Position numbers and translations under genes: made by a program. A stretch of DNA of 59,702 nt, the filler included. It is 5 parts of 5 records of this genome, joined end to end, with 100 filler letters (N's around TTAATTAATTAA, not from the genome) between each part and the next. Parts side by side here need not be neighbours in the genome. Positions count along the whole stretch, not along the records: positions 39,622 to 52,104 come from SRR31147125_1725; 4 more parts are not named here. One strand, written 5' to 3'. The notes under the pieces were generated by a model, which ran no database searches, had not been told where the DNA came from, and was given only the letters and a program-made list of their open reading frames with translations. Positions 1 through 59,702 of the stretch are shown here, piece by piece. Numbering within the stretch: position 1 is the first letter of the stretch; the number at the start of each line of letters is the position of its first letter.

Positions 1-977
1 TGGTCTTGCATTGGAGCTACCTGGGTAATTACATCAACCCAATCGGTACCTGCACCAAACGAAGCGGGATTGTCGAAAACTGCAGGTGCACCAATAGATT
101 CGCGCATGTCGTTGGTGTAATTGGCGTACTGTTCCCCGGTCATTGTTTCAATGGGGTTGTAAATCTTTTGAACACCGTAATAACCATTATAAGAAATTAC
201 GCCTTCGCCTTTTTTCCCTTTTTTAGTGGTAATAATAATAACACCGTTTGCTGCTCGCGCTCCGTAAATTGCTGCCGAGGCTGCATCTTTCAAAATATCC
301 ATCGATTCAATATCGTTTGGATTAATTGACGAAAGTGGATTGCTTTTTTCGCTGCCACCTCCCGAAATAGGAACACCATCGATAACATAAAGCGGATCAC
401 TGTTATTAAAACCACCAATACCACGAATACGAACAGAAACACCTCCGCCCGGAGTTGCACTGTTTTGCGAAACATAAACACCGGCTACTTTTCCTTGTAA
501 TCCCTGGTCGAGCGTTGCCGATGCATTTTTTGTAATGGCTTCAGCATTTACCGATGCAACCGAACCGGTAAGGTCTTTCTTTTTCATTGAGCCATAACCA
601 ATGGCAACAACTTCTTCAATTCCAATTGCATCAACTTTTAAAGTAATGTTTATAGTCGATTGCGTTCCAACTTGTTTTTCCTGCGATAACATTCCTACAA
701 ACGAAAAAACCAGGATATCATCAGACGAAACATCTTTTATTGAAAAAATACCATCAATATCAGTAACTGTTCCGCGTGCCTGTCCTTTTATAACAACGGT
801 CACTCCCGGTAGTGCCTCTCCACTATCGTCGATCACTTTTCCGCTTACATTTTGTTGCTGGTCTGATCTGGAATTCCCAATTCCCGCGTATGTAGTATTA
901 ACTATCGCCATCATGATAATTAATAGGGTAACGAGGGTCGATTTTTGAATCGTTAAGTTCATTTTTTTCCTCTTCAT
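1..977 (-). CDS. susC: SusC/RagA family TonB-dependent outer-membrane transporter, N-terminal part (runs off the window start)
   Basis: Manual translation from ATG 977, absent from the ORF track: MKRKKMNLTIQK...VSGKVIDDSGEALPGVTVVIKG...EEVVAIGYGSMKRKDLTGSVASV...PLYVIDGVP...INPNDIESMDILKDAASAAIYGARAANGVIIITTKKG. These are the carboxypeptidase-like and plug-domain signatures of SusC. Confidence 0.95.
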   Translation of the reverse strand, partial: MKRKKMNLTIQKSTLVTLLIIMMAIVNTTYAGIGNSRSDQQQNVSGKVIDDSGEALPGVTVVIKGQARGTVTDIDGIFSIKDVSSDDILVFSFVGMLSQEKQVGTQSTINITLKVDAIGIEEVVAIGYGSMKKKDLTGSVASVNAEAITKNASATLDQGLQGKVAGVYVSQNSATPGGGVSVRIRGIGGFNNSDPLYVIDGVPISGGGSEKSNPLSSINPNDIESMDILKDAASAAIYGARAANGVIIITTKKGKKGEGVISYNGYYGVQKIYNPIETMTGEQYANYTNDMRESIGAPAVFDNPASFGAGTDWVDVITQVAPMQD

Positions 978-1268
978 AAGTTTTAATTTGATTGTAAAAT
1001 TCGAACGCAAAGTATTATCCAACCTATTAAAATGAGCGAAACAAAAACATTAAAATGCTGGTTATGTGGTGTTTTAATGTTTTTTTAATGGTTTTTGTTG
1101 ATTTTGTTTTTGAAATATTACTTTTGAAGTGACTAACTAATATTGTTTTATATTGGACTGCATGGTAAAGAAATTAGGAACTGCCTAGAACAGGCAGATA
1201 ATACAATAATATGGAGAGATGTCAACGCTCCGGGGGATCCATGTAAAACATATCAAAAACAGAAAAGT

Positions 1269-2314
1269 ATGGACTTAACGAAATACAATCCCAGTTCAAA
1301 TTTTTTACTTTATAAAACGGCTAGTGGTGATGTTAGGGTTGATGTGTTGTTGCAAAATAAAACTATTTGGATGCCCCAAAAAAACATTGCTGAACTTTTC
1401 GGGGTAGGAATTCCTGCAATTTCAAAACATCTTAAAAATATTTTTGAAAACGAAGAGCTGGAGGAAAAAGTGGTTGTTTCCATTATGGAAATAACCACTA
1501 AACACGGTGCTATTACTGGAAAAGAGCAAACAAAACCTACAAAATTTTATAATCTTGATGCAATAATTGCCGTTGGTTATCGTGTTAATTCAAACAGGGC
1601 TACTCAGTTTCGGATTTGGGCAACAAAAATACTTCAAGAGCATATTATTAAAGGTTATACTATGGATGTGGAAAGATTAAAAAATCCACAACCAATTTTT
1701 GGAGAAGACTATTTTAAAGAGCAGCTCGAAAAAATACGCGATATACGCAGTAGCGAACGGCGCTTTTACCAGCAAATTACTGACATTTACGCTGAGTGTA
1801 GTATTGATTACGATGTAAATTCAGAAACAACCCGGAAATTTTTTGCTACTGTTCAAAATAAATTGCATTGGGCAATTACGGGCAAAACTGCCGCTGAAAT
1901 TATTGTTAACCGAGCAGACTATAAAAAAGATAAAATGGGTTTGACTTATGGAAAAATTCTCCGGATGGAAAAATTCGCAGATCTGATTTTGTTATTGCCA
2001 AAAATTATTTAAGTGAAAAAGAGCTAAAACCACTAAACCGAATTGTTACAATGTACCTTAATTATGCCGAAGATCAGGCAGAACAGGGAAATGTAATGAA
2101 AATGGAGGATTGGGTGGATAAGTTGGATGCTTTTTTACAGTTTAACCAAAAAGAAATATTAAATGATGCTGGCAAAGTAACGGCAGCAATAGCTAAATCT
2201 TTTGCCGAAGCCGAATACGACAAATATCGCATTGTGCAAGACCAACTTTTTGAGAGTGATTTTGATAAAATAATAAAGAGACAACTCTCTCAAAAACGGA
2301 AGGACATAAAGTAA
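1269..2314 (+). CDS. rhuM: Virulence RhuM family protein (one frameshift near 1947, probably a sequencing error)
   Basis: FLLYKT...TIWMPQKNIAELFGV...YNLDAIIAVGYRVNSNRATQFRIWAT...IRDIRSSERRFYQQITDIY...FFATVQNKLHWAITGKTAAEII. It continues in another frame as WKNSPDGKIRRSDFVIAKNYLSEKE...MYLNYAEDQA and joins ORF 2051-2314. Confidence 0.85.
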
Positions 2315-2423
2315 AACTTTTAAGAAAAGAAACAACATCCCCAAAGACGATGGGTTAGAGTAAAATTAGTTGTAAAAAAATCTTTCAACTGCCGATAATA
2401 TAACGTAATATAAGCGATTTGTT

Positions 2424-4902
2424 ATGAAAATAGCTCAAATAAAAGAAGTTATCTTGTGCTTTATTTTAGGAATTACACAAATTCAACTTTCTTATTCCCA
2501 AACCACAGAATCATCAGCTTCTGTTCATGCTATTCTGAATTTATCTCATTCTTTGCAAAACGAATCGGGCAGTTTCGATTCTTTTAATAAAGCAATGGAG
2601 CATAAATTGTGGGGAGTTCTGCTTGAAATTGAAAATAAGGATAATGAATTAGTAGTTCCTGTTTCTGGAAGTGAAAAAATTCTATTTCATTCTGTTCTCA
2701 ACCAGATAGCAAACCTTAGAGAATCTGCGCGTTTCGAATCTCCAATAATCATTCGCTTTGATGGTAATTCAACAGAAATCCAACAAAAAATATACGAGAC
2801 AAACCTGGAACAGGAACTATCAATTCGGGATAGTATTCTTTCGCCTGAAAAATATTTTTTATTGGTTCACCGAACAGCAAATGAAGATGGTTTTCAGAAT
2901 ATAAAACTGAACGAAATTAAATTTGTAGAGAGGGGCAGATTAATTGAGAACGATAGTACCATTTATGCCAATGGTAACAAAAAAGGTTTATTTATTTCTT
3001 CTCTTTTTGAAGATGAAGAGAATATTCGATATGGAAACGAAGCAGAGATTTTAAGGATTTATGTGAATATCTGGAATAACCATGGTTTGCCACCGGTATT
3101 TGTAGAAGTGAATAGCTATAAAAAGAGTTTAGATGCAATTATAAATGCATTGGCAAATTTTCCTAGAATTAGTGGTCGCGTAGAATTGTCGGAAACCAAT
3201 GTTGGTGGCGTGGGATGGAAAGAGCACCCCAATATGAAAACGGTTGGAAATTATTGTTTCCCTGTAATAAATACCAGCAATAAAACGCTCACGCCAGTAA
3301 AACCTGGATTTAAGTTTATACCCGAAAAAGTGGATTTTAAGGATGGTAAACATGTAATGGAACAAGATTTTAAGCAGTTACCACTGGTCATTCACGAAAA
3401 CCTAATGGGCTATTACCCTTTTAATAACAATATTAAAGATATTACCGGTAAAAACAGTGCGAAGCGTTTAATTGGTGCAAAATTTAAAAAAGGAGATTCC
3501 ATTGCCGACAGCCATCTTTTATTGATTAGAGGAGATTTTGTGGAGCTGTCTGATACCAAAAATTTCAAACTAAAAAATAGTAGTTTAACCATTTCTGTTT
3601 GGGTAAAAGTTGAAGATTACCACAGCGATTATTTGGCAATTCTATGTAGTTCTGAACGGGTTTTCAGAAAAGGTCTACAACTGGCGCTCCGGAATGAGAA
3701 ACCTTATTTTGGCTTTTGGAATCTTGATTTGGCTGGCAATACACGGATAAAACCCGGAACTCAATCATATTGTAGGAACTTACAATTTTGATAATAAAGA
3801 AATGTCGTTGTATGTTAATGGTAAGCTCGACACCAGGATGGGGGATATTTATTCGTTTATTGGCAACGGTCAAATATTTGTTGGGCGTGCTTCTGATGGT
3901 CACGAGTTTAATGGGAGTGTGGATGAACTTATGATTTGGAACCGTGCTTTGGGCGATAAAGAAATTGAGTTTTTATTCCAGAACAAGGAAATTTCGGTTC
4001 CTGTTTCTCCCAAAAGTTATCAGAATATTTATATCGGTATTTTGGTATTAGCGGCTGTACTTTTCATTGGAATTATTTTAATTCGGAGGAGAAAAAGACA
4101 ACTAACAACCGTTCCAAATTCTCAGGTGGATAAGAAAATAAAAGATGCCAGTGTTAAGGTTAAAGCTGGCGAATCATCAAGCAAATCGAAATTGATTGCC
4201 AATCAAATCAATATCTTTTTATTTGGTGTATTTCGTTTTTACAATAATAAGGGTGAAAACATAACACATTTATTTACCCCCAAAATCAGGGATATTTTCA
4301 TTCTCATTTTAATTTATTCCATTCGCGAAGAAAAGGGAATTCAATCGCGGAAACTATCGGAACTGCTCTGGCCCGACTTAACCGAAATGAATGCCATGAA
4401 CAATAAACGCGTAAATATTAACCGTTTAAAAAATGTTATTCAGGAAATAGAAGGAATTGAATTAATCGTTGAAAAGAAATTTTATAAAATTGAGTTAACA
4501 GCATCGGCTTTTTGTGATTACTGGCAATTAATTAAGTTTGAAGAAACAGGTGAATACAATAAAAAAGCATTCGATATTTTATTACGTGGAAAGTTTTTAG
4601 AATCAGTTAACCAGCTTTGGGCAGATAAATTGAAGAGTAGCTTTTTAGATTCACATTTCGACGAAATAATTAAGGTTACAGACGACAGTTCAATTGAAGA
4701 AGAAATGCGATATAAAGCTGCTGAGGTAATTCTACTTAACGATCCGGTAAATGAAACTGCGATAAAAGCTAAATTGCAACTTCTGAAAAACCAGGGGAAA
4801 ATGAACCTGGCAAAAAATGAGTTTGAAACTTTCTGTAAGGAATATAAAAGTTATTATAACGAGGATTTTGCAAAGAGTTTTAATGAGTTGGTAATGAAAT
4901 GA
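2424..4902 (+). CDS. Membrane-spanning one-component regulator: signal peptide, periplasmic region with LamG/concanavalin-like domain, one TM helix, cytoplasmic winged-helix/TPR-like (SARP-like) region (frameshift near 3760)
   Basis: The LamG motifs YYPFNNNIKD...LTISVWVK...(frameshift) NHIVGTYNFDNKEMSLYVNGKL...FNGSVDELMIWNRAL span ORFs 2424-3791 and 3802-4902. Then TM IYIGILVLAAVLFIGIILIRRRK and C-terminal IFLFGVF...FTPKIRDIFILIL...LSELLWPD...NKRVNINRLK...DPVNETAIKAK. Confidence 0.75.
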
Positions 4903-5082
4903 TTGATGAGTGTAAATCTATAGATTACATATTTCCTAAAATGGTATAAGAGGAAGATTAATTTGGATTTTTCAAATTACAATTATTGAAACTTGATAAA
5001 AATATTTAAAAGAATTGATTAAGTTTGTTAAAATATTCGCATGGCTTCAATGTCATTTAAATTCAACCTAAATCAATTAAAT

Positions 5083-6657
5083 ATGAACTCATTACTTATT
5101 CCGAGATTATTTTTACTGGCTTTTGTACTTGGAATTTCATCGCAACTTGATGCCGCAGAATTGTTGCCAAAAAAGAAAGTTATACAACCCAATATTGTAA
5201 TAATTTATGGCGACGATGTGGGGTATAGTGATGTGGGTGTTTACGGTTCTAAATTAATTCCAACCCCCAACATAGACCGTTTGGCAAGTGAAGGTTTAAT
5301 GTTTACCGATGGACATTGTGTGGCTTCAACATGCACTCCATCGCGTTTTTCGCTTTTAACCGGCGTTTACGGTTTTAGGTACAATGCTAATGTGTTGCCG
5401 CCCAATGCCCCCTTAATTATTCCTACTGATATTATGACTTTGCCTAAAATGCTAAAAAAAGCTGGTTACAAAACTGGTGTTATTGGGAAATGGCATCTTG
5501 GTATTGGGCAGGAAGGTGTTAATACAGACTGGAATGGCGAAGTTAAGCCCGGACCTCTTGAAATTGGCTTTGATTATTCATTTTTACTTCCGTCGACCAA
5601 CGACCGTGTACCATGTGTTTATTTAGATGGGCACAGGGTTGTTAATCTGGATAAAAACGATCCTCTTTATGTTGGCAAAAAGGAGTACGTAACTGGTAAA
5701 AAAAGAAGTACACAATATCCTGATGGTAAGGAAAACCGGGAGGCGATGACTTATTATAAAAGTTCACACGGGCATAATAATTCTGTTATAAATGGGATTG
5801 GACGAATTGGATACATGGCGGGAGGTAAATCGGCCTTATGGAATGATGAAACAATGGCTGATACTTTTGTTGAAAAGGCAGCAGCCTATATTAAAAGTAA
5901 TAAAAACAAACCTTTTTTCCTTTATTACGCCTCTCAAGATATTCATGTTCCGCGAACACCGCATCCTCGTTTCCAGGGAAAAACGACATTAGGTTATCGT
6001 GGCGATGCAATGGTACAATTCGACTGGGTAACCGGTGAGATTCTAAAAGCGCTGGAAGAGAACGGATTAAGCGAAAATACGATTGTGATTTTTTCTAGTG
6101 ACAATGGTCCTGTTTATGACGATGGTTACGAAGATGGAACAACCGTACCAACATCAACCAAAGAGGTAGATAATGGACACGATGCCAGTGGTATTTATCG
6201 GGGAGGAAAATATCAAATTTACGAAGGAGGAACGCGGGTGCCATTTATAATAAAATGGCCTGCAAAAATAAAACCCGGAGTTTCTAAGGCTTTGGTTAAC
6301 CAGGTAGACTTTCTTAGTTCGTTTGCAAACCTGTTAGATATTAATTTAGCAGATGATGAGGGAATTGATAGTAGAAATACTTTGGAAGCTTATTTAGGAA
6401 AATCAGAAAATGGCTTACCGTCAATGATTGAAGAAGCAACAAAGTCGAGGGCAATAAGACGCGGAGAATGGAAATTTATCCCGGGACAACCTAAAAATTG
6501 GCTAGCTCCAAAAACCGATGAGCTTTATAATTTAACTCAAGATCCAGGCGAGCAGAACAATGTTGTTGAAAAATACCCTGATATTGCTAAATCGATGTCA
6601 AAAGAACTAGACGAATTATTGAATGGAACTTCAATACGCAAAGAAAGTACTAAATAG
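5083..6657 (+). CDS. Arylsulfatase (formylglycine-dependent S1 sulfatase), secreted
   Basis: Signal peptide; PNIVIIYGDDVGY; catalytic CTPSRFSLLTG (CxPxR); GYKTGVIGKWHLG; FSSDNG; YEGGTRVPFI; ELYNLTQDPGE. Confidence 0.95.
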   Translation: MNSLLIPRLFLLAFVLGISSQLDAAELLPKKKVIQPNIVIIYGDDVGYSDVGVYGSKLIPTPNIDRLASEGLMFTDGHCVASTCTPSRFSLLTGVYGFRYNANVLPPNAPLIIPTDIMTLPKMLKKAGYKTGVIGKWHLGIGQEGVNTDWNGEVKPGPLEIGFDYSFLLPSTNDRVPCVYLDGHRVVNLDKNDPLYVGKKEYVTGKKRSTQYPDGKENREAMTYYKSSHGHNNSVINGIGRIGYMAGGKSALWNDETMADTFVEKAAAYIKSNKNKPFFLYYASQDIHVPRTPHPRFQGKTTLGYRGDAMVQFDWVTGEILKALEENGLSENTIVIFSSDNGPVYDDGYEDGTTVPTSTKEVDNGHDASGIYRGGKYQIYEGGTRVPFIIKWPAKIKPGVSKALVNQVDFLSSFANLLDINLADDEGIDSRNTLEAYLGKSENGLPSMIEEATKSRAIRRGEWKFIPGQPKNWLAPKTDELYNLTQDPGEQNNVVEKYPDIAKSMSKELDELLNGTSIRKESTK

Positions 6658-6695
6658 AAATAACTGTTATTAAATTGTGGTTCTGTAAAATATCG

Positions 6696-9296
6696 ATGTT
6701 TAGAGCCGTATCTATATTGTTTTTAATGATAAGCTCATTCTGCATTTTTGGGAATGAGCTTATTAACATTAAAAAAGTTACTTACCAGCAAGGACTGTCC
6801 GAAAATACGGTTATGGATATTGCCCAAGATTCGCTTGGATATATATGGGTTGGTACCCGGGAAGGGCTAAACCGTTACGATGGTTATTTGTGTAAGAATT
6901 ATTTTGCAACAGAAGGAAAAGCAGGTAGTCTTAGTTCAAGTTCAATTCAAAAAATATTTGTCGATACTAATTCTACCATTTGGGTAAGAACTTCGGCCGG
7001 TGTAGATGTTTATAAACCGGAAACTGATTCGTTTGAAGAATTAATATTAACCATTGATGGAGAAGAAGTTAATAGGATAAACGATGTGGCAGAAGCTGCC
7101 AGCATAAAGTGGCTCAGCACGCCCAGTTGTGTGTTGGGGCTTAATTCGAAAAACAATAATGTTGAGGTTAAAATAGGCGATATAAAATCATCGAACCTAT
7201 TATGTAATCAAGGCAATGAAAAGTTATGGATTTCAACAGGGGAGCGCCTGTATTTATTAGACGCGGCTTCTCAAAAAATTATAGATGAGATTGATTTGCC
7301 TTTTAGTGGCCAAACTGCAGAAATGGTTTGGTTTAGAGATTTACTTTGGGTTTCCTCCAGCAACGGTTTGTGGATTTACAATGGTACAAATTGGTTTCCT
7401 TTTAAACATTTAGCAAATAGATGGAATGCAGAGCCTTCAAATCAGATAGAAAGAGTAGATGAGGTGCTTATTACTTCGATGGTGAAAAGGGATGGGAAGC
7501 TATGGATTTCTACCGATGGGAACGGAGTTTTTGTCCTCGATTTTAAGAATGGACTTAGCATTAATAATATAAAAGTTAATTCGTCGGAAACTTCTATTTC
7601 TACAAATGCTGTTAGATGTCTGTTTGCCGATATGGATAAAAATATGTGGATTGGCACAGTTCATAACGGATTAAACCTAATTCCGTACCGGCAGAAACAA
7701 TTTAATTCGTTGAAATATACAGGCGAAAATCCGGGCTCTCCCAATGGCAATTTTTCCAATTTTCTTGAAGATAAAAGTAACCAGCTTTGGGCTGCCACTT
7801 TTGACGGGTTATGTAAGCTGAACCAAAATTCGCTAACGATTGAAAAATTTGTTGCCAAAGGAACGATTATTAATACAATTACCATTGATTGGGATGGAGA
7901 TATTTTTTTAGGAACTTATAATAAGGGACTTTTAATATATAACCCGGGTACCGATGCAATTCGGAAAGTAAACTCAGAAAACTACAATCTGAATGTTAGT
8001 ATGAATGCTTTGCTTACCGATTATAAAGGTGATGTGTGGATTGGAGCCAATTCTTTATATAGGTTTAATAAACAAACCAATACATTAGAAGATATTGGCC
8101 AGGGGCGGTTTAATGCGATAATTAGTTTACTGGAAGACAGAAATGAAAATATTTGGATTGGTACTGTAAACGGTTTGTTTTTATTAAATCCGGAAACAAA
8201 CGAGGCTGTACGATATTCTCCTGAGAAAGGGCCTTTGTATAAAATATCCAGTAATTGGGTAAACTGTTTATTTGAAGACAGCAAAGGGAATATTTGGATT
8301 GGCACAAACGGAGGAGGATTAAATCGAATTCAGCCTGATACGCACGAAATTACTGTTTTTAATAATGATGAAACAGTTACCAGTAATGTTGTACATGGTA
8401 TTGCAGAAGATAAACAAGGGATTATTTGGTTTACTACAAATAGTGGTTTGGTTTGCCTTAATCCTGAATTGGAAGAACAGGAAAGTTATGATTTTACCGA
8501 CGGTTTGCTGAATAGCCAGTATATCGATGAATCTATGTTTTTATCTTCTTCCGGAAAAATGTTTTGTGGTGGCGAAAAAGGCATTGATTTCTTTTATCCC
8601 GGAAATATTCAGAAAAATCCATATCCACCGCGTGTAAATATTAGTGGTAATTTTATTGAGTCGCCAACCGAAAGCAATTTTGTAGAAAGGGAAAACCTCC
8701 AAAGAAATTTGAATAATAGCGATGTCCTTACCTTTAAATACAGTCAGTCGTATTTTGGTTTTGAATTTACCGGAATTGATTTTGCCAATCCGCAAAAAAT
8801 AAAATATGCATACCAACTGGAAGGTTTTAATACCGACTGGATTTATGTAAACGAACAACGTACAGTGAATTACGGTCATATTCCTCCGGGTAACTACACC
8901 TTTAAAGCTAAAGCTGCCAACAGCGATGGAGTTTGGAGCAAACCTTCTTCAGTTCGTGTGCTTGTAAAGCCGCCTTTTTCTCGAACTCCGCTTGCATTCG
9001 CTATCTATGTTTTTATTCTTGTGTTAGTGCTGGTTGTTACCTATCGTTATTTGTTAGAACAGAAATTGTTAAAAAATAAATTGCAGTTCGAATCGCTCGA
9101 ACGGAAAAGAATTGAAGAGTTAAACCAGTTAAAATTGAGGTTGTTTACGCATATTTCACACGAGTTCCGTACACCGCTTTCATTAATTATTTCTCCTGTC
9201 CAGGAAGTTAATAAAACGATTTAAAACATCGGAAAAGGAAGTTAAGGAACTTGAAATTATACAGAATAATGCACAGAAACTTCAAATGTTGGTAAA
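6696..9296 (+). CDS. Hybrid two-component sensor kinase (beta-propeller repeats, Y_Y_Y, TM, HisKA), truncated by the contig end; frameshift near 9206
   Basis: Repeated (E/Q)DxxGxIWIGT propeller blades; YAYQLEGFNTDW...IPPGNYTFKAKAANSDGVWS; TM helix; H-box ISHEFRTPLSLI. It continues in a shifted frame as ELEIIQNNAQKLQMLV. Confidence 0.92.
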
Positions 9297-9396
9297 NNNN
9301 NNNNNNNNNNNNNNNNNNNNNNNNNNNNNNNNNNNNNNNNTTAATTAATTAANNNNNNNNNNNNNNNNNNNNNNNNNNNNNNNNNNNNNNNNNNNN
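9297..9396. other. Artificial contig linker (N44-TTAATTAATTAA-N44)
   Basis: N runs flank a 12-mer that has stop codons in all six frames; gene content changes across it. Confidence 0.99.
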
Positions 9397-10500
9397 TTTT
9401 TTATCCCGTGCAACAGATGGCTTTTCTCTCACCTCTTGCTTATTTAAAGAAACTTTTTCCTGGTTTATCTTATCATTTAGGGACTTGTCTTTTTTAGTAC
9501 GATGAGTATCATTACCAGGATATGCCGTTTTCTTTTTGGGAACTGACAAATCAGAGTCACGACCAAACACGGCCTTTTCGGTATGAGCTACCTCAAATAC
9601 ATATCGATACCCGACCGGCTTTTTCAGTTCATTTTGAAAAGGAATAACGCGCAAATTAACTGGCATAGAAAGGCCATTTGATTTCTTTAAAATACACGGA
9701 AAACAATTAACCTCACCCGATTCCGTTATATTATCACGAATTTTTCTCCGCAAGTCCCGATTTAAAACAAAAAGTTGTAATACATTCAAGCCAATCAACT
9801 CTTCCGGGTGCTTACAATCCAGTGCGGCAACAGCATTCATATCACAATCAATAATATCACCTGCTCTTGTACTCAACAAGCTACATTCACGCGGAGATCG
9901 AACCGGCTCCACCTTGACAATATCTTTATCCTGCCGGCCTTGCGTTGTCGACAGCGGACTCAATTGTTCGTAACCAGAATCAAGCAACATATGAATAATT
10001 GACTGAAATTGGGTTGCAGTAGTAATAATAGAGTCGTTGCTCGAGAGGGAATGATAATCCAATATGGATTGAAGAAATTCTTCGTCGTTGGGTATTTCAT
10101 TAAACTTTTGTGTAATCCGTACGAGAGAATGTACTTCAACATCCTTTTGAAGCTGAATCAGGGATACACTACCAAGTATTTTACCTTGAAAAATGATGGG
10201 CGAGATAATCCGCGTAATGGCTCCATCCAGAAACCTGGCTAATACGGGTTTCCCATCTAACAAACCATATCTTGAAACATTTATTTTATCATTTAAAATT
10301 ATTTTCAACAGATCTCGAAAGCTCGTACGGATCTCCGCAGGTGCAGCTATATAATCGGAAATTTTCGTCAGCGGAAAACCTTGTTCGTCCAGAATCACAA
10401 CGCCAATAGTATGTTTTTCAGCGAAAGATTGCTGTACTTGCTGTAAAATTTCAGATTCAACAAGAGTGAATATATTTAATGTTTTAACTTCCAAATTCAC
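9397..10500 (-). CDS. PocR-like sensor plus PAS domain signalling protein, N-terminal part (truncated by the contig end)
   Basis: LQQVQQSFAEKHTIGVVILDEQGFPLT...ISPIIFQGKILGSV (PocR-like); GDIIDCDMNAVAALDCKHPEELIGLNVLQLF...LKKSNGLSMPV (PAS-like). Confidence 0.6.
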
Positions 10501-10595
10501 TGATCCTATATAGCATAACCCTTGATTATTATAGATTCAAGAACGATGAGTTGTTCTTTTCATACTTTTGAATACTTTTTTTCTAACCGCTTTAA

Positions 10596-12019
10596 CTAAT
10601 CAATTACAAAATCAATCATCTCTTCTATGGCTTCCTGACAAACAGGACAAAACTCGACAAGACTTTTTGAAAACATCCGGCAATCAAGATATGGACGATA
10701 CATACCTTCTGAAACGTAACCAGCACCTTCGAAACATCCAACCTGACCAGCATATTTCTCAGTTTCCAGGAGGTTGTGCCGACGTTCTTCGATTGATTTG
10801 TACATCTGCTCACTATCCCCCTCAGACCAATTCACCTTCCTAGCTGCTACATCAAGTGAATCATACGTCGCTTTGCGCCAACTCGTCGGAATGGGAGTTC
10901 CATCCTGAATATGATGAGCCCATTTCACATGATCTTTATCCAGTAATGCAGTAATATTCGGTTCCCACGGTTCGACATTCTCAGGATAAAAATCGTTGTA
11001 AGCTACAGATGAGGAGTAATACTCATCAGCCAATCCGGCAAAGGAATGACCAAATTCATGCACAAAGACATAATCTGACCACCATATCGGCTTTGGGCTT
11101 TCCGCACCCGTAAAACAGGTGGCATATAAATTATAAATCCCCCGCCACCATACCGCGGAGAATTTATCAGTATATAGATATAATCATATGGAACAAGCGA
11201 TGCAATATCCCGAACTGATTTATTGTCCAGGGTGAGCACATATCTTGGAGAACCAAGAGAATTATAACTGGCACTCAACGCTGTAGTTCTCCACTTGTCC
11301 CTGGTTGGTTCATCAATACCGCTATCTTTTGAAATCGCCTCTACTACCCAAACGTTAAAATCCTTCTTTCGCTTGTGAAATGGTTGGGCGCGAAACAGAA
11401 CAGATACATAATGTTCCACATCCTTAAAAAACTTTTTACGGTCTTTTTTACTGTAACCATCACCAATAATGACTATATCAACCTTTTCCGCAGGATCTCC
11501 GTTCTTTAGGAACTCTTTCGTTTTAAAGGAATATTTCCTGCTCTCTCTATTAATCTCAAAAGAGTCGGGATTAATAATTCTGGAATAAAGATCGACAAAC
11601 TGGTTTTGTTTATCACGTTTGGCCAGAATCAATTTGACGGCTCGCCTTGGAAACGGAAACCGAACCGTCTCATGCATTGTACAAAATTCTCCATCTACCG
11701 CGGCATCCGTCGTTTGCCATTCATGAAAAATCGTACTAAAAGTGCGGGAATAAACAAGTTCGTTCGATTGCACATCATGGACTTTAACCAGATATTGACC
11801 CAAGTTTAAAGTATCCAATAAAGCATGTTTGCTTCCCGGCCACGGGCCTTCCTCATAGATCTGATCGATACTAAAATATTCTGTATTTGATGTTCCTGAA
11901 TGGAAAAAATCGACACGGAGGGTATTTAAACCAAAAAAGTTGCTATACTGCGCAAATAACACAAGCGGATTTGATAGTAACAGTAACATCAAAAGTACTT
12001 GACGGTTGCTTTGCATCAT
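10596..12019 (-). CDS. Peptidase M64 (IgA peptidase) family protein (frameshift in G-run near 11140)
   Basis: TLRVDFFHSG...NGDPAEKVDIVIIGDGY...YGGGG(I)YNLYAT...VFVHEFGHSFAGLADEYY (zincin motif)...EGAGYVSEGMYRPYLDCRM...FCPVCQEAI. Confidence 0.9.
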
Positions 12020-12108
12020 TTGTTGCTAACCCTTATTTTTAAATGTACCTAAAAATGCAAAATCTGCGGATTATTTTCTTACTTATCTTTACTTTTTTTC
12101 ACATATTT

Positions 12109-12906
12109 TTAAACTTTTTTATAGGTATCCAGGAGTTTTCTCACGCGAAACGACACAGGGGTTTCCAAACCAATCTTTGTTAGTTCATCCACCCTTTCAA
12201 AAACCACCTCAGGTGAATCGTCCAAAATAACAGAGCCCTTATTAAAGACGATTAACCTGTCTGCAAGCAATGCTTCCTCAGGAAATTGCGTAATCAATAT
12301 CGTAGCGATATTGGATTGTTTTTTTGTATTTATTGAATGGAGCTCTTGCACTATATTTAGAATATCACTTCTGCTTCTTGGATCTAACAAAGATGTGGGT
12401 TCATCCAAAATAAGAAACGTAGGTCTCATTGCAAGTACCGATGCAATAGCTAACTTTTGCTTTTCTCCACCAGATAAATAATGGGGTGATTTCAGACGAT
12501 ACTTTTTCAGGTTAAACCGACTCAGCATCTCTTCAACAATATCGTGCATGTGCTGGATTGGTAAACCCAAATTTTCCAGTCCAAAAGCAATCTCACGCTC
12601 AACTGTCGCGGATACAATTTGATTATCCGGATTCTGAAAAACCATACCTACCTTTCGTCGAATATCTGATAAATGTTCACTTTCTCCGGTTGACAAACCA
12701 TCAACCGTAATATTTCCCTCTGTTGGAACCAATAATCCATTAAGGCAACGGGCAAAGGTTGTCTTTCCGGAACCATTGGGCCCCATAATGGCAACCGATT
12801 CTCCTGAGTTGATGGTTAAACAAACATTATCTAATATCGATCTGTGCAGATCACCATTTTTAGAATATTTAAAAGATATATTTTCAACCGAAATCATTTC
12901 TGACAT
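12109..12906 (-). CDS. ecfA: Energy-coupling factor (ECF) transporter ATPase, EcfA/CbiO family
   Basis: Walker A GPNGSGKTT; VGMVFQNPDNQIVSATVEREIAFGLEN; LSGGEKQKLAIASVLAMRP; LDEPTSLLD. Confidence 0.9.
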   Translation of the reverse strand: MSEMISVENISFKYSKNGDLHRSILDNVCLTINSGESVAIMGPNGSGKTTFARCLNGLLVPTEGNITVDGLSTGESEHLSDIRRKVGMVFQNPDNQIVSATVEREIAFGLENLGLPIQHMHDIVEEMLSRFNLKKYRLKSPHYLSGGEKQKLAIASVLAMRPTFLILDEPTSLLDPRSRSDILNIVQELHSINTKKQSNIATILITQFPEEALLADRLIVFNKGSVILDDSPEVVFERVDELTKIGLETPVSFRVRKLLDTYKKV

Positions 12907-12932
12907 TTTAGATACTTTATCTAATAATATAC

Positions 12933-12960
12933 AAAAACCCCGTCCGTGACAGGGCTTTTT
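12933..12960 (-). terminator. Intrinsic terminator-like hairpin with A/T runs on both sides
   Basis: Minus strand AAAAAGCCCTGTCACGGACGGGGTTTTT, downstream of yjbQ. Confidence 0.55.
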
Positions 12961-13075
12961 AAAGACAAACAGAACCATTTCAAACGTCGAACCAAAGGCC
13001 GGCTATACCCCTTTATGCTTTTTACCTAATTCATAAAACGTGCCGTAATAAAGGAGTTTTTTGAAATAGCACTTT

Positions 13076-13494
13076 TTATTCGCCCATCAGCTGCATAACA
13101 ACTTTTCTTTGACGAGATCGATTATCAAAATCAACAAGTATGACTTGTTGCCATGTTCCCAATAACATCTGCCCCTCATTAAACGGAACGACCAAGGAGG
13201 AGCCTAATAAAGAAGCTCTCACGTGAGAATGCCCATTACCATCATGCCATGTGGCATCATGATGATAAGCTTTTCCTTCTGGTGCTAATATTTCAAATGC
13301 TTCTGGTAAATCTTTTAACAAGCCGGGTTCATATTCAACTGTTGTCAAGCCGGCTGTCGAACCGGAAACAAAAATGTGATAGTACCAGCCCTTAGAGAGG
13401 ATTTTAACAATATCGCTGCAGCTTGTTCCGTAATATCGATGATATCAGTATGACCCTTTGTATCTATAGAAATGTATTCTGTGATAATTTTCAT
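13076..13494 (-). CDS. yjbQ: Secondary thiamine-phosphate synthase YjbQ (UPF0047), frameshift near 13372
   Basis: ATG overlaps the pfkB stop (ATGA). MKIITEYISIDTKGHTDIIDITEQ...FVSGSTAGLTTVEYEPGL...DGNGHSHVRASLLGSS...LGTWQQVILVDFDNRSRQR. Confidence 0.88.
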
Positions 13495-14414
13495 ATTTGA
13501 GTCCACTCTCCTATTTCTACCTGAGTCATTGCAAGAAGCTCTGCAACGCGCTTTACAATGTCTTTTTTGGATAAACCTTTGAGACCATCGACACTAAACG
13601 CTTCAACAGAAAAGGAAGCTAATGCTGTGGCAAAAATAACAGCACGTTTTAAATTCTCGGTATTAATTGCATCACACTGTGCAAGATATCCCATAAATCC
13701 ACCAGCAAAGGTATCTCCTGCTCCTGTAGGGTCGAATAATTGCTCAACAGGATAGGCAGGACATGAAAAAATGGTATTTTCATGTATGAGAAGGCATCCA
13801 TGTTCACCTTTTTTAACGATTAAGGTTTTTGGACCCATTTTCTGAACGATTCGCACACCTTTGAAAATATTATCGCTGCCGGACAGTTCTTTTACTTCGG
13901 AATCATTTATAAGTAAGGCATCAACAACAGACAGAGTCTTTTTCAATGCATCGAGTGTCCCGGAAATCCAGTAATTCATTGTATCCATAGCCACAAACCT
14001 GGGATTTTTGACCTGCTCTATAACATTAAATTGCAGATCAGGGCTTATATTAGCGAGAAATACGTAATCACTCGATTTATAATGATCTGGCAAAACCGGA
14101 TTAAATTTTTCAAAAACATTTAAATGTGTGTATATCGTCTCCCGGTCGATCATATTATCCAGATAGCGCCCTTTCCATCTAAAGGTTTCCCCTGGTTCTG
14201 TCTTCAAACCTTCCAGATCAACACCTTTTTCTACCAGAAACTGAATATCCTTCTTGTTAAAATCGTCGCCAACAACAGCCACAAGCTTGACAGGCGCAAA
14301 GTGACTCGCAGCTGCTGAGAAAAAAGTAGCAGAGCCACCTAAAGCTTCGTCTACTTTATCGAAAGGGGTTTCCACTGAATCATATGCCATTGATCCTACT
14401 ACCAATAAACTCAT
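13491..14414 (-). CDS. PfkB family carbohydrate/nucleoside kinase
   Basis: VVGSMAYDSVETPF...LGGSATF...VKKGEHG...DPTGAGDTFAGGF. Confidence 0.92.
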   Translation of the reverse strand: MSLLVVGSMAYDSVETPFDKVDEALGGSATFFSAAASHFAPVKLVAVVGDDFNKKDIQFLVEKGVDLEGLKTEPGETFRWKGRYLDNMIDRETIYTHLNVFEKFNPVLPDHYKSSDYVFLANISPDLQFNVIEQVKNPRFVAMDTMNYWISGTLDALKKTLSVVDALLINDSEVKELSGSDNIFKGVRIVQKMGPKTLIVKKGEHGCLLIHENTIFSCPAYPVEQLFDPTGAGDTFAGGFMGYLAQCDAINTENLKRAVIFATALASFSVEAFSVDGLKGLSKKDIVKRVAELLAMTQVEIGEWTQI

Positions 14415-14491
14415 TCTATTATCCTTTTATACTTTAAAAATCTAATCTGACAGTATAATTTTATTTTTCGATCGATTGCGCCAAAATCAAC

Positions 14492-16143
14492 TTACATATT
14501 TTCCGGCGCAGAAATACCCAAAAGTTCGAGTCCGTTAGCCAATACCTGTTTTGCGGCTTTTGCCAACATTAAACGCGCGATGGTTAGCTCTTGATCTTCT
14601 GTAACGACACGATTCTCATGATAAAACCGGTGAAAAACAGTGGCTAGTTCATGTAAATAAGATGTGACCCGGTGGGGTTCTAAAAACTGGGCTGATTTGG
14701 AGATTATTTCCGGATACTCTATCATCTTTTTTATTACAGCCAGCTCAAGAGCATTCTCTAAAGAATCTGTCTTGCCCCGATCCGGTACGGTGACGCCATT
14801 TTTTTCAGCATAACGAAAAATATTACAAATTCGCGCATGGGCGTATTGCAGATAATATACGGGATTTTCATCAGATTGCTTCTTTGCTAAATCAATATCA
14901 AAATCAAGTGGCTGAGACATTTTTCGATCTACAAAAAAATACCGGGCAGCATCAACACCTACTTCATCAAGCAATTCATCCATTTCGATAATTTCACCAG
15001 CTCGCTTGGACATTTTTACAACTTGTCCGCCTCGCAGCAAATTAACCTGCTGAATAATGCTCACCTGGAAACTCTCTTTTGCATGGCCCAGGGCAACCAA
15101 CGCTGCTTTCATTCGCTCAATATAGCCATGATGATCTGGTCCCAAAAAATCATGTACGGTTTCAAATCCTCTGTCATACTTTGATTGATGATAAGCTATA
15201 TCAATGAGGAAATAAGTTGGCTCACCTTCACTGGTGATCAATACACGGTCCTTTTCATCACCATAATTACAAGATTTGAACCACAAAGCTCCATCCCGTT
15301 CATAGGTCAAGTCGTTCTGCTCTAACTTTTTCAGAATGACATCCTGGGCATTTTCACTTCGAATGGAACTTTCCCTGAACCAATTGTCGTAAACCACCCC
15401 ATATTTTTCAAGACTTTTTTGATGCCTTTTCAACATGTATTCCAAAGCAAGCTGACTAAACTGTTCTTTTCTTTCATCAGCTTCTATGTGCAGGAATCGA
15501 TCCTTATGTGTATCAATGACTTCAAGAGCAAGATCCTGTAAATATTCACCATGATATCCATCTTCAGGTATTGGTTCTTCATGCCCCAATTCTGTCATAT
15601 AACGTGCGTTTAGGGACGCCCCTAAAAGCCTGATCTGTCGACCAGCATCATTCACATAAAATTCACTTTCAGATTCATATCCAGCAGCTTTATGTAATCG
15701 CGTCAAAACGTCACCGATGGCTGCAGCTCTGGCACTCACAACATTTAAAGGCCCTGTAGGATTCGCACTTACAAACTCGAATTGAATCTTATGATTTCCA
15801 CCTGTATTGCTATGACCAAAATTTTCACCCTCTTCGATGATATCCAGGGCTGCCTTTTGTAAACATTGTTTCGATAAATAAAAATTGATAAAACCCGGAC
15901 CTGCGATTTCAACTTTTTCTATATAAAATGAATCCATTTCCAGGTTTTGAACGATTTTCTCTGCAATTCGGCGTGGCGCATCTTTGGCAATCTTTGCCAG
16001 ACTCATGGCAACAGGTGAGGAAATATCACCGAATCCCCCTGTTTTGGTCTTTCCAGATTTAAAAAACGTGAATCACTGGTATCAAAACCAGAAAGCTCTA
16101 ATGCCTTCTTTATACTATTTCTGATGTATTCCTGAGGTTTCAT
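14492..16143 (-). CDS. argS: Arginine--tRNA ligase (frameshift in G-run near 16037)
   Basis: The N-terminus MKPQEYIR...ERPKQG(G)FGDISSPVAMSLAK joins ORF 14492-16006: IAGPGFINF, EFVSANPTGPLNV, KMSKRAG, NPVYYLQYAHAR, LGISAPENM. Confidence 0.95.
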
Positions 16144-16507
16144 CTTTATCCTTTATCTCTGTAATTTTGGCATCCCCCCACAATCTTTCCAAAGCAAAAT
16201 GATTTCTTGTGTCCGCCTGAAAAATATGAACAACAACATTCACAAAATCGACAAGAATCCAATTTCGTGATGATGAGCCTTCTATATGCCAGGGTTTTAT
16301 AGATTCCTTGAAAAGTTCGTCTAGTATATGATTTTTTATAGCTCTGACCTGGACATCACTGTCAGCTGTACACACAACAAAATAATCCGATATCGTTGTC
16401 AAGTGCTGAATATCCATGATCAAAACATCTGTTCCTTTTTTCTCTAATACGAGTTCAGCAATTCGTTTAGATAATTCTTGTGAATTCAAAGTATCGAACA
16501 CCTCCAT
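16115..16507 (-). CDS. rsfS: Ribosome silencing factor
   Basis: EKKGTDVLIMDI...DYFVVCT...WILVDFVNVVVHIF...ALERLWGDA. Confidence 0.92.
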   Translation of the reverse strand: MEVFDTLNSQELSKRIAELVLEKKGTDVLIMDIQHLTTISDYFVVCTADSDVQVRAIKNHILDELFKESIKPWHIEGSSSRNWILVDFVNVVVHIFQADTRNHFALERLWGDAKITEIKDKDETSGIHQK

Positions 16508-16539
16508 AATGGTTAACTTTTTTACTCAAATATGACCAC

Positions 16540-17584
16540 TCAAGGTGTTAATTGAATTGTATTCAATAAAGTAATAGCAGATGTATAAACTTTTTCCGGT
16601 GTAACATCTTTCATACACTTAAAATGGCCTTTCGGACACTTGTGAGAGCCAATATGAGTACAGGGCCGGCAACTTAAATCATTATTTTCAATGACCGTGA
16701 CAAAACCATCAACTGGAAAAAATCCAAGTTCTTTGGATGTGGGGCCAAAAACAGTTATTGTCCTTTTCTTCAGGGCAGCAGCCATATGCATGAGACCTGT
16801 ATCATTTGTAATGACCACATCTCCAAGGCTTAAAGCACAAGCTGTTTGCATCAAATTTAATTGGCCGGCCATATCAAAATAAGAAGATTTTATGTGTTTT
16901 GCAATAAATTGCGTAATCGATTTATCCTTTTCATCCCCCAGCAGGATGATCTGAGCATTATGTTCCTGAATAAATCGTTTGGCAATATCTGCGAAATACT
17001 CTTTGGCCATCTTTTGGTCTCAAAACTGGCTCCAGGAGCCAGACAGACTGTTAACAAATCTTGTCGATAACCTTGATCTTTCAATCTCGTTATAATCTGA
17101 TCATGTGTGATCTGTTCCGGAAAAATTCCAGACCGTTCCCATCATCCCTTATGCCAAACCTGGAAACACTATTGATATAACGGAGATAGACCGGAATTAT
17201 TTCTTTAAACAAATTCCAGCCAAACTGAACTAGCAAAAACCTTTTTATACGGAATTTTGAATAAGTAACAACCTTAACCCCTGACAAGAAACACAGATAA
17301 TAACTACGAAAATTTTTATGAATATCGACAAACAGGTCAAATTCTTTTTGCCTGACAAGCCGGCGCAGCCTTTTTAAGGCCCCAAATCCTTTGGATGCAT
17401 CAAATGTAATTATCTCATCAACATGTTCATTTGTTCGCACAAGATCTTTATATTGTTCTTTGACGACAATACCAATAAAAGCATCGGGAAATCTTTTCCT
17501 TAACAGCCGCAACAAGGGAGTGGTTAAAAGAATATCACCTATAGAACTGAAACGGATAACAAGTATTTTACGGGGGTTTTTCAA
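16540..17584 (-). CDS. Glycosyltransferase family 9, LPS heptosyltransferase (WaaF-like); two frameshifts near 17120 and 17000
   Basis: KILVIRFSSIGDILLTTP...; LAPGASFETKRWP; ITNDTGLMHMAAAL...VFGPT...CRPCTHIG. The protein is spread over three ORF-track fragments. Confidence 0.88.
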
Positions 17585-17626
17585 TTTAGGACCACTTTTA
17601 TTTATACAGCATGCACTTACGCAATA

Positions 17627-18679
17627 TTACAATTCTGATGCTGGTGTAAACAGACCTTTTAATCCACTACTTATTTTATGGAGCAGGACTCCATTTCTCT
17701 CATAAATAATGATTCCCTCGACGTCTTTTATATCTTCCAGGGTTTGCAGGCCTTTATCCGGACCAAGGATAAAAATGGCTGTACTTAATGCATCACAAAG
17801 AGCTGTGCTTGGTCCCTGAATCGTTACGCTAACACAACCACGAGCCGGGTACCCGGTTTTCGGATTCAGGATGTGGTGATATTTCACAGAGTCTTCAACA
17901 AAAAAACGCTCATAATCGCCAGAGGTGGCAACAGCACCCTCATCCATCGGGAATCTACCGTAAAATCCATTTCGATCTTTGGGATGCCTCACATATATAT
18001 TTCTTTGTCCCATCGTTAATTCACTGGCAATGGTTCTCAGATCACCTCCGGCATCCACCTGAGCATCCCTCACGTCAGCCTTATAAAGAGCTTCAATGGC
18101 GGCATCGACCGCAAAGCCTTTGGCGATTCCACCCAAATCAATACGTGCAAGGGAATCTGTTATAGCCACACTTTTTTCTTCAAAATCAGTGGCATGATAA
18201 TCAATATGCTGCAAATAAAAATCAATGATCGATTGCTCCGGTACGACCATATTCTCTTTTTGCCCAAAGCCCCATACTGTCATCAGAGGGCCAATGGTCA
18301 TATCATAATTCCCATCGGTCATCTCGCTAATAGTATAGGCTTTTAAGAGAATCTCGTAAAAAATTCGAGACACTTTCTGACATCCTTTTCCGGCACGTTT
18401 GTTAAGTTGAAACAGTTCACTATTATTTTTGTAAAAGGACGTCAGGGAATCAATTTTTACCATTTCCTGTCTTGCCCGCTCAATTGCTTCGTGAATCGCT
18501 GAGTTTGACAAATCCTTGTCATATACTCGAATCGTAACAAATGTATCCATCAAAATAAAGTTTTTTTCAACTGGATGGAATCCTTGTCGTTCACAAGATG
18601 TACATAAAAACAAAAGAAGGATTACAAGGATTAAAGGGTAACTGAGGCGAGGTCTTTTAATTTTCTCTATATATAGCAA
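17627..18679 (-). CDS. apbE: FAD:protein FMN transferase lipoprotein
   Basis: Lipobox-like LCTSC; MDTFVTI; YDMTIGPL; IDLGGIAKGFAVD; VATSGDYERF; HHILNPKTGYP; DALSTA. Confidence 0.93.
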   Translation of the reverse strand: MLYIEKIKRPRLSYPLILVILLLFLCTSCERQGFHPVEKNFILMDTFVTIRVYDKDLSNSAIHEAIERARQEMVKIDSLTSFYKNNSELFQLNKRAGKGCQKVSRIFYEILLKAYTISEMTDGNYDMTIGPLMTVWGFGQKENMVVPEQSIIDFYLQHIDYHATDFEEKSVAITDSLARIDLGGIAKGFAVDAAIEALYKADVRDAQVDAGGDLRTIASELTMGQRNIYVRHPKDRNGFYGRFPMDEGAVATSGDYERFFVEDSVKYHHILNPKTGYPARGCVSVTIQGPSTALCDALSTAIFILGPDKGLQTLEDIKDVEGIIIYERNGVLLHKISSGLKGLFTPASEL

Positions 18680-19625
18680 ACTCTACCAAATCCCTGAGAG
18701 AAGATGTTATACTAGACTGTGGATAGTGTTCGAGTACCTTTAGCGCTTTAAGAGCGTATTTATTAGCAATACTGCTGGCATAGTTAACACCACCCATTTT
18801 GTTCACATAATCTACAATTTCTGTAATCTCATGCTCTAGCAGGTTGCCTTTTTCCAGTTTACGTAATATTCTGTTGCGATCCTGAGGTGTTGATTTTGCC
18901 AAAGCATATATCAATGGTAAAGTTATTTTATTTTCCTTAATATCGTTTCCGGTTGGCTTGCCTATTTTCTCCTGTTCGCCAACATAATCCAATAAATCAT
19001 CTTTTATTTGAAAAGCGATGCCGAGATTTTTCCCAAATTCACGCATATTATTACGCATTTCTTTATCAGTCGTCACAGACAAAACGCCCAACTCGCAGGA
19101 GGCCCGAAATAACGAAGCGGTCTTTTTATAAATAAGATCAAAATAGACCGACTCTTCCATCTCAAAATCCTGAGCTCGTTCAATTTGAAGCAATTCACCC
19201 TCTGTAATTTGTTTTGTCGCTTCCGACAGAATGTCAAGAGCTTCGAAATCCTTTAGATTGACCATGGCTGTCAAAGTTCGGGCAAAAAGCAGGTCTCCAA
19301 CAAGTATAGATATCTTGTTGGTCCATCGACTATTAACCGTTGGGGAGCCTCTTCTTAAATCAGAATCATCAACGACGTCATCATGTACCAATGTGGCTGT
19401 ATGTAACAGCTCTACAACAATACTTGAAGCCATTGATTTCTCTGTGACAGGACCATAAAGTTTCCCTACCAGGAAAACCAGTAATGGTCGTAAACGTTTT
19501 CCTTTATGACGAGCTATATGCTGAACGACTTGTTCAGCCAGAGGTATATTTGAATGTAATAAATCCCGAAATGATTTCTCAAACTGTTCAAGCTCAAACC
19601 TTACCGGCCCAATAATCTCCTTCAT
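18657..19625 (-). CDS. Polyprenyl diphosphate synthase (IspB-like)
   Basis: GKRLRP; LLHTATLVHDDVVDDSDLRRG; KKTASLF; AFQIKDDLLD; GKPTGND. Confidence 0.93.
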   Translation of the reverse strand: MKEIIGPVRFELEQFEKSFRDLLHSNIPLAEQVVQHIARHKGKRLRPLLVFLVGKLYGPVTEKSMASSIVVELLHTATLVHDDVVDDSDLRRGSPTVNSRWTNKISILVGDLLFARTLTAMVNLKDFEALDILSEATKQITEGELLQIERAQDFEMEESVYFDLIYKKTASLFRASCELGVLSVTTDKEMRNNMREFGKNLGIAFQIKDDLLDYVGEQEKIGKPTGNDIKENKITLPLIYALAKSTPQDRNRILRKLEKGNLLEHEITEIVDYVNKMGGVNYASSIANKYALKALKVLEHYPQSSITSSLRDLVEFAIYREN

Positions 19626-19803
19626 TTCCACATATTGTCCTTTATTCAATCAGGTATTAAAAGAAGCCAAAGCTACTGAAAATTTTAAACTTTAATTTAC
19701 TAATTAAAAGCCTCTTTGTCAACACCAAACTCGGAAGGATATATTCCATGCTTTTGCCATGCAGCTTGATTAAGAAATAATACTTTTTCTCTATCTCCAC
19801 CAC

Positions 19804-21627
19804 TTAATTATTACTTGAAACGGGTAAAGTAATTGTAAAAGTTGTACCAACACCTTTTTCACTCTTTGCAGAGATATCAGCTCCTTCTCGTTTTAATATG
19901 GAATAGGACAGGTACAAACCAAGACCAGTACCTTCACCAGCAGGCTTTGTCGAGAAAAAAGGCGTAAAAATATGCTTCATGTTTTCCTCAGAGATACCAA
20001 CACCCGTATCGATAAATTCAACAACAACTGCTTCTGACTCTTTAAGCAAGCTTGTTGCAATTTTTAACGTCCCACCATTTGACATTGCCTGAACAGCATT
20101 ATAAATAACATTCAAAAAGACTTGCTTTAAAGAATCCAGGCTAAAGATCACCTTTGGTACACCTGTATAAGCTTTTTCTACTTTAATATGCCTGACCGCA
20201 ATTTCTTTTTGCACAAGACTTGTTGTTGTATCAATCAGGTCTTCAATATCGATCTTTTCTCTTTCAAGAGTTGAATGTTTGGAAAAATGGAGCAAATTGT
20301 TAATAATTATGGAAGCCCGGCGAACATTCTTTTTGATAATCTCTAACTTTTTATTTATATCGGCACTTTTATCTTCCAGAGTATCGGCAATGTAATAACG
20401 TGCCGTCTCAATAATATTAAGTGGATTTCGTATCTCGTGGGCAATACCGGATGACAACAAACCTAACGTAGCCAGTTTTTCCGATTTTAAAAGTTGTTTT
20501 TCAATTTCTTTCTCATCTGTAATATCTTTAATATATTCAACAATAAAATCAGGCTGTCCATCCAATCCTGACATGGCAAAAGTTGAGATATTAAAAGTAC
20601 GACCTTTATGAAATATTTCCACAACTTTTGATTGGCCCGTTTGATACGTTTCCATAGCCGGGCATCCGACACATGGTTCTTTTCTGTCAAATAACACGTG
20701 ATAGCACTTTTTCTCTAACAACTCGGAAGTAGATTTGCCGGTAAATTCAGAATATTTTTTATTATTCATTTTGAGATTAAACTCATTATCCTGAACAGAA
20801 ATAAGATCGGTAATACCATCAAATACCGATACAAGGCGTTGCCGACTCAATAAAAGTTGACGTTGCATCTTTATTTTTTCACTGGTATCCCGAACAAAAA
20901 GCTGAATCACCTTGTTGCCATCAATTGTAAAATGACTGCCACTTATATCTGTTGGAAAAAAACGGCCGTCCGCCCGCTTTAACAAAACATTTTCAAAGCT
21001 GGCCTGCCCCTCGTTTGCAATTTCTTCCAAAGCCTGCTTTAGATACTTTAGAGTCTTTTGCGAACATAATTCCAGGATACTGTGCTGCAAAAGATGTTTG
21101 GACGATTGTCCGATCAGTTCCTCAGCCATTTTATTGACCTGAATCAGTTTGTACGACTCTGAATCAGCAATAAATATTGCAATACTGGCCCTGTCAAACA
21201 GTGCAAAAAAACGTTGCTCGCTTTGTTCAAGACGCGACCAAAGCTGTCGTTCCTCGATAGCTCTGACAAGTATTCGTGGTAAAGTCTCCAAATGATCTTT
21301 TGATTTAACGAGGTAATCATAGACCCCTCGTCGCATGGCCTCTACTGCGATCATTTCGTCACCCTGCCCGGTCACCATCACAACCGGAACCGGTATTTGA
21401 AGTTTCTTTATCTCTTCAAGTGTTTCGAGACCATTCAGTTTGGGTAAGCTATAGTCCAGGACAATCGCGTGGTAGGATTTATTTGCCAGGTATTGAAGCG
21501 CAATTTCAGGATCGTGAACCACATCCACCTTAAAAATGTGACTATCACGATGAAGGATGAGCTCCATTAAATGAGCTTGCTCAAAATTATCTTCTATGAG
21601 CAATATTTTATATTCGTCTTTTTTCAT
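19804..21627 (-). CDS. Hybrid histidine kinase REC-PAS-PAS-HisKA-HATPase
   Basis: ILLIEDN...LDYSLP...MVTGQGDE (receiver); two PAS-like segments; IAHEIRNPL; PFFSTKPAGEGTGLGL. The start may be the GTG at 21669. Confidence 0.9.
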   Translation of the reverse strand: MKKDEYKILLIEDNFEQAHLMELILHRDSHIFKVDVVHDPEIALQYLANKSYHAIVLDYSLPKLNGLETLEEIKKLQIPVPVVMVTGQGDEMIAVEAMRRGVYDYLVKSKDHLETLPRILVRAIEERQLWSRLEQSEQRFFALFDRASIAIFIADSESYKLIQVNKMAEELIGQSSKHLLQHSILELCSQKTLKYLKQALEEIANEGQASFENVLLKRADGRFFPTDISGSHFTIDGNKVIQLFVRDTSEKIKMQRQLLLSRQRLVSVFDGITDLISVQDNEFNLKMNNKKYSEFTGKSTSELLEKKCYHVLFDRKEPCVGCPAMETYQTGQSKVVEIFHKGRTFNISTFAMSGLDGQPDFIVEYIKDITDEKEIEKQLLKSEKLATLGLLSSGIAHEIRNPLNIIETARYYIADTLEDKSADINKKLEIIKKNVRRASIIINNLLHFSKHSTLEREKIDIEDLIDTTTSLVQKEIAVRHIKVEKAYTGVPKVIFSLDSLKQVFLNVIYNAVQAMSNGGTLKIATSLLKESEAVVVEFIDTGVGISEENMKHIFTPFFSTKPAGEGTGLGLYLSYSILKREGADISAKSEKGVGTTFTITLPVSSNN

Positions 21628-21695
21628 ATCTCTTTCAAATGCCTCATCGAATTTGATAGAAATATCCACTGTCTTTAAATCACGTACCTTTTACA

Positions 21696-24600
21696 TCAAA
21701 TACCATCCCAAAAATCGTCCTGTTTCAAACTGACCTTTGGGATCGTAAAGTTGAATTGAGCTCCTTTACCCGGTGTAGACTCGACTACGATATCACCCCG
21801 ATGTAATTCAAGAACCTTTTTTACTATGGCCAATCCGACGCCGGTGCCGGCATCATCCTCGTTTTTCGTTCTCGTATGAAAAAGACCAAATATCTTGTCC
21901 TGAATTTCTGGCGCGATTCCAATGCCATTATCTCTAACAAAAAACTCGTAATATTTACGAAACTCATGACAACCAATGTCAATGGTTGGATTTGAACATC
22001 CTTTTGTAAACTTTATCCCATTGGAAATAAGATTGGTGAAAACCTGAACCATTTGTGTTCTGTCACAATATATTTGTGGTAACTCGGGTGCTATGTTAAA
22101 CTGAATTTCTCCACTTTTAAACAATCCTGCAAGTGAATCCATGGCATCGCGTACAATACCGGCAGCAAGATGATTTTTAAATCGTGCCGTTGACCGTCCC
22201 AAACGCGATAAATCCAGCAAATCCGTTACAAGTTTTTCCATCTGATCCAAATTCGCTGAAATTCGTTGAAAATAATTTAATGGATGTTCAGGTAAATGAG
22301 AGCCAACTTCCTCTTTGATTAAAGAAGTAAAACTTTTGATACTTTGTATTGGACTCTTTAAATCATGTGAGACAGAATAAACAAAACGTTCCAATTCTTC
22401 GATCTTTTGCAGAGACTGACGGTGTAAATTTGAATTGGCCAAAGCATCACGAGCCTCATCGGTCATTTTAGTGATCACCTCTATATCATGATCTGAAATT
22501 CGCCGCCCTTGTTCCCACGCAATGACGATAACTGCAATAAGATGTTCTTCATGGATGACGGGTGAAATAATAAATGGCTGAAATAACTGTAAATGTCGCG
22601 GATCCAGCCCTGCAACGCAAAGTTGTTCAACAAATTTTTTCGGTGAATCAAAAACCGAGGTTATTTGATCGCGCTCTACAATTTCGATGTAATGGTCCAG
22701 CTTTTCCAGAGAAAGTTGACGAGATAATGATTCCGGCATCCAAAGAAACAGTTCTGAAACCTCTGTTCTGGTATCAAACCAGATTATATCACACAACGAC
22801 GTGTTTAATGCTGTCTTTGTGAATTTGCATATATTTTGCTTTATTTCATCAAACTCGAGACTGTTAATCCCAATACTATCAACTTGAGTAGCCGCTGACT
22901 TTTCCTCAACACGAGACAGCATTTTTTGATATTGTAAAGCATTTTCAATAGCAATGGCAATATGACTGGCAAACTGACGTAAAAATTGGACTTCCATACG
23001 GGAAAACGGGCGATCGGATAAACGACCTAATGCGCAATTTCCCACATAATTGTCTCTGCTCAAAAGAAGCACACTCGTATGAGAAGGCATACTGGATGGC
23101 ATTCCGCCTGGACGAGCTGGCAACATACCTGCCATTTTCTCATTTGAAGAGGGCAATGGGCTCACCCATCCCAAGCCTTTTGCCGGAATTTCGTGCCACG
23201 ACCAGTTGGAATTTAGTCTTTTCTTCACATTCATTGATGCCAGATCGATAATTTCAGCTTCCTGCCCTGACTCATAAAACAGGGTAAAAGACAGATAATC
23301 AAAACAGACAATCTTTTTCAGCTGTAAAGCCGCAATTTCAATAATCTCATAAACATCCTTGCGGATATTTACAGCTTTCGTTATTTCATCCAGCACTGCA
23401 ATCTGATGACTCTGTTCGGCAAATTCAGAAAACAGTTCCTTTTCATAAATTAAATACGCCAGGACATGAGCCATATTTTTCAAATCGCGAACTGTTTGCT
23501 TTGACCAGACACACGGTTTTTCTTTAAAAACAGTACACAAACCCCAGCTTTTATTTGAAATTTTCAGTGGAACGCTTGCCAGGGTCCGATAACCTAATCT
23601 ACGGGCAACCGGTAGCCAGGGCGCAAAGGAAGATGTTGTTTCAACATCATCAACAAAGTAACATTGCTCACTTTTGACGATATTATTGAACGGCCCCTCA
23701 GCCAATCCAGCGCGAACCTGCTCCGTGGGTTGATAAATCTCACCGGAATCATATTTATAGGCAGCTGACAGATTAAATTCTTCCTCAGCATCGAATACGT
23801 GAACCGTCACAAACGCGGCATCATGCCGCTCAGCAATAACCCTGGCAGGATTTAAAAGAGCATCCTGATACGAAGCCTTTGAGGATATATGATCACAAGC
23901 GGTTAAAAATTGTGACACCCAGTCCTCATTCGCTGTCTCCCGGGAAATCGATGTATCTGTTTGAAATAGGGCCAGATATCGCATCGAAGAAACAGTTTTT
24001 ACCCTCATAAAACGGGCATCTATTTTACCTGTCTTTTTCTTCTTTACTAACTCAACAGCACCCTCATACTGCACTTTTTCTTTGGATAGACTCGACAAGG
24101 GTTCCGGCAATCTAAAAATATCAGATACATTCGTTTCTGCCAGTTGCTGTCTCCTTAGCTGGATTAATTTTAAAAATTTCGAATTGGCATCCCCAAAAGA
24201 ATCATTTGAAAGATCAACAATAGTCGCAGGAAAGGGTAGAGATTCAAGAATAGCAAGATATTTTTCATGCCAGCGCTGACTCGTTCTCCTGGATCGCTGC
24301 CATCTCTCTTCCCAACGAAGGCGCTCAATTGGCATTTCCAGAATCGAAGACATATGCTCTGCAAACATCTTCTCACGCAGATTAAACGTCGAATTAACTC
24401 TTCGCCCCAAATAGAGACATCCCAGTACGCTTTCCGGCGATATAATCGGAACAATGAGTTCATTTTGCATATATGGTAGAACTGGATTTGTTGTACTGGC
24501 TCGTGTTATTGTCAGGCGACTGAGTAATAATTTGTTAGCAAGAGGGTCGTTATATGGGATTGTAATTTCTTTTGTATCGATCTCGGACAGATTATTAATT

Positions 24601-24785
24601 TCTCTCGGAGCAACAAGACATTCTCTTTCGTAATCGTCAAAAAACAAGAGCAATTCATCACAAGGAATGAGCTTGCTTATTATTTTTTTCGCATGTCGAA
24701 ATGCTTCAGCCGTATCAGCTATAAGTGAAACCGCAGCTGAGAGACTGAATAATTGCTCAAGGTTGTCATCACTAAGAAGATTCAT
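21696..24785 (-). CDS. Cytoplasmic multi-GAF (plus PAS) sensor histidine kinase
   Basis: Several GAF-like segments (ELIVPI...LGCLYL; LASVPLKI...WG; FASHIAIAIENA); H-box VSHDLKSP; FTNLISNGIKF; VRDNGIGI; GTGVGLAIV. No TM segment seen. Confidence 0.88.
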   Translation of the reverse strand: MNLLSDDNLEQLFSLSAAVSLIADTAEAFRHAKKIISKLIPCDELLLFFDDYERECLVAPREINNLSEIDTKEITIPYNDPLANKLLLSRLTITRASTTNPVLPYMQNELIVPIISPESVLGCLYLGRRVNSTFNLREKMFAEHMSSILEMPIERLRWEERWQRSRRTSQRWHEKYLAILESLPFPATIVDLSNDSFGDANSKFLKLIQLRRQQLAETNVSDIFRLPEPLSSLSKEKVQYEGAVELVKKKKTGKIDARFMRVKTVSSMRYLALFQTDTSISRETANEDWVSQFLTACDHISSKASYQDALLNPARVIAERHDAAFVTVHVFDAEEEFNLSAAYKYDSGEIYQPTEQVRAGLAEGPFNNIVKSEQCYFVDDVETTSSFAPWLPVARRLGYRTLASVPLKISNKSWGLCTVFKEKPCVWSKQTVRDLKNMAHVLAYLIYEKELFSEFAEQSHQIAVLDEITKAVNIRKDVYEIIEIAALQLKKIVCFDYLSFTLFYESGQEAEIIDLASMNVKKRLNSNWSWHEIPAKGLGWVSPLPSSNEKMAGMLPARPGGMPSSMPSHTSVLLLSRDNYVGNCALGRLSDRPFSRMEVQFLRQFASHIAIAIENALQYQKMLSRVEEKSAATQVDSIGINSLEFDEIKQNICKFTKTALNTSLCDIIWFDTRTEVSELFLWMPESLSRQLSLEKLDHYIEIVERDQITSVFDSPKKFVEQLCVAGLDPRHLQLFQPFIISPVIHEEHLIAVIVIAWEQGRRISDHDIEVITKMTDEARDALANSNLHRQSLQKIEELERFVYSVSHDLKSPIQSIKSFTSLIKEEVGSHLPEHPLNYFQRISANLDQMEKLVTDLLDLSRLGRSTARFKNHLAAGIVRDAMDSLAGLFKSGEIQFNIAPELPQIYCDRTQMVQVFTNLISNGIKFTKGCSNPTIDIGCHEFRKYYEFFVRDNGIGIAPEIQDKIFGLFHTRTKNEDDAGTGVGLAIVKKVLELHRGDIVVESTPGKGAQFNFTIPKVSLKQDDFWDGI

Positions 24786-24936
24786 CGATTTTTCAATATA
24801 AATAAAGACTGGATGTATCGATTTGACTCGGATATCACATTGATTAGAACTATATGTTGAATGAAAGCGGCAACAAGGTCATAACCCCAATCCTCCCGTT
24901 GTCAGCCGGCTAATCAAAGTGTGCTCATTTGTAAAA

Positions 24937-25941
24937 TCATGGTTTATCACCTTCCTCGATGAGTTTTATGGCGTCCTGAACAACAACTTTAATTGCATCA
25001 GATACCCCCAGTGAGAGCATGGCACCAGAAGCAAATTTATGCCCTCCACCACCAAACTTGCCTGCTAATCCATTAATTGGTATTTGGCCCTTGGATCGAA
25101 AACTAACCTTTGTTTTATTCAAAGATTTTTCAATGAACATAAGGCTAATTTCAACACCCTCTATACTTCTGGGTAGCTCTGAAAAACCTTCCGCTTCCCA
25201 TAGTTCAGCGCCTGTATCCCGTAACAACTGTTCACTGAGAACAAACCATGCCAATTTTCCGGAACATCCAAAATGCATATTTGCGAGAAGATGCCCTTTA
25301 AGAACCGAGCGATTTTGAGAATTACTTTCAAACACAAATCGGTAAATCTTTTTAAATTCAGCACCCAGCTCCAGTAAATCCGCTGCAACACGATGTGTAG
25401 CAGAAGTGGTGTTTGAAAATCGAAATGAGCCAGTATCCGTTAAAATGCACGTATAAAGAGCGTTTACAATGGATTTTGACATTTCAGCATGCGAATCCAT
25501 TAAAAATTCGTAAAGCATTTCACCCGTAGACGATGCTAGCTGATCTGATACCTGTACCGGACCCATGGTATCTGTTGGAATATGATGATCGATGCAGGCA
25601 ACGGGTATATTATATTGTTGAATAGCTTCACCAACCTCAAATAGTCGTGCCCAGTCACTTATATCCACAACGATGACACCATCCAGTTTCTCAATGATGG
25701 ATGTATGCTCTTTAGGATCATATTGTACTATTTTTTGATCCGGGTCTAAAAAGTTAAAAAATGCCGGGGTTTTATCACAATTTATCAGATAAACATTTTT
25801 ATTCAAGTCACTTAAATAGTGATACAGCGCCATTTGAGAACCAATCGCATCTCCATCCGGATTGACATGCGTGGTAATCAATATGTTCTGCTTATTGTTT
25901 ATAAATTCTTTTACTGCATTCCAATTATTACGGATAAGCAT
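24937..25941 (-). CDS. nrnA: DHH family phosphoesterase (oligoribonuclease/pAp phosphatase NrnA-like)
   Basis: THVNPDGDAIGS; IDHH; ILTDTGSFRF; VSFRSKG; FGGGGHKFASG. Confidence 0.9.
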   Translation of the reverse strand: MLIRNNWNAVKEFINNKQNILITTHVNPDGDAIGSQMALYHYLSDLNKNVYLINCDKTPAFFNFLDPDQKIVQYDPKEHTSIIEKLDGVIVVDISDWARLFEVGEAIQQYNIPVACIDHHIPTDTMGPVQVSDQLASSTGEMLYEFLMDSHAEMSKSIVNALYTCILTDTGSFRFSNTTSATHRVAADLLELGAEFKKIYRFVFESNSQNRSVLKGHLLANMHFGCSGKLAWFVLSEQLLRDTGAELWEAEGFSELPRSIEGVEISLMFIEKSLNKTKVSFRSKGQIPINGLAGKFGGGGHKFASGAMLSLGVSDAIKVVVQDAIKLIEEGDKP

Positions 25942-28123
25942 CAACTCCCTGTAATTGTCTTTTGTGAAATGATGACATTCTCATTAATATCATATGCCTT
26001 TATCGAAAGTTCTGCAGGCAATTTTTCTTTTGGTATACGAATTTCAAAATTTTCCACTTTTGAATCATTTATTTGGTCAATCGGGTATAGCGACTTCCAC
26101 CCATCAACATCTATACTATAAAACACTTTGGAGACCTTGCTAAATTCATCAGATATAGTAAAACCCTGTACTATATCATTTGACATATCTTTTTGTTTCA
26201 AATGAGTAATTCTTGGCGGAGAATTATCAATAATAAATAAATTACTTACTTTCTCACCGTTCAGACAAAGATCCGCCGGATTACCAGGGGAATCATTGGC
26301 AACAACTTTTATCTGATATTCCCCGTCACTCATTTGCGAACTATCCCATGAATTATAATTGCTCTTTAAATTAGTTACCAGACTCTTCCACTTGTTTTGC
26401 CCTGTTTTTCTGTAAAAAACATCAAAAATCAATCCATCAAAATTTGGATCTTCAAACATCCAATCCACACTCCTAAAGCCTTTTTTAAACTCACTTTTGG
26501 GCAAAGGCATTGGATAAACCAAACCGGCTTCTCCCTGAGTCGGATTTGTGATATTTATACCCGTACTTGCTTTATTGTCATAATAATCACCGGGTTTGTG
26601 AATCACAACAGTGGATATGCTGGGAGGTAAATTCTTTTGTAAATAAGAAACAGAAACCTCTTTGATAAATCTTTCTTGCGACATATCCCCTTTAATTTCA
26701 CATTTCCATTGAATAAATCTTGCAGCTGGACTACTTATTTGTAAAATATTATCGTCCGTACGTTTTACCTTCTGCCATGGGCTCCATGTTTTTCAGGGCG
26801 TTCAGTGTTACCAGACCGGGTAAAAAACTGCACGTGATCCGAAACAAATGTTCCTTGCCAACTTAATACGCCCCATCTGGATTGCGATCCACTATCAATG
26901 GTTTCTGACTCAAAACGTGCATCCGTAGCAGAGTTGAAATTTATTTGATAACATCTGCCCATGTTTGATGTGCACATAAAAATCTTGTTACTCGCCGACA
27001 TATAAAGATTGGTGATTTGAGACTCATCCGAATCAAGAATAAGAGAAAATTCTCCATCCTGACTCATTTTATAAAGATTGCCATGATTACCCGTGCCTAT
27101 CCACAGCATATCCTTATCATCCATCGTTAAGGATTGAATATGATCATCATCCACGTCCCAAACATCACGCGCATAACCATCCTTATCAATACTAAAAAGA
27201 GAGGTTCGCACTTTTGACAATCGCGATATACCCTCAGGTATAAAGGATTGAGGACTCAATGAAACTTCGCCCGAACCGGTACTGCCTGACTGTCCATTAC
27301 CCGATGTCTTTTGCGACGATTTTTCTGTTCCCCTTGAAATATCCTCTACCGTACGACCACCTGGCTCTCCAAAAGCGGCCGCATATATAGTGCCTGTGGA
27401 AGAAATAGCTATGCTGTGCACTTCATACAATTGAGTATCAAAAAGAACAAATGGTTTATTATCCTTAAGAAATTTATATACATAACCGTTACCGCCAGTT
27501 CCCGCGTAAAGGTTATTTTGACTATCAATAGCCAGGCAGCGGAAATGCTTTTGTTCAGATTGATAAATCAATGTACTGGCACCGCCAGGGGTAATTCGAT
27601 ATATCTTTGCCTCTTCACCTGCTGCGACAAGAAGATTGCCGTTTTTTTCAAAAAGAATATCCCATATATATATATCGTCCGGATCAAAGAAAACTTTACT
27701 TTCCCCCTGCGCTGATATTTTATAGACCTTACCTCTGGGTGAGGTCGCAACGTATAAATTATCCTTATTATCAATAGCCAGAGAATAAATTTCTAATTCT
27801 GCCGCATCGAAAAACAATGTACTGTCACCTTTGGTCGATATTTTATACACACGCCCATCATTCCCGGTACCCAAATACACATTTTCTTTACTATCAACTG
27901 CAACATCCCACACAAAGGGATCCCCTGTATCAATTTTTTGTTGTTTTTGCGGTGCTAATGTCAATTTTCCTTCTGAAAGGATGGAAACATTATCCAAAGT
28001 TCCACGCTGAAATTGGCTAAATGTACTAAATGTTTGCACCCGGGGTGACGAACCATAAACAAACGTACCTTGTATTAGGAAACAAAAAAATAGCATAAAA
28101 ATAAAAGAAATACTTTTTTTCAT
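25941..28123 (-). CDS. Secreted beta-propeller protein with C-terminal fibronectin-III/Ig-like region (frameshift in A-run near 26790)
   Basis: Signal peptide; blades such as VWDVAVDSKENVYLGTGNDGRVYKI and IYSLAIDNKDNLYVATSPRGKVYKI. TRSGNTERPEK(T)WSPW...SPAARFIQWK links to ORF 25941-26684 (DGEYQIKVVANDSP, IDNSPP). Confidence 0.75.
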
Positions 28124-28261
28124 TAAAATAAATCCTGTTTTGAAATCAAATTTTCTTTATAAAACGTCATTTCATCTCGTTTCAAACACTTTATCAATAA
28201 AATAAAAAACAGCAGAAAAGAGTAAAATAACAGCTGTGACTTTTTCCGCAAAAAACAATTT

Positions 28262-28950
28262 TTACCATTGCATTTGCTGCCGCTGGTTATTTTCTTCCAT
28301 ATCAGGCAAAACAGCCTTTTTAGGACGAATAACCCGGACACGCAACTGTTTGGCGCCTTTTACAACATAATCTGTAGGAATGACATCTTCAAATATGACT
28401 CGATCCCGCAATCTCCTGTTAGCACCAGCCCCTCGTTGCGAATCCATAACAGTCAAAACAGATGGTGGAAGTTCTGTAAATTCTTCACCTTCTATCATCA
28501 TCCCATTATCCCGCGCTCTAATTTGAATATAGATATTATTATTTTTTCGTCTTCTTTCAAGAATGGATAAAAGATTATCAAAATTAACAGGACGAAATTT
28601 GTCAGGATTGGATCTCAACTCATATTGTGTTAGAGAGCGGGCACTGGACACAATGATGGTTAATCGGTCCGTGTCAATTCTCTCTGGTAGTGTAAACGTT
28701 CTCGCAAAGTCAAGCTCTTTACCTTTTGTTGTTTTCAGGCGAAGATTTAAACGTAAAGACTCTCCTGGTTTTATTTCTGTCTTGTCCTGTCTGACCGTAT
28801 GGATTTTTGCAACTCGCTCTCCAGGAAGGATTTTGGTGGATAAATCTATTTTTTTTATTCCAGGCGGGTTAAAATCATTAACCATTAAAACACCCGCAAT
28901 GCCTGCAACAAGATCACCAGCGCTGGATGCCTCTGCGCCAGGCATAAAAA
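28262..28950 (-). CDS. C-terminal part of a SpoIVB/peptidase S55 domain-containing protein (truncated)
   Basis: LMVNDFNP...IKPGESLRLNLRL...RRKNNNIYI...GEEFTELPPSVLTVM...IPTDYVVKG resembles the C-terminus of non-sporulation S55 proteins. The catalytic domain is not in the window. Confidence 0.6.
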
Positions 28951-29050
28951 NNNNNNNNNNNNNNNNNNNNNNNNNNNNNNNNNNNNNNNNNNNNTTAATT
29001 AATTAANNNNNNNNNNNNNNNNNNNNNNNNNNNNNNNNNNNNNNNNNNNN
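28951..29050. other. Artificial contig linker
   Basis: N44-TTAATTAATTAA-N44. Confidence 0.99.
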
Positions 29051-29173
29051 AAAAAGTAATAGAGATAAATGATTTAACTTTAAGAGAAGAGCTTTTGACA
29101 TTAAAACTGTTGGAAGAAAGAAAAAAATTATCCGATGAAATGATAGATAAAATAATAAACAAAGGGGAAAGAA

Positions 29174-30694
29174 ATGGAAATTAGACAAGATAAAATAAAT
29201 AATACTGTTTGGAATGCATGTGATACATTTAGAGGAGTTATAAGTTCGAATCAATATAAAGATTATATATTAGTAATGCTATTTATCAAATATTTAAGCG
29301 ATACATATAAAGAGCATTTAGAAGATTATACTGAAAAATATAATGGCGATGCAAAGAGAGTGGAAAGGGCGATGAAGCGTGAAAAATTCTTGCTAGATGA
29401 AACTTGTACATTTGATTATTTATATGAAAATAGAAATGCCGAAAATATAGGAGAAATTATAAATAAAGCATTAGATAAAATTGAAGAAAGTAATAAGTTA
29501 AAATTAGAAGGTGTTTTTAGAAGTATTGATTTTAATAATGAAAATTTACTAGGAAAAACAAAAGAGAGAAATAATATGCTAAAAACACTACTTGATGATT
29601 TTAATGATGAAGAGTTAGATTTAAGACCAAGTAGGTTAGGTAATCATGATATTATTGGAAATGTTTATGAATATTTAATTGCAAAGTTTGCAAGTGATGC
29701 TGGACAAAAGGGTGGAGAATTTTTTACTCCTTCAGAAGTATCTGAATTGTTGGCAACATTAGTAAAACCTAAGAGTGGAGAAAGAATATATGATCCCACA
29801 TGTGGATCTGGATCTTTACTAATCAAAGCAGCTCGAAAAGTAGAAGATAGAAACTTTAGTTTATATGGACAGGAAAGAAACGGAGGAACACAGGCACTAT
29901 GTAAAATGAACATGTTCCTACACGATATAGATGATGCTAAAATTAAATGGGGAGATACTATCGCAAATCCCCTTCACCTTGAAAACGATAAATTAATGAA
30001 ATTTGATGTAGTTGTAGCTAATCCTCCATTTTCATTAGATAAATGGGCAAATGGTTTTGCTAGCGGAAATGATGAGAAATTTAAATTTGAAGCAAGCATG
30101 GATAAATATAAAAGGTTTTTAAGAGGAGTTCCACCAAAATCAAAAGGCGATTATGCTTTCATCCTTCATATGATAGAGAGTTTAAATGAAGATGGAAGAG
30201 CAGGAGTAGTATTACCACATGGTGTTTTATTTAGAGGTTCTGGAGAGGGAAAAATTAGGAAGAAGTTAATTGATGAAGATAATATCCTAGATGCTGTAAT
30301 AGGTTTACCTGAAAACCTTTTTTACGGAACAGGAATTCCTGCTGTTGTTCTAATATTCAAGAAAAATAGAAAAACAAAAGATATTTTGTTTATAGATGCA
30401 AGTAATGAATTCTCAAAAGAAAAGAACCAGAATAAATTAAGACAAGAAAATATTGATAAAATATTAAAAACATATAATGAATATGAAACAAAAGAGAAAT
30501 ATTCGTATGTAGCTTCTATTGATGATATCAAGGAAAATGACTATAATTTAAATATTCCACGATATGTAGATACATTTGAAGAGGAAGAACCTGTTAATAT
30601 GGAAGAGGTAAAATTAAACATTATTAAAATAGAAGATGAGCTAAAAGATATTAAATCGAAAATGAATAAATATCTTGAAGATTTAGGACTTTAA
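29174..30694 (+). CDS. hsdM: Type I restriction-modification methyltransferase subunit M (m6A)
   Basis: WNACDTFRG; GGEFFTPSEV; IYDPTCGSGSLL; VVANPPF; LPHGVLFRG; DYNLNIPRYV. Confidence 0.97.
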   Translation: MEIRQDKINNTVWNACDTFRGVISSNQYKDYILVMLFIKYLSDTYKEHLEDYTEKYNGDAKRVERAMKREKFLLDETCTFDYLYENRNAENIGEIINKALDKIEESNKLKLEGVFRSIDFNNENLLGKTKERNNMLKTLLDDFNDEELDLRPSRLGNHDIIGNVYEYLIAKFASDAGQKGGEFFTPSEVSELLATLVKPKSGERIYDPTCGSGSLLIKAARKVEDRNFSLYGQERNGGTQALCKMNMFLHDIDDAKIKWGDTIANPLHLENDKLMKFDVVVANPPFSLDKWANGFASGNDEKFKFEASMDKYKRFLRGVPPKSKGDYAFILHMIESLNEDGRAGVVLPHGVLFRGSGEGKIRKKLIDEDNILDAVIGLPENLFYGTGIPAVVLIFKKNRKTKDILFIDASNEFSKEKNQNKLRQENIDKILKTYNEYETKEKYSYVASIDDIKENDYNLNIPRYVDTFEEEEPVNMEEVKLNIIKIEDELKDIKSKMNKYLEDLGL

Positions 30695-30704
30695 GAGGTG
30701 TCAT

Positions 30705-31544
30705 ATGGGAGATATAAAGAATTATAATCAAAAGTTATTTGAAGACATAAAAAATATAAATGAATACGACATGGAATTTTGGTATGCAAGAGATTTACAG
30801 CAGGTACTAGAGTATAAAGAGTGGCGTAACTTTAATAAAGTAATAGATAAGGCAAAAGAAGCTTGTGAGAATAGTAAAAACACTATCTTAGACCATTTTG
30901 TTGAGGTCAACAAAATGGTACAAATTGGTTCAGGAGCAGAGAGAGAAGTCAAGGATATTATGCTTTCTAGGTATGCTTGTTATCTGATTGTGCAGAATGG
31001 AGATCCTAGAAAAGAAGTTATAGCATTAGGACAGACATACTTTGCAGTTCAAACGAGAAAACAAGAGATACAAGATAACTTTAATAAACTTGATGAAGAT
31101 AGAAAAAGGTTGGCTATTAGGCGAGAGTTAAAAGAGCATAATAAGGATTTAGCTGAAGCTGCTAAAAATGCAGGGATAGAAACTCCTTTGGAATATGCAC
31201 AATTTCAAAATTATGGGTATATGGGATTATACGGAGGGCTAAGAGCCAAAGATATTCATAAGAAAAAAGGCTTAAACAAGAGTGAAAGAATTTTAGACCA
31301 TATGGGAAGTACTGAATTAGCAGCTAATTTGTTCCGAGCTACTCAAGCAGAAGAAAAATTAAAAAGAGAGAATATACAATGTAAAAGTGAAGCAAATAAA
31401 ACTCATTTTGAAGTAGGGAAAAAAGTTAGAGAAACTATAGAGGAGCTTGGTGGAACTATGCCAGAAAATTTACCTACACCTGATAAATCTATTAAGCAAA
31501 TAGAAAAAGAGCAGAAGAAAATTGAAGGTAAGGTGGAAGAATGA
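30705..31544 (+). CDS. dinD: DNA damage-inducible protein D family
   Basis: FWYARDLQQVLEYKEWRNF...LSRYACYLIVQNGDPRKEVIALGQTYFAVQTRKQE...ILDHMGSTELAANLFRATQ...GGTMPENLPTP. Confidence 0.93.
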   Translation: MGDIKNYNQKLFEDIKNINEYDMEFWYARDLQQVLEYKEWRNFNKVIDKAKEACENSKNTILDHFVEVNKMVQIGSGAEREVKDIMLSRYACYLIVQNGDPRKEVIALGQTYFAVQTRKQEIQDNFNKLDEDRKRLAIRRELKEHNKDLAEAAKNAGIETPLEYAQFQNYGYMGLYGGLRAKDIHKKKGLNKSERILDHMGSTELAANLFRATQAEEKLKRENIQCKSEANKTHFEVGKKVRETIEELGGTMPENLPTPDKSIKQIEKEQKKIEGKVEE

Positions 31545-32734
31545 GACAAGATATTAGAGAAAGAATAGAGCAGATACAAAGAGGAGAGGTTCCAGAGGGG
31601 TATAAGAAGACAAAAGTTGGGATTATTCCAAAAGATTGGGATTGTGAATTAGGTAAAAATATATTTATACATAAAAAAAGTAAAGGTAGAGCTGGAATTC
31701 CAGTTTATTCAGTTACATTGGATAGGGGATTGGTACTTAGGGATTCTTTAGACAGAAAAATGGCACCTGATTTACCAGCTGAGAAAAGTCTTTTAGTTGA
31801 GAAAGATGAGCTTGTTTATAATATGATGCGTATGTGGCAGGGAGCTTATGATTATGCTAAAGATCCTGGTTTGGTTAGTCCAGCATATGTTGTTGTCAAA
31901 GGAAGGGAAGATATAAACATAAAGTATATTTATTATTTGCTAAGATTAGAGCAATATCAATACTATTTAAAGGCGTATTCATTTGGAATAACTGGAGATA
32001 GATTACGTTTATATTTTAAAGATTTTGCAGATATTTATTTTATAGTTCCATCGTATAAAGAACAAGAAAGAATAATAAAAATCTTAACAACTTTGGATAA
32101 AGCAATTGGAAAACAAGATGAGCTTATTAAGTTAAAGCAAAAACAGAAAAAAGGACTTATGCAGGAGCTTTTGAGTGGGAAGAAGAGGTTAGATGGATTT
32201 AGTTCTGAGTGGAAAAAAATATCATTTGAGAAAGTATTTTCAAAAATAGCAGTAAAGAAAAACCAAATCAAATCATTAGAATATGAAACTGAAGGAACAT
32301 ACCCAGTAATAGATCAAGGAAAGAAAAAAATAGTTGCATATAGTAATAATGATAGTAAAGTATTTGAATGTCCAAAAAAAGGTATCGTGGTTTTCGGTGA
32401 TCACACAAGGGAATTGAAGTTTATAGATTTTAATTTCATTGTTGGTGCAGATGGAACACAAGTATTAGAAACGAATAAAAAATATAATATAAAGTTTTTT
32501 TATTATAAATTACTATTAAAAAAAATACCAAATACAGGATATAACAGGCATTTCAAATATTTAAAAGAAATGATATTCTCAACTCCAGAGTTAGAAGAAC
32601 AAAAAGCAATAGCAGAAATATTATCAACAGCAGATAAAGAGATTGAATTACTTGAGAAAGAACTGGAGCAGATGAAGAAACAGAAGAAGGGGTTAATGCA
32701 GTTGTTATTGACAGGGATAGTTAGGGTAAATTAA
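31541..32734 (+). CDS. hsdS: Type I restriction-modification specificity subunit S
   Basis: Two target-recognition domains, each followed by a conserved helix: PSYKEQERIIKIL...KKGLMQELLSG and PELEEQKAIAEILS...KKGLMQLLLTG. N-terminal EGYKKTKVGIIPKDW. Confidence 0.95.
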   Translation: MRQDIRERIEQIQRGEVPEGYKKTKVGIIPKDWDCELGKNIFIHKKSKGRAGIPVYSVTLDRGLVLRDSLDRKMAPDLPAEKSLLVEKDELVYNMMRMWQGAYDYAKDPGLVSPAYVVVKGREDINIKYIYYLLRLEQYQYYLKAYSFGITGDRLRLYFKDFADIYFIVPSYKEQERIIKILTTLDKAIGKQDELIKLKQKQKKGLMQELLSGKKRLDGFSSEWKKISFEKVFSKIAVKKNQIKSLEYETEGTYPVIDQGKKKIVAYSNNDSKVFECPKKGIVVFGDHTRELKFIDFNFIVGADGTQVLETNKKYNIKFFYYKLLLKKIPNTGYNRHFKYLKEMIFSTPELEEQKAIAEILSTADKEIELLEKELEQMKKQKKGLMQLLLTGIVRVN

Positions 32735-32770
32735 TTAACATCGGGATTTAAGTTGAAAGGGAGAAGTATA

Positions 32771-32976
32771 ATGCAAGAGTTAATTCTTCAAATTTATATG
32801 CAGTTGGATATAATGAAGCAAATCAAACGTTAACGATAAAATTTCATAGTGGAGCTGTGTATGAATATTATGGAGTTCCCAAAATGGTCTATGAAAATTT
32901 ATTAAGTTCGGGCTCAAAAAGAAGCTTTGCAGCTAGAAATATTTATAAGAAATATAGACAAAGAAAAATAAGATAA
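32771..32976 (+). CDS. KTSC domain small protein (not in the ORF track; needs one extra base in the A-run at about 32775)
   Basis: SD AAAGGGAG then ATG 32771. The frame from 32776 reads RVNSSNLYAVGYNEANQTLTIKFHSGAVYEYYGVPKMVYENLLSSGSKRSFAARNIYKKYRQRKIR*, matching the KTSC pattern VxSSxxxxVGYxxxxxxLxIxFxxGxxYxYxxVPxxVYxxL. Confidence 0.82.
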
Positions 32977-33082
32977 AGTTAATTTAAATTTAATAGCTGA
33001 TAACGATTGTTGTCAGTCTTTATATCTAAAATAAAGGAGAAAAAGATAGCAATAAAAAAATATCTAGAAAGAGGTTTAAAAA

Positions 33083-33820
33083 TTGGAAAATTTAAAACTA
33101 TATAAAGATTTAATTCCATTGCTAACTTTGCTAGGAGCAATGAGTATTTATGTTTATAATTTGAATCAAAGAACTTTTTTAATGGAGTTAGAAGCTTTGA
33201 ATACTGATAGATTTGATAAATTTATTCCATGTTATTTGATTATTTTGGGAATTTTATTTTTTAACTTTATGTTTAGCGGAGTATCTATCGAGAAAATCAT
33301 TTTATTTATTATTCTGGTAGTGATTTTCGTTATTAATAATTATAAAATTAAGAAATATGAAAAGTTTAAAAAACAACTTTACTATTCTTCTAAAAACTAT
33401 AAAGAAATACTAGAGGAATGCCCCTTTAAAAATAATAAGTTTTTTAGTGTGATACCCTTAATTTTTTTTATTATTTTTATAAGCTTATTTAAATTTAATG
33501 TTTTCAGTTTTCAAAAGAGTATTGCTGATATTGGGTTTACAGTTCTTTTAATAATGTCTTGGGGAGTATTTATTATATTTGTGGCGATGATAGAACAAGA
33601 GAAAAGTTTTAGAAATTTTCAGTACTTTACTTTCAGAGGAAAAGGAATAGAAAAAGTGTTTAATCATGAAAAAATCGGAGCATATTTAATCGGAAGAACA
33701 AAGGAATACTATTTGATTAAACCTGATAATGAGTTAGTACAGAAATTGTCAATAAGTGAAGTACAAGCAATTAATATAGGATTAAAGAAAGGTGTAATTT
33801 ATGGAGAGGAATCCGAATAA
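33083..33820 (+). CDS. Hypothetical multi-pass membrane protein inside the RM operon
   Basis: 245-aa ORF with a TTG start after AGAGGT, about five hydrophobic helices and a soluble beta-rich C-terminus. Its 3' end overlaps the hsdR start by 20 nt. Confidence 0.75.
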   Translation: MENLKLYKDLIPLLTLLGAMSIYVYNLNQRTFLMELEALNTDRFDKFIPCYLIILGILFFNFMFSGVSIEKIILFIILVVIFVINNYKIKKYEKFKKQLYYSSKNYKEILEECPFKNNKFFSVIPLIFFIIFISLFKFNVFSFQKSIADIGFTVLLIMSWGVFIIFVAMIEQEKSFRNFQYFTFRGKGIEKVFNHEKIGAYLIGRTKEYYLIKPDNELVQKLSISEVQAINIGLKKGVIYGEESE

Positions 33821-36800
33821 AACAAGTGAAAGAGAATCAAGTCAACTACCTGCTTTAGAACTTTTGAAAAAGTTCAAGTATAAATTTATTTCACCTAAAG
33901 AAGCGGAAGAGTTGAGAGGTCAAAGACTTGATAGAGTTTTACTAAAACCTATACTAGAAAAACAGTTAAAAAAGATTAATAAATTTGAATATAAGAGCAA
34001 AAAATATAGTTTTTCAGATAAAAACATAAAACAAGCTATTCTTGATATAGATGAACCTTTAATTGATGGATTGGTAAAAACTAACGAAAAAATTTATGAT
34101 CATCTGATTTTAGGAAAAAGTTATGAAGAAAGATTAGACGACGGTGCCAGAAAATCGTTTTCACTGAGATATATAGACTGGGATAATATAGACAATAATG
34201 ATTTCCATGTTACGGAAGAATTCGCTATTACTAAACTGGATGATAACTATAGAAAACCTGATATAGTTCTATTTGTAAATGGAATTCCATTTGCAGTAAT
34301 AGAGTGTAAAAAAGCAGCAGTAGATTTAAAAGAGGGAATCAGTCAAAACATTAGGAATCAATTTACAAATGAGATTCCAAATCTATTTAAATTTACTCAG
34401 ATACTAATGAGTTTAAATAAAAATGGAGCTAAATATGCAACAACTGGAACTGCTGAAAAGTTTTGGTCAGTATGGAAAACTGATAAAGAACCAGTTGAAA
34501 TAGAAAAAATGGAAAAAGAGTTAAAAAAGCATATTAAAGGCAGAATGATAACAGAGCAAGATAAGGCGATTTATTCATTGTTTAAACCAGAAAGACTGTT
34601 AGAACTAACTAAATTTTTTATAGTTTATGACAAAAATGTAAAGAAAATAGCAAGATACCAGCAATATTTTTCAATAAAACATACTTTGGATAAAATAAAA
34701 ACATTTAATGAAGATGGAAGTCGTCAAGGTGGTTTAATATGGCATACTCAAGGTTCAGGAAAATCTTTAACTATGGTTATGTTGGCTAAATCTTTGATGA
34801 AAGATGATGATATAAAAAATCCAAAAGTAGTTATAGTTACAGACAGGGTTAATTTAGATAAACAAATAAAAAATACATTTATTCATACAGGAATGTCTCC
34901 TATTAGAGCAAATACAGGTCAGCATTTAGCTAAAATTTTGAAGGATAATAAAGCTAACATAATTACAACAGTAATAAATAAATTTGAGTCTGTTTTGAAT
35001 AATAATCAAATTAATGAGGATATAAATATATTTGTTTTAGTCGATGAAAGTCATAGAAGTCAATTTGATGAAATGCACACAAGAATGAGAAGAGTTTTCC
35101 CAAATGCATGTTATTTAGGATTTACTGGAACACCAATTATGAAAAAAGATAAAAACTCAATGAATAAATTTGGTGGAGAAATTCATAGATATACTATAGA
35201 TCAAGCTGTAAAAGATGGTGCTATTTTACCACTTTTATATGAAGGGAAAATGATAGAGCAAGAAGTAAATCAAAGTGCAATAGATAGAAGATTAGAAATG
35301 ATTACAAAACGATTAAATGACAAGCAAAAAGAAGAAATAAAGAAGAAATGGAGTAGATTTGAAAAAGTTGCTTCTTCATTTCAAAGGTTAGAACTAATTG
35401 CTATGGACATTAACGAAAACTATATTAATGAATGGAAAGAGACTCCTTTTAAAGCAATGTTAGCGTGTAGTAAAAAATCAGAAGCAATAAGATATAAAGA
35501 GATATTTGATGAAATAGGAGATTTGAAGACAGCAGTTATTATATCTCCACCAGATGAGAGAGAAGGATATGAAGAGGTTGATAAAGCGTCAAAAGATATC
35601 CAAAAGGAATTTTGGGAAAAGATGATGGACATTTATGGAAATCAAACTGAGTATGAAGATAGCATTAAAGATGATTTTGTTAACGGAGATAAAATTGATA
35701 TATTAATTGTCGTTAGTAAGTTACTGACTGGTTTTGATGCTCCTAAAGCTACTGTTCTTTATATAGATAAACCTTTAAAAGAGCATAGCTTATTGCAGGC
35801 GATAGCTAGGGTAAATAGACTGTATGAAGGAAAAGAGTTTGGTTTTATAATTGATTATCGAGGTTTGCTGGGAAATCTCGATAAAGCATTAACAGATTAT
35901 AGTGAAACTGGCTTGGATAATTTTGAAAAAGATGATATCTATGGAGCGTTAAATAATATCAGCAGTATAATAATTTCTGATTTAAAGCAAGCTTATTCGG
36001 AATTAATATCTATGTTTAGTGGTATAAAAAATCAGAATGATACTGAAGAGTATGAGGTTTTTTTAGCAGATGAAGTTTTGAGAAATGAGTTTTATGAAAT
36101 ACTATCAAGATTTTCAAAAAATTTATCAATCACTGTTTCTAGTGAAAAAATATATGATGAACTTGGAGAAGAAAAAATAAAACAATATAAAAAAGAATTG
36201 AAATTCTTTCAGGAAATAAGAAAAAATGTAAAATTAAGATACTCTGATCCAGTTGACCATAAGGAATATGAAGCTAAATTGCAAAAACTACTTGATAACT
36301 ATATAAATGCAGAGGAAGTAATTAGAATTACAAATCCAGTTGACATATTTGATAAAGAGAAGTTTGATGAAGAACTTGTTAGGGTAGAAGGAGAGAGAGC
36401 AAAAGCAGATACAATTAGAACAAGAATGTCTAAAAAAATAAATGAAAAAGAAGAAGAGAATCCTAGTTATTATAATAAATTTTCTATGAAAATTAGGGCT
36501 GTTTTAGATGAATATGTGAGAAATAGGATTTCTGAAGCTGAGTATTTAAATAAGATGCAAGATATCAGAAAAGAGTTTTATAAAGGAGAAACAGTTGTAG
36601 ATTGTCCTGATATTATTCGAAGTAATAATCATGCTAAAGCATTTTATGGAGAAATTTTAAAAACCTTGAATAAAAATATGGTTGGAGAAGAAGAGGTTCC
36701 TTTTAATAGTAGATTTACAAGAAAAGAAAATCAAGTAGCGGAACTTTCTCTAAAAGTTTATGACGTGATTGAAAATAGAAAAAAAGTTGATTGGAAAAAT

Positions 36801-36944
36801 AATCCTGAAATTCATAAACTTATCGAACAGGATATAGATGATCTTCTATTTGATTTTTCAGAAGAGAGTGGTATTAGAATGAGCTTTGAAAATATAGATG
36901 AGATAATAGCTGATATTAAAACAGTTGCTCTAAAAAGATATTAG
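33801..36944 (+). CDS. hsdR: Type I restriction endonuclease subunit R
   Basis: Nuclease motif PDIVLFVNGIPFAVIECKK; Walker A WHTQGSGKS; VDESHRSQ; GFTGTP; KLLTGFDAP; LLQAIARVNR. Confidence 0.97.
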   Translation: MERNPNKTSERESSQLPALELLKKFKYKFISPKEAEELRGQRLDRVLLKPILEKQLKKINKFEYKSKKYSFSDKNIKQAILDIDEPLIDGLVKTNEKIYDHLILGKSYEERLDDGARKSFSLRYIDWDNIDNNDFHVTEEFAITKLDDNYRKPDIVLFVNGIPFAVIECKKAAVDLKEGISQNIRNQFTNEIPNLFKFTQILMSLNKNGAKYATTGTAEKFWSVWKTDKEPVEIEKMEKELKKHIKGRMITEQDKAIYSLFKPERLLELTKFFIVYDKNVKKIARYQQYFSIKHTLDKIKTFNEDGSRQGGLIWHTQGSGKSLTMVMLAKSLMKDDDIKNPKVVIVTDRVNLDKQIKNTFIHTGMSPIRANTGQHLAKILKDNKANIITTVINKFESVLNNNQINEDINIFVLVDESHRSQFDEMHTRMRRVFPNACYLGFTGTPIMKKDKNSMNKFGGEIHRYTIDQAVKDGAILPLLYEGKMIEQEVNQSAIDRRLEMITKRLNDKQKEEIKKKWSRFEKVASSFQRLELIAMDINENYINEWKETPFKAMLACSKKSEAIRYKEIFDEIGDLKTAVIISPPDEREGYEEVDKASKDIQKEFWEKMMDIYGNQTEYEDSIKDDFVNGDKIDILIVVSKLLTGFDAPKATVLYIDKPLKEHSLLQAIARVNRLYEGKEFGFIIDYRGLLGNLDKALTDYSETGLDNFEKDDIYGALNNISSIIISDLKQAYSELISMFSGIKNQNDTEEYEVFLADEVLRNEFYEILSRFSKNLSITVSSEKIYDELGEEKIKQYKKELKFFQEIRKNVKLRYSDPVDHKEYEAKLQKLLDNYINAEEVIRITNPVDIFDKEKFDEELVRVEGERAKADTIRTRMSKKINEKEEENPSYYNKFSMKIRAVLDEYVRNRISEAEYLNKMQDIRKEFYKGETVVDCPDIIRSNNHAKAFYGEILKTLNKNMVGEEEVPFNSRFTRKENQVAELSLKVYDVIENRKKVDWKNNPEIHKLIEQDIDDLLFDFSEESGIRMSFENIDEIIADIKTVALKRY

Positions 36945-36952
36945 GTGATCTT

Positions 36953-37672
36953 ATGGAAAAATCTATTGTTAAATACGGAGAAAATGAAATTGAGTATTCA
37001 ATTACTCGAAAAAAAGTAAAGAATATAAACTTAACAGTTACACCGGAACTTCAAGTAATCGTTTCGGTAAATACAGAAGTTTCAAATGACTATATTCAAG
37101 AGTTTATGAAGAGAAAATCAAGGTGGATATTTAATAATCTAAAATACTTTAAAGAGACTCAGTATGCTAGAGCAAAAAAAGAATACATTAGTGGAGAGAG
37201 TTTTAGATACATGGGAAGACAGTATAGATTAAAAGTATTTCAATCTGAAAAAAACGAGGTTAAATACTTTCAAGGCTATATTAACTTATATGTTAAAGAT
37301 AAAGCAAACTATGAGTTAAAAGAAAAACTCCTAATAAATTGGTATAGAGAGCGAGCAAAAATTAAATACTATGAGGTTTTAGCCAGTGTTTATGATCAAA
37401 TAAAAAATCTTGAAATTAAATATCCAAAATTAAGAATCAGAAGCATGAAAACAAGATGGGGGTCTTGTTTAGGGGAAAAACAAGAGGTGATTTTAAATAT
37501 TGATTTAATTAAAGCTCCAAAATATTGCCTAGAGTATGTTATTTTGCATGAGCTATTACATTTTATCTATGAAAATCATGATAGAAACTTTTATAATTTA
37601 CTCGACGTTTATATGCCTGATTGGAAGCAAAGAAAAGAGAAGCTTGATAATGAAGTGGTAAAGGAATTGTAG
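36953..37672 (+). CDS. M48/YgjP (DUF45, SprT-like) zinc-dependent hydrolase
   Basis: YISGESFRYMGRQYRL; MKTRWGSC; EYVILHELLH (HExxH); HDRNFY. Confidence 0.9.
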   Translation: MEKSIVKYGENEIEYSITRKKVKNINLTVTPELQVIVSVNTEVSNDYIQEFMKRKSRWIFNNLKYFKETQYARAKKEYISGESFRYMGRQYRLKVFQSEKNEVKYFQGYINLYVKDKANYELKEKLLINWYRERAKIKYYEVLASVYDQIKNLEIKYPKLRIRSMKTRWGSCLGEKQEVILNIDLIKAPKYCLEYVILHELLHFIYENHDRNFYNLLDVYMPDWKQRKEKLDNEVVKEL

Positions 37673-37796
37673 GAGGAAAAAATATTTTAAATTATTTAAA
37701 GGGAGAGAAAAATGTCCAAAAAAGTTAGAAACATATCATTCTAGGAATATGATTAATGGAATTAATAGATATTAAATAAGGAAAATATAACTAATG

Positions 37797-37826
37797 AAAG
37801 TCGTTGCTGTTTTAAGTGACGACTTA
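37797..37826 (+). terminator. Terminator-like hairpin after the RM operon
   Basis: AAAGTCGTTGCT-GTTTTA-AGTGACGACTTT followed by AT-rich sequence. Confidence 0.55.
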
Positions 37827-37955
37827 TTTAATTTAAATTTTATCAAACCATAGTATAAAAGTTTACGCTTTTGTTTTACTGGAAACTTAATAAAATTCCT
37901 TTCTTAATTAACTAATTTTAATTATAATATAGATAAAAAAACAAGGAGAAAGTGT

Positions 37956-38564
37956 ATGCTCGTAGATATTACTCAGGAAACAAAACTAGGAAAAGTTTAC
38001 AGATCTGGTTCTCCAGCCTTAGAAGTAAGAGAAATTACTTGTAAAAAGGGAAAAGAATCAGAGTACAAAACTCTTCAATTATCCGTAGCTACTCATAATA
38101 TGGGAACTCATATCGATGTTATGGGAATAGGCAAGGAGCTTGCTTTAGACAGGTTAATCGGAAAAGGGATCAAGTATGATGTCTCACACATAACTAATAG
38201 AGCTATTGTAGCTGATGATGTTGACTTATCTTTGGTTAAAGGTGGAGAATTTATTTTCTTTCAAACGAATTGGGATAAATATTTGATGACAGAAAAGTAT
38301 AATAAACATCCTGAAATTTCTGTTGAATTAATAAAAACATTATCTGAAATGGACATTAATATGATTGGAATAGATACTCTGGGAATAGGTGCCGGTAAAA
38401 ATCATGGCATAATAGATAAACTCTTAGGGAAAGTCGATAAATATGCAATTGAAAATTTATGTAATTTAGAGAAAATACCGGAAAAAGATTTTAAAGTTTA
38501 TTGTTTCCCTGTAAAAATAGAAGGAATTGATGTGCTTCCAGCTAGGTTGCTTGTAGAATTTTAA
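37956..38564 (+). CDS. Cyclase family metal-dependent hydrolase (kynurenine formamidase-like)
   Basis: HNMGTHID motif; MIGIDTLG; IENLCNL; FPVKIEGIDVLPAR. Confidence 0.85.
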   Translation: MLVDITQETKLGKVYRSGSPALEVREITCKKGKESEYKTLQLSVATHNMGTHIDVMGIGKELALDRLIGKGIKYDVSHITNRAIVADDVDLSLVKGGEFIFFQTNWDKYLMTEKYNKHPEISVELIKTLSEMDINMIGIDTLGIGAGKNHGIIDKLLGKVDKYAIENLCNLEKIPEKDFKVYCFPVKIEGIDVLPARLLVEF

Positions 38565-38620
38565 ATTGTTTTTTAATCATATTGACGTGGCATACTACAG
38601 AAATCTTATGTTTCATCGCA

Positions 38621-38674
38621 AAAAAATAATTCAAGGAGAAATTTGTTTAGAAATTTTTCCTTGAATTATTTTTT
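38621..38674 (+). terminator. Long terminator-like hairpin after the cyclase gene
   Basis: AAAAAATAATTCAAGGAGAAATTT...AAATTTTTCCTTGAATTATTTTTT inverted repeat. Confidence 0.65.
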
Positions 38675-38849
38675 ATTATTAGGCTTTTTAGTTGAATTAT
38701 TATTTAGTTTTAAAGGAAATAGTAAAAAGATTAGGTAAATTTAAGAATATATGATATAAACCTCTTAACATTAACTTTAAAAAGGTAAATAATTATGGTA
38801 AGTTATAGTAGAAATAATATTTTAATAGTACTGAAGGGATAGCTTTGAC

Positions 38850-39521
38850 ATGGATAATGAATTAGAGATTTTAAATCAAGAGATAAAAAAACTAAAAAGG
38901 GAATTAAGAGTTAAGAAATTAGAATTTAATACAGAACTTGAGAATATACAGAGAAAACAAGATCTCCTAAACTTACTAAGCCCAAGAACAGATATGGAGG
39001 ACTTGGTTCAGGTTCTTTTTGCATATATAATTAGAATAGTACCATTTGAGAGAGCCTTTATTCGTATTACGAAAGAGAACTACTCTTTTTCTTTGATGGT
39101 GTCAGTTAAGGACGGAGAAATCGAAAAAGAGAAAAATTACGGACTAGAAACCTCGGTAGTTACTTTAATTAAGAATGTCTTGATTAACGCGGAAGGTTTT
39201 TTGGTTAGCAATTTAAAGCAATATGATCCTATATTATTTTCAGATGATAAAACAGCGATGATCTTCCCTATATTTATTGGTGAGAATTCAAATGCTGTCT
39301 GTTATATCGAAAATGATGTATTAGGGAGTTATTCTGACAAAGAGTTTGAACTGCTAGATGAGATATTACAAATTACAGCACTCACTATTTTGAAGGCAAT
39401 TGATTCAACTCTTTTATCAAGATATCAAAACAAAATTTTATTAAATCCAATTACAGCTCTATATACAGGTTATTATATGAAGAAAGTTTTGGAAAAACAG
39501 ATAATAATCTCTAGGGTGACC
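38850..39521 (+). CDS. Coiled-coil plus GAF protein, probably the start of a GGDEF-type diguanylate cyclase (truncated)
   Basis: GAF-like AMIFPIFIGE...VCYIEN...YSDKEFELL, then NPITALYTGYYM, which resembles the DxLTGLxN entry into GGDEF domains. Confidence 0.55.
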
Positions 39522-39621
39522 NNNNNNNNNNNNNNNNNNNNNNNNNNNNNNNNNNNNNNNNNNNNTTAATTAATTAANNNNNNNNNNNNNNNNNNNNNNN
39601 NNNNNNNNNNNNNNNNNNNNN
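39522..39621. other. Artificial contig linker
   Basis: N44-TTAATTAATTAA-N44. Confidence 0.99.
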
Positions 39622-39667
39622 CCCCGGGAATATCCCGAGGGCTATTTCTACATCAACTCGAAAGTGT

Positions 39668-41077
39668 CTAGCAATCAAAGTAGAGTGCAAATTCTTCCGG
39701 GCAAGGACGCATACGAACCGGATCAACTTCAGCTTCGCGCTTGTAACTGATCCACATATCGATAACGTCTTCGGTGAACACATCACCTTTCAACAAGAAG
39801 GCGTGGTCGTTTTCGAGACATGTCAGAGCTTCTTCCAAAGACCCGGCAACACTTGGAATGTCCTTTAACTCCTCAGGAGAAAGGCCGTAAATGTCCTTAT
39901 CCAGAGGCTGGCCCGGATCAATCTTGTTCTCAATACCGTCAAGACCGGCCATCAGCTGAGCAGCGAAAGCCAGGTAGCCATTGGCTGACGCATCAGGAGT
40001 CCGGTACTCAACACGCTTGGCTTTCTCGTTGTTGGTGACCGGTATACGCAAGGAAGCAGAACGGTTCCGGTTAGAGTAAGCCAGGTTAACCGGAGCTTCG
40101 AAACCGGGAACCAGACGCTTATAGCTGTTGGTGCTCGGATTGGTGAAAGCACAAAGCGCCTTAGCGTGCTTCATGATACCACCGATATAGTACATGGCCA
40201 TCTTGGAGAGACCACCGTAGCCGTCGCCGGCAAACAGGTTCTTGCCATCTTTCCAAAGAGATTGGTGACAGTGCATACCGGAACCGTTATCGTTGTGAAT
40301 TGGCTTCGGCATAAAGGTAACAGTTTTGCCATTGCGAATAGCAACGTTCTTGATAATGTACTTGAACCACTGCAGATCATCGCCCATCTGCAGAAGACTG
40401 TTAAAGCGCATATCGATTTCGCACTGGCCGCCTGTCGCAACTTCGTGGTGACCACACTCAATATGCAGACCAGTTTCCTGCAGAACCATCATCATTTCGT
40501 TACGCAGGTCGATCATGCTGTCAGTCGGAGCACAGGGGAAGTAACCTTCTTTGTGACGCGGCTTGTAGCCGAGGTTCGGGAATTCTTCACGACCAGTGTT
40601 CCAGATACCTTCTATCGAATCAACACTGTAAAAAGACTCGTTAGGGCCAGACGCATAACGTACGTCATCAAAGATGAAACATTCCGGCTCAGGACCGAAG
40701 TATGCGGTATCAGCCAGGCCGGTCGAGTTTAGATAGGCCTCAGCCTTTGAAGCAATGAAGCGAGGGTCACGTGAGTAACCTTCACGAGTGATTGGATCAA
40801 TAATGTTACAGATCAGGCTGAGAGTTGCGATTTCGACGAAAGGATCAATCTTAGCTGTCGTCGGATCGGGCATAATCAGCATGTCTGAGTTATGAATCGG
40901 CTGCCAACCACGAATGGACGATCCATCAAAACCGATGCCTTCTTCAAAGGTATCTTCACCAAATTCACTGATCGGTGTTGTGAAATGCTGCCAAATGCCA
41001 ACAAAATCAAGGAACTTAAAATCGACAAATTTGACATCATTTTCTTCAGCATACTTCACTACTTCACTTGGGGTCAT
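39668..41077 (-). CDS. glnA: Glutamine synthetase type I
   Basis: [27 protein letters not shown]...[32 protein letters not shown]; adenylylation-site region DKDIY. Confidence 0.98.
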
Positions 41078-41134
41078 CTTTGAGCTCTCCTTTGTTAGTC
41101 TTTATTTTTCGTAATATCCTTGAGCAAGTTGATG

Positions 41135-41515
<381 letters not shown>

Positions 41516-41534
41516 CTAAATTCCATCCATAATC

Positions 41535-41551
41535 AGCAAGGAAAGTGCCAA
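41535..41551 (-). promoter_or_regulatory. Sigma-54 (-24/-12) promoter of glnB-glnA
   Basis: The minus strand reads TTGGCACTTTCCTTGCT, matching TGGCAC-N5-TTGC, about 60 nt upstream of the glnB start. Confidence 0.85.
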
Positions 41552-41652
41552 CTGGTTTTCCTATAAATCAAAATAAATTGTTGTTTAAAATCAGCATCTT
41601 AATTACTTCAAACAGTAATTCATTAAAATCGTAAGCCTGTATCATGAAATTC

Positions 41653-41699
41653 AGCACAAAATAGAGGCATCAAACAGCGATTTGCACAATAAATAAGCA
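41653..41699. promoter_or_regulatory. Tandem NtrC-type enhancer sites
   Basis: AGCACAAAATAGAGGCA (41653-41669) and TGCACAATAAATAAGCA (41683-41699) resemble TGCAC-N7-GTGCA. They are 30 bp apart and about 100-150 bp upstream of the sigma-54 site. Confidence 0.6.
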
Positions 41700-41708
41700 T
41701 CTACTTAC

Positions 41709-43016
41709 TCAACAATTTAACTCTAAAATAGTAACACTTTCACAATGATATGTCTGCGGAAACATATCAAAGGGCTGACTGGACACCAATCGATACGATC
41801 CGTTCACGAGTATCTTCAAATCCCGCGCCAATGTTTGCGGATCGCAGGAGACATAGATGATCTTTTTCGGTAAATAGCGTTCAATCTGAATCATCAATTC
41901 GAGCGCCCCGCTACGAGGGGGATCAAGGACCAGCAGATCGATGGGAGTGTGAGTTGATTCTTTTACGTATTCCTCAACAGCATCGCCGCAAATGAAACGG
42001 CAATTATTCAATTCAGTCCGCTGGGCATTTTCCTTTGCTTTTTTGATAGAGCCTGCTGCCTCTTCAATTCCGATAATATCAGCACCCGACCTGGCCAGAG
42101 GCAGAGCAAAATTACCCATGCCGCAATAAAGATCGATACACCGCCGGCCAGGCTTCAGCGCCGCAAATCGGATCACGGTATCAACCAAGACCTGATTCTG
42201 CACAAGATTTATCTGAGCAAAACTTCCGACTGAATAATCCAGAGCAATATCGCTCTCCGAATGACGCAGGGTCAGCGATTCTTTCCCACGAACCAGTCGT
42301 AAAGATCGTTTCGTCCCCATCTGGAGAAACAGCGAAGCGTTCAAATCCGATTGAAGGAGTAACGTTTCAAGCGACGACCAATCATTGCCTATGTAGTGAA
42401 CCGTGACTGCACACGCACTACAATCATCAATGGCAAGATCAATCTGTGGGATTTTATCAGCAAAAGGCGTGTTATTGAAGAGGTTGCGACACTCCTGCAT
42501 CAGCAGGTTGAGTGGCTGTGCAAGGATATGACAGGAGTCAACACCAACCACATAGCGACTTTTAGGCCGATAAAAGCCTGCAACAAAGCCATTTTTAGAG
42601 TTGAAACACTTCAGTTGAACGCGGCTGCGATAATGCCACTCATCAGGGGCGGCAACCAACGGGAGGAACTGCTCAGAAGTGGCGTCACACTGATGTTCCA
42701 GTGTCTTGCGGAAGAGCTGCTCTTTCCAGTGACATTGTGCGCTGTAATCAAGGTGCTGCCACTGGCAGCCACCACACTCTCCAGCCACTTCACAGGGAGG
42801 AATACGTCTATCAGGGCCTGATTCCAGCACGTCAATGACGCGAGCTTCACTGAAGTGCTTTTTCTTCTTTACAACTTGACCGACGACACGATCACCGACA
42901 GCCGTGTGCGGAAGAAAAATGACGCGCCCGTCGTGACGAGCCAGGCCAGCACCTCCGTTGACAAGCGTTTCAACGGTCAACGGAGGTAACTGACGACCTT
43001 CAGGTTTCTTTGACAA
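41709..43016 (-). CDS. rlmD: 23S rRNA (uracil-1939-C5)-methyltransferase
   Basis: TRAM N-terminus; Fe-S motif C...CGGCQWQH; DLYCGMGNF; LDPPRSG; YVSCDPQTLARD; DMFPQTYHCE. Confidence 0.9.
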   Translation of the reverse strand: MSKKPEGRQLPPLTVETLVNGGAGLARHDGRVIFLPHTAVGDRVVGQVVKKKKHFSEARVIDVLESGPDRRIPPCEVAGECGGCQWQHLDYSAQCHWKEQLFRKTLEHQCDATSEQFLPLVAAPDEWHYRSRVQLKCFNSKNGFVAGFYRPKSRYVVGVDSCHILAQPLNLLMQECRNLFNNTPFADKIPQIDLAIDDCSACAVTVHYIGNDWSSLETLLLQSDLNASLFLQMGTKRSLRLVRGKESLTLRHSESDIALDYSVGSFAQINLVQNQVLVDTVIRFAALKPGRRCIDLYCGMGNFALPLARSGADIIGIEEAAGSIKKAKENAQRTELNNCRFICGDAVEEYVKESTHTPIDLLVLDPPRSGALELMIQIERYLPKKIIYVSCDPQTLARDLKILVNGSYRLVSSQPFDMFPQTYHCESVTILELNC

Positions 43017-43029
43017 GAGGACCGTCCTC

Positions 43030-44291
43030 TTAAACAGGCTGGAATTTATCAGCCGTGAAGTTCAGAGTCGCGAAATAATCATCGACCGTTTCAGCGCGAC
43101 GAATCAGCTCAACAGAACCATCAGCACGCAGCAACAGCTCTTTGGGTCGCAGTCGTGCGTTGTACTGAAAGCCCATTGCATGCCCATGAGCGCCAGTATC
43201 ATGGATGACAACAATATCACCATCATCAATCTTCGGCATCGCTCTCTGTACCGCAAATTTGTCGTTGTTCTCACACAGAGAACCAACAATATCGTACACC
43301 TGATCGTGCGGCTGACCTTCTTTACCAACCACATCGATATGATGGTAAGCCTCATAAAGAGCAGGCCGCATCAGGGAGGACATACAGGCATCCACACCGA
43401 CATATTGGCGATACGTGTCCTTGCTGTTGATGGCAGAGGTGATAAGGCAACCGTGTGGACCCGTCATAAAGCGTCCACTTTCCATGTACATCTTCGGAGC
43501 GTAGCCGTGTTTCTCTTTGAAGCCATTGAACAGCTCGACAATCTCAGATGACATGCTCGCGATATCCAGCGCACTCTGGTCCGGCTGATACGGAATTCCG
43601 AAGCCACCACCGATATTGACGAACTCAAACGTGATTCCCAATTCGCTGGAGACAAGTTCGACAATTTCCAGAATCATCCGCGCCGTTTCAACCATATAGG
43701 TGTAGTCGAGTTCATTCGATGCAACCATCGTATGCAATCCAAAGCGTTTTGCACCACGCTGCTGCGCCAAACGATACGCCTCTACAACCTGATCATGGCT
43801 GACGCCGTACTTAGCCTCGACAGGATTACCGATAATGACATTTCCTGTCCGACGTGGTCCCGGATTGTAGCGGAAGCAGATCAGCTCAGGAAAACCGGAA
43901 CCTTCTCAATCAGAGACATGTCATCCAGGTTCAGTACACAGCCACCCTCGTCTGCAGCTGCCCCGAATTCGACCTGATCGGTATTATTTGACGTGAACAT
44001 GATATCCTCACCCCGAGCACCGACCTGACGGCTCAGGACTAGTTCAGCAATAGAACTGCAATCAAAACCGAAATCCATTTCGTGCATCAGTTCAAGAATG
44101 CGTGGATTCGGCAACGCCTTGACCGCGTAGTATTCTCGGAACCCATCAATCCCTGAAAAAGCAGCCTTAAGCTCTTCGCCTGTCTGACGAATACCCACCT
44201 CATCATAAACATGAAACGGGCTTCCGTAATGCTCAACAAGCTGTTCAGCGATAGGAAACAAACGATCTTTAAAACTTTGCGACATTGGCAT
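43030..44291 (-). CDS. lysA: Diaminopimelate decarboxylase (frameshift in T-run near 43892)
   Basis: YGSPFHVYDE; YYAVKALPNP; VPVF(P)ELICFRYNPG...AKYG; NIGGGFG; ESGRFMTG; VGSLCENNDKF; DTGAHGHAMGFQYN. Confidence 0.92.
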
Positions 44292-44332
44292 GTGGTAACT
44301 CCTAAGTTTTCAAATACCTGAGTGACGATTGA

Positions 44333-44803
44333 TCAGAAACGGTCCAGATTGATCTTTCTGGACTCTCTAACTGTGTTCAGAACGATATTACTCCGATGCG
44401 CAACGACACCATCCAGCGGTGAGATTTCCTCGGCCAGGATACGCCCAAACTCAGCATTGTCAGCAACACGAAGCTTGACCAGGAAGCCATCATCCCCAGC
44501 GACCTGATAAACATCCTGCACTCCGGTAACCAAAACCAGAGAGCTCCGCAAGGCTTCAAACGAGCGAGGTTGGACGGACAGGTGCACAAAAGCGGTCAGC
44601 CCCTGTTCGAACGGGACTGGATTAAGACGGACCTCATAGCCTTCGATAATTCCTCGCTCTTCCAGCTTGCGGATTCTTTCCAGCACGGCGGATGGTGCCA
44701 TTCCAACCTGACGTGCAACTTCAGCGTTCGGAATTCGCGCCTTCTCTTGAAGAATAACCAGTATCTTGTGGTCTATTTCGTCGATCGTTCTGTTTGAATT
44801 CAT
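44333..44803 (-). CDS. Lrp/AsnC family transcriptional regulator
   Basis: IDEIDHKILVILQEKARIPNAEVARQVGMAPSAVLERIRKLEERGIIEGY; VAGDDGFLVKL. It lies directly upstream of lysA. Confidence 0.93.
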   Translation of the reverse strand: MNSNRTIDEIDHKILVILQEKARIPNAEVARQVGMAPSAVLERIRKLEERGIIEGYEVRLNPVPFEQGLTAFVHLSVQPRSFEALRSSLVLVTGVQDVYQVAGDDGFLVKLRVADNAEFGRILAEEISPLDGVVAHRSNIVLNTVRESRKINLDRF

Positions 44804-44885
44804 ATTTACAGAATATCATTCTTATTGACGCAAAAGTCAACCCCACAAGTCAGATTTTTTATTGATGAAGAAACAGACTGACGTC

Positions 44886-45866
44886 TCAGAGGTTTCCAAG
44901 GACCTTGGAAATGAGGTAGCCGGAGTAGCCGAGATAGACGAGAAGAAAAAGCAAACCCTCAATGCGGTTAATCTTTCTCTGGCCAGAGACACCAAAACCC
45001 GTCACAAAAAGAGCCAGAGTTAAAAGCCCCATCACCAGGCAATCGCGATAGAGGACTTCACGGCCAACAGCCAACGGATGGATCGACCCGGCGATACCAA
45101 CAACGGCGAGAGTATTAAAAAGGTTGGAACCGATGACATTGCCGAGAGCCAGATCGTGCTCCCCTTTTCGCGTTGCCGCAACAGCCGAAGCCAGCTCTGG
45201 AAGAGACGTTCCGATGGCCACAACCGTCAATCCGATAATCAGATCGCTGACGCCGAAAGCCCGAGCGATATCAACAGCGCCCCAGACAAGAATACGCGAA
45301 CTGATGACCAGCAGCACCATGCCTGTAATCAACCAGAACAGAGCTGGTTTAAGAGGCATCGGATCGACCTCCAGCTCAACATCGAGATCGGCCTCAAGAC
45401 TATCATGCCGTTCTTTAAGACCGATCCAGATCCACCACCCCATCACCGCCGCAAACACACCGAGAAGAATCCACGCATCCGAACGGCTCAGGTACAGATC
45501 GAGAAGAAGACCTGTGGCCAAAAGCGTGACGACCATCAGCACCGGAAGCTCTTTACGCAGAATCCCCGACTTGATATTGATCGGGTTGATCAAAGCTGTC
45601 AGACCAAGAATTAAAGCAATATTTGATATGTTGGATCCGAATGCATTCCCCAGCGCGAGTCCCGGGTTACCCTGGTAGGACGAGATCGCAGACACAACCA
45701 TTTCCGGCGCGGACGTCCCGAAACCGATAACGACCATCCCGATCAGAAGCGTCGGCATGCCGGCATGATGGGCCGTTGCCGCAGCCCCATCGACAAAACG
45801 ATCGGCACTCCAGACAAGTATGGCCAATCCAATGATGAGTGCAATTGAAGGGAGAAGTAATGACAT
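44886..45866 (-). CDS. Calcium/sodium:proton antiporter (CaCA, YrbG-like)
   Basis: Alpha repeats GFGTSAPE...GNAFGSNI and AIGTSLPE...GNVIGSNLFN; about 10 TM segments. Confidence 0.92.
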   Translation of the reverse strand: MSLLLPSIALIIGLAILVWSADRFVDGAAATAHHAGMPTLLIGMVVIGFGTSAPEMVVSAISSYQGNPGLALGNAFGSNISNIALILGLTALINPINIKSGILRKELPVLMVVTLLATGLLLDLYLSRSDAWILLGVFAAVMGWWIWIGLKERHDSLEADLDVELEVDPMPLKPALFWLITGMVLLVISSRILVWGAVDIARAFGVSDLIIGLTVVAIGTSLPELASAVAATRKGEHDLALGNVIGSNLFNTLAVVGIAGSIHPLAVGREVLYRDCLVMGLLTLALFVTGFGVSGQRKINRIEGLLFLLVYLGYSGYLISKVLGNL

Positions 45867-45880
45867 AAGTTCTTATTGGC

Positions 45881-45911
45881 AAAAGGAATGGGGACAGCAT
45901 CCTGTCCCCAT
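45881..45911 (-). terminator. Intrinsic terminator downstream of the SEC-C gene
   Basis: Minus strand ATGGGGACAG-GATG-CTGTCCCCAT followed by TCCTTTT. Confidence 0.7.
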
Positions 45912-45926
45912 CCGTTCTGAATTATG

Positions 45927-45954
45927 GCTGGGAAACTCAGACTGAGTTTCTAGC
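45927..45954 (-). promoter_or_regulatory. Possible SECIS-like hairpin after the TGA of the SEC-C gene
   Basis: GCT-A-GAAACTCA-GTC-TGAGTTTC-CC-AGC. The loop starts with GU, 22 nt after the TGA at 45967-45965. Confidence 0.4.
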
Positions 45955-45964
45955 GTCTGGGAGC

Positions 45965-46180
45965 TCAACCAAAAACCGGGCTGCAATCTTTCTTCGCAGC
46001 ACTTTCCAGTTTTCTCTTCTGTTCAAGATAACGCTGGTCCTGATCGAGATGGCACTTTTTATATTTTTGCCCGCTACCGCACCAGCAGAGATCATTGCGT
46101 GACGGCAGTGTCTCAGGAGGCGGATCGCCTTCTGGCACAACAGTCTCTTCTTTTTTAAATAACTGACTGAGAAAACCCAT
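45965..46180 (-). CDS. Small SEC-C zinc-binding motif protein (may extend through TGA to the TAG at 45952-45950)
   Basis: PSRNDLCWCGSGQKYKKCH; the ORF ends DCSPVFG-TGA. Confidence 0.88.
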   Translation of the reverse strand: MGFLSQLFKKEETVVPEGDPPPETLPSRNDLCWCGSGQKYKKCHLDQDQRYLEQKRKLESAAKKDCSPVFG

Positions 46181-46281
46181 ACAACCTCTAATTCAATATC
46201 TTTACTTTAATCTTGCAACGTCACGATAATACGCTGACTCTTTACGTCATGTAAACCGGCAACCGGCTTTACAATTTCATG

Positions 46282-46782
46282 TTAATACGACTTACGGAAG
46301 TACGTACCATGACACTTCGGACAGGGTGGTATCCGTCCCGTCTTTTTCATATGGATCTGCTCAGTACATTTTTTACAAGACAGCGTTCCGGGGCTGGTAA
46401 TCTCTCCCGTTTTGAATTCTAGCTGCTGTTCAGACTTTTTCGCCCAATCACCAAGAGTGCTTGCCGCGTTAGACAAAACAGTCGAAAAAAGGCTCTGCAC
46501 ACCGACAGCAACACGCTTCGGTTCAACCGCTTCCTTAATGCTGTCTTTGGCCTTTGTGGCACTCTCGACAGCGTGCTGGACATCCTTGCGTATATAATTG
46601 ACAACTTTCTCAGTCTGTTCACGGGTTGTGGAACTGGCCGAGGAAAAATCTTCTGCCGCTTTTTTCAGGGCTTCATCAAAATTCTTCCGCCCGGAATCAA
46701 CCGCCTCATTGACCTGCTTGAGAATCTTTTCATACAAACTGACATCATCTTGATCATGATTATTTCGGCCTGAATCTGTCAT
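46282..46782 (-). CDS. Zinc-ribbon-containing protein (DUF1451-like)
   Basis: Helical N-terminus; C-terminal FKTGEITSPGTLSCKKC...GRIPPCPKCHGTYF; SD GGAGG upstream. Confidence 0.8.
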   Translation of the reverse strand: MTDSGRNNHDQDDVSLYEKILKQVNEAVDSGRKNFDEALKKAAEDFSSASSTTREQTEKVVNYIRKDVQHAVESATKAKDSIKEAVEPKRVAVGVQSLFSTVLSNAASTLGDWAKKSEQQLEFKTGEITSPGTLSCKKCTEQIHMKKTGRIPPCPKCHGTYFRKSY

Positions 46783-46862
46783 GGATACCTCCTCCTCTGA
46801 AAGAGCCCGACTCTATTACAAGAGTATCAGAAAACAGATGAATTTCAGATCGTTTCAACAAA

Positions 46863-47060
46863 CTAGCTGTCAGCGGTATCACCAGGCGTTAATGCCAGGA
46901 TAACGCCGACAAGACATCCGAACAGCCCCCCGTACCAGGGGTTCGATGTCGCACCTCAGGTACTCCCGGAGCACTGCCCGATATAACCGATCAAAGCACC
47001 AAGAGCCGTTGAAACGCTCGTCACCAGAAGAATCTTAACAACACGCTGCTTTTTCGTCAT
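46863..47060 (-). CDS. Predicted 65-aa two-TM selenoprotein with Cx4U motif (DUF6132-like)
   Basis: MTKKQRVVKILLVTSVSTALGALIGYIGQCSGST-U-GATSNPWYGGLFGCLVGVILALTPGDTADS*. The TGA at 46958-46956 sits at the second Cys position of the GCxxxxCxxTSNP motif, and the family-like sequence continues in frame after it. Confidence 0.75.
46913..46950 (-). promoter_or_regulatory. Bacterial SECIS-like stem-loop
   Basis: It begins 5 nt after the in-frame TGA: GACATC-GAAC-CCC-TGGTAC-GGG-GGGCT-GTTC-G-GATGTC. The GGU apical loop is about 19 nt from the UGA. Confidence 0.65.
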
Positions 47061-47073
47061 ACGCGCTGCTTTG

Positions 47074-47265
47074 CTACTTGTAACCGCCCGTGGCATCCGG
47101 TGTCGCGGGAAGAAAGGCAAGAATCAACAGAGTGACAGGGCCTAACAACAACCCCAGTGCAAACCAGACTTTCTTGTTATAACCCTTACCATTCGCCAAC
47201 GAGTAGGCCGCGCAAGGAAAAACCAGCCAGATAAACAGATATTCCATACTTCCTCCACAGGACAT
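47074..47265 (-). CDS. Small two-TM hypothetical membrane protein
   Basis: MEYLFIWLVFPCAAYSLANGKGYNKKVWFALGLLLGPVTLLILAFLP. The real start is probably the internal ATG after GGAGG. It stops 13 nt before the candidate selenoprotein start. Confidence 0.7.
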   Translation of the reverse strand: MSCGGSMEYLFIWLVFPCAAYSLANGKGYNKKVWFALGLLLGPVTLLILAFLPATPDATGGYK

Positions 47266-47501
47266 TATATGCGAAAAAAACTATCATAACCGATAACCCG
47301 CTAATTGTAACCTGATTCAGTCACGAAGGACGATTTATCAAATTTGAGCGGCTGGTGTGCACAGGGACTACTTTTCGGGTATAATGAAAAAAGAAAGGAG
47401 GACTGCCTATCGAAGACGAAACAGTGAAGCTGAGAAGGTATTCCATCCACTCGCAGACTGATTGGCTGCGAGAATTTCCGCTTACAGGAAAAACATAAAA
47501 A

Positions 47502-47527
47502 GAAGGCCCACGTTCTCGTGGGCCTTC
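47502..47527 (-). terminator. Intrinsic terminator after ORF 47542-47757
   Basis: GAAGGCCCACG-N4-CGTGGGCCTTC, a perfect 11-bp stem followed by a T-tract on the minus strand. Confidence 0.8.
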
Positions 47528-47541
47528 AGCTGTTTTGGGGA

Positions 47542-47757
47542 TCAACCCTTCGGCTTGACATCGAACAAACCGAAGGCGTAGTAGGCAAAACCCACCAACG
47601 CTGTAAAAATAAACATCAGAAACAATGCCCTCGCAGCCAGCTTGGCCGCAAACTCCTTTTTGGATGTTGGCTTGTTCTTATCAAGGACAAAAGACCAGAA
47701 CAGAGCGAACAGAATCAGGACAGCAAATCCAATTTGATAGAACGTCAGCAATTCCAC
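47542..47757 (-). CDS. Small two-TM hypothetical membrane protein
   Basis: GTG start after GGGAGG; two hydrophobic helices; followed by a terminator. Confidence 0.65.
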   Translation of the reverse strand: MELLTFYQIGFAVLILFALFWSFVLDKNKPTSKKEFAAKLAARALFLMFIFTALVGFAYYAFGLFDVKPKG

Positions 47758-47876
47758 AAGAACCTCCCAAAAACACGACGCGCAAACTGCGTATCACAAA
47801 AGCATCATAAACTAGCATTTTTAGTGAGGAAATGGTGCAGGAAAATGCTTCAGGGAAAAGACAATGATCGTTCTGA

Positions 47877-48742
47877 TCAACGCAGCAGAGACCTCTTCCG
47901 GCCCGATACGTTCGAAAGAAAGTTCCAGCGGCTGATGAAATCAAGATAGCCTAAACCGACACCGAGCAGGTCTGCAACCCCACCCATCGTTAAGCCAAGC
48001 GTTTGAAATTGCAGATCGAGACCTTCCAGGAGCGGATAAGGATTCAGCCCTTTCCGTATGACGCTCTCAATGTGCGCCCCCGACGACCTAACCAGACTCA
48101 ACCCTCCGGACCGCAGCGATGCAGACTGGTTGAATCGTCTACAACCTGCATCAGAACAGCCATACCAAGAAAGGGTCGCCAGTGCTGATCCACAGTATCA
48201 TCCAGCATCGCCGGCAGGAACACATCAAACAGAGATGGCAGACCATTCAGTGTTTCAGCGACAATCCCGCTCTCGGGTCTCTGCTGACGCACACGACTTC
48301 CATGGGTGTCAGCAGCGGTCCGCACCCTGAAAAACTCACTGGCGACACAAGCGATCTCCATCCTGAAACGATTCTGATCCCAGGGGGTCTGACACCGATA
48401 AGCGGCCACCAGAAACAGCCCGCAAAGAAAAATCCCCCCTTTATGACAGTTGGTCCCGGTCGCCGAAAACATGCGTTGTTCCGCTTTCTGCCCGCAACCG
48501 ATCAAAACATCGAGTTCAGCTCCCCTGTCAAGCAGGGCGCGAAGCTCCGCCAAATAGAGGTGCAACAAAGCGATCGACCAGCTCATCCCTTGAAGTGTCA
48601 GGTCGCCGTGTGACCCGCTGTTCTTCAAATCAACCAGGCCCGGCTTCGGAGTCAGATAAAGCTCACTTTTCAAGCCATCGATCAGGGATTCTGACAGCTG
48701 TTCACTTCGGAACTGTGCTGAGTAATCTTTCAGTTGCAGCAT
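47877..48742 (-). CDS. citG: Triphosphoribosyl-dephospho-CoA synthase (frameshift near 48100)
   Basis: ELYLTPKPGLVDLKNSGSHGDL; TGTNCHKGGIF; THGSRV; DDSTSLHRCG. It continues in a shifted frame as LSLVR...LTMGGVADLL. Confidence 0.88.
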
Positions 48743-49205
48743 GAATATCCTTCCAGTCATGGCGACCGGTACGCATACATTCCCGCGCATCCTCCTGACA
48801 GACAAGACATGTGCGCGGCTCAAAATTCAATTGTTGACGACCGATACTCTCCCCCGTTGAAGAGAACACGTCGAGATCGAGCAGTCGCGAGAATGGTGCG
48901 TACGATTCTATTTCACAACAGCGGATCTTGGTTTCCACGGCCGGCTGCGCTGTCATATAGATTGCCCAGGGGCCTAGAAGATCTGTGTCCTGATACAACT
49001 GCATCACGGTTGAACATGACAACCTGATCTGCTCATCAGCCCAGCGGAGTAGATCGTCCCCCTGAAGGGGACTCTTGTCAGGCCCAGGAATACTCAGAGA
49101 AACCTGAATCAACACATTGTCGGAATAGGCGATCACCTCGTCGAGACGCTGTTGCCTCTGATCCCGAGCCTGCAGAAAATCATTCTTTAACGCGTCTAAC
49201 AGCAT
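48702..49205 (-). CDS. citX: Apo-citrate lyase phosphoribosyl-dephospho-CoA transferase
   Basis: LQARDQRQQR; SLSIPGPDK; SRLLDLDV; PRTCLVC...CMRTGRH. Confidence 0.88.
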   Translation of the reverse strand: MLLDALKNDFLQARDQRQQRLDEVIAYSDNVLIQVSLSIPGPDKSPLQGDDLLRWADEQIRLSCSTVMQLYQDTDLLGPWAIYMTAQPAVETKIRCCEIESYAPFSRLLDLDVFSSTGESIGRQQLNFEPRTCLVCQEDARECMRTGRHDWKDIHAATERLLSTVPK

Positions 49206-50717
49206 CAATGATGCTCCCGTCACGATATTCGATCAAAGCGATAACATCGTCGGTCAGCTCAACCGGACGCGGGATTCCAGTAATCGCACAGGCTGATTTA
49301 TGGAGGTCATGTATCTCCTTCACCGGTAGCCGCCGTCTAAGCAGTTCCTTTTTCAACTCTGCCTGATTTTCATTCACAGCGATCCCACGCTCTGTCACGA
49401 TCACGTCTACGGTGTGTCCCGGTGTCGAGACGGTCATCACCTTGTCCCTGATGATCGGTAAGCGACCGCGCAACAGCGGCGCTGTGATAATTGACAATTG
49501 CGCTCCGGCGGCGGTATCACAGTGTCCGCCCGTGTTGTGAAGCAGGTATCCGTTCGACTCCGTATTGACGTTCACATTGAAATCAACATCAATTTCCGTG
49601 GCCCCCAGAATAACGGCATCAAGCCGGTTAACCATCGCTCCGGCGTTGAACGGATTTGCGTACGTGTCGGCGCTTAACTCCTGATGATGCAGACTGTGAC
49701 CGATCGATTCGACGGCCTTCAGATCGAAGCACTGAACATCATAAAGTGACTCGAACAGCCCCTCGTTCAACATATCGACAAAGTACCCGGTAATCCCACC
49801 GCAGCCGAAACTGCCCTTGATCTGCTGATCCGCCATCTTCTGACGGACTCTCTCAGCAACCGCGAGTGAAATCCCCCTGCTCCCGTCTGAAAAGAAAAAC
49901 CATTTTTCAGCAGGCCGGATGCTTCGATCACCTGGGCCGCGTAATGCGCAATCTGCAAACCGACCGGATCACGCGTGACCCGTGTCGTTGTTGACACAAT
50001 CTTGCTCGGATCGCCAAGAGACTCGACGGTCGCGACGCAATCAACCAGGGATTGCGGAATGGAAATCGGTGTCACCGCTCCATCTATCAGGTTATCGGTG
50101 ACGGCAATCACCTTCTCAGCGTACATGGCATCGGTATGTGCGTAACCAAGACTCCCGCAAGCTGAAGGACCGTAATAACCGTTCATGTTGCCGTAACGAT
50201 CACAGCATGGAGCGGCGATGAAGGCGGCATTGATTTTAACGTCACCACTGATAATCGAACGCGCACGACCGCCATGAGAACGGACAATAATCGGAGCATC
50301 AATCTCGCCCCGGGATGCCAATTCACCAATCGGCCCGTTGACACCACACTCAAAAGCAGTGATCACACCTTTTTTGATGTAAGGAACCAGTTCGGCATGA
50401 ACGGGATGAACAGAACTTGACGCGATGCGGATATCTTTCAATCCCAGAGCATCAATCTCTTTAATCAGGGCATTCAGCAAAGCGTCACCATTACGCAAAT
50501 GGTGATGCGTCGCGATACACATGCCATCCCTCAGCTCAGCAGCTTCAACCGCAGCGCGAAGGCCATTGACGACCTTGTCGGCACCGGGATTGAGCCGTCT
50601 GAGCGGACGGCTGCTGTGATGACAATCCGGTATCAGTGAAAATGGATCCTGGTAAGGAATGACTGCCCGTCCGGCAAATTTTTCCGGCAATAAACGACCG
50701 AGGCTATTTTTGACCAT
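49180..50717 (-). CDS. citF: Citrate lyase alpha subunit / CoA-transferase (frameshift in G-run near 49875)
   Basis: MVKNSLGR; THHHLRNGD; RSHGGRAR; SACGSLGYA; FSFQTGAGG(I)SLAV; GGITG; LGATEIDVDFNVNV; GGHCDTAAGA; IEYRDGSIID. Confidence 0.92.
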
Positions 50718-51624
50718 AGATCTCCTCCTCATCCAGAATCATGTCGATCAACCCGTGCGCCTGGGCAATTTTCAGAGTGTTCACTGACCGTTTAACAATC
50801 GGTGCGTCAATCATCTTGCCACGCAAGGAAATAACACCCGTTCCCATTTCACGGGCCCGCTTAATAGCATCAACAACCTCAAGAGCGTAATCGACTTCTT
50901 CCTGCTTCGGAGCGAATACTTCATGTATAACATCAATTTGTCGCGGATTAACCAGTGACTTTCCAGAGAAACCTAATGTTTTAATCAGCTTTGTTTCTTT
51001 TGTCAGACCGTCCATGTCGGACGCGTCGGGATAAATCGTATCGATGGCTTGAATGCCGGCGGCTTTACACGCCCAGACGACCCTTGTCCTGGCCGCGAAC
51101 AGCTCCTCACCTCCCCTGGTCCGTTCAATTTCAAGACTGGCCGTATAGTCTTCCGCCCCGAATGCGAGACCGATCAGGCGGGATGAGCTCCTCGCGGTTT
51201 TGATACAGTTGATGACACCCTCTGCTGTTTCAATTGAGGGAAGAATCTTGAAAAAACCGATCTCAAGGCCGAGTTCTTCCTCGTATTCCGTCAGCATCGT
51301 ATCGAGCTTTTCCACCAGTTCCGGCCTGTTGGCCTCCGGCAGACGGATCCCGTCCGGCAATGCCGGCAGAACCGCTCTCAAGTCATCTTCCCACCAATCG
51401 GTTGTCAATCCGTTGATTCGGACGAAAATCTCCTTGTTGTGATCTTTATAGGTTTCCAGAAAATGGCGTACCAGAACCCTGGCTGCATCCTTCTCACTAT
51501 AAGGAACGGCATCTTCCAGATCGATCATGACGCAATCACTGTGAAAGATCGGGATATTCTGTAGCATCGAAGGCATGTTGCCCGGGACATAGAGCAGCGA
51601 ACGCCGCAGACTGTAATCTGACAT
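50704..51624 (-). CDS. citE: Citrate lyase beta subunit / citryl-CoA lyase family
   Basis: RRSLLYVPGN; IDLEDAV; VRIN; IETAEG; FGAEDY; LGFSGKSLVNPRQI; GKMIDAP. Confidence 0.92.
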   Translation of the reverse strand: MSDYSLRRSLLYVPGNMPSMLQNIPIFHSDCVMIDLEDAVPYSEKDAARVLVRHFLETYKDHNKEIFVRINGLTTDWWEDDLRAVLPALPDGIRLPEANRPELVEKLDTMLTEYEEELGLEIGFFKILPSIETAEGVINCIKTARSSSRLIGLAFGAEDYTASLEIERTRGGEELFAARTRVVWACKAAGIQAIDTIYPDASDMDGLTKETKLIKTLGFSGKSLVNPRQIDVIHEVFAPKQEEVDYALEVVDAIKRAREMGTGVISLRGKMIDAPIVKRSVNTLKIAQAHGLIDMILDEEEIYGQK

Positions 51625-51627
51625 AGC

Positions 51628-52098
51628 CTATTCCTCTTCAATGTAGATTGTCGGGGTTCCCGCACTCTTTGATACGTAGCGCTCAACTCCTTCGACAATC
51701 ATTTCCGTCAGAAGGATCTCACAGCTGACGAACACCTCAGCATCGTAGAAATGACCACCGACCACCTCCCCCGAGCTCTTGCCCAGAATGACATGGAGAT
51801 GGCAATCAACGGTGCCATTTTCATCCGCGATCAGATTCCCTTCAAGACCGAGCAGTTCAAACGGGCCTTCCTCAAAATGCTGCCGCATTCTCGGTTCCGT
51901 AATCGGACGTTTCGCTCCCGACTTTATCCCTCGAAAATGAGTATTTTTTACCGATCCAATCGCAGAAACAATCACTGCGTTACTGACCTGCTCTTGCCTC
52001 GCAAATAACAGCAGTCGTTCCTGTATCTTTTCACCCGGTTTTATTTTGAGAATAAAGCGCCGGCCCTGAGTCCACTCTTTACACCATGCTCCCTGCAT
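51628..52098 (-). CDS. PPC/DUF296 domain protein
   Basis: SAIGSV; PFELLGLEGNL; HLHVILG...VVGGH...CEI. It stops 3 nt before the citE start. Confidence 0.85.
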   Translation of the reverse strand: MQGAWCKEWTQGRRFILKIKPGEKIQERLLLFARQEQVSNAVIVSAIGSVKNTHFRGIKSGAKRPITEPRMRQHFEEGPFELLGLEGNLIADENGTVDCHLHVILGKSSGEVVGGHFYDAEVFVSCEILLTEMIVEGVERYVSKSAGTPTIYIEEE

Positions 52099-52104
52099 AA
52101 CAAC

Positions 52105-52204
52105 NNNNNNNNNNNNNNNNNNNNNNNNNNNNNNNNNNNNNNNNNNNNTTAATTAATTAANNNNNNNNNNNNNNNNNNNNNNNNNNNNNNNNNNNNNNNN
52201 NNNN
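52105..52204. other. Artificial contig linker
   Basis: N44-TTAATTAATTAA-N44. Confidence 0.99.
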
Positions 52205-52278
52205 CTTTGATTTTTAAGAACTCACTTGAAATTTTTTTAATCAAAAATGGACTTATTATTCACCCTGTTTGGAGATAT

Positions 52279-53163
52279 TTATGAGTTTTGCTGCAAATAA
52301 TGATATACCGCTCCGATGATTCCAGCATCATTTTTATGAAAACATCTATCTATCTCATATGGCAGATTTCCAAATGTAAACAGTGCCGCAAGTTTCTCAT
52401 TTAAACTCTCTATTAACTCTTCTCTAGCTGAAATAGCCCCACCTATTAGGACTTTTTCAGGGTTAAAAATATAAAACAGGTTATATAAACCTACTGATAA
52501 ATTCTCCAGCAGATTATTAACAAGCCATTTTGCATAAGGATCATCTGATGCAAATATCTCTTCCCCACTTGTCTCTACCAGCTCTTTACTCAGTTTTTTT
52601 GCATACTTCTCCCTCATAGGAAGCATGGCAGCGTTTCTGGATAAACCGCATTCAGAAGGGATATTATTCTCTATCCCTTTTGTTATCATAAATCCAAACT
52701 CACCTGCGGAATAGTTTTTGCCTCTATATAGTTTATTATCCAAAACTATCGCACCACCTATGCCTGTTCCAATTGTTATACACAGAAAATCCTCCAACTC
52801 TTTAGCATTTCCTGTCCATTTCTCAGCAAGAGCTGCCGAGTTAACATCATTTTCTACCTCTACACACACTTTCGCATTTGATTCCAGATACTCCTTTAAA
52901 TGAAATCCCTCCAAAAAAGTTAAAGCTCCTGCTGAAATAAGAATTCCGTTTTCGCAGTCAATAAAACCCGGAAAACTTATACCAACACCTGCAATATCAA
53001 TCTCTTTTATACTATTTTTTATCAAAGTTAATAACTGATTAAGGAATTTCTCTTTCTCCATAATTGTAGATTCCACACCTTTTTTTATGATCTCACCACT
53101 GTTATTAACTATTCCGTACTTTATATTTGTCCCCCCAACATCAATACCTAGATATTTTTCCAT
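52279..53163 (-). CDS. ROK family sugar kinase
   Basis: LGIDVGGTNIK; ENDVNSAALAE; IGTGIGGA; AGEFG; DAGIIGA. No N-terminal HTH. Confidence 0.92.
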   Translation of the reverse strand: MEKYLGIDVGGTNIKYGIVNNSGEIIKKGVESTIMEKEKFLNQLLTLIKNSIKEIDIAGVGISFPGFIDCENGILISAGALTFLEGFHLKEYLESNAKVCVEVENDVNSAALAEKWTGNAKELEDFLCITIGTGIGGAIVLDNKLYRGKNYSAGEFGFMITKGIENNIPSECGLSRNAAMLPMREKYAKKLSKELVETSGEEIFASDDPYAKWLVNNLLENLSVGLYNLFYIFNPEKVLIGGAISAREELIESLNEKLAALFTFGNLPYEIDRCFHKNDAGIIGAVYHYLQQNS

Positions 53164-53177
53164 TTATACAAACTCTC

Positions 53178-54083
53178 CTATCCTTTTACAGCTCCGGCAT
53201 TCAAGCCGCCTATTATCTGTCTTGAGAATACTACAAATACTACTAATATTGGTACTATACTAAGCAGTGCCGCTGCATAAGTTGCTCCTAGCCCACTCTT
53301 AACCGATACTGATTGTAGATTTACAACACCATCGATATATCTGATCATTACAGGTAATGTAAACTTTTCTGTTTTGTTTAATATCAATAGTGGAGTCAGG
53401 TAGTTATTCCAGTTATAGATAAATGTAAATATTCCCATAGTTGCCATAGCTGGTGTTAATACAGGCATGATTATTCTATGAAAGATCATAAACTCTCCTG
53501 CTCCGTCCACTCTGGCACTCTCTATCATCTCATAGCTAATTACCTGATCACAGTATTGTCTTAGGAAAAACACCGTTCCAGAGGAAGCTATCCCTGGTAA
53601 AATCAGAGGAATATAGCTGTTTAGAAGTCCCATTCCCTTTACCATATCATAAAAACCTATGAAAGTCAGCTGACCAGGGATCATTATAGTTGCAAGTACA
53701 AAATAGAACATATATTTATCATATTTGAAGTTATAAACTGAAAAACCATATGCTACCATAGTTGAAAAATAGATTGATAAAGCTGTTGCACTTGTGGCTA
53801 CAAACATTGAGTTCCATAAACCTTTGTATAGCGGAGCTAGCCTATTGGCTGCCTGTAAATTCTCTATTAAATGCCCCGATGGTAACAAAGATACTCCTCT
53901 TATTATCTCTGCATTTGTCCTTCCTGCATTTGCAAGTGTTAGAACGAAAGGGATCAAAGTAATCACTGTTAAAAATACAAAAGTAATATATATAATTACC
54001 TGCTCTTTTTTTAATTTTTTTCTTCCTTTTCCCTTGCTACTATCAAATATTTTTTTACTACTGATCTCTACAGAGCTATCCAT
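53178..54083 (-). CDS. Carbohydrate ABC transporter permease (MalG-like)
   Basis: EAA loop EMIESARVDGAGEF; FIYNWNNYLTP; GAVKG end. Confidence 0.92.
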   Translation of the reverse strand: MDSSVEISSKKIFDSSKGKGRKKLKKEQVIIYITFVFLTVITLIPFVLTLANAGRTNAEIIRGVSLLPSGHLIENLQAANRLAPLYKGLWNSMFVATSATALSIYFSTMVAYGFSVYNFKYDKYMFYFVLATIMIPGQLTFIGFYDMVKGMGLLNSYIPLILPGIASSGTVFFLRQYCDQVISYEMIESARVDGAGEFMIFHRIIMPVLTPAMATMGIFTFIYNWNNYLTPLLILNKTEKFTLPVMIRYIDGVVNLQSVSVKSGLGATYAAALLSIVPILVVFVVFSRQIIGGLNAGAVKG

Positions 54084-54985
54084 TACAATGTTTCTCCTTT
54101 CTTATTCATTAGGTACATCATAAGTGAAGATAGAAGCAGAATAATAATAAAGAATATAATCGATATTCCAGCTGCATATCCTATGTTACCTATTTCAAAA
54201 CCATGTCTGTAAATATACATTGCTATTGTTCTGGCTACACCATCAGGCCCTCCATCTGTTCCCTTTGATATCATGAACTGCAAATCAAAGGCCTGTAATC
54301 CCCAGATTAAACCTGTCATCCACATATATGTGAGTATAGGCCAGATTAGGGGAATAGTTATGTTGGTAAATGTCTGCCAAAAGTTCGCACCGTCTATTTT
54401 TGCCGCTTCATAGAGTTCATTTGGTATACTTGTCATTCCTGCACCTGCAACTATTGTTGTACTACCAAAGCCCATCCACCAAACTATGAATACGATCAAT
54501 ATAAAAAGCACTAACTTCATCGAGGTAAAAAGCAGCGGCTGCTCAATCAAATTCATCTTAAGCAAGATCTGGTTTACACTACCATCTGGATATCCCATGA
54601 ACAGTGAAAATACAGTTGCTACCACTGATGTTGATACTAAACATGGTAGGTAAAAAGAGCTCTTGAAGAAATGAGCCCCTTTAAATTTAAAATAAGTAAA
54701 CATCGCAGCAAGCGTCAGCGCTGTCACCTGAACTAAAATATTTCCCACGAACCAATATTTTATTGCTACTAGCATACCTTTCCACACATTTACATCATAA
54801 AATGCCCTTATCAAATACTTCATACCTACAAATTGATCTGTTCTAATGTTCATATCATATTTAAAGAAACCTAATTTAAATGTTGTTATTACAGGATATA
54901 AACCAAATATCAAATAAGCTATGAAAAAAGGTGCTGTGAAATAATAGCCATAATGTTGTTTTGAAATTTTATTTTTTCTAAACAT
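54083..54985 (-). CDS. Carbohydrate ABC transporter permease (MalF-like)
   Basis: IPNELYEAAKIDGANFWQTF; GYAAGIS; SD GAGGG before ATG 54985. Confidence 0.92.
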   Translation of the reverse strand: MFRKNKISKQHYGYYFTAPFFIAYLIFGLYPVITTFKLGFFKYDMNIRTDQFVGMKYLIRAFYDVNVWKGMLVAIKYWFVGNILVQVTALTLAAMFTYFKFKGAHFFKSSFYLPCLVSTSVVATVFSLFMGYPDGSVNQILLKMNLIEQPLLFTSMKLVLFILIVFIVWWMGFGSTTIVAGAGMTSIPNELYEAAKIDGANFWQTFTNITIPLIWPILTYMWMTGLIWGLQAFDLQFMISKGTDGGPDGVARTIAMYIYRHGFEIGNIGYAAGISIIFFIIILLLSSLMMYLMNKKGETL

Positions 54986-55002
54986 AAACTTACCCTCTTT
55001 CA

Positions 55003-56268
55003 TTATTCAACAATAATTTTTAGATCTGGATACAATGATTTTAGCTCCTCTTGAATTTTTGCTACAGCTTCATTTACGTCAGATATTGTTTTATCTGTTG
55101 TCAATCCATCAGTTATATCTTCAATCGTTTTAGATATCCCCGAATCATACTGAGTTGCAGGGATAACTGTATCTATACTTGCTGAGATTTCAGCAAATTT
55201 TTTAACAGTGTTTTGATCTGAGAAATAAGGGTTTCCAGCAACATTACTGTTATTTAAGTATGTGTCCATAATCTTAGAATTTGCAATCATTCCGAAACCT
55301 TCCATGTTCTCAACTAACCACGACTCATTTAAGAAAGTCTTTGCAAAGAAATCCCATACAAGATCTTTATCAGCTGTATTTGATACTGCCATAAATGTTC
55401 CACCTGTTACCCATTTGAATGGAGGGTTCGCGATTGCCCATTTATTTGGTTGATCCCACTCTTTGAACTCTTGTACAGCCCAAGCAGGTTCAAGTGCAGA
55501 GAAGAATTTATCAGTTTTTGCTCCATTTAAAATAGCTGTTTTTTCATAAATAGGTACGTAGAAATAATTCATATCATATAAAGTTTTTACATTTTTCAAT
55601 GATTTTTTCAGTTCATTTGAGATTACATACGCACCTTCATCATTTAACTGATATCCACCATTTAGCGTTAATTGAATCTGAGCTAATGAATTTCTAGTCA
55701 TAAATTTAACATCTTTATGTTCTTTAGTAAATTTAGTCATTAACTTAATAAAATCTTCCTCTGTTGCTATTAACTTTTCCATCTCTTCAGGTGAATTAAT
55801 TCCTAACATCTCTTTTGCCATATCTGATCTGTAGAAGAATGCTCCTGATGTATTTTCCCATCCAACAGCCTTAACTATTCCGTTTACACTGGCCTGTCCA
55901 AGTACACCATTATCTGTATTTTTTAGGTATGTTTGCATCTCTGGCTTGTCTTTCCACTCTTCTGATATTGTTAAAAACGCATCAGTAGGTAAATATTGCC
56001 CCATGAATGATCTTTCCAATAAAACGATATCTGGTGCATCTTTAGTCCCTACTACTGTGTTAAGTTTTGTCTTATAATCTGCCCATGCAATTGTTTGGTA
56101 TTCAACCTCTTTACCTGTCTCTTTTGCCCAATTATCAAGTGCCTTTTTAGGCATTCCCTCAAAGAATCCCCATATAACCAGTTTCCCATCACCAGATTTT
56201 GCTCCCTCTTTTGATCCACAAGCTGATAATAATAGAACCAATGACAATAACAAAATAATTTTTTTCAT
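55003..56268 (-). CDS. Carbohydrate ABC transporter substrate-binding lipoprotein
   Basis: Lipobox LLLSAC; KLVIWG; APDIV; FFYRSDM; GGTFMAV. Confidence 0.9.
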   Translation of the reverse strand: MKKIILLLSLVLLLSACGSKEGAKSGDGKLVIWGFFEGMPKKALDNWAKETGKEVEYQTIAWADYKTKLNTVVGTKDAPDIVLLERSFMGQYLPTDAFLTISEEWKDKPEMQTYLKNTDNGVLGQASVNGIVKAVGWENTSGAFFYRSDMAKEMLGINSPEEMEKLIATEEDFIKLMTKFTKEHKDVKFMTRNSLAQIQLTLNGGYQLNDEGAYVISNELKKSLKNVKTLYDMNYFYVPIYEKTAILNGAKTDKFFSALEPAWAVQEFKEWDQPNKWAIANPPFKWVTGGTFMAVSNTADKDLVWDFFAKTFLNESWLVENMEGFGMIANSKIMDTYLNNSNVAGNPYFSDQNTVKKFAEISASIDTVIPATQYDSGISKTIEDITDGLTTDKTISDVNEAVAKIQEELKSLYPDLKIIVE

Positions 56269-56390
56269 CTGCGCCCTCCTTATTTTATTTATATGCTCTC
56301 AGAAATTCCTGAACATTTTATGTTTGTTTATTTTCTCCATACAGATTCCACCCGGCTTATTAAAGTGAGTTCATTAACATCTCCGTAATA

Positions 56391-56458
56391 TAGCTGACTG
56401 AAATTATCTCTCACTACATGTTTGTAACTATTTAGCAAAATCTATTTTCAGTCAGCTA
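56391..56458. repeat. 13-bp perfect inverted repeat flanking 42 nt
   Basis: TAGCTGACTGAAA (56391-56403) and TTTCAGTCAGCTA (56446-56458), just downstream of the ROK stop codon. Confidence 0.7.
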
Positions 56459-56467
56459 AACCCTTTT

Positions 56468-57343
56468 CTATGATATAAAAAAGTTATACATTGCTCCAAT
56501 TAGATTAGAATCATTATTAAATTTACATCTCTTTACTTCAGGTCTCATTGTGATTAACGGTGAATCAGCTATAAGTTTATCTAAACTTTTCTCTATGTTA
56601 CCTAACATCTCTTCTCTTTCACTTATCGCACCGCCAAAAATAATTTTTTCAGGATCATAAACATGTTGAATAATCAGTAATCCTTTTGCAATATCTAGAT
56701 ACCACTGCTCTATCTCTTTTACTATTTGAGGATGTTTCTCCTCAGTTCCAAGTCTGAATAACTCTTTTCCGTTAAGGTTCATCTTCAACTTTTCAGATAC
56801 TCTGTTTGCGAAATTCACTGTTGAAACTTCCCCCCACATTCCCAAGCTTCCATCTTCTTTTGGGTAGTACATTATTCCAAACTCACCAGCCTGTAGATTT
56901 TTCCCTTTATGAAGTTTTCTGTCTTTGATTATTGCACCTCCGACACCACTTCCCATTACAATGAAAACAAGGTCCTGATTCTCCATAGCTTCTCCTAGCC
57001 AAACCTCTGCAAGTGCTGCACAGTTAGCATCATTTTCCATTGTAACTTTCATATTTAATCTTTCCTGTAGATCAGTTTTGATATTTGGTCCATGAATATA
57101 AGGAATAGCACTAACACCACCTATTGTTCCTTTTTCACTGTTTACAGCTCCAGGACATGAAAGAGCTACTCCCCATAACTGCAAGTTAATACTATCAACT
57201 GTTTTCTCTATTAAATCATATAAACCCTCTATGCTCTCTTTTGGAGTTTCAAAACTCCCTTTTTTTACTATTTCGCCACTCTCTTTTAGTACTGCAAATT
57301 TAACTGACGTTCCTCCGATGTCAAAAGCCAAATAGTTTTTCAT
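56468..57343 (-). CDS. ROK family sugar kinase
   Basis: AFDIGGTSVK; ENDANCAALAE; GSGVGGA; AGEFG; SNLIGA. Confidence 0.92.
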   Translation of the reverse strand: MKNYLAFDIGGTSVKFAVLKESGEIVKKGSFETPKESIEGLYDLIEKTVDSINLQLWGVALSCPGAVNSEKGTIGGVSAIPYIHGPNIKTDLQERLNMKVTMENDANCAALAEVWLGEAMENQDLVFIVMGSGVGGAIIKDRKLHKGKNLQAGEFGIMYYPKEDGSLGMWGEVSTVNFANRVSEKLKMNLNGKELFRLGTEEKHPQIVKEIEQWYLDIAKGLLIIQHVYDPEKIIFGGAISEREEMLGNIEKSLDKLIADSPLITMRPEVKRCKFNNDSNLIGAMYNFFIS

Positions 57344-58302
57344 TATTTATCACCGATAACATCCATTATTACTCTATCCATATATCCCGGCATCCATTCA
57401 TGACCATGTTGCGGGTATATTACTATCTCTTTTGTTCCTGCAAATTTGTTATAAAATGCAAACTGAGATGATGGTGCACACACTTCATCCATAAGACCTG
57501 TGAACATCAAGAGTTCACACTCCATCTCCTCTGCAAAGTTCTGTAAATCTATGTATGACAAAGTATTAAAAAATTCCTCTTCTCTTTCATGTAGTGGATC
57601 ATTAAATTTGAAATATCTGTTTATCTCCTCATATGCTCCCATTTGAAAAGGTATATCAAACACTCTTTTGTAATCACAAAGGAAAGGGTAAACTGCATAC
57701 ACTTTTTTTATCTCTTTATTTAGTGCTGCACACGCGATAGATAGTGCTCCTCCCTGTGATGCTCCAAATGTGTAGAGCTTATCTTGATTTACATTTCCAA
57801 AGCTTTTTACAAGTTCCACAAGATAAACTGTATCCATGAATATCTTCTTAAATGCCAGATTGTCAGGCCCCTCCTCGATACCTTTCATAATATGACCAGT
57901 TAAGGTATTGCCTTTTGTTTGCAGATTATCTTGGGATCTTCCTCCCTGTCCTCTGCTGTCCATAGCAAAGATGTTAAAGCCCGTTTTAGCCATCGATGCT
58001 TTATCAAACCAATCACCACTACTACAGTGATATCCATGAAAATTGATAAATGTTTCATATACTCCCTCCTCAGAAGGTCTAGCATATTTACAATATATTT
58101 CAGCTCCGTCTTCTCCTATAAATGTTAAATCATAACACTCAACACCTTTTATTTGAAACTTTGCTTTTTTCAATTTATATTCAGGGATTTTCCCCTTTAC
58201 TTCCTTTACTCTCTTTGCCCAAAACTCATTAAAATCCTCTGCTTTGGGGCTACACCCCATATATTCTTTGAGCTCTTTTAAGGGTATATCTATATTTGGC
58301 AT
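57343..58302 (-). CDS. Acetylxylan esterase / cephalosporin-C deacetylase (CE7)
   Basis: FHGY; DSRGQGG (CE7 RGQ motif); nucleophile GASQGG; DEVCAPS; HGHE. Confidence 0.92.
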   Translation of the reverse strand: MPNIDIPLKELKEYMGCSPKAEDFNEFWAKRVKEVKGKIPEYKLKKAKFQIKGVECYDLTFIGEDGAEIYCKYARPSEEGVYETFINFHGYHCSSGDWFDKASMAKTGFNIFAMDSRGQGGRSQDNLQTKGNTLTGHIMKGIEEGPDNLAFKKIFMDTVYLVELVKSFGNVNQDKLYTFGASQGGALSIACAALNKEIKKVYAVYPFLCDYKRVFDIPFQMGAYEEINRYFKFNDPLHEREEEFFNTLSYIDLQNFAEEMECELLMFTGLMDEVCAPSSQFAFYNKFAGTKEIVIYPQHGHEWMPGYMDRVIMDVIGDK

Positions 58303-58339
58303 ATCTTTTCCTCACTCTCATTTTAAATTTATCGCGTAC

Positions 58340-58359
58340 GGATGTTATTTATAACATCC
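58340..58359. repeat. Intergenic palindrome (9-bp arms)
   Basis: GGATGTTAT-TT-ATAACATCC between the permease stop and the esterase start. Confidence 0.5.
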
Positions 58360-58372
58360 CAGCTCAATTTCC

Positions 58373-59209
58373 TTACTTAACTCCGCCACCTGCAAAACCT
58401 GCATATATCTGCTTCTGAAGGAATGCGAAGGCTATTAGTGTAGGCAATAAAACTATAACTACTCCTGCACTTATTACTTCCCATGCACTTCCAAAAGGCC
58501 CTTTAAAAGCAAATAGACTTGTTGAGATTACCTTTAACCTCGGATTCGGAGCATAAAGGAAAGGTAGGTAGAAATCATTATAAATCCCTATTCCTTTAAG
58601 GATAATATTGGTTGCAATTGCCGGTTTTAGCAAGGGCAGTATTATTCTCCAGTATATAGTCCAATATCCAGCTCCATCTATCATTGCAGCTTCATCCAGT
58701 GATTTCGGTACATTTTGCAGGAACTGATAATAGATATATACACTTAGTGCATCTGTTCCCGAATAAAGAAGGATCAGTGCCGTTCTGGTATTAAAAAGTC
58801 CAATTGCATTTATTATCCTAAAGGTCGCTACTTGCGCTGTTACCATAGGAACTATTGAAACAAACAGATACATCCCCATTATCACTTTTCTACCTCTAAA
58901 CTCAAATCTATGAAGAGCGTATGCAAGTGTTGTTCCTAGAAATACCGAACCTGCCATAGAGATAAATAAAACTATAGCTGTATTACCAAATGCAAGCCCC
59001 ATGTGACCTCTACTAAAAGCTGTTACAAAGTTAGAAAAGTTAAACCAATTATTCGGAATCGCTAGTGGTGATGTTGCTGCAAACTCTGCCTTAGTTTTAA
59101 ATGACGAAAATACTATAACCATTATTGGTACCAGCGAAAAGATGGATATTGCTATTAAGCTAAGATATTTTAGTGTTGAGGTTATTACTTTCTCAGGTGA
59201 TAATTTCAT
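58373..59209 (-). CDS. Carbohydrate ABC transporter permease (MalG-like)
   Basis: VPKSLDEAAMIDGAG; IILPLLKPA; YNDFYLP. Confidence 0.92.
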   Translation of the reverse strand: MKLSPEKVITSTLKYLSLIAISIFSLVPIMVIVFSSFKTKAEFAATSPLAIPNNWFNFSNFVTAFSRGHMGLAFGNTAIVLFISMAGSVFLGTTLAYALHRFEFRGRKVIMGMYLFVSIVPMVTAQVATFRIINAIGLFNTRTALILLYSGTDALSVYIYYQFLQNVPKSLDEAAMIDGAGYWTIYWRIILPLLKPAIATNIILKGIGIYNDFYLPFLYAPNPRLKVISTSLFAFKGPFGSAWEVISAGVVIVLLPTLIAFAFLQKQIYAGFAGGGVK

Positions 59210-59211
59210 AG

Positions 59212-59702
59212 CTACTCTCCCTTCGCTTTTTTATATAATGAACCTAAGCCTGTTATTATTATTACAAGAACTGTTACTATAACTGCCATTGCAGATGCAA
59301 GACCTACTTTTGAATATTTAAAGGCCTGATTAACAGTTTTAATTAGGAACGTCATACTTCCATTAGCTCCACCTGTCATGATATAAGGTATCTCAAATAC
59401 CGATATTACACCACTTACTAACATAATCAAATTTACGTTAAACAGTAGCGAGATATTTGGAAATATAATATACCTAAACTTTTGCCAACCATTTACTCCG
59501 TCTATCTCTGCTGCCTCATATATCTCTGTGGGTATCGCTTGTATTGCACCAAAGAACATAATGAAGGTTAAACCTGTATATTTCCATATTGATGCAAGTG
59601 CCAGACTCCAGTTAATTACTGATGGATCTCCCAGCCATTTGATACCAGGTTTTATTCCAAATATTGCAAGCGATGTATCAAGTGTTCCGCCAGGTCTAAA
59701 AA
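59212..59702 (-). CDS. Carbohydrate ABC transporter permease (MalF-like), C-terminal part (starts beyond the window)
   Basis: KWLGDP...WKYTGLTFIMFFGAIQAIPTEIYEAAEIDG...MTGGANGS...VGLASAMA. Confidence 0.9.
   Translation of the reverse strand, partial: FRPGGTLDTSLAIFGIKPGIKWLGDPSVINWSLALASIWKYTGLTFIMFFGAIQAIPTEIYEAAEIDGVNGWQKFRYIIFPNISLLFNVNLIMLVSGVISVFEIPYIMTGGANGSMTFLIKTVNQAFKYSKVGLASAMAVIVTVLVIIITGLGSLYKKAKGE

Follow-up and report, generated by a model that had tools for sequence, protein, structure and literature searches.

SELENOK and SELENOS are single-pass membrane proteins with selenocysteine (Sec) near the C-terminus, and CcdA has six helices, two of which carry one cysteine each; DsbD and CcdA are functionally linked to thioredoxin. 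All are anchored in the membrane and hold, close to the bilayer, a Sec or Cys that is redox-active; the protein described here may share this arrangement by analogy, with no homology expected. Bacterial SECIS elements are stem-loops lying directly 3' of the UGA within the coding sequence, with a loop led by G and continued by G/U. The DUF6132 family, in its Cys forms, has two glycine-rich hydrophobic helices, a short loop between them and a conserved G-Y-x-G-[KQ]-C, all of which recur in the protein described here. The membrane selenoproteins in Table 1 of PMC13188914 have Sec in or near membrane segments, paired with Cys or Ser, and are presumed to handle soft electrophiles. Our protein resembles them in the placement and pairing of Sec but has no sequence relation to them (Pfam, NCBIfam), has a different spacing (C-x4-U) and only two helices, and is much smaller.

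The locus lies in a 59,702-nucleotide stretch of DNA (the window), in which positions 46863..47060 of the minus strand are very probably a genuine, unannotated selenoprotein gene, coding for a 65-residue helical-hairpin DUF6132 membrane protein with a C30-x4-U35 motif. The reading frame runs from an ATG at 47060 through 65 sense codons to a TAG, and its read-through translation is MTKKQRVVKILLVTSVSTALGALIGYIGQCSGST-U-GATSNPWYGGLFGCLVGVILALTPGDTADS, identical to that of the original prediction, which had proposed just such a minus-strand frame with TGA at codon 35. The start is supported by the N-terminus (MKKRLLK...), which aligns with those of its relatives. The in-frame TGA (46956..46958), predicted to be read as Sec, occupies the column of the second Cys in a C-x4-C motif; the first residue of C-x4-U, the presumed resolving thiol, is Cys30 (TGC, 46971..46973). 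The gene is invisible to the ORF track, as had been noted, because the table-11 listing yields only fragments here, of 54 aa (46956..47120) and 31 aa (46879..46974).

The original prediction had called for a Pfam search of the read-through protein. With U read as C, DUF6132 (PF19628) matches at 54.9 bits (E 6.7e-15; the gathering threshold is 23.2 bits), aligning residues 5-59 with profile positions 3-57 of 60, and the match therefore spans the TGA. Scanning Pfam with E up to 1 added only a sub-threshold match to DUF5862 (E 0.38). The TGA does fall on the second conserved cysteine, as predicted: in an alignment of 115 rows this column is invariant as C or U. The first Cys is nearly invariant, and by reading of the translations is missing from three of 77 TGA forms (L079, L081, L082). 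The family motif given beforehand, GCxSGxCxITSNP, was roughly right, the consensus found being G-[KQ]-C-[ST]-[ST]-G-[TA]-C-P-L-T-[AS]-N-P. Both the sequence and an AlphaFold2 model of modest confidence (mean pLDDT 66.5, pTM 0.37) place two hydrophobic, glycine-rich helices around the short C-x4-[C/U] loop of the window protein: helix 1 at about residues 10-28 (46977..47033; 3-31 in the model) and helix 2 at about residues 44-57 (46890..46931; 41-57 in the model), the initial codons of the latter overlapping the 3' arm of the hairpin discussed below. Among solved structures, the only matches were to a transporter helix and are put down to chance (E 0.4 or worse). The TGA subfamily departs from the DUF6132 Cys forms at several points: the codon of the second Cys is TGA, the next residue is G rather than P, and the downstream peptide is P-W-S-G rather than N-P-[YFW]-R-G. 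Moreover, the TGA forms stand alone in 77 of 77 cases, at about 52-90 residues and with no fused thioredoxin, whereas the Cys forms include thioredoxin fusions.

The original prediction had turned on whether homologues carry TGA at this column, and 76 further genes do so and conserve the protein after it (DNA pattern scan and HMM scans that read through stops). A DNA pattern with the TGA fixed found 28 loci, of which 24 are family genes, with conserved U-G-x-T-x-x-P-W-x-G-A and helix 2 past the TGA, and four are chance matches. Together with the window gene and 52 genes found by HMM, these make up the set of 77 TGA genes; the 52, which are free of pattern bias, conserve P-W-x-G and helix 2 after the TGA too. 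When the HMM was run with stops read through, TGA was present in 28 of 31 matches in the pattern-positive genomes, in all 49 DUF6132 matches in the window's order (48 of 201 genomes, about a quarter of those sampled), in 12 of 12 matches among 401 genomes of one phylum, and in seven of 15 among 301 genomes of the Planctomycetota phylum, the other eight being Cys forms. TGA forms were seen in at least five phyla, with records from Chloroflexota, Nitrospirota, Planctomycetota, Victivallales and Thermodesulfobacteriota. A search of 1.84 billion representatives returned 89 distant relatives, all of which span the TGA position (consensus G[KQ]C-x4-C-PLT[AS]NP); among these matches, the identity of any Cys-bearing protein with that of the window is at most 47%, which suggests that Sec is not exchangeable for Cys in the TGA subfamily. 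Two changes of the Sec/Cys label suffice on the 115-row tree. Using the single window protein as query, a related-locus search of genome contigs gave 600 pattern matches and no confirmed gene, and a word-indexed protein search gave no matches.

A SECIS-like stem-loop had also been predicted. It is present at 46913..46950 (minus strand) as the MFE structure, with GACATC 5 nt past the TGA, the stems GACAUC/GAUGUC, GAAC/GUUC and CCC/GGG, and the loop TGGTAC, but its lower part, the GACATC/GATGTC, GAAC/GTTC stem, is peculiar to the window and is not kept across the alignment of 77 genes. What relatives share as a SECIS core is the CCCC/GGGG helix at the apex and the GGU loop that it closes. In the window, the core occupies 46928..46941, where CCCC, at nt 18-21 past the T of TGA, is paired with GGGG, at nt 28-31, around the apical loop UGGUAC (46932-46937). 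The family hairpin has 6-7 bp and an apical loop GGU(C) that starts 19 nt after the UGA, against 18 nt in the window. The window hairpin is an outlier, with four core pairs and a 6-nt loop because TAC (Tyr) replaces TCA (Ser) at +8 and GGG replaces GCN at +10. Folded as a single sequence, it has an MFE of -20.4 kcal/mol and a z score of +0.44, with 132 of 200 shuffles at least as stable.

The signal that rises above chance is comparative: across the family, the hairpin is conserved and is under selection at synonymous sites. In the helix columns (16-22/27-33), 89.3% of cells are paired in the 77 genes, compared with 33-66% when the columns are slid. The Gly codon in the hairpin is GGG in 71 of the 77 genes, while only 149 of the 852 other Gly codons of the same genes (17%) are; the Pro codon is CCC in 69 of 77, compared with 17 of 74 elsewhere in them. 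The subset free of pattern bias behaves in the same way (GGG 47/52, CCC 46/52, loop GGUC 48/52). The hairpin is kept among TGA-bearing homologues, the outcome on which the original prediction had staked itself, and its helix is absent from 72 Cys-form genes: these have CCC in 12 cases and GGG in 20, form 2.85 of seven pairs compared with 6.25 in the TGA forms, and have an MFE of -6.7 kcal/mol compared with -11.6. Double changes in the helix number 20 cells, compared with 6.9 +/- 2.1 in shuffles; as the 77 genes are related, this comparison, like the Fisher test given below, overstates independence. Classical covariation is sparse because the short helix overlaps, and is set almost wholly by, conserved codons. 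RNAalifold found only three pairs, in a shifted register, in the 77 genes (-2.07 kcal/mol), and six pairs in 25 genes (-9.84 kcal/mol). The CCCC/GGGG run permits several pairing registers.

How closely does this hairpin resemble a bacterial SECIS element? Its position directly 3' of the UGA in the coding sequence and its G-led loop followed by G/U are the same; the helix is very short for such an element and is almost wholly fixed by conserved codons. By the bSECIS consensus published in PMC13188914, the small apical loop has G at its first two positions and lies 16-37 nt from the UGA, and the geometry of the family hairpin fits on both points. The selD genes of five of five genomes of the clade also have a hairpin with a GGU loop past their own UGA, with the loop about 31-33 nt away; that of the DUF6132 TGA forms is nearer. 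Rfam gave no match in the whole window at the gathering threshold, and in 46840-47070 with E up to 10 gave only two chance matches (mir-3492 and Thr_leader).

The carriers of TGA forms have the machinery for Sec. A relative syntenic with the window (G021, about 70% DNA identity) and four other genomes have tRNA-Sec, selA, selD and selB, and selB is above the cut-off in 21 of 23 carrier genomes. In the sample of the window's order, selB is present in 47 of 48 carriers versus 174 of 201 genomes (Fisher p 0.0065), a weak test of association because 87% of the order has selB. The window has no tRNA and none of selA, selB, selC and selD, and we infer the Sec machinery of its own organism from these relatives. 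Among 27 candidates for a second TGA-interrupted gene in the window, none has a domain spanning the TGA.

By the original prediction, the family is not known as a characterised selenoprotein, and the inventories agree. Table 1 of PMC13188914 (2026, 119 selenoprotein families) lists neither PF19628/DUF6132 nor a C-x4-U motif. The literature searched, including passages of PMC12013277, PMC1914089 and PMC1242214, does not describe this family, though supplementary tables may list candidates. NCBIfam release 20 has no match to the window protein; four TGA forms, two W-form proteins and two stand-alone Cys forms gave only sub-threshold noise, and the matches of the fusion protein P0030, to thioredoxin models, came solely from its fused domain. 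The TGA subfamily thus appears to be an uncatalogued selenoprotein branch of a known family, nearly absent from protein databases, NCBIfam and the 2026 inventory because gene callers truncate at UGA. With its two helices and about 60 residues, such a membrane protein would be a widespread and unusual addition to the bacterial selenoproteome, and both genome annotation and counts of selenoproteome size would be affected. It would also offer a compact system for asking what Sec provides beyond Cys at the membrane. Direct tests look feasible, as several complete genomes from the Desulfuromonadales-type order are among the carriers.

By standard bacterial Sec biology, the UGA would be recoded by SelB and tRNA-Sec, which we suggest are directed by the short intragenic SECIS hairpin, its apical loop exposing G-G-U about 19 nt past the UGA. 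The hairpin would be formed by the codons that specify (S/N)-P-W-x-G-(A/G), and the TGA subfamily would keep P-W-S-G and specific synonymous codons because it is encoded there. We propose that the C-x4-U loop could act as a membrane-anchored redox centre that alternates between selenol/thiol and selenylsulfide and is reduced by a partner of thioredoxin type; if the gene is real, a membrane-anchored thiol/selenol centre of this kind has in our view about an even chance of being its function. The selenylsulfide cycle would not be universal, because of the three TGA forms that lack the first Cys. The charge bias would place the loop on the non-cytoplasmic side, a topology whose basis is K/R counts only. 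With N-in/C-in topology, a fused thioredoxin would sit across the membrane from the loop, for which the simple redox model has no explanation.

The partner is suggested by fusions and neighbours. Among the 89 Cys-form relatives, 32 are DUF6132-thioredoxin fusions and one is fused to AhpC/TSA, which gives a first functional lead for DUF6132. The TGA forms have as neighbours thioredoxin (L012, L024), Grx-PDZ (L028, L082), an HdrD-like CCG/Fe-S protein (L002, L003/L021), rhodanese-TusA-DsrE (L012), SelA (L007), OsmC (L008) and MsrA (L019). No neighbour is conserved across phyla among the 77 loci: a DUF1451 gene (nine loci) and a Na/Ca exchanger (16 loci) are confined to the window's clade. In the window, the DUF1451 zinc-ribbon gene lies downstream on the same strand (46282..46782, minus strand; PF07295, E 1.1e-30), as it does in the syntenic relative (G021), and such a gene is also a neighbour at L026.

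The most durable alternative accepts the selenoprotein and gives its C-x4-U loop another task, that of binding or passing a soft metal(loid) (Hg, Cu or As) or of carrying sulphur or selenium at the membrane as a persulfide or selenotrisulfide, in the manner of the mercury-transport Cys-pair proteins or of a YeeE/TusA-type sulphur relay. The outline of the protein does resemble two kinds of selenoprotein in Table 1 of PMC13188914, the YeeE/YedE forms and the "putative mercuric transport protein", some neighbours at single loci would suit such a role (rhodanese-TusA-DsrE at L012, a TauE sulfite exporter at L027, CorA at L020 and L024, and the Na/Ca exchanger of the window's clade), and the missing first Cys in three of 77 TGA forms is easier to reconcile with carriage by a single ligand than with a dithiol cycle. 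However, the Pfam models of the MerT/MerF and YeeE families, like those of the thioredoxin family, do not match the window protein, no mer, ars or cop gene was seen among 92 neighbours scanned, and the dominant fusion partner is thioredoxin, with one peroxiredoxin in addition. We regard metal or sulphur handling as possible but rather unlikely; the fusions and the neighbours point more towards redox chemistry linked to thioredoxin.

A more ambitious form of the redox reading, which we offer as speculation, is that the TGA subfamily is an obligate-Sec minimal membrane redox module of about 55-70 residues, hidden from protein databases. Its Sec, at the outer face or in the bilayer, might pass reducing power from partners of thioredoxin type to targets in the membrane or periplasm, like a small-scale DsbD/CcdA, or might reduce lipid- or quinone-derived peroxides in a GPx4-like manner, with P-W-S-G serving mainly the SECIS element. 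If this were true, P-W-S-G would be a case of RNA structure dictating conserved protein sequence.

A residue other than Sec might be inserted at the UGA: Cys by a tRNA with a UCA anticodon, or Trp or Gly by near-cognate or variant-code reading. Cys would give a working protein, to judge from its presence at this column in relatives, and two database proteins have W there. These are close matches to TGA genes (L007 and L011/L019/L027), and the W is most likely the gene caller's choice of code, the TGA probably having been read as Trp. A genome-wide change of code is excluded by the use of TGA as a stop, including in DUF6132 genes, and the carriers have full Sec machinery. The hairpin matches bSECIS elements in geometry and the clade's selD hairpins in its loop letters, and the lack, among the 89 relatives, of any closely related Cys-bearing protein indicates that the TGA subfamily apparently needs something beyond Cys. 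Recoding to a non-Sec residue is accordingly very improbable.

Equally hard to sustain is the view that the UGA is a real stop, leaving a 34-residue one-helix peptide and a downstream segment conserved as a separate small ORF or by occasional read-through. TGA is an ordinary stop in carrier genomes, since it terminates 17 of the 52 HMM-selected family genes. Bacterial Sec insertion competes with termination, and cells may well contain a truncated product alongside the full-length protein. Yet the downstream segment has no conserved start codon and is in frame with the upstream part in 77 of 77 genes, the Pfam model aligns continuously across the TGA, the two-helix unit is one protein in the Cys forms, and only the TGA forms show the hairpin and its codon bias.

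The idea that the TGA arose by faulty sequencing or assembly, or by a recent nonsense mutation (TGC/TGT to TGA) in a decaying Cys-form gene, is almost certainly wrong: it is untenable as a general explanation because the TGA recurs across phyla, in 76 other genes including the syntenic gene of the relative at about 70% DNA identity, and the protein after it is conserved with a hairpin under synonymous-site selection. Indel errors are suggested elsewhere in the window by split genes (CitF in two pieces, a truncated CitG and a split Orn/Arg decarboxylase), and a separate assembly has an extra A behind 47386, but, as the original prediction argued, an indel would not create an in-frame TGA at a Cys position and is incompatible with the intact frame found on both sides of the codon. 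A separate assembly of the public run X1, which may be the same sample as the window and is thus not fully independent, keeps the TGA at a word depth of 21, and its 61-kb contig differs from the window by six bases and one indel in 1001 bases, none of them at the TGA.

Preceding the selenoprotein gene is a hydrophobic ORF of 63 aa on the same strand (47074..47265, minus strand) with no family match. Its end lies 11 nt upstream of the start of the selenoprotein gene, and the two may be co-transcribed; a similar small upstream ORF is present at six of the 77 loci, all in the window's clade.

We conclude that the minus-strand frame 47060..46863 is very likely a genuine selenoprotein gene, and the original prediction of one stands on the recurrence of its TGA, the conservation of the hairpin behind it and the Sec machinery of carrier genomes. 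The frame runs from an ATG through 65 sense codons to a TAG, with an in-frame TGA at codon 35 (46958-46956), as had been predicted; table 11 yields only fragments here, so the gene would, as also foreseen, escape annotation. The read-through product starts with basic residues and ends in a short acidic tail; in between, two hydrophobic stretches, the first of them glycine-rich, flank the loop GQCSGST-U-GATSNPWY. The suggestion of a DUF6132-type protein is borne out by Pfam (54.9 bits against a cut-off of 23.2, residues 5-59, thus both sides of the TGA). An exhaustive phmmer search (1.84 billion representatives, E up to 1e-3) gave 89 relatives, all at 47% identity or less, with the consensus GYFG[KQ]C[ST][ST]G[TA]CPLT[AS]NP[WFY]RGA; aligned to it, the TGA takes the position of the second Cys in a C-x4-C motif, which is where the prediction had placed it. 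Two of the 89 have Trp in this column, and because they closely resemble TGA genes (L007; L011/L019/L027), the Trp is most likely a TGA so translated by the gene caller.

Sequence error had to be considered, since the window holds several split genes. Broken genes lie at 49180-50732, 48098-48823 and 43030-44291 (CitF is divided between two overlapping ORFs, CitG is represented by a fragment, and an Orn/Arg decarboxylase is broken in two); the window probably contains indel errors, and nearby frames are not to be trusted. A 61-kb Logan contig from the public run X1, which may derive from the window's own sample and counts as a second assembly rather than as independent biology, differs from 46500-47500 by six substitutions and one insertion, none at the TGA; the substitution at 46926 is synonymous and within a hairpin codon. 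Behind 47386 this contig contains one more A than the window.

TGA at this column, which the original prediction proposed to look for in homologs, recurs widely. A degenerate DNA pattern with the TGA fixed, run over 596 Gb of genomes, found 28 loci against about two chance matches estimated from its information content: 24 belong to the family and stay conserved beyond the TGA (by record title from Dehalococcoidia/Chloroflexota, Nitrospirota, Planctomycetota, Victivallales and Thermodesulfobacteriota) and four are unrelated. HMM scans that read through stops are free of the bias of a TGA-fixed pattern. They gave TGA in 28/31 matches from the 23 genomes with pattern-found genes, exactly one TGA in each of 49/49 matches from the order of the relative genome G021 (48/201 genomes), TGA in 12/12 matches from one phylum (10/401 genomes) and, in a Planctomycetota sample, seven matches with TGA and eight without (12/301 genomes). 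The window and G021 are syntenic, sharing ~70% DNA identity, and G021 has a TGA gene at the equivalent position, adjoining the DUF1451 gene. A changed genetic code is dismissed, as 17 of 52 HMM-selected family genes terminate at an ordinary TGA; the recoding is site-specific.

The sequence does contain the predicted hairpin, beginning 5 nt beyond the TGA, but its lower stem is missing from relatives. Taken as a single sequence it is no stabler than dinucleotide shuffles (-20.4 kcal/mol, z +0.44), and the window element is a weaker variant, with four G-C pairs, a UGGUAC loop and the extra lower stem. We aligned 77 TGA genes (the window's, 24 pattern-found, 48 from the order sample and four paralogs), in which the 66 nt from the TGA onward are gap-free and columns 16-22 pair with 27-33 (consensus AGCCCCU-GGUC-AGGGGCU). 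Pairing is kept in 89.3% of cells, against 33-66% with the partner slid, and double-sided changes number 20 against 6.9 +/- 2.1 in shuffles (0/500). RNAalifold returns six pairs on 25 genes and only three, in a shifted register, on all 77; the C and G runs allow alternative pairing registers.

As the helix lies across the conserved codons S-P-W-S-G-A, codon usage tests it more sharply. GGG encodes the Gly in 71/77 genes (149/852 at other Gly positions in these genes), CCC encodes the Pro in 69/77 (17/74 at other Pro positions) and TCA encodes the Ser in 59/77; the 52 genes found independently of the pattern give GGG 47/52, CCC 46/52, TCA 46/52 and a GGUC loop in 48/52. Among 72 unique Cys-form genes from metagenome contigs, CCC occurs in 12 and GGG in 20. 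These form a mean of 2.85 of 7 pairs, against 6.25 in TGA forms, and fold at -6.7 against -11.6 kcal/mol, though Cys forms differ in amino acids (N-P-Y-R-G-A), so that the clean comparison is at synonymous positions only. The helix is thus conserved among TGA-bearing homologs, as the original prediction needed. In the family the apical loop begins G-G-U, 19 nt after the UGA, which agrees with the bSECIS consensus quoted in PMC13188914 (G at loop positions one and two, located 16-37 nt from the UGA), and selD likewise has GGU in the loop after its own TGA in 5/5 clade genomes. Decoding would follow the standard bacterial mechanism.

selB scores above its curated cut-off in 21/23 carrier genomes, the two misses being MAGs of 1.1 and 1.7 Mb. 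In the order sample it is found in 174/201 genomes and in 47/48 carriers (Fisher p 0.0065; the exception is a fragmented MAG), a weak test since the selB background is high. Genes for tRNA-Sec, selA, selD and selB all occur in G021 and in four further carriers. In G021 selA, selB and selD adjoin one another (C7:2029-6297), with equivalent regions in the relatives G074, G041 and G038; selD in all four has one in-frame TGA and is thus itself a selenoprotein. In one uncultured bacterium the gene immediately 3' of the TGA-form DUF6132 gene, in the same orientation, is selA, encoding selenocysteine synthase (L007:443-1888, minus). Within the window, tRNA and Rfam searches gave no match and a scan for other TGA-interrupted genes found none.

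TGA forms share a Gly after U followed by P-W-S-G, and Cys forms a Pro after C followed by N-P-[YFW]-R-G. Three TGA forms (L079, L081, L082) lack the first Cys; these paralogs keep the TGA in GKRAGGT-U (L079) and GSTHGG-U (L081/L082), and L079 also has Leu for the Trp after Pro and, in Cys-form style, P after U. On a 115-row tree built with the Sec/Cys column masked, from only 48 columns, the label needs two changes against a shuffled mean of 35.1 (0/500 as low), and the Sec forms may have a single origin.

By the original prediction the family is not known to have been characterised as a selenoprotein, and our searches agree. NCBIfam has no match for the read-through protein, and none of 11 family proteins tested has a model in release 20; neither DUF6132/PF19628 nor C-x4-U is among the 119 families in Table 1 of the 2026 review PMC13188914; a full-text search for DUF6132 and PF19628 found no description (the sole match was false); and passages of PMC12013277, PMC1914089 and PMC1242214 describe no such family.

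We favour a membrane-anchored thiol/selenol redox centre, which a thioredoxin-type reductant would serve, on the basis of thioredoxin fusions, neighbours, the helical-hairpin model and the K/R pattern. An AlphaFold2 model (pLDDT 66.5) is a helical hairpin (helices 3-31 and 41-57) with U in the loop, and a search of solved structures found none related. Mean K/R counts in TGA forms (N-tail 2.06, loop 0.33, C-tail 1.36) suggest an N-in, loop-out topology. Thirty-eight of the 89 relatives are at least 120 residues long, and of these 32 are DUF6132-then-thioredoxin, one DUF6132-then-AhpC/TSA and one a tandem DUF6132 (the last two are the Cys forms P0024 and P0076). The main rival is metal, metalloid or sulfur/selenium handling. 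No single recurrent partner emerged among 92 neighbours of 28 cross-phylum TGA loci; thioredoxin (L012, where it has a lipoprotein-like signal, and L024) and an HdrD-like CCG/Fe-S protein (L002 and the near-identical L003/L021) sit immediately upstream, and Grx-PDZ (L028, L082), OsmC (L008), MsrA (L019) and CGGC (L080) also occur. Dehalococcoidia/Chloroflexota MAGs encode the ~640-aa HdrD-like protein (CCG domains and a 4Fe-4S dicluster; L002:2-1921, L003:2-1939, L021:2116-4053) on the strand of the TGA-form gene, and its reading frame stops ~90-110 nt short of that gene. In a Victivallales MAG, a rhodanese-TusA-DsrE fusion also lies directly upstream with the thioredoxin, whose signal peptide is of the lipoprotein type (L012:3-1783, plus).

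Loci of the window's clade have DUF1451, a SEC-C-motif protein, a Na/Ca exchanger and AsnC as neighbours, an arrangement that may be mere synteny. Downstream in the window (45965-46782, minus) are the DUF1451 gene, which encodes a zinc ribbon, and the gene for a SEC-C-motif (metal-binding) protein of 71 aa, followed by the exchanger and the AsnC regulator; the whole block is syntenic in G021. Upstream, a 63-aa hydrophobic ORF (47074-47265, minus) stops 11 nt short of the selenoprotein's ATG and is matched by neither Pfam nor NCBIfam, and a similar small ORF precedes 6/77 TGA loci, in the window's clade.
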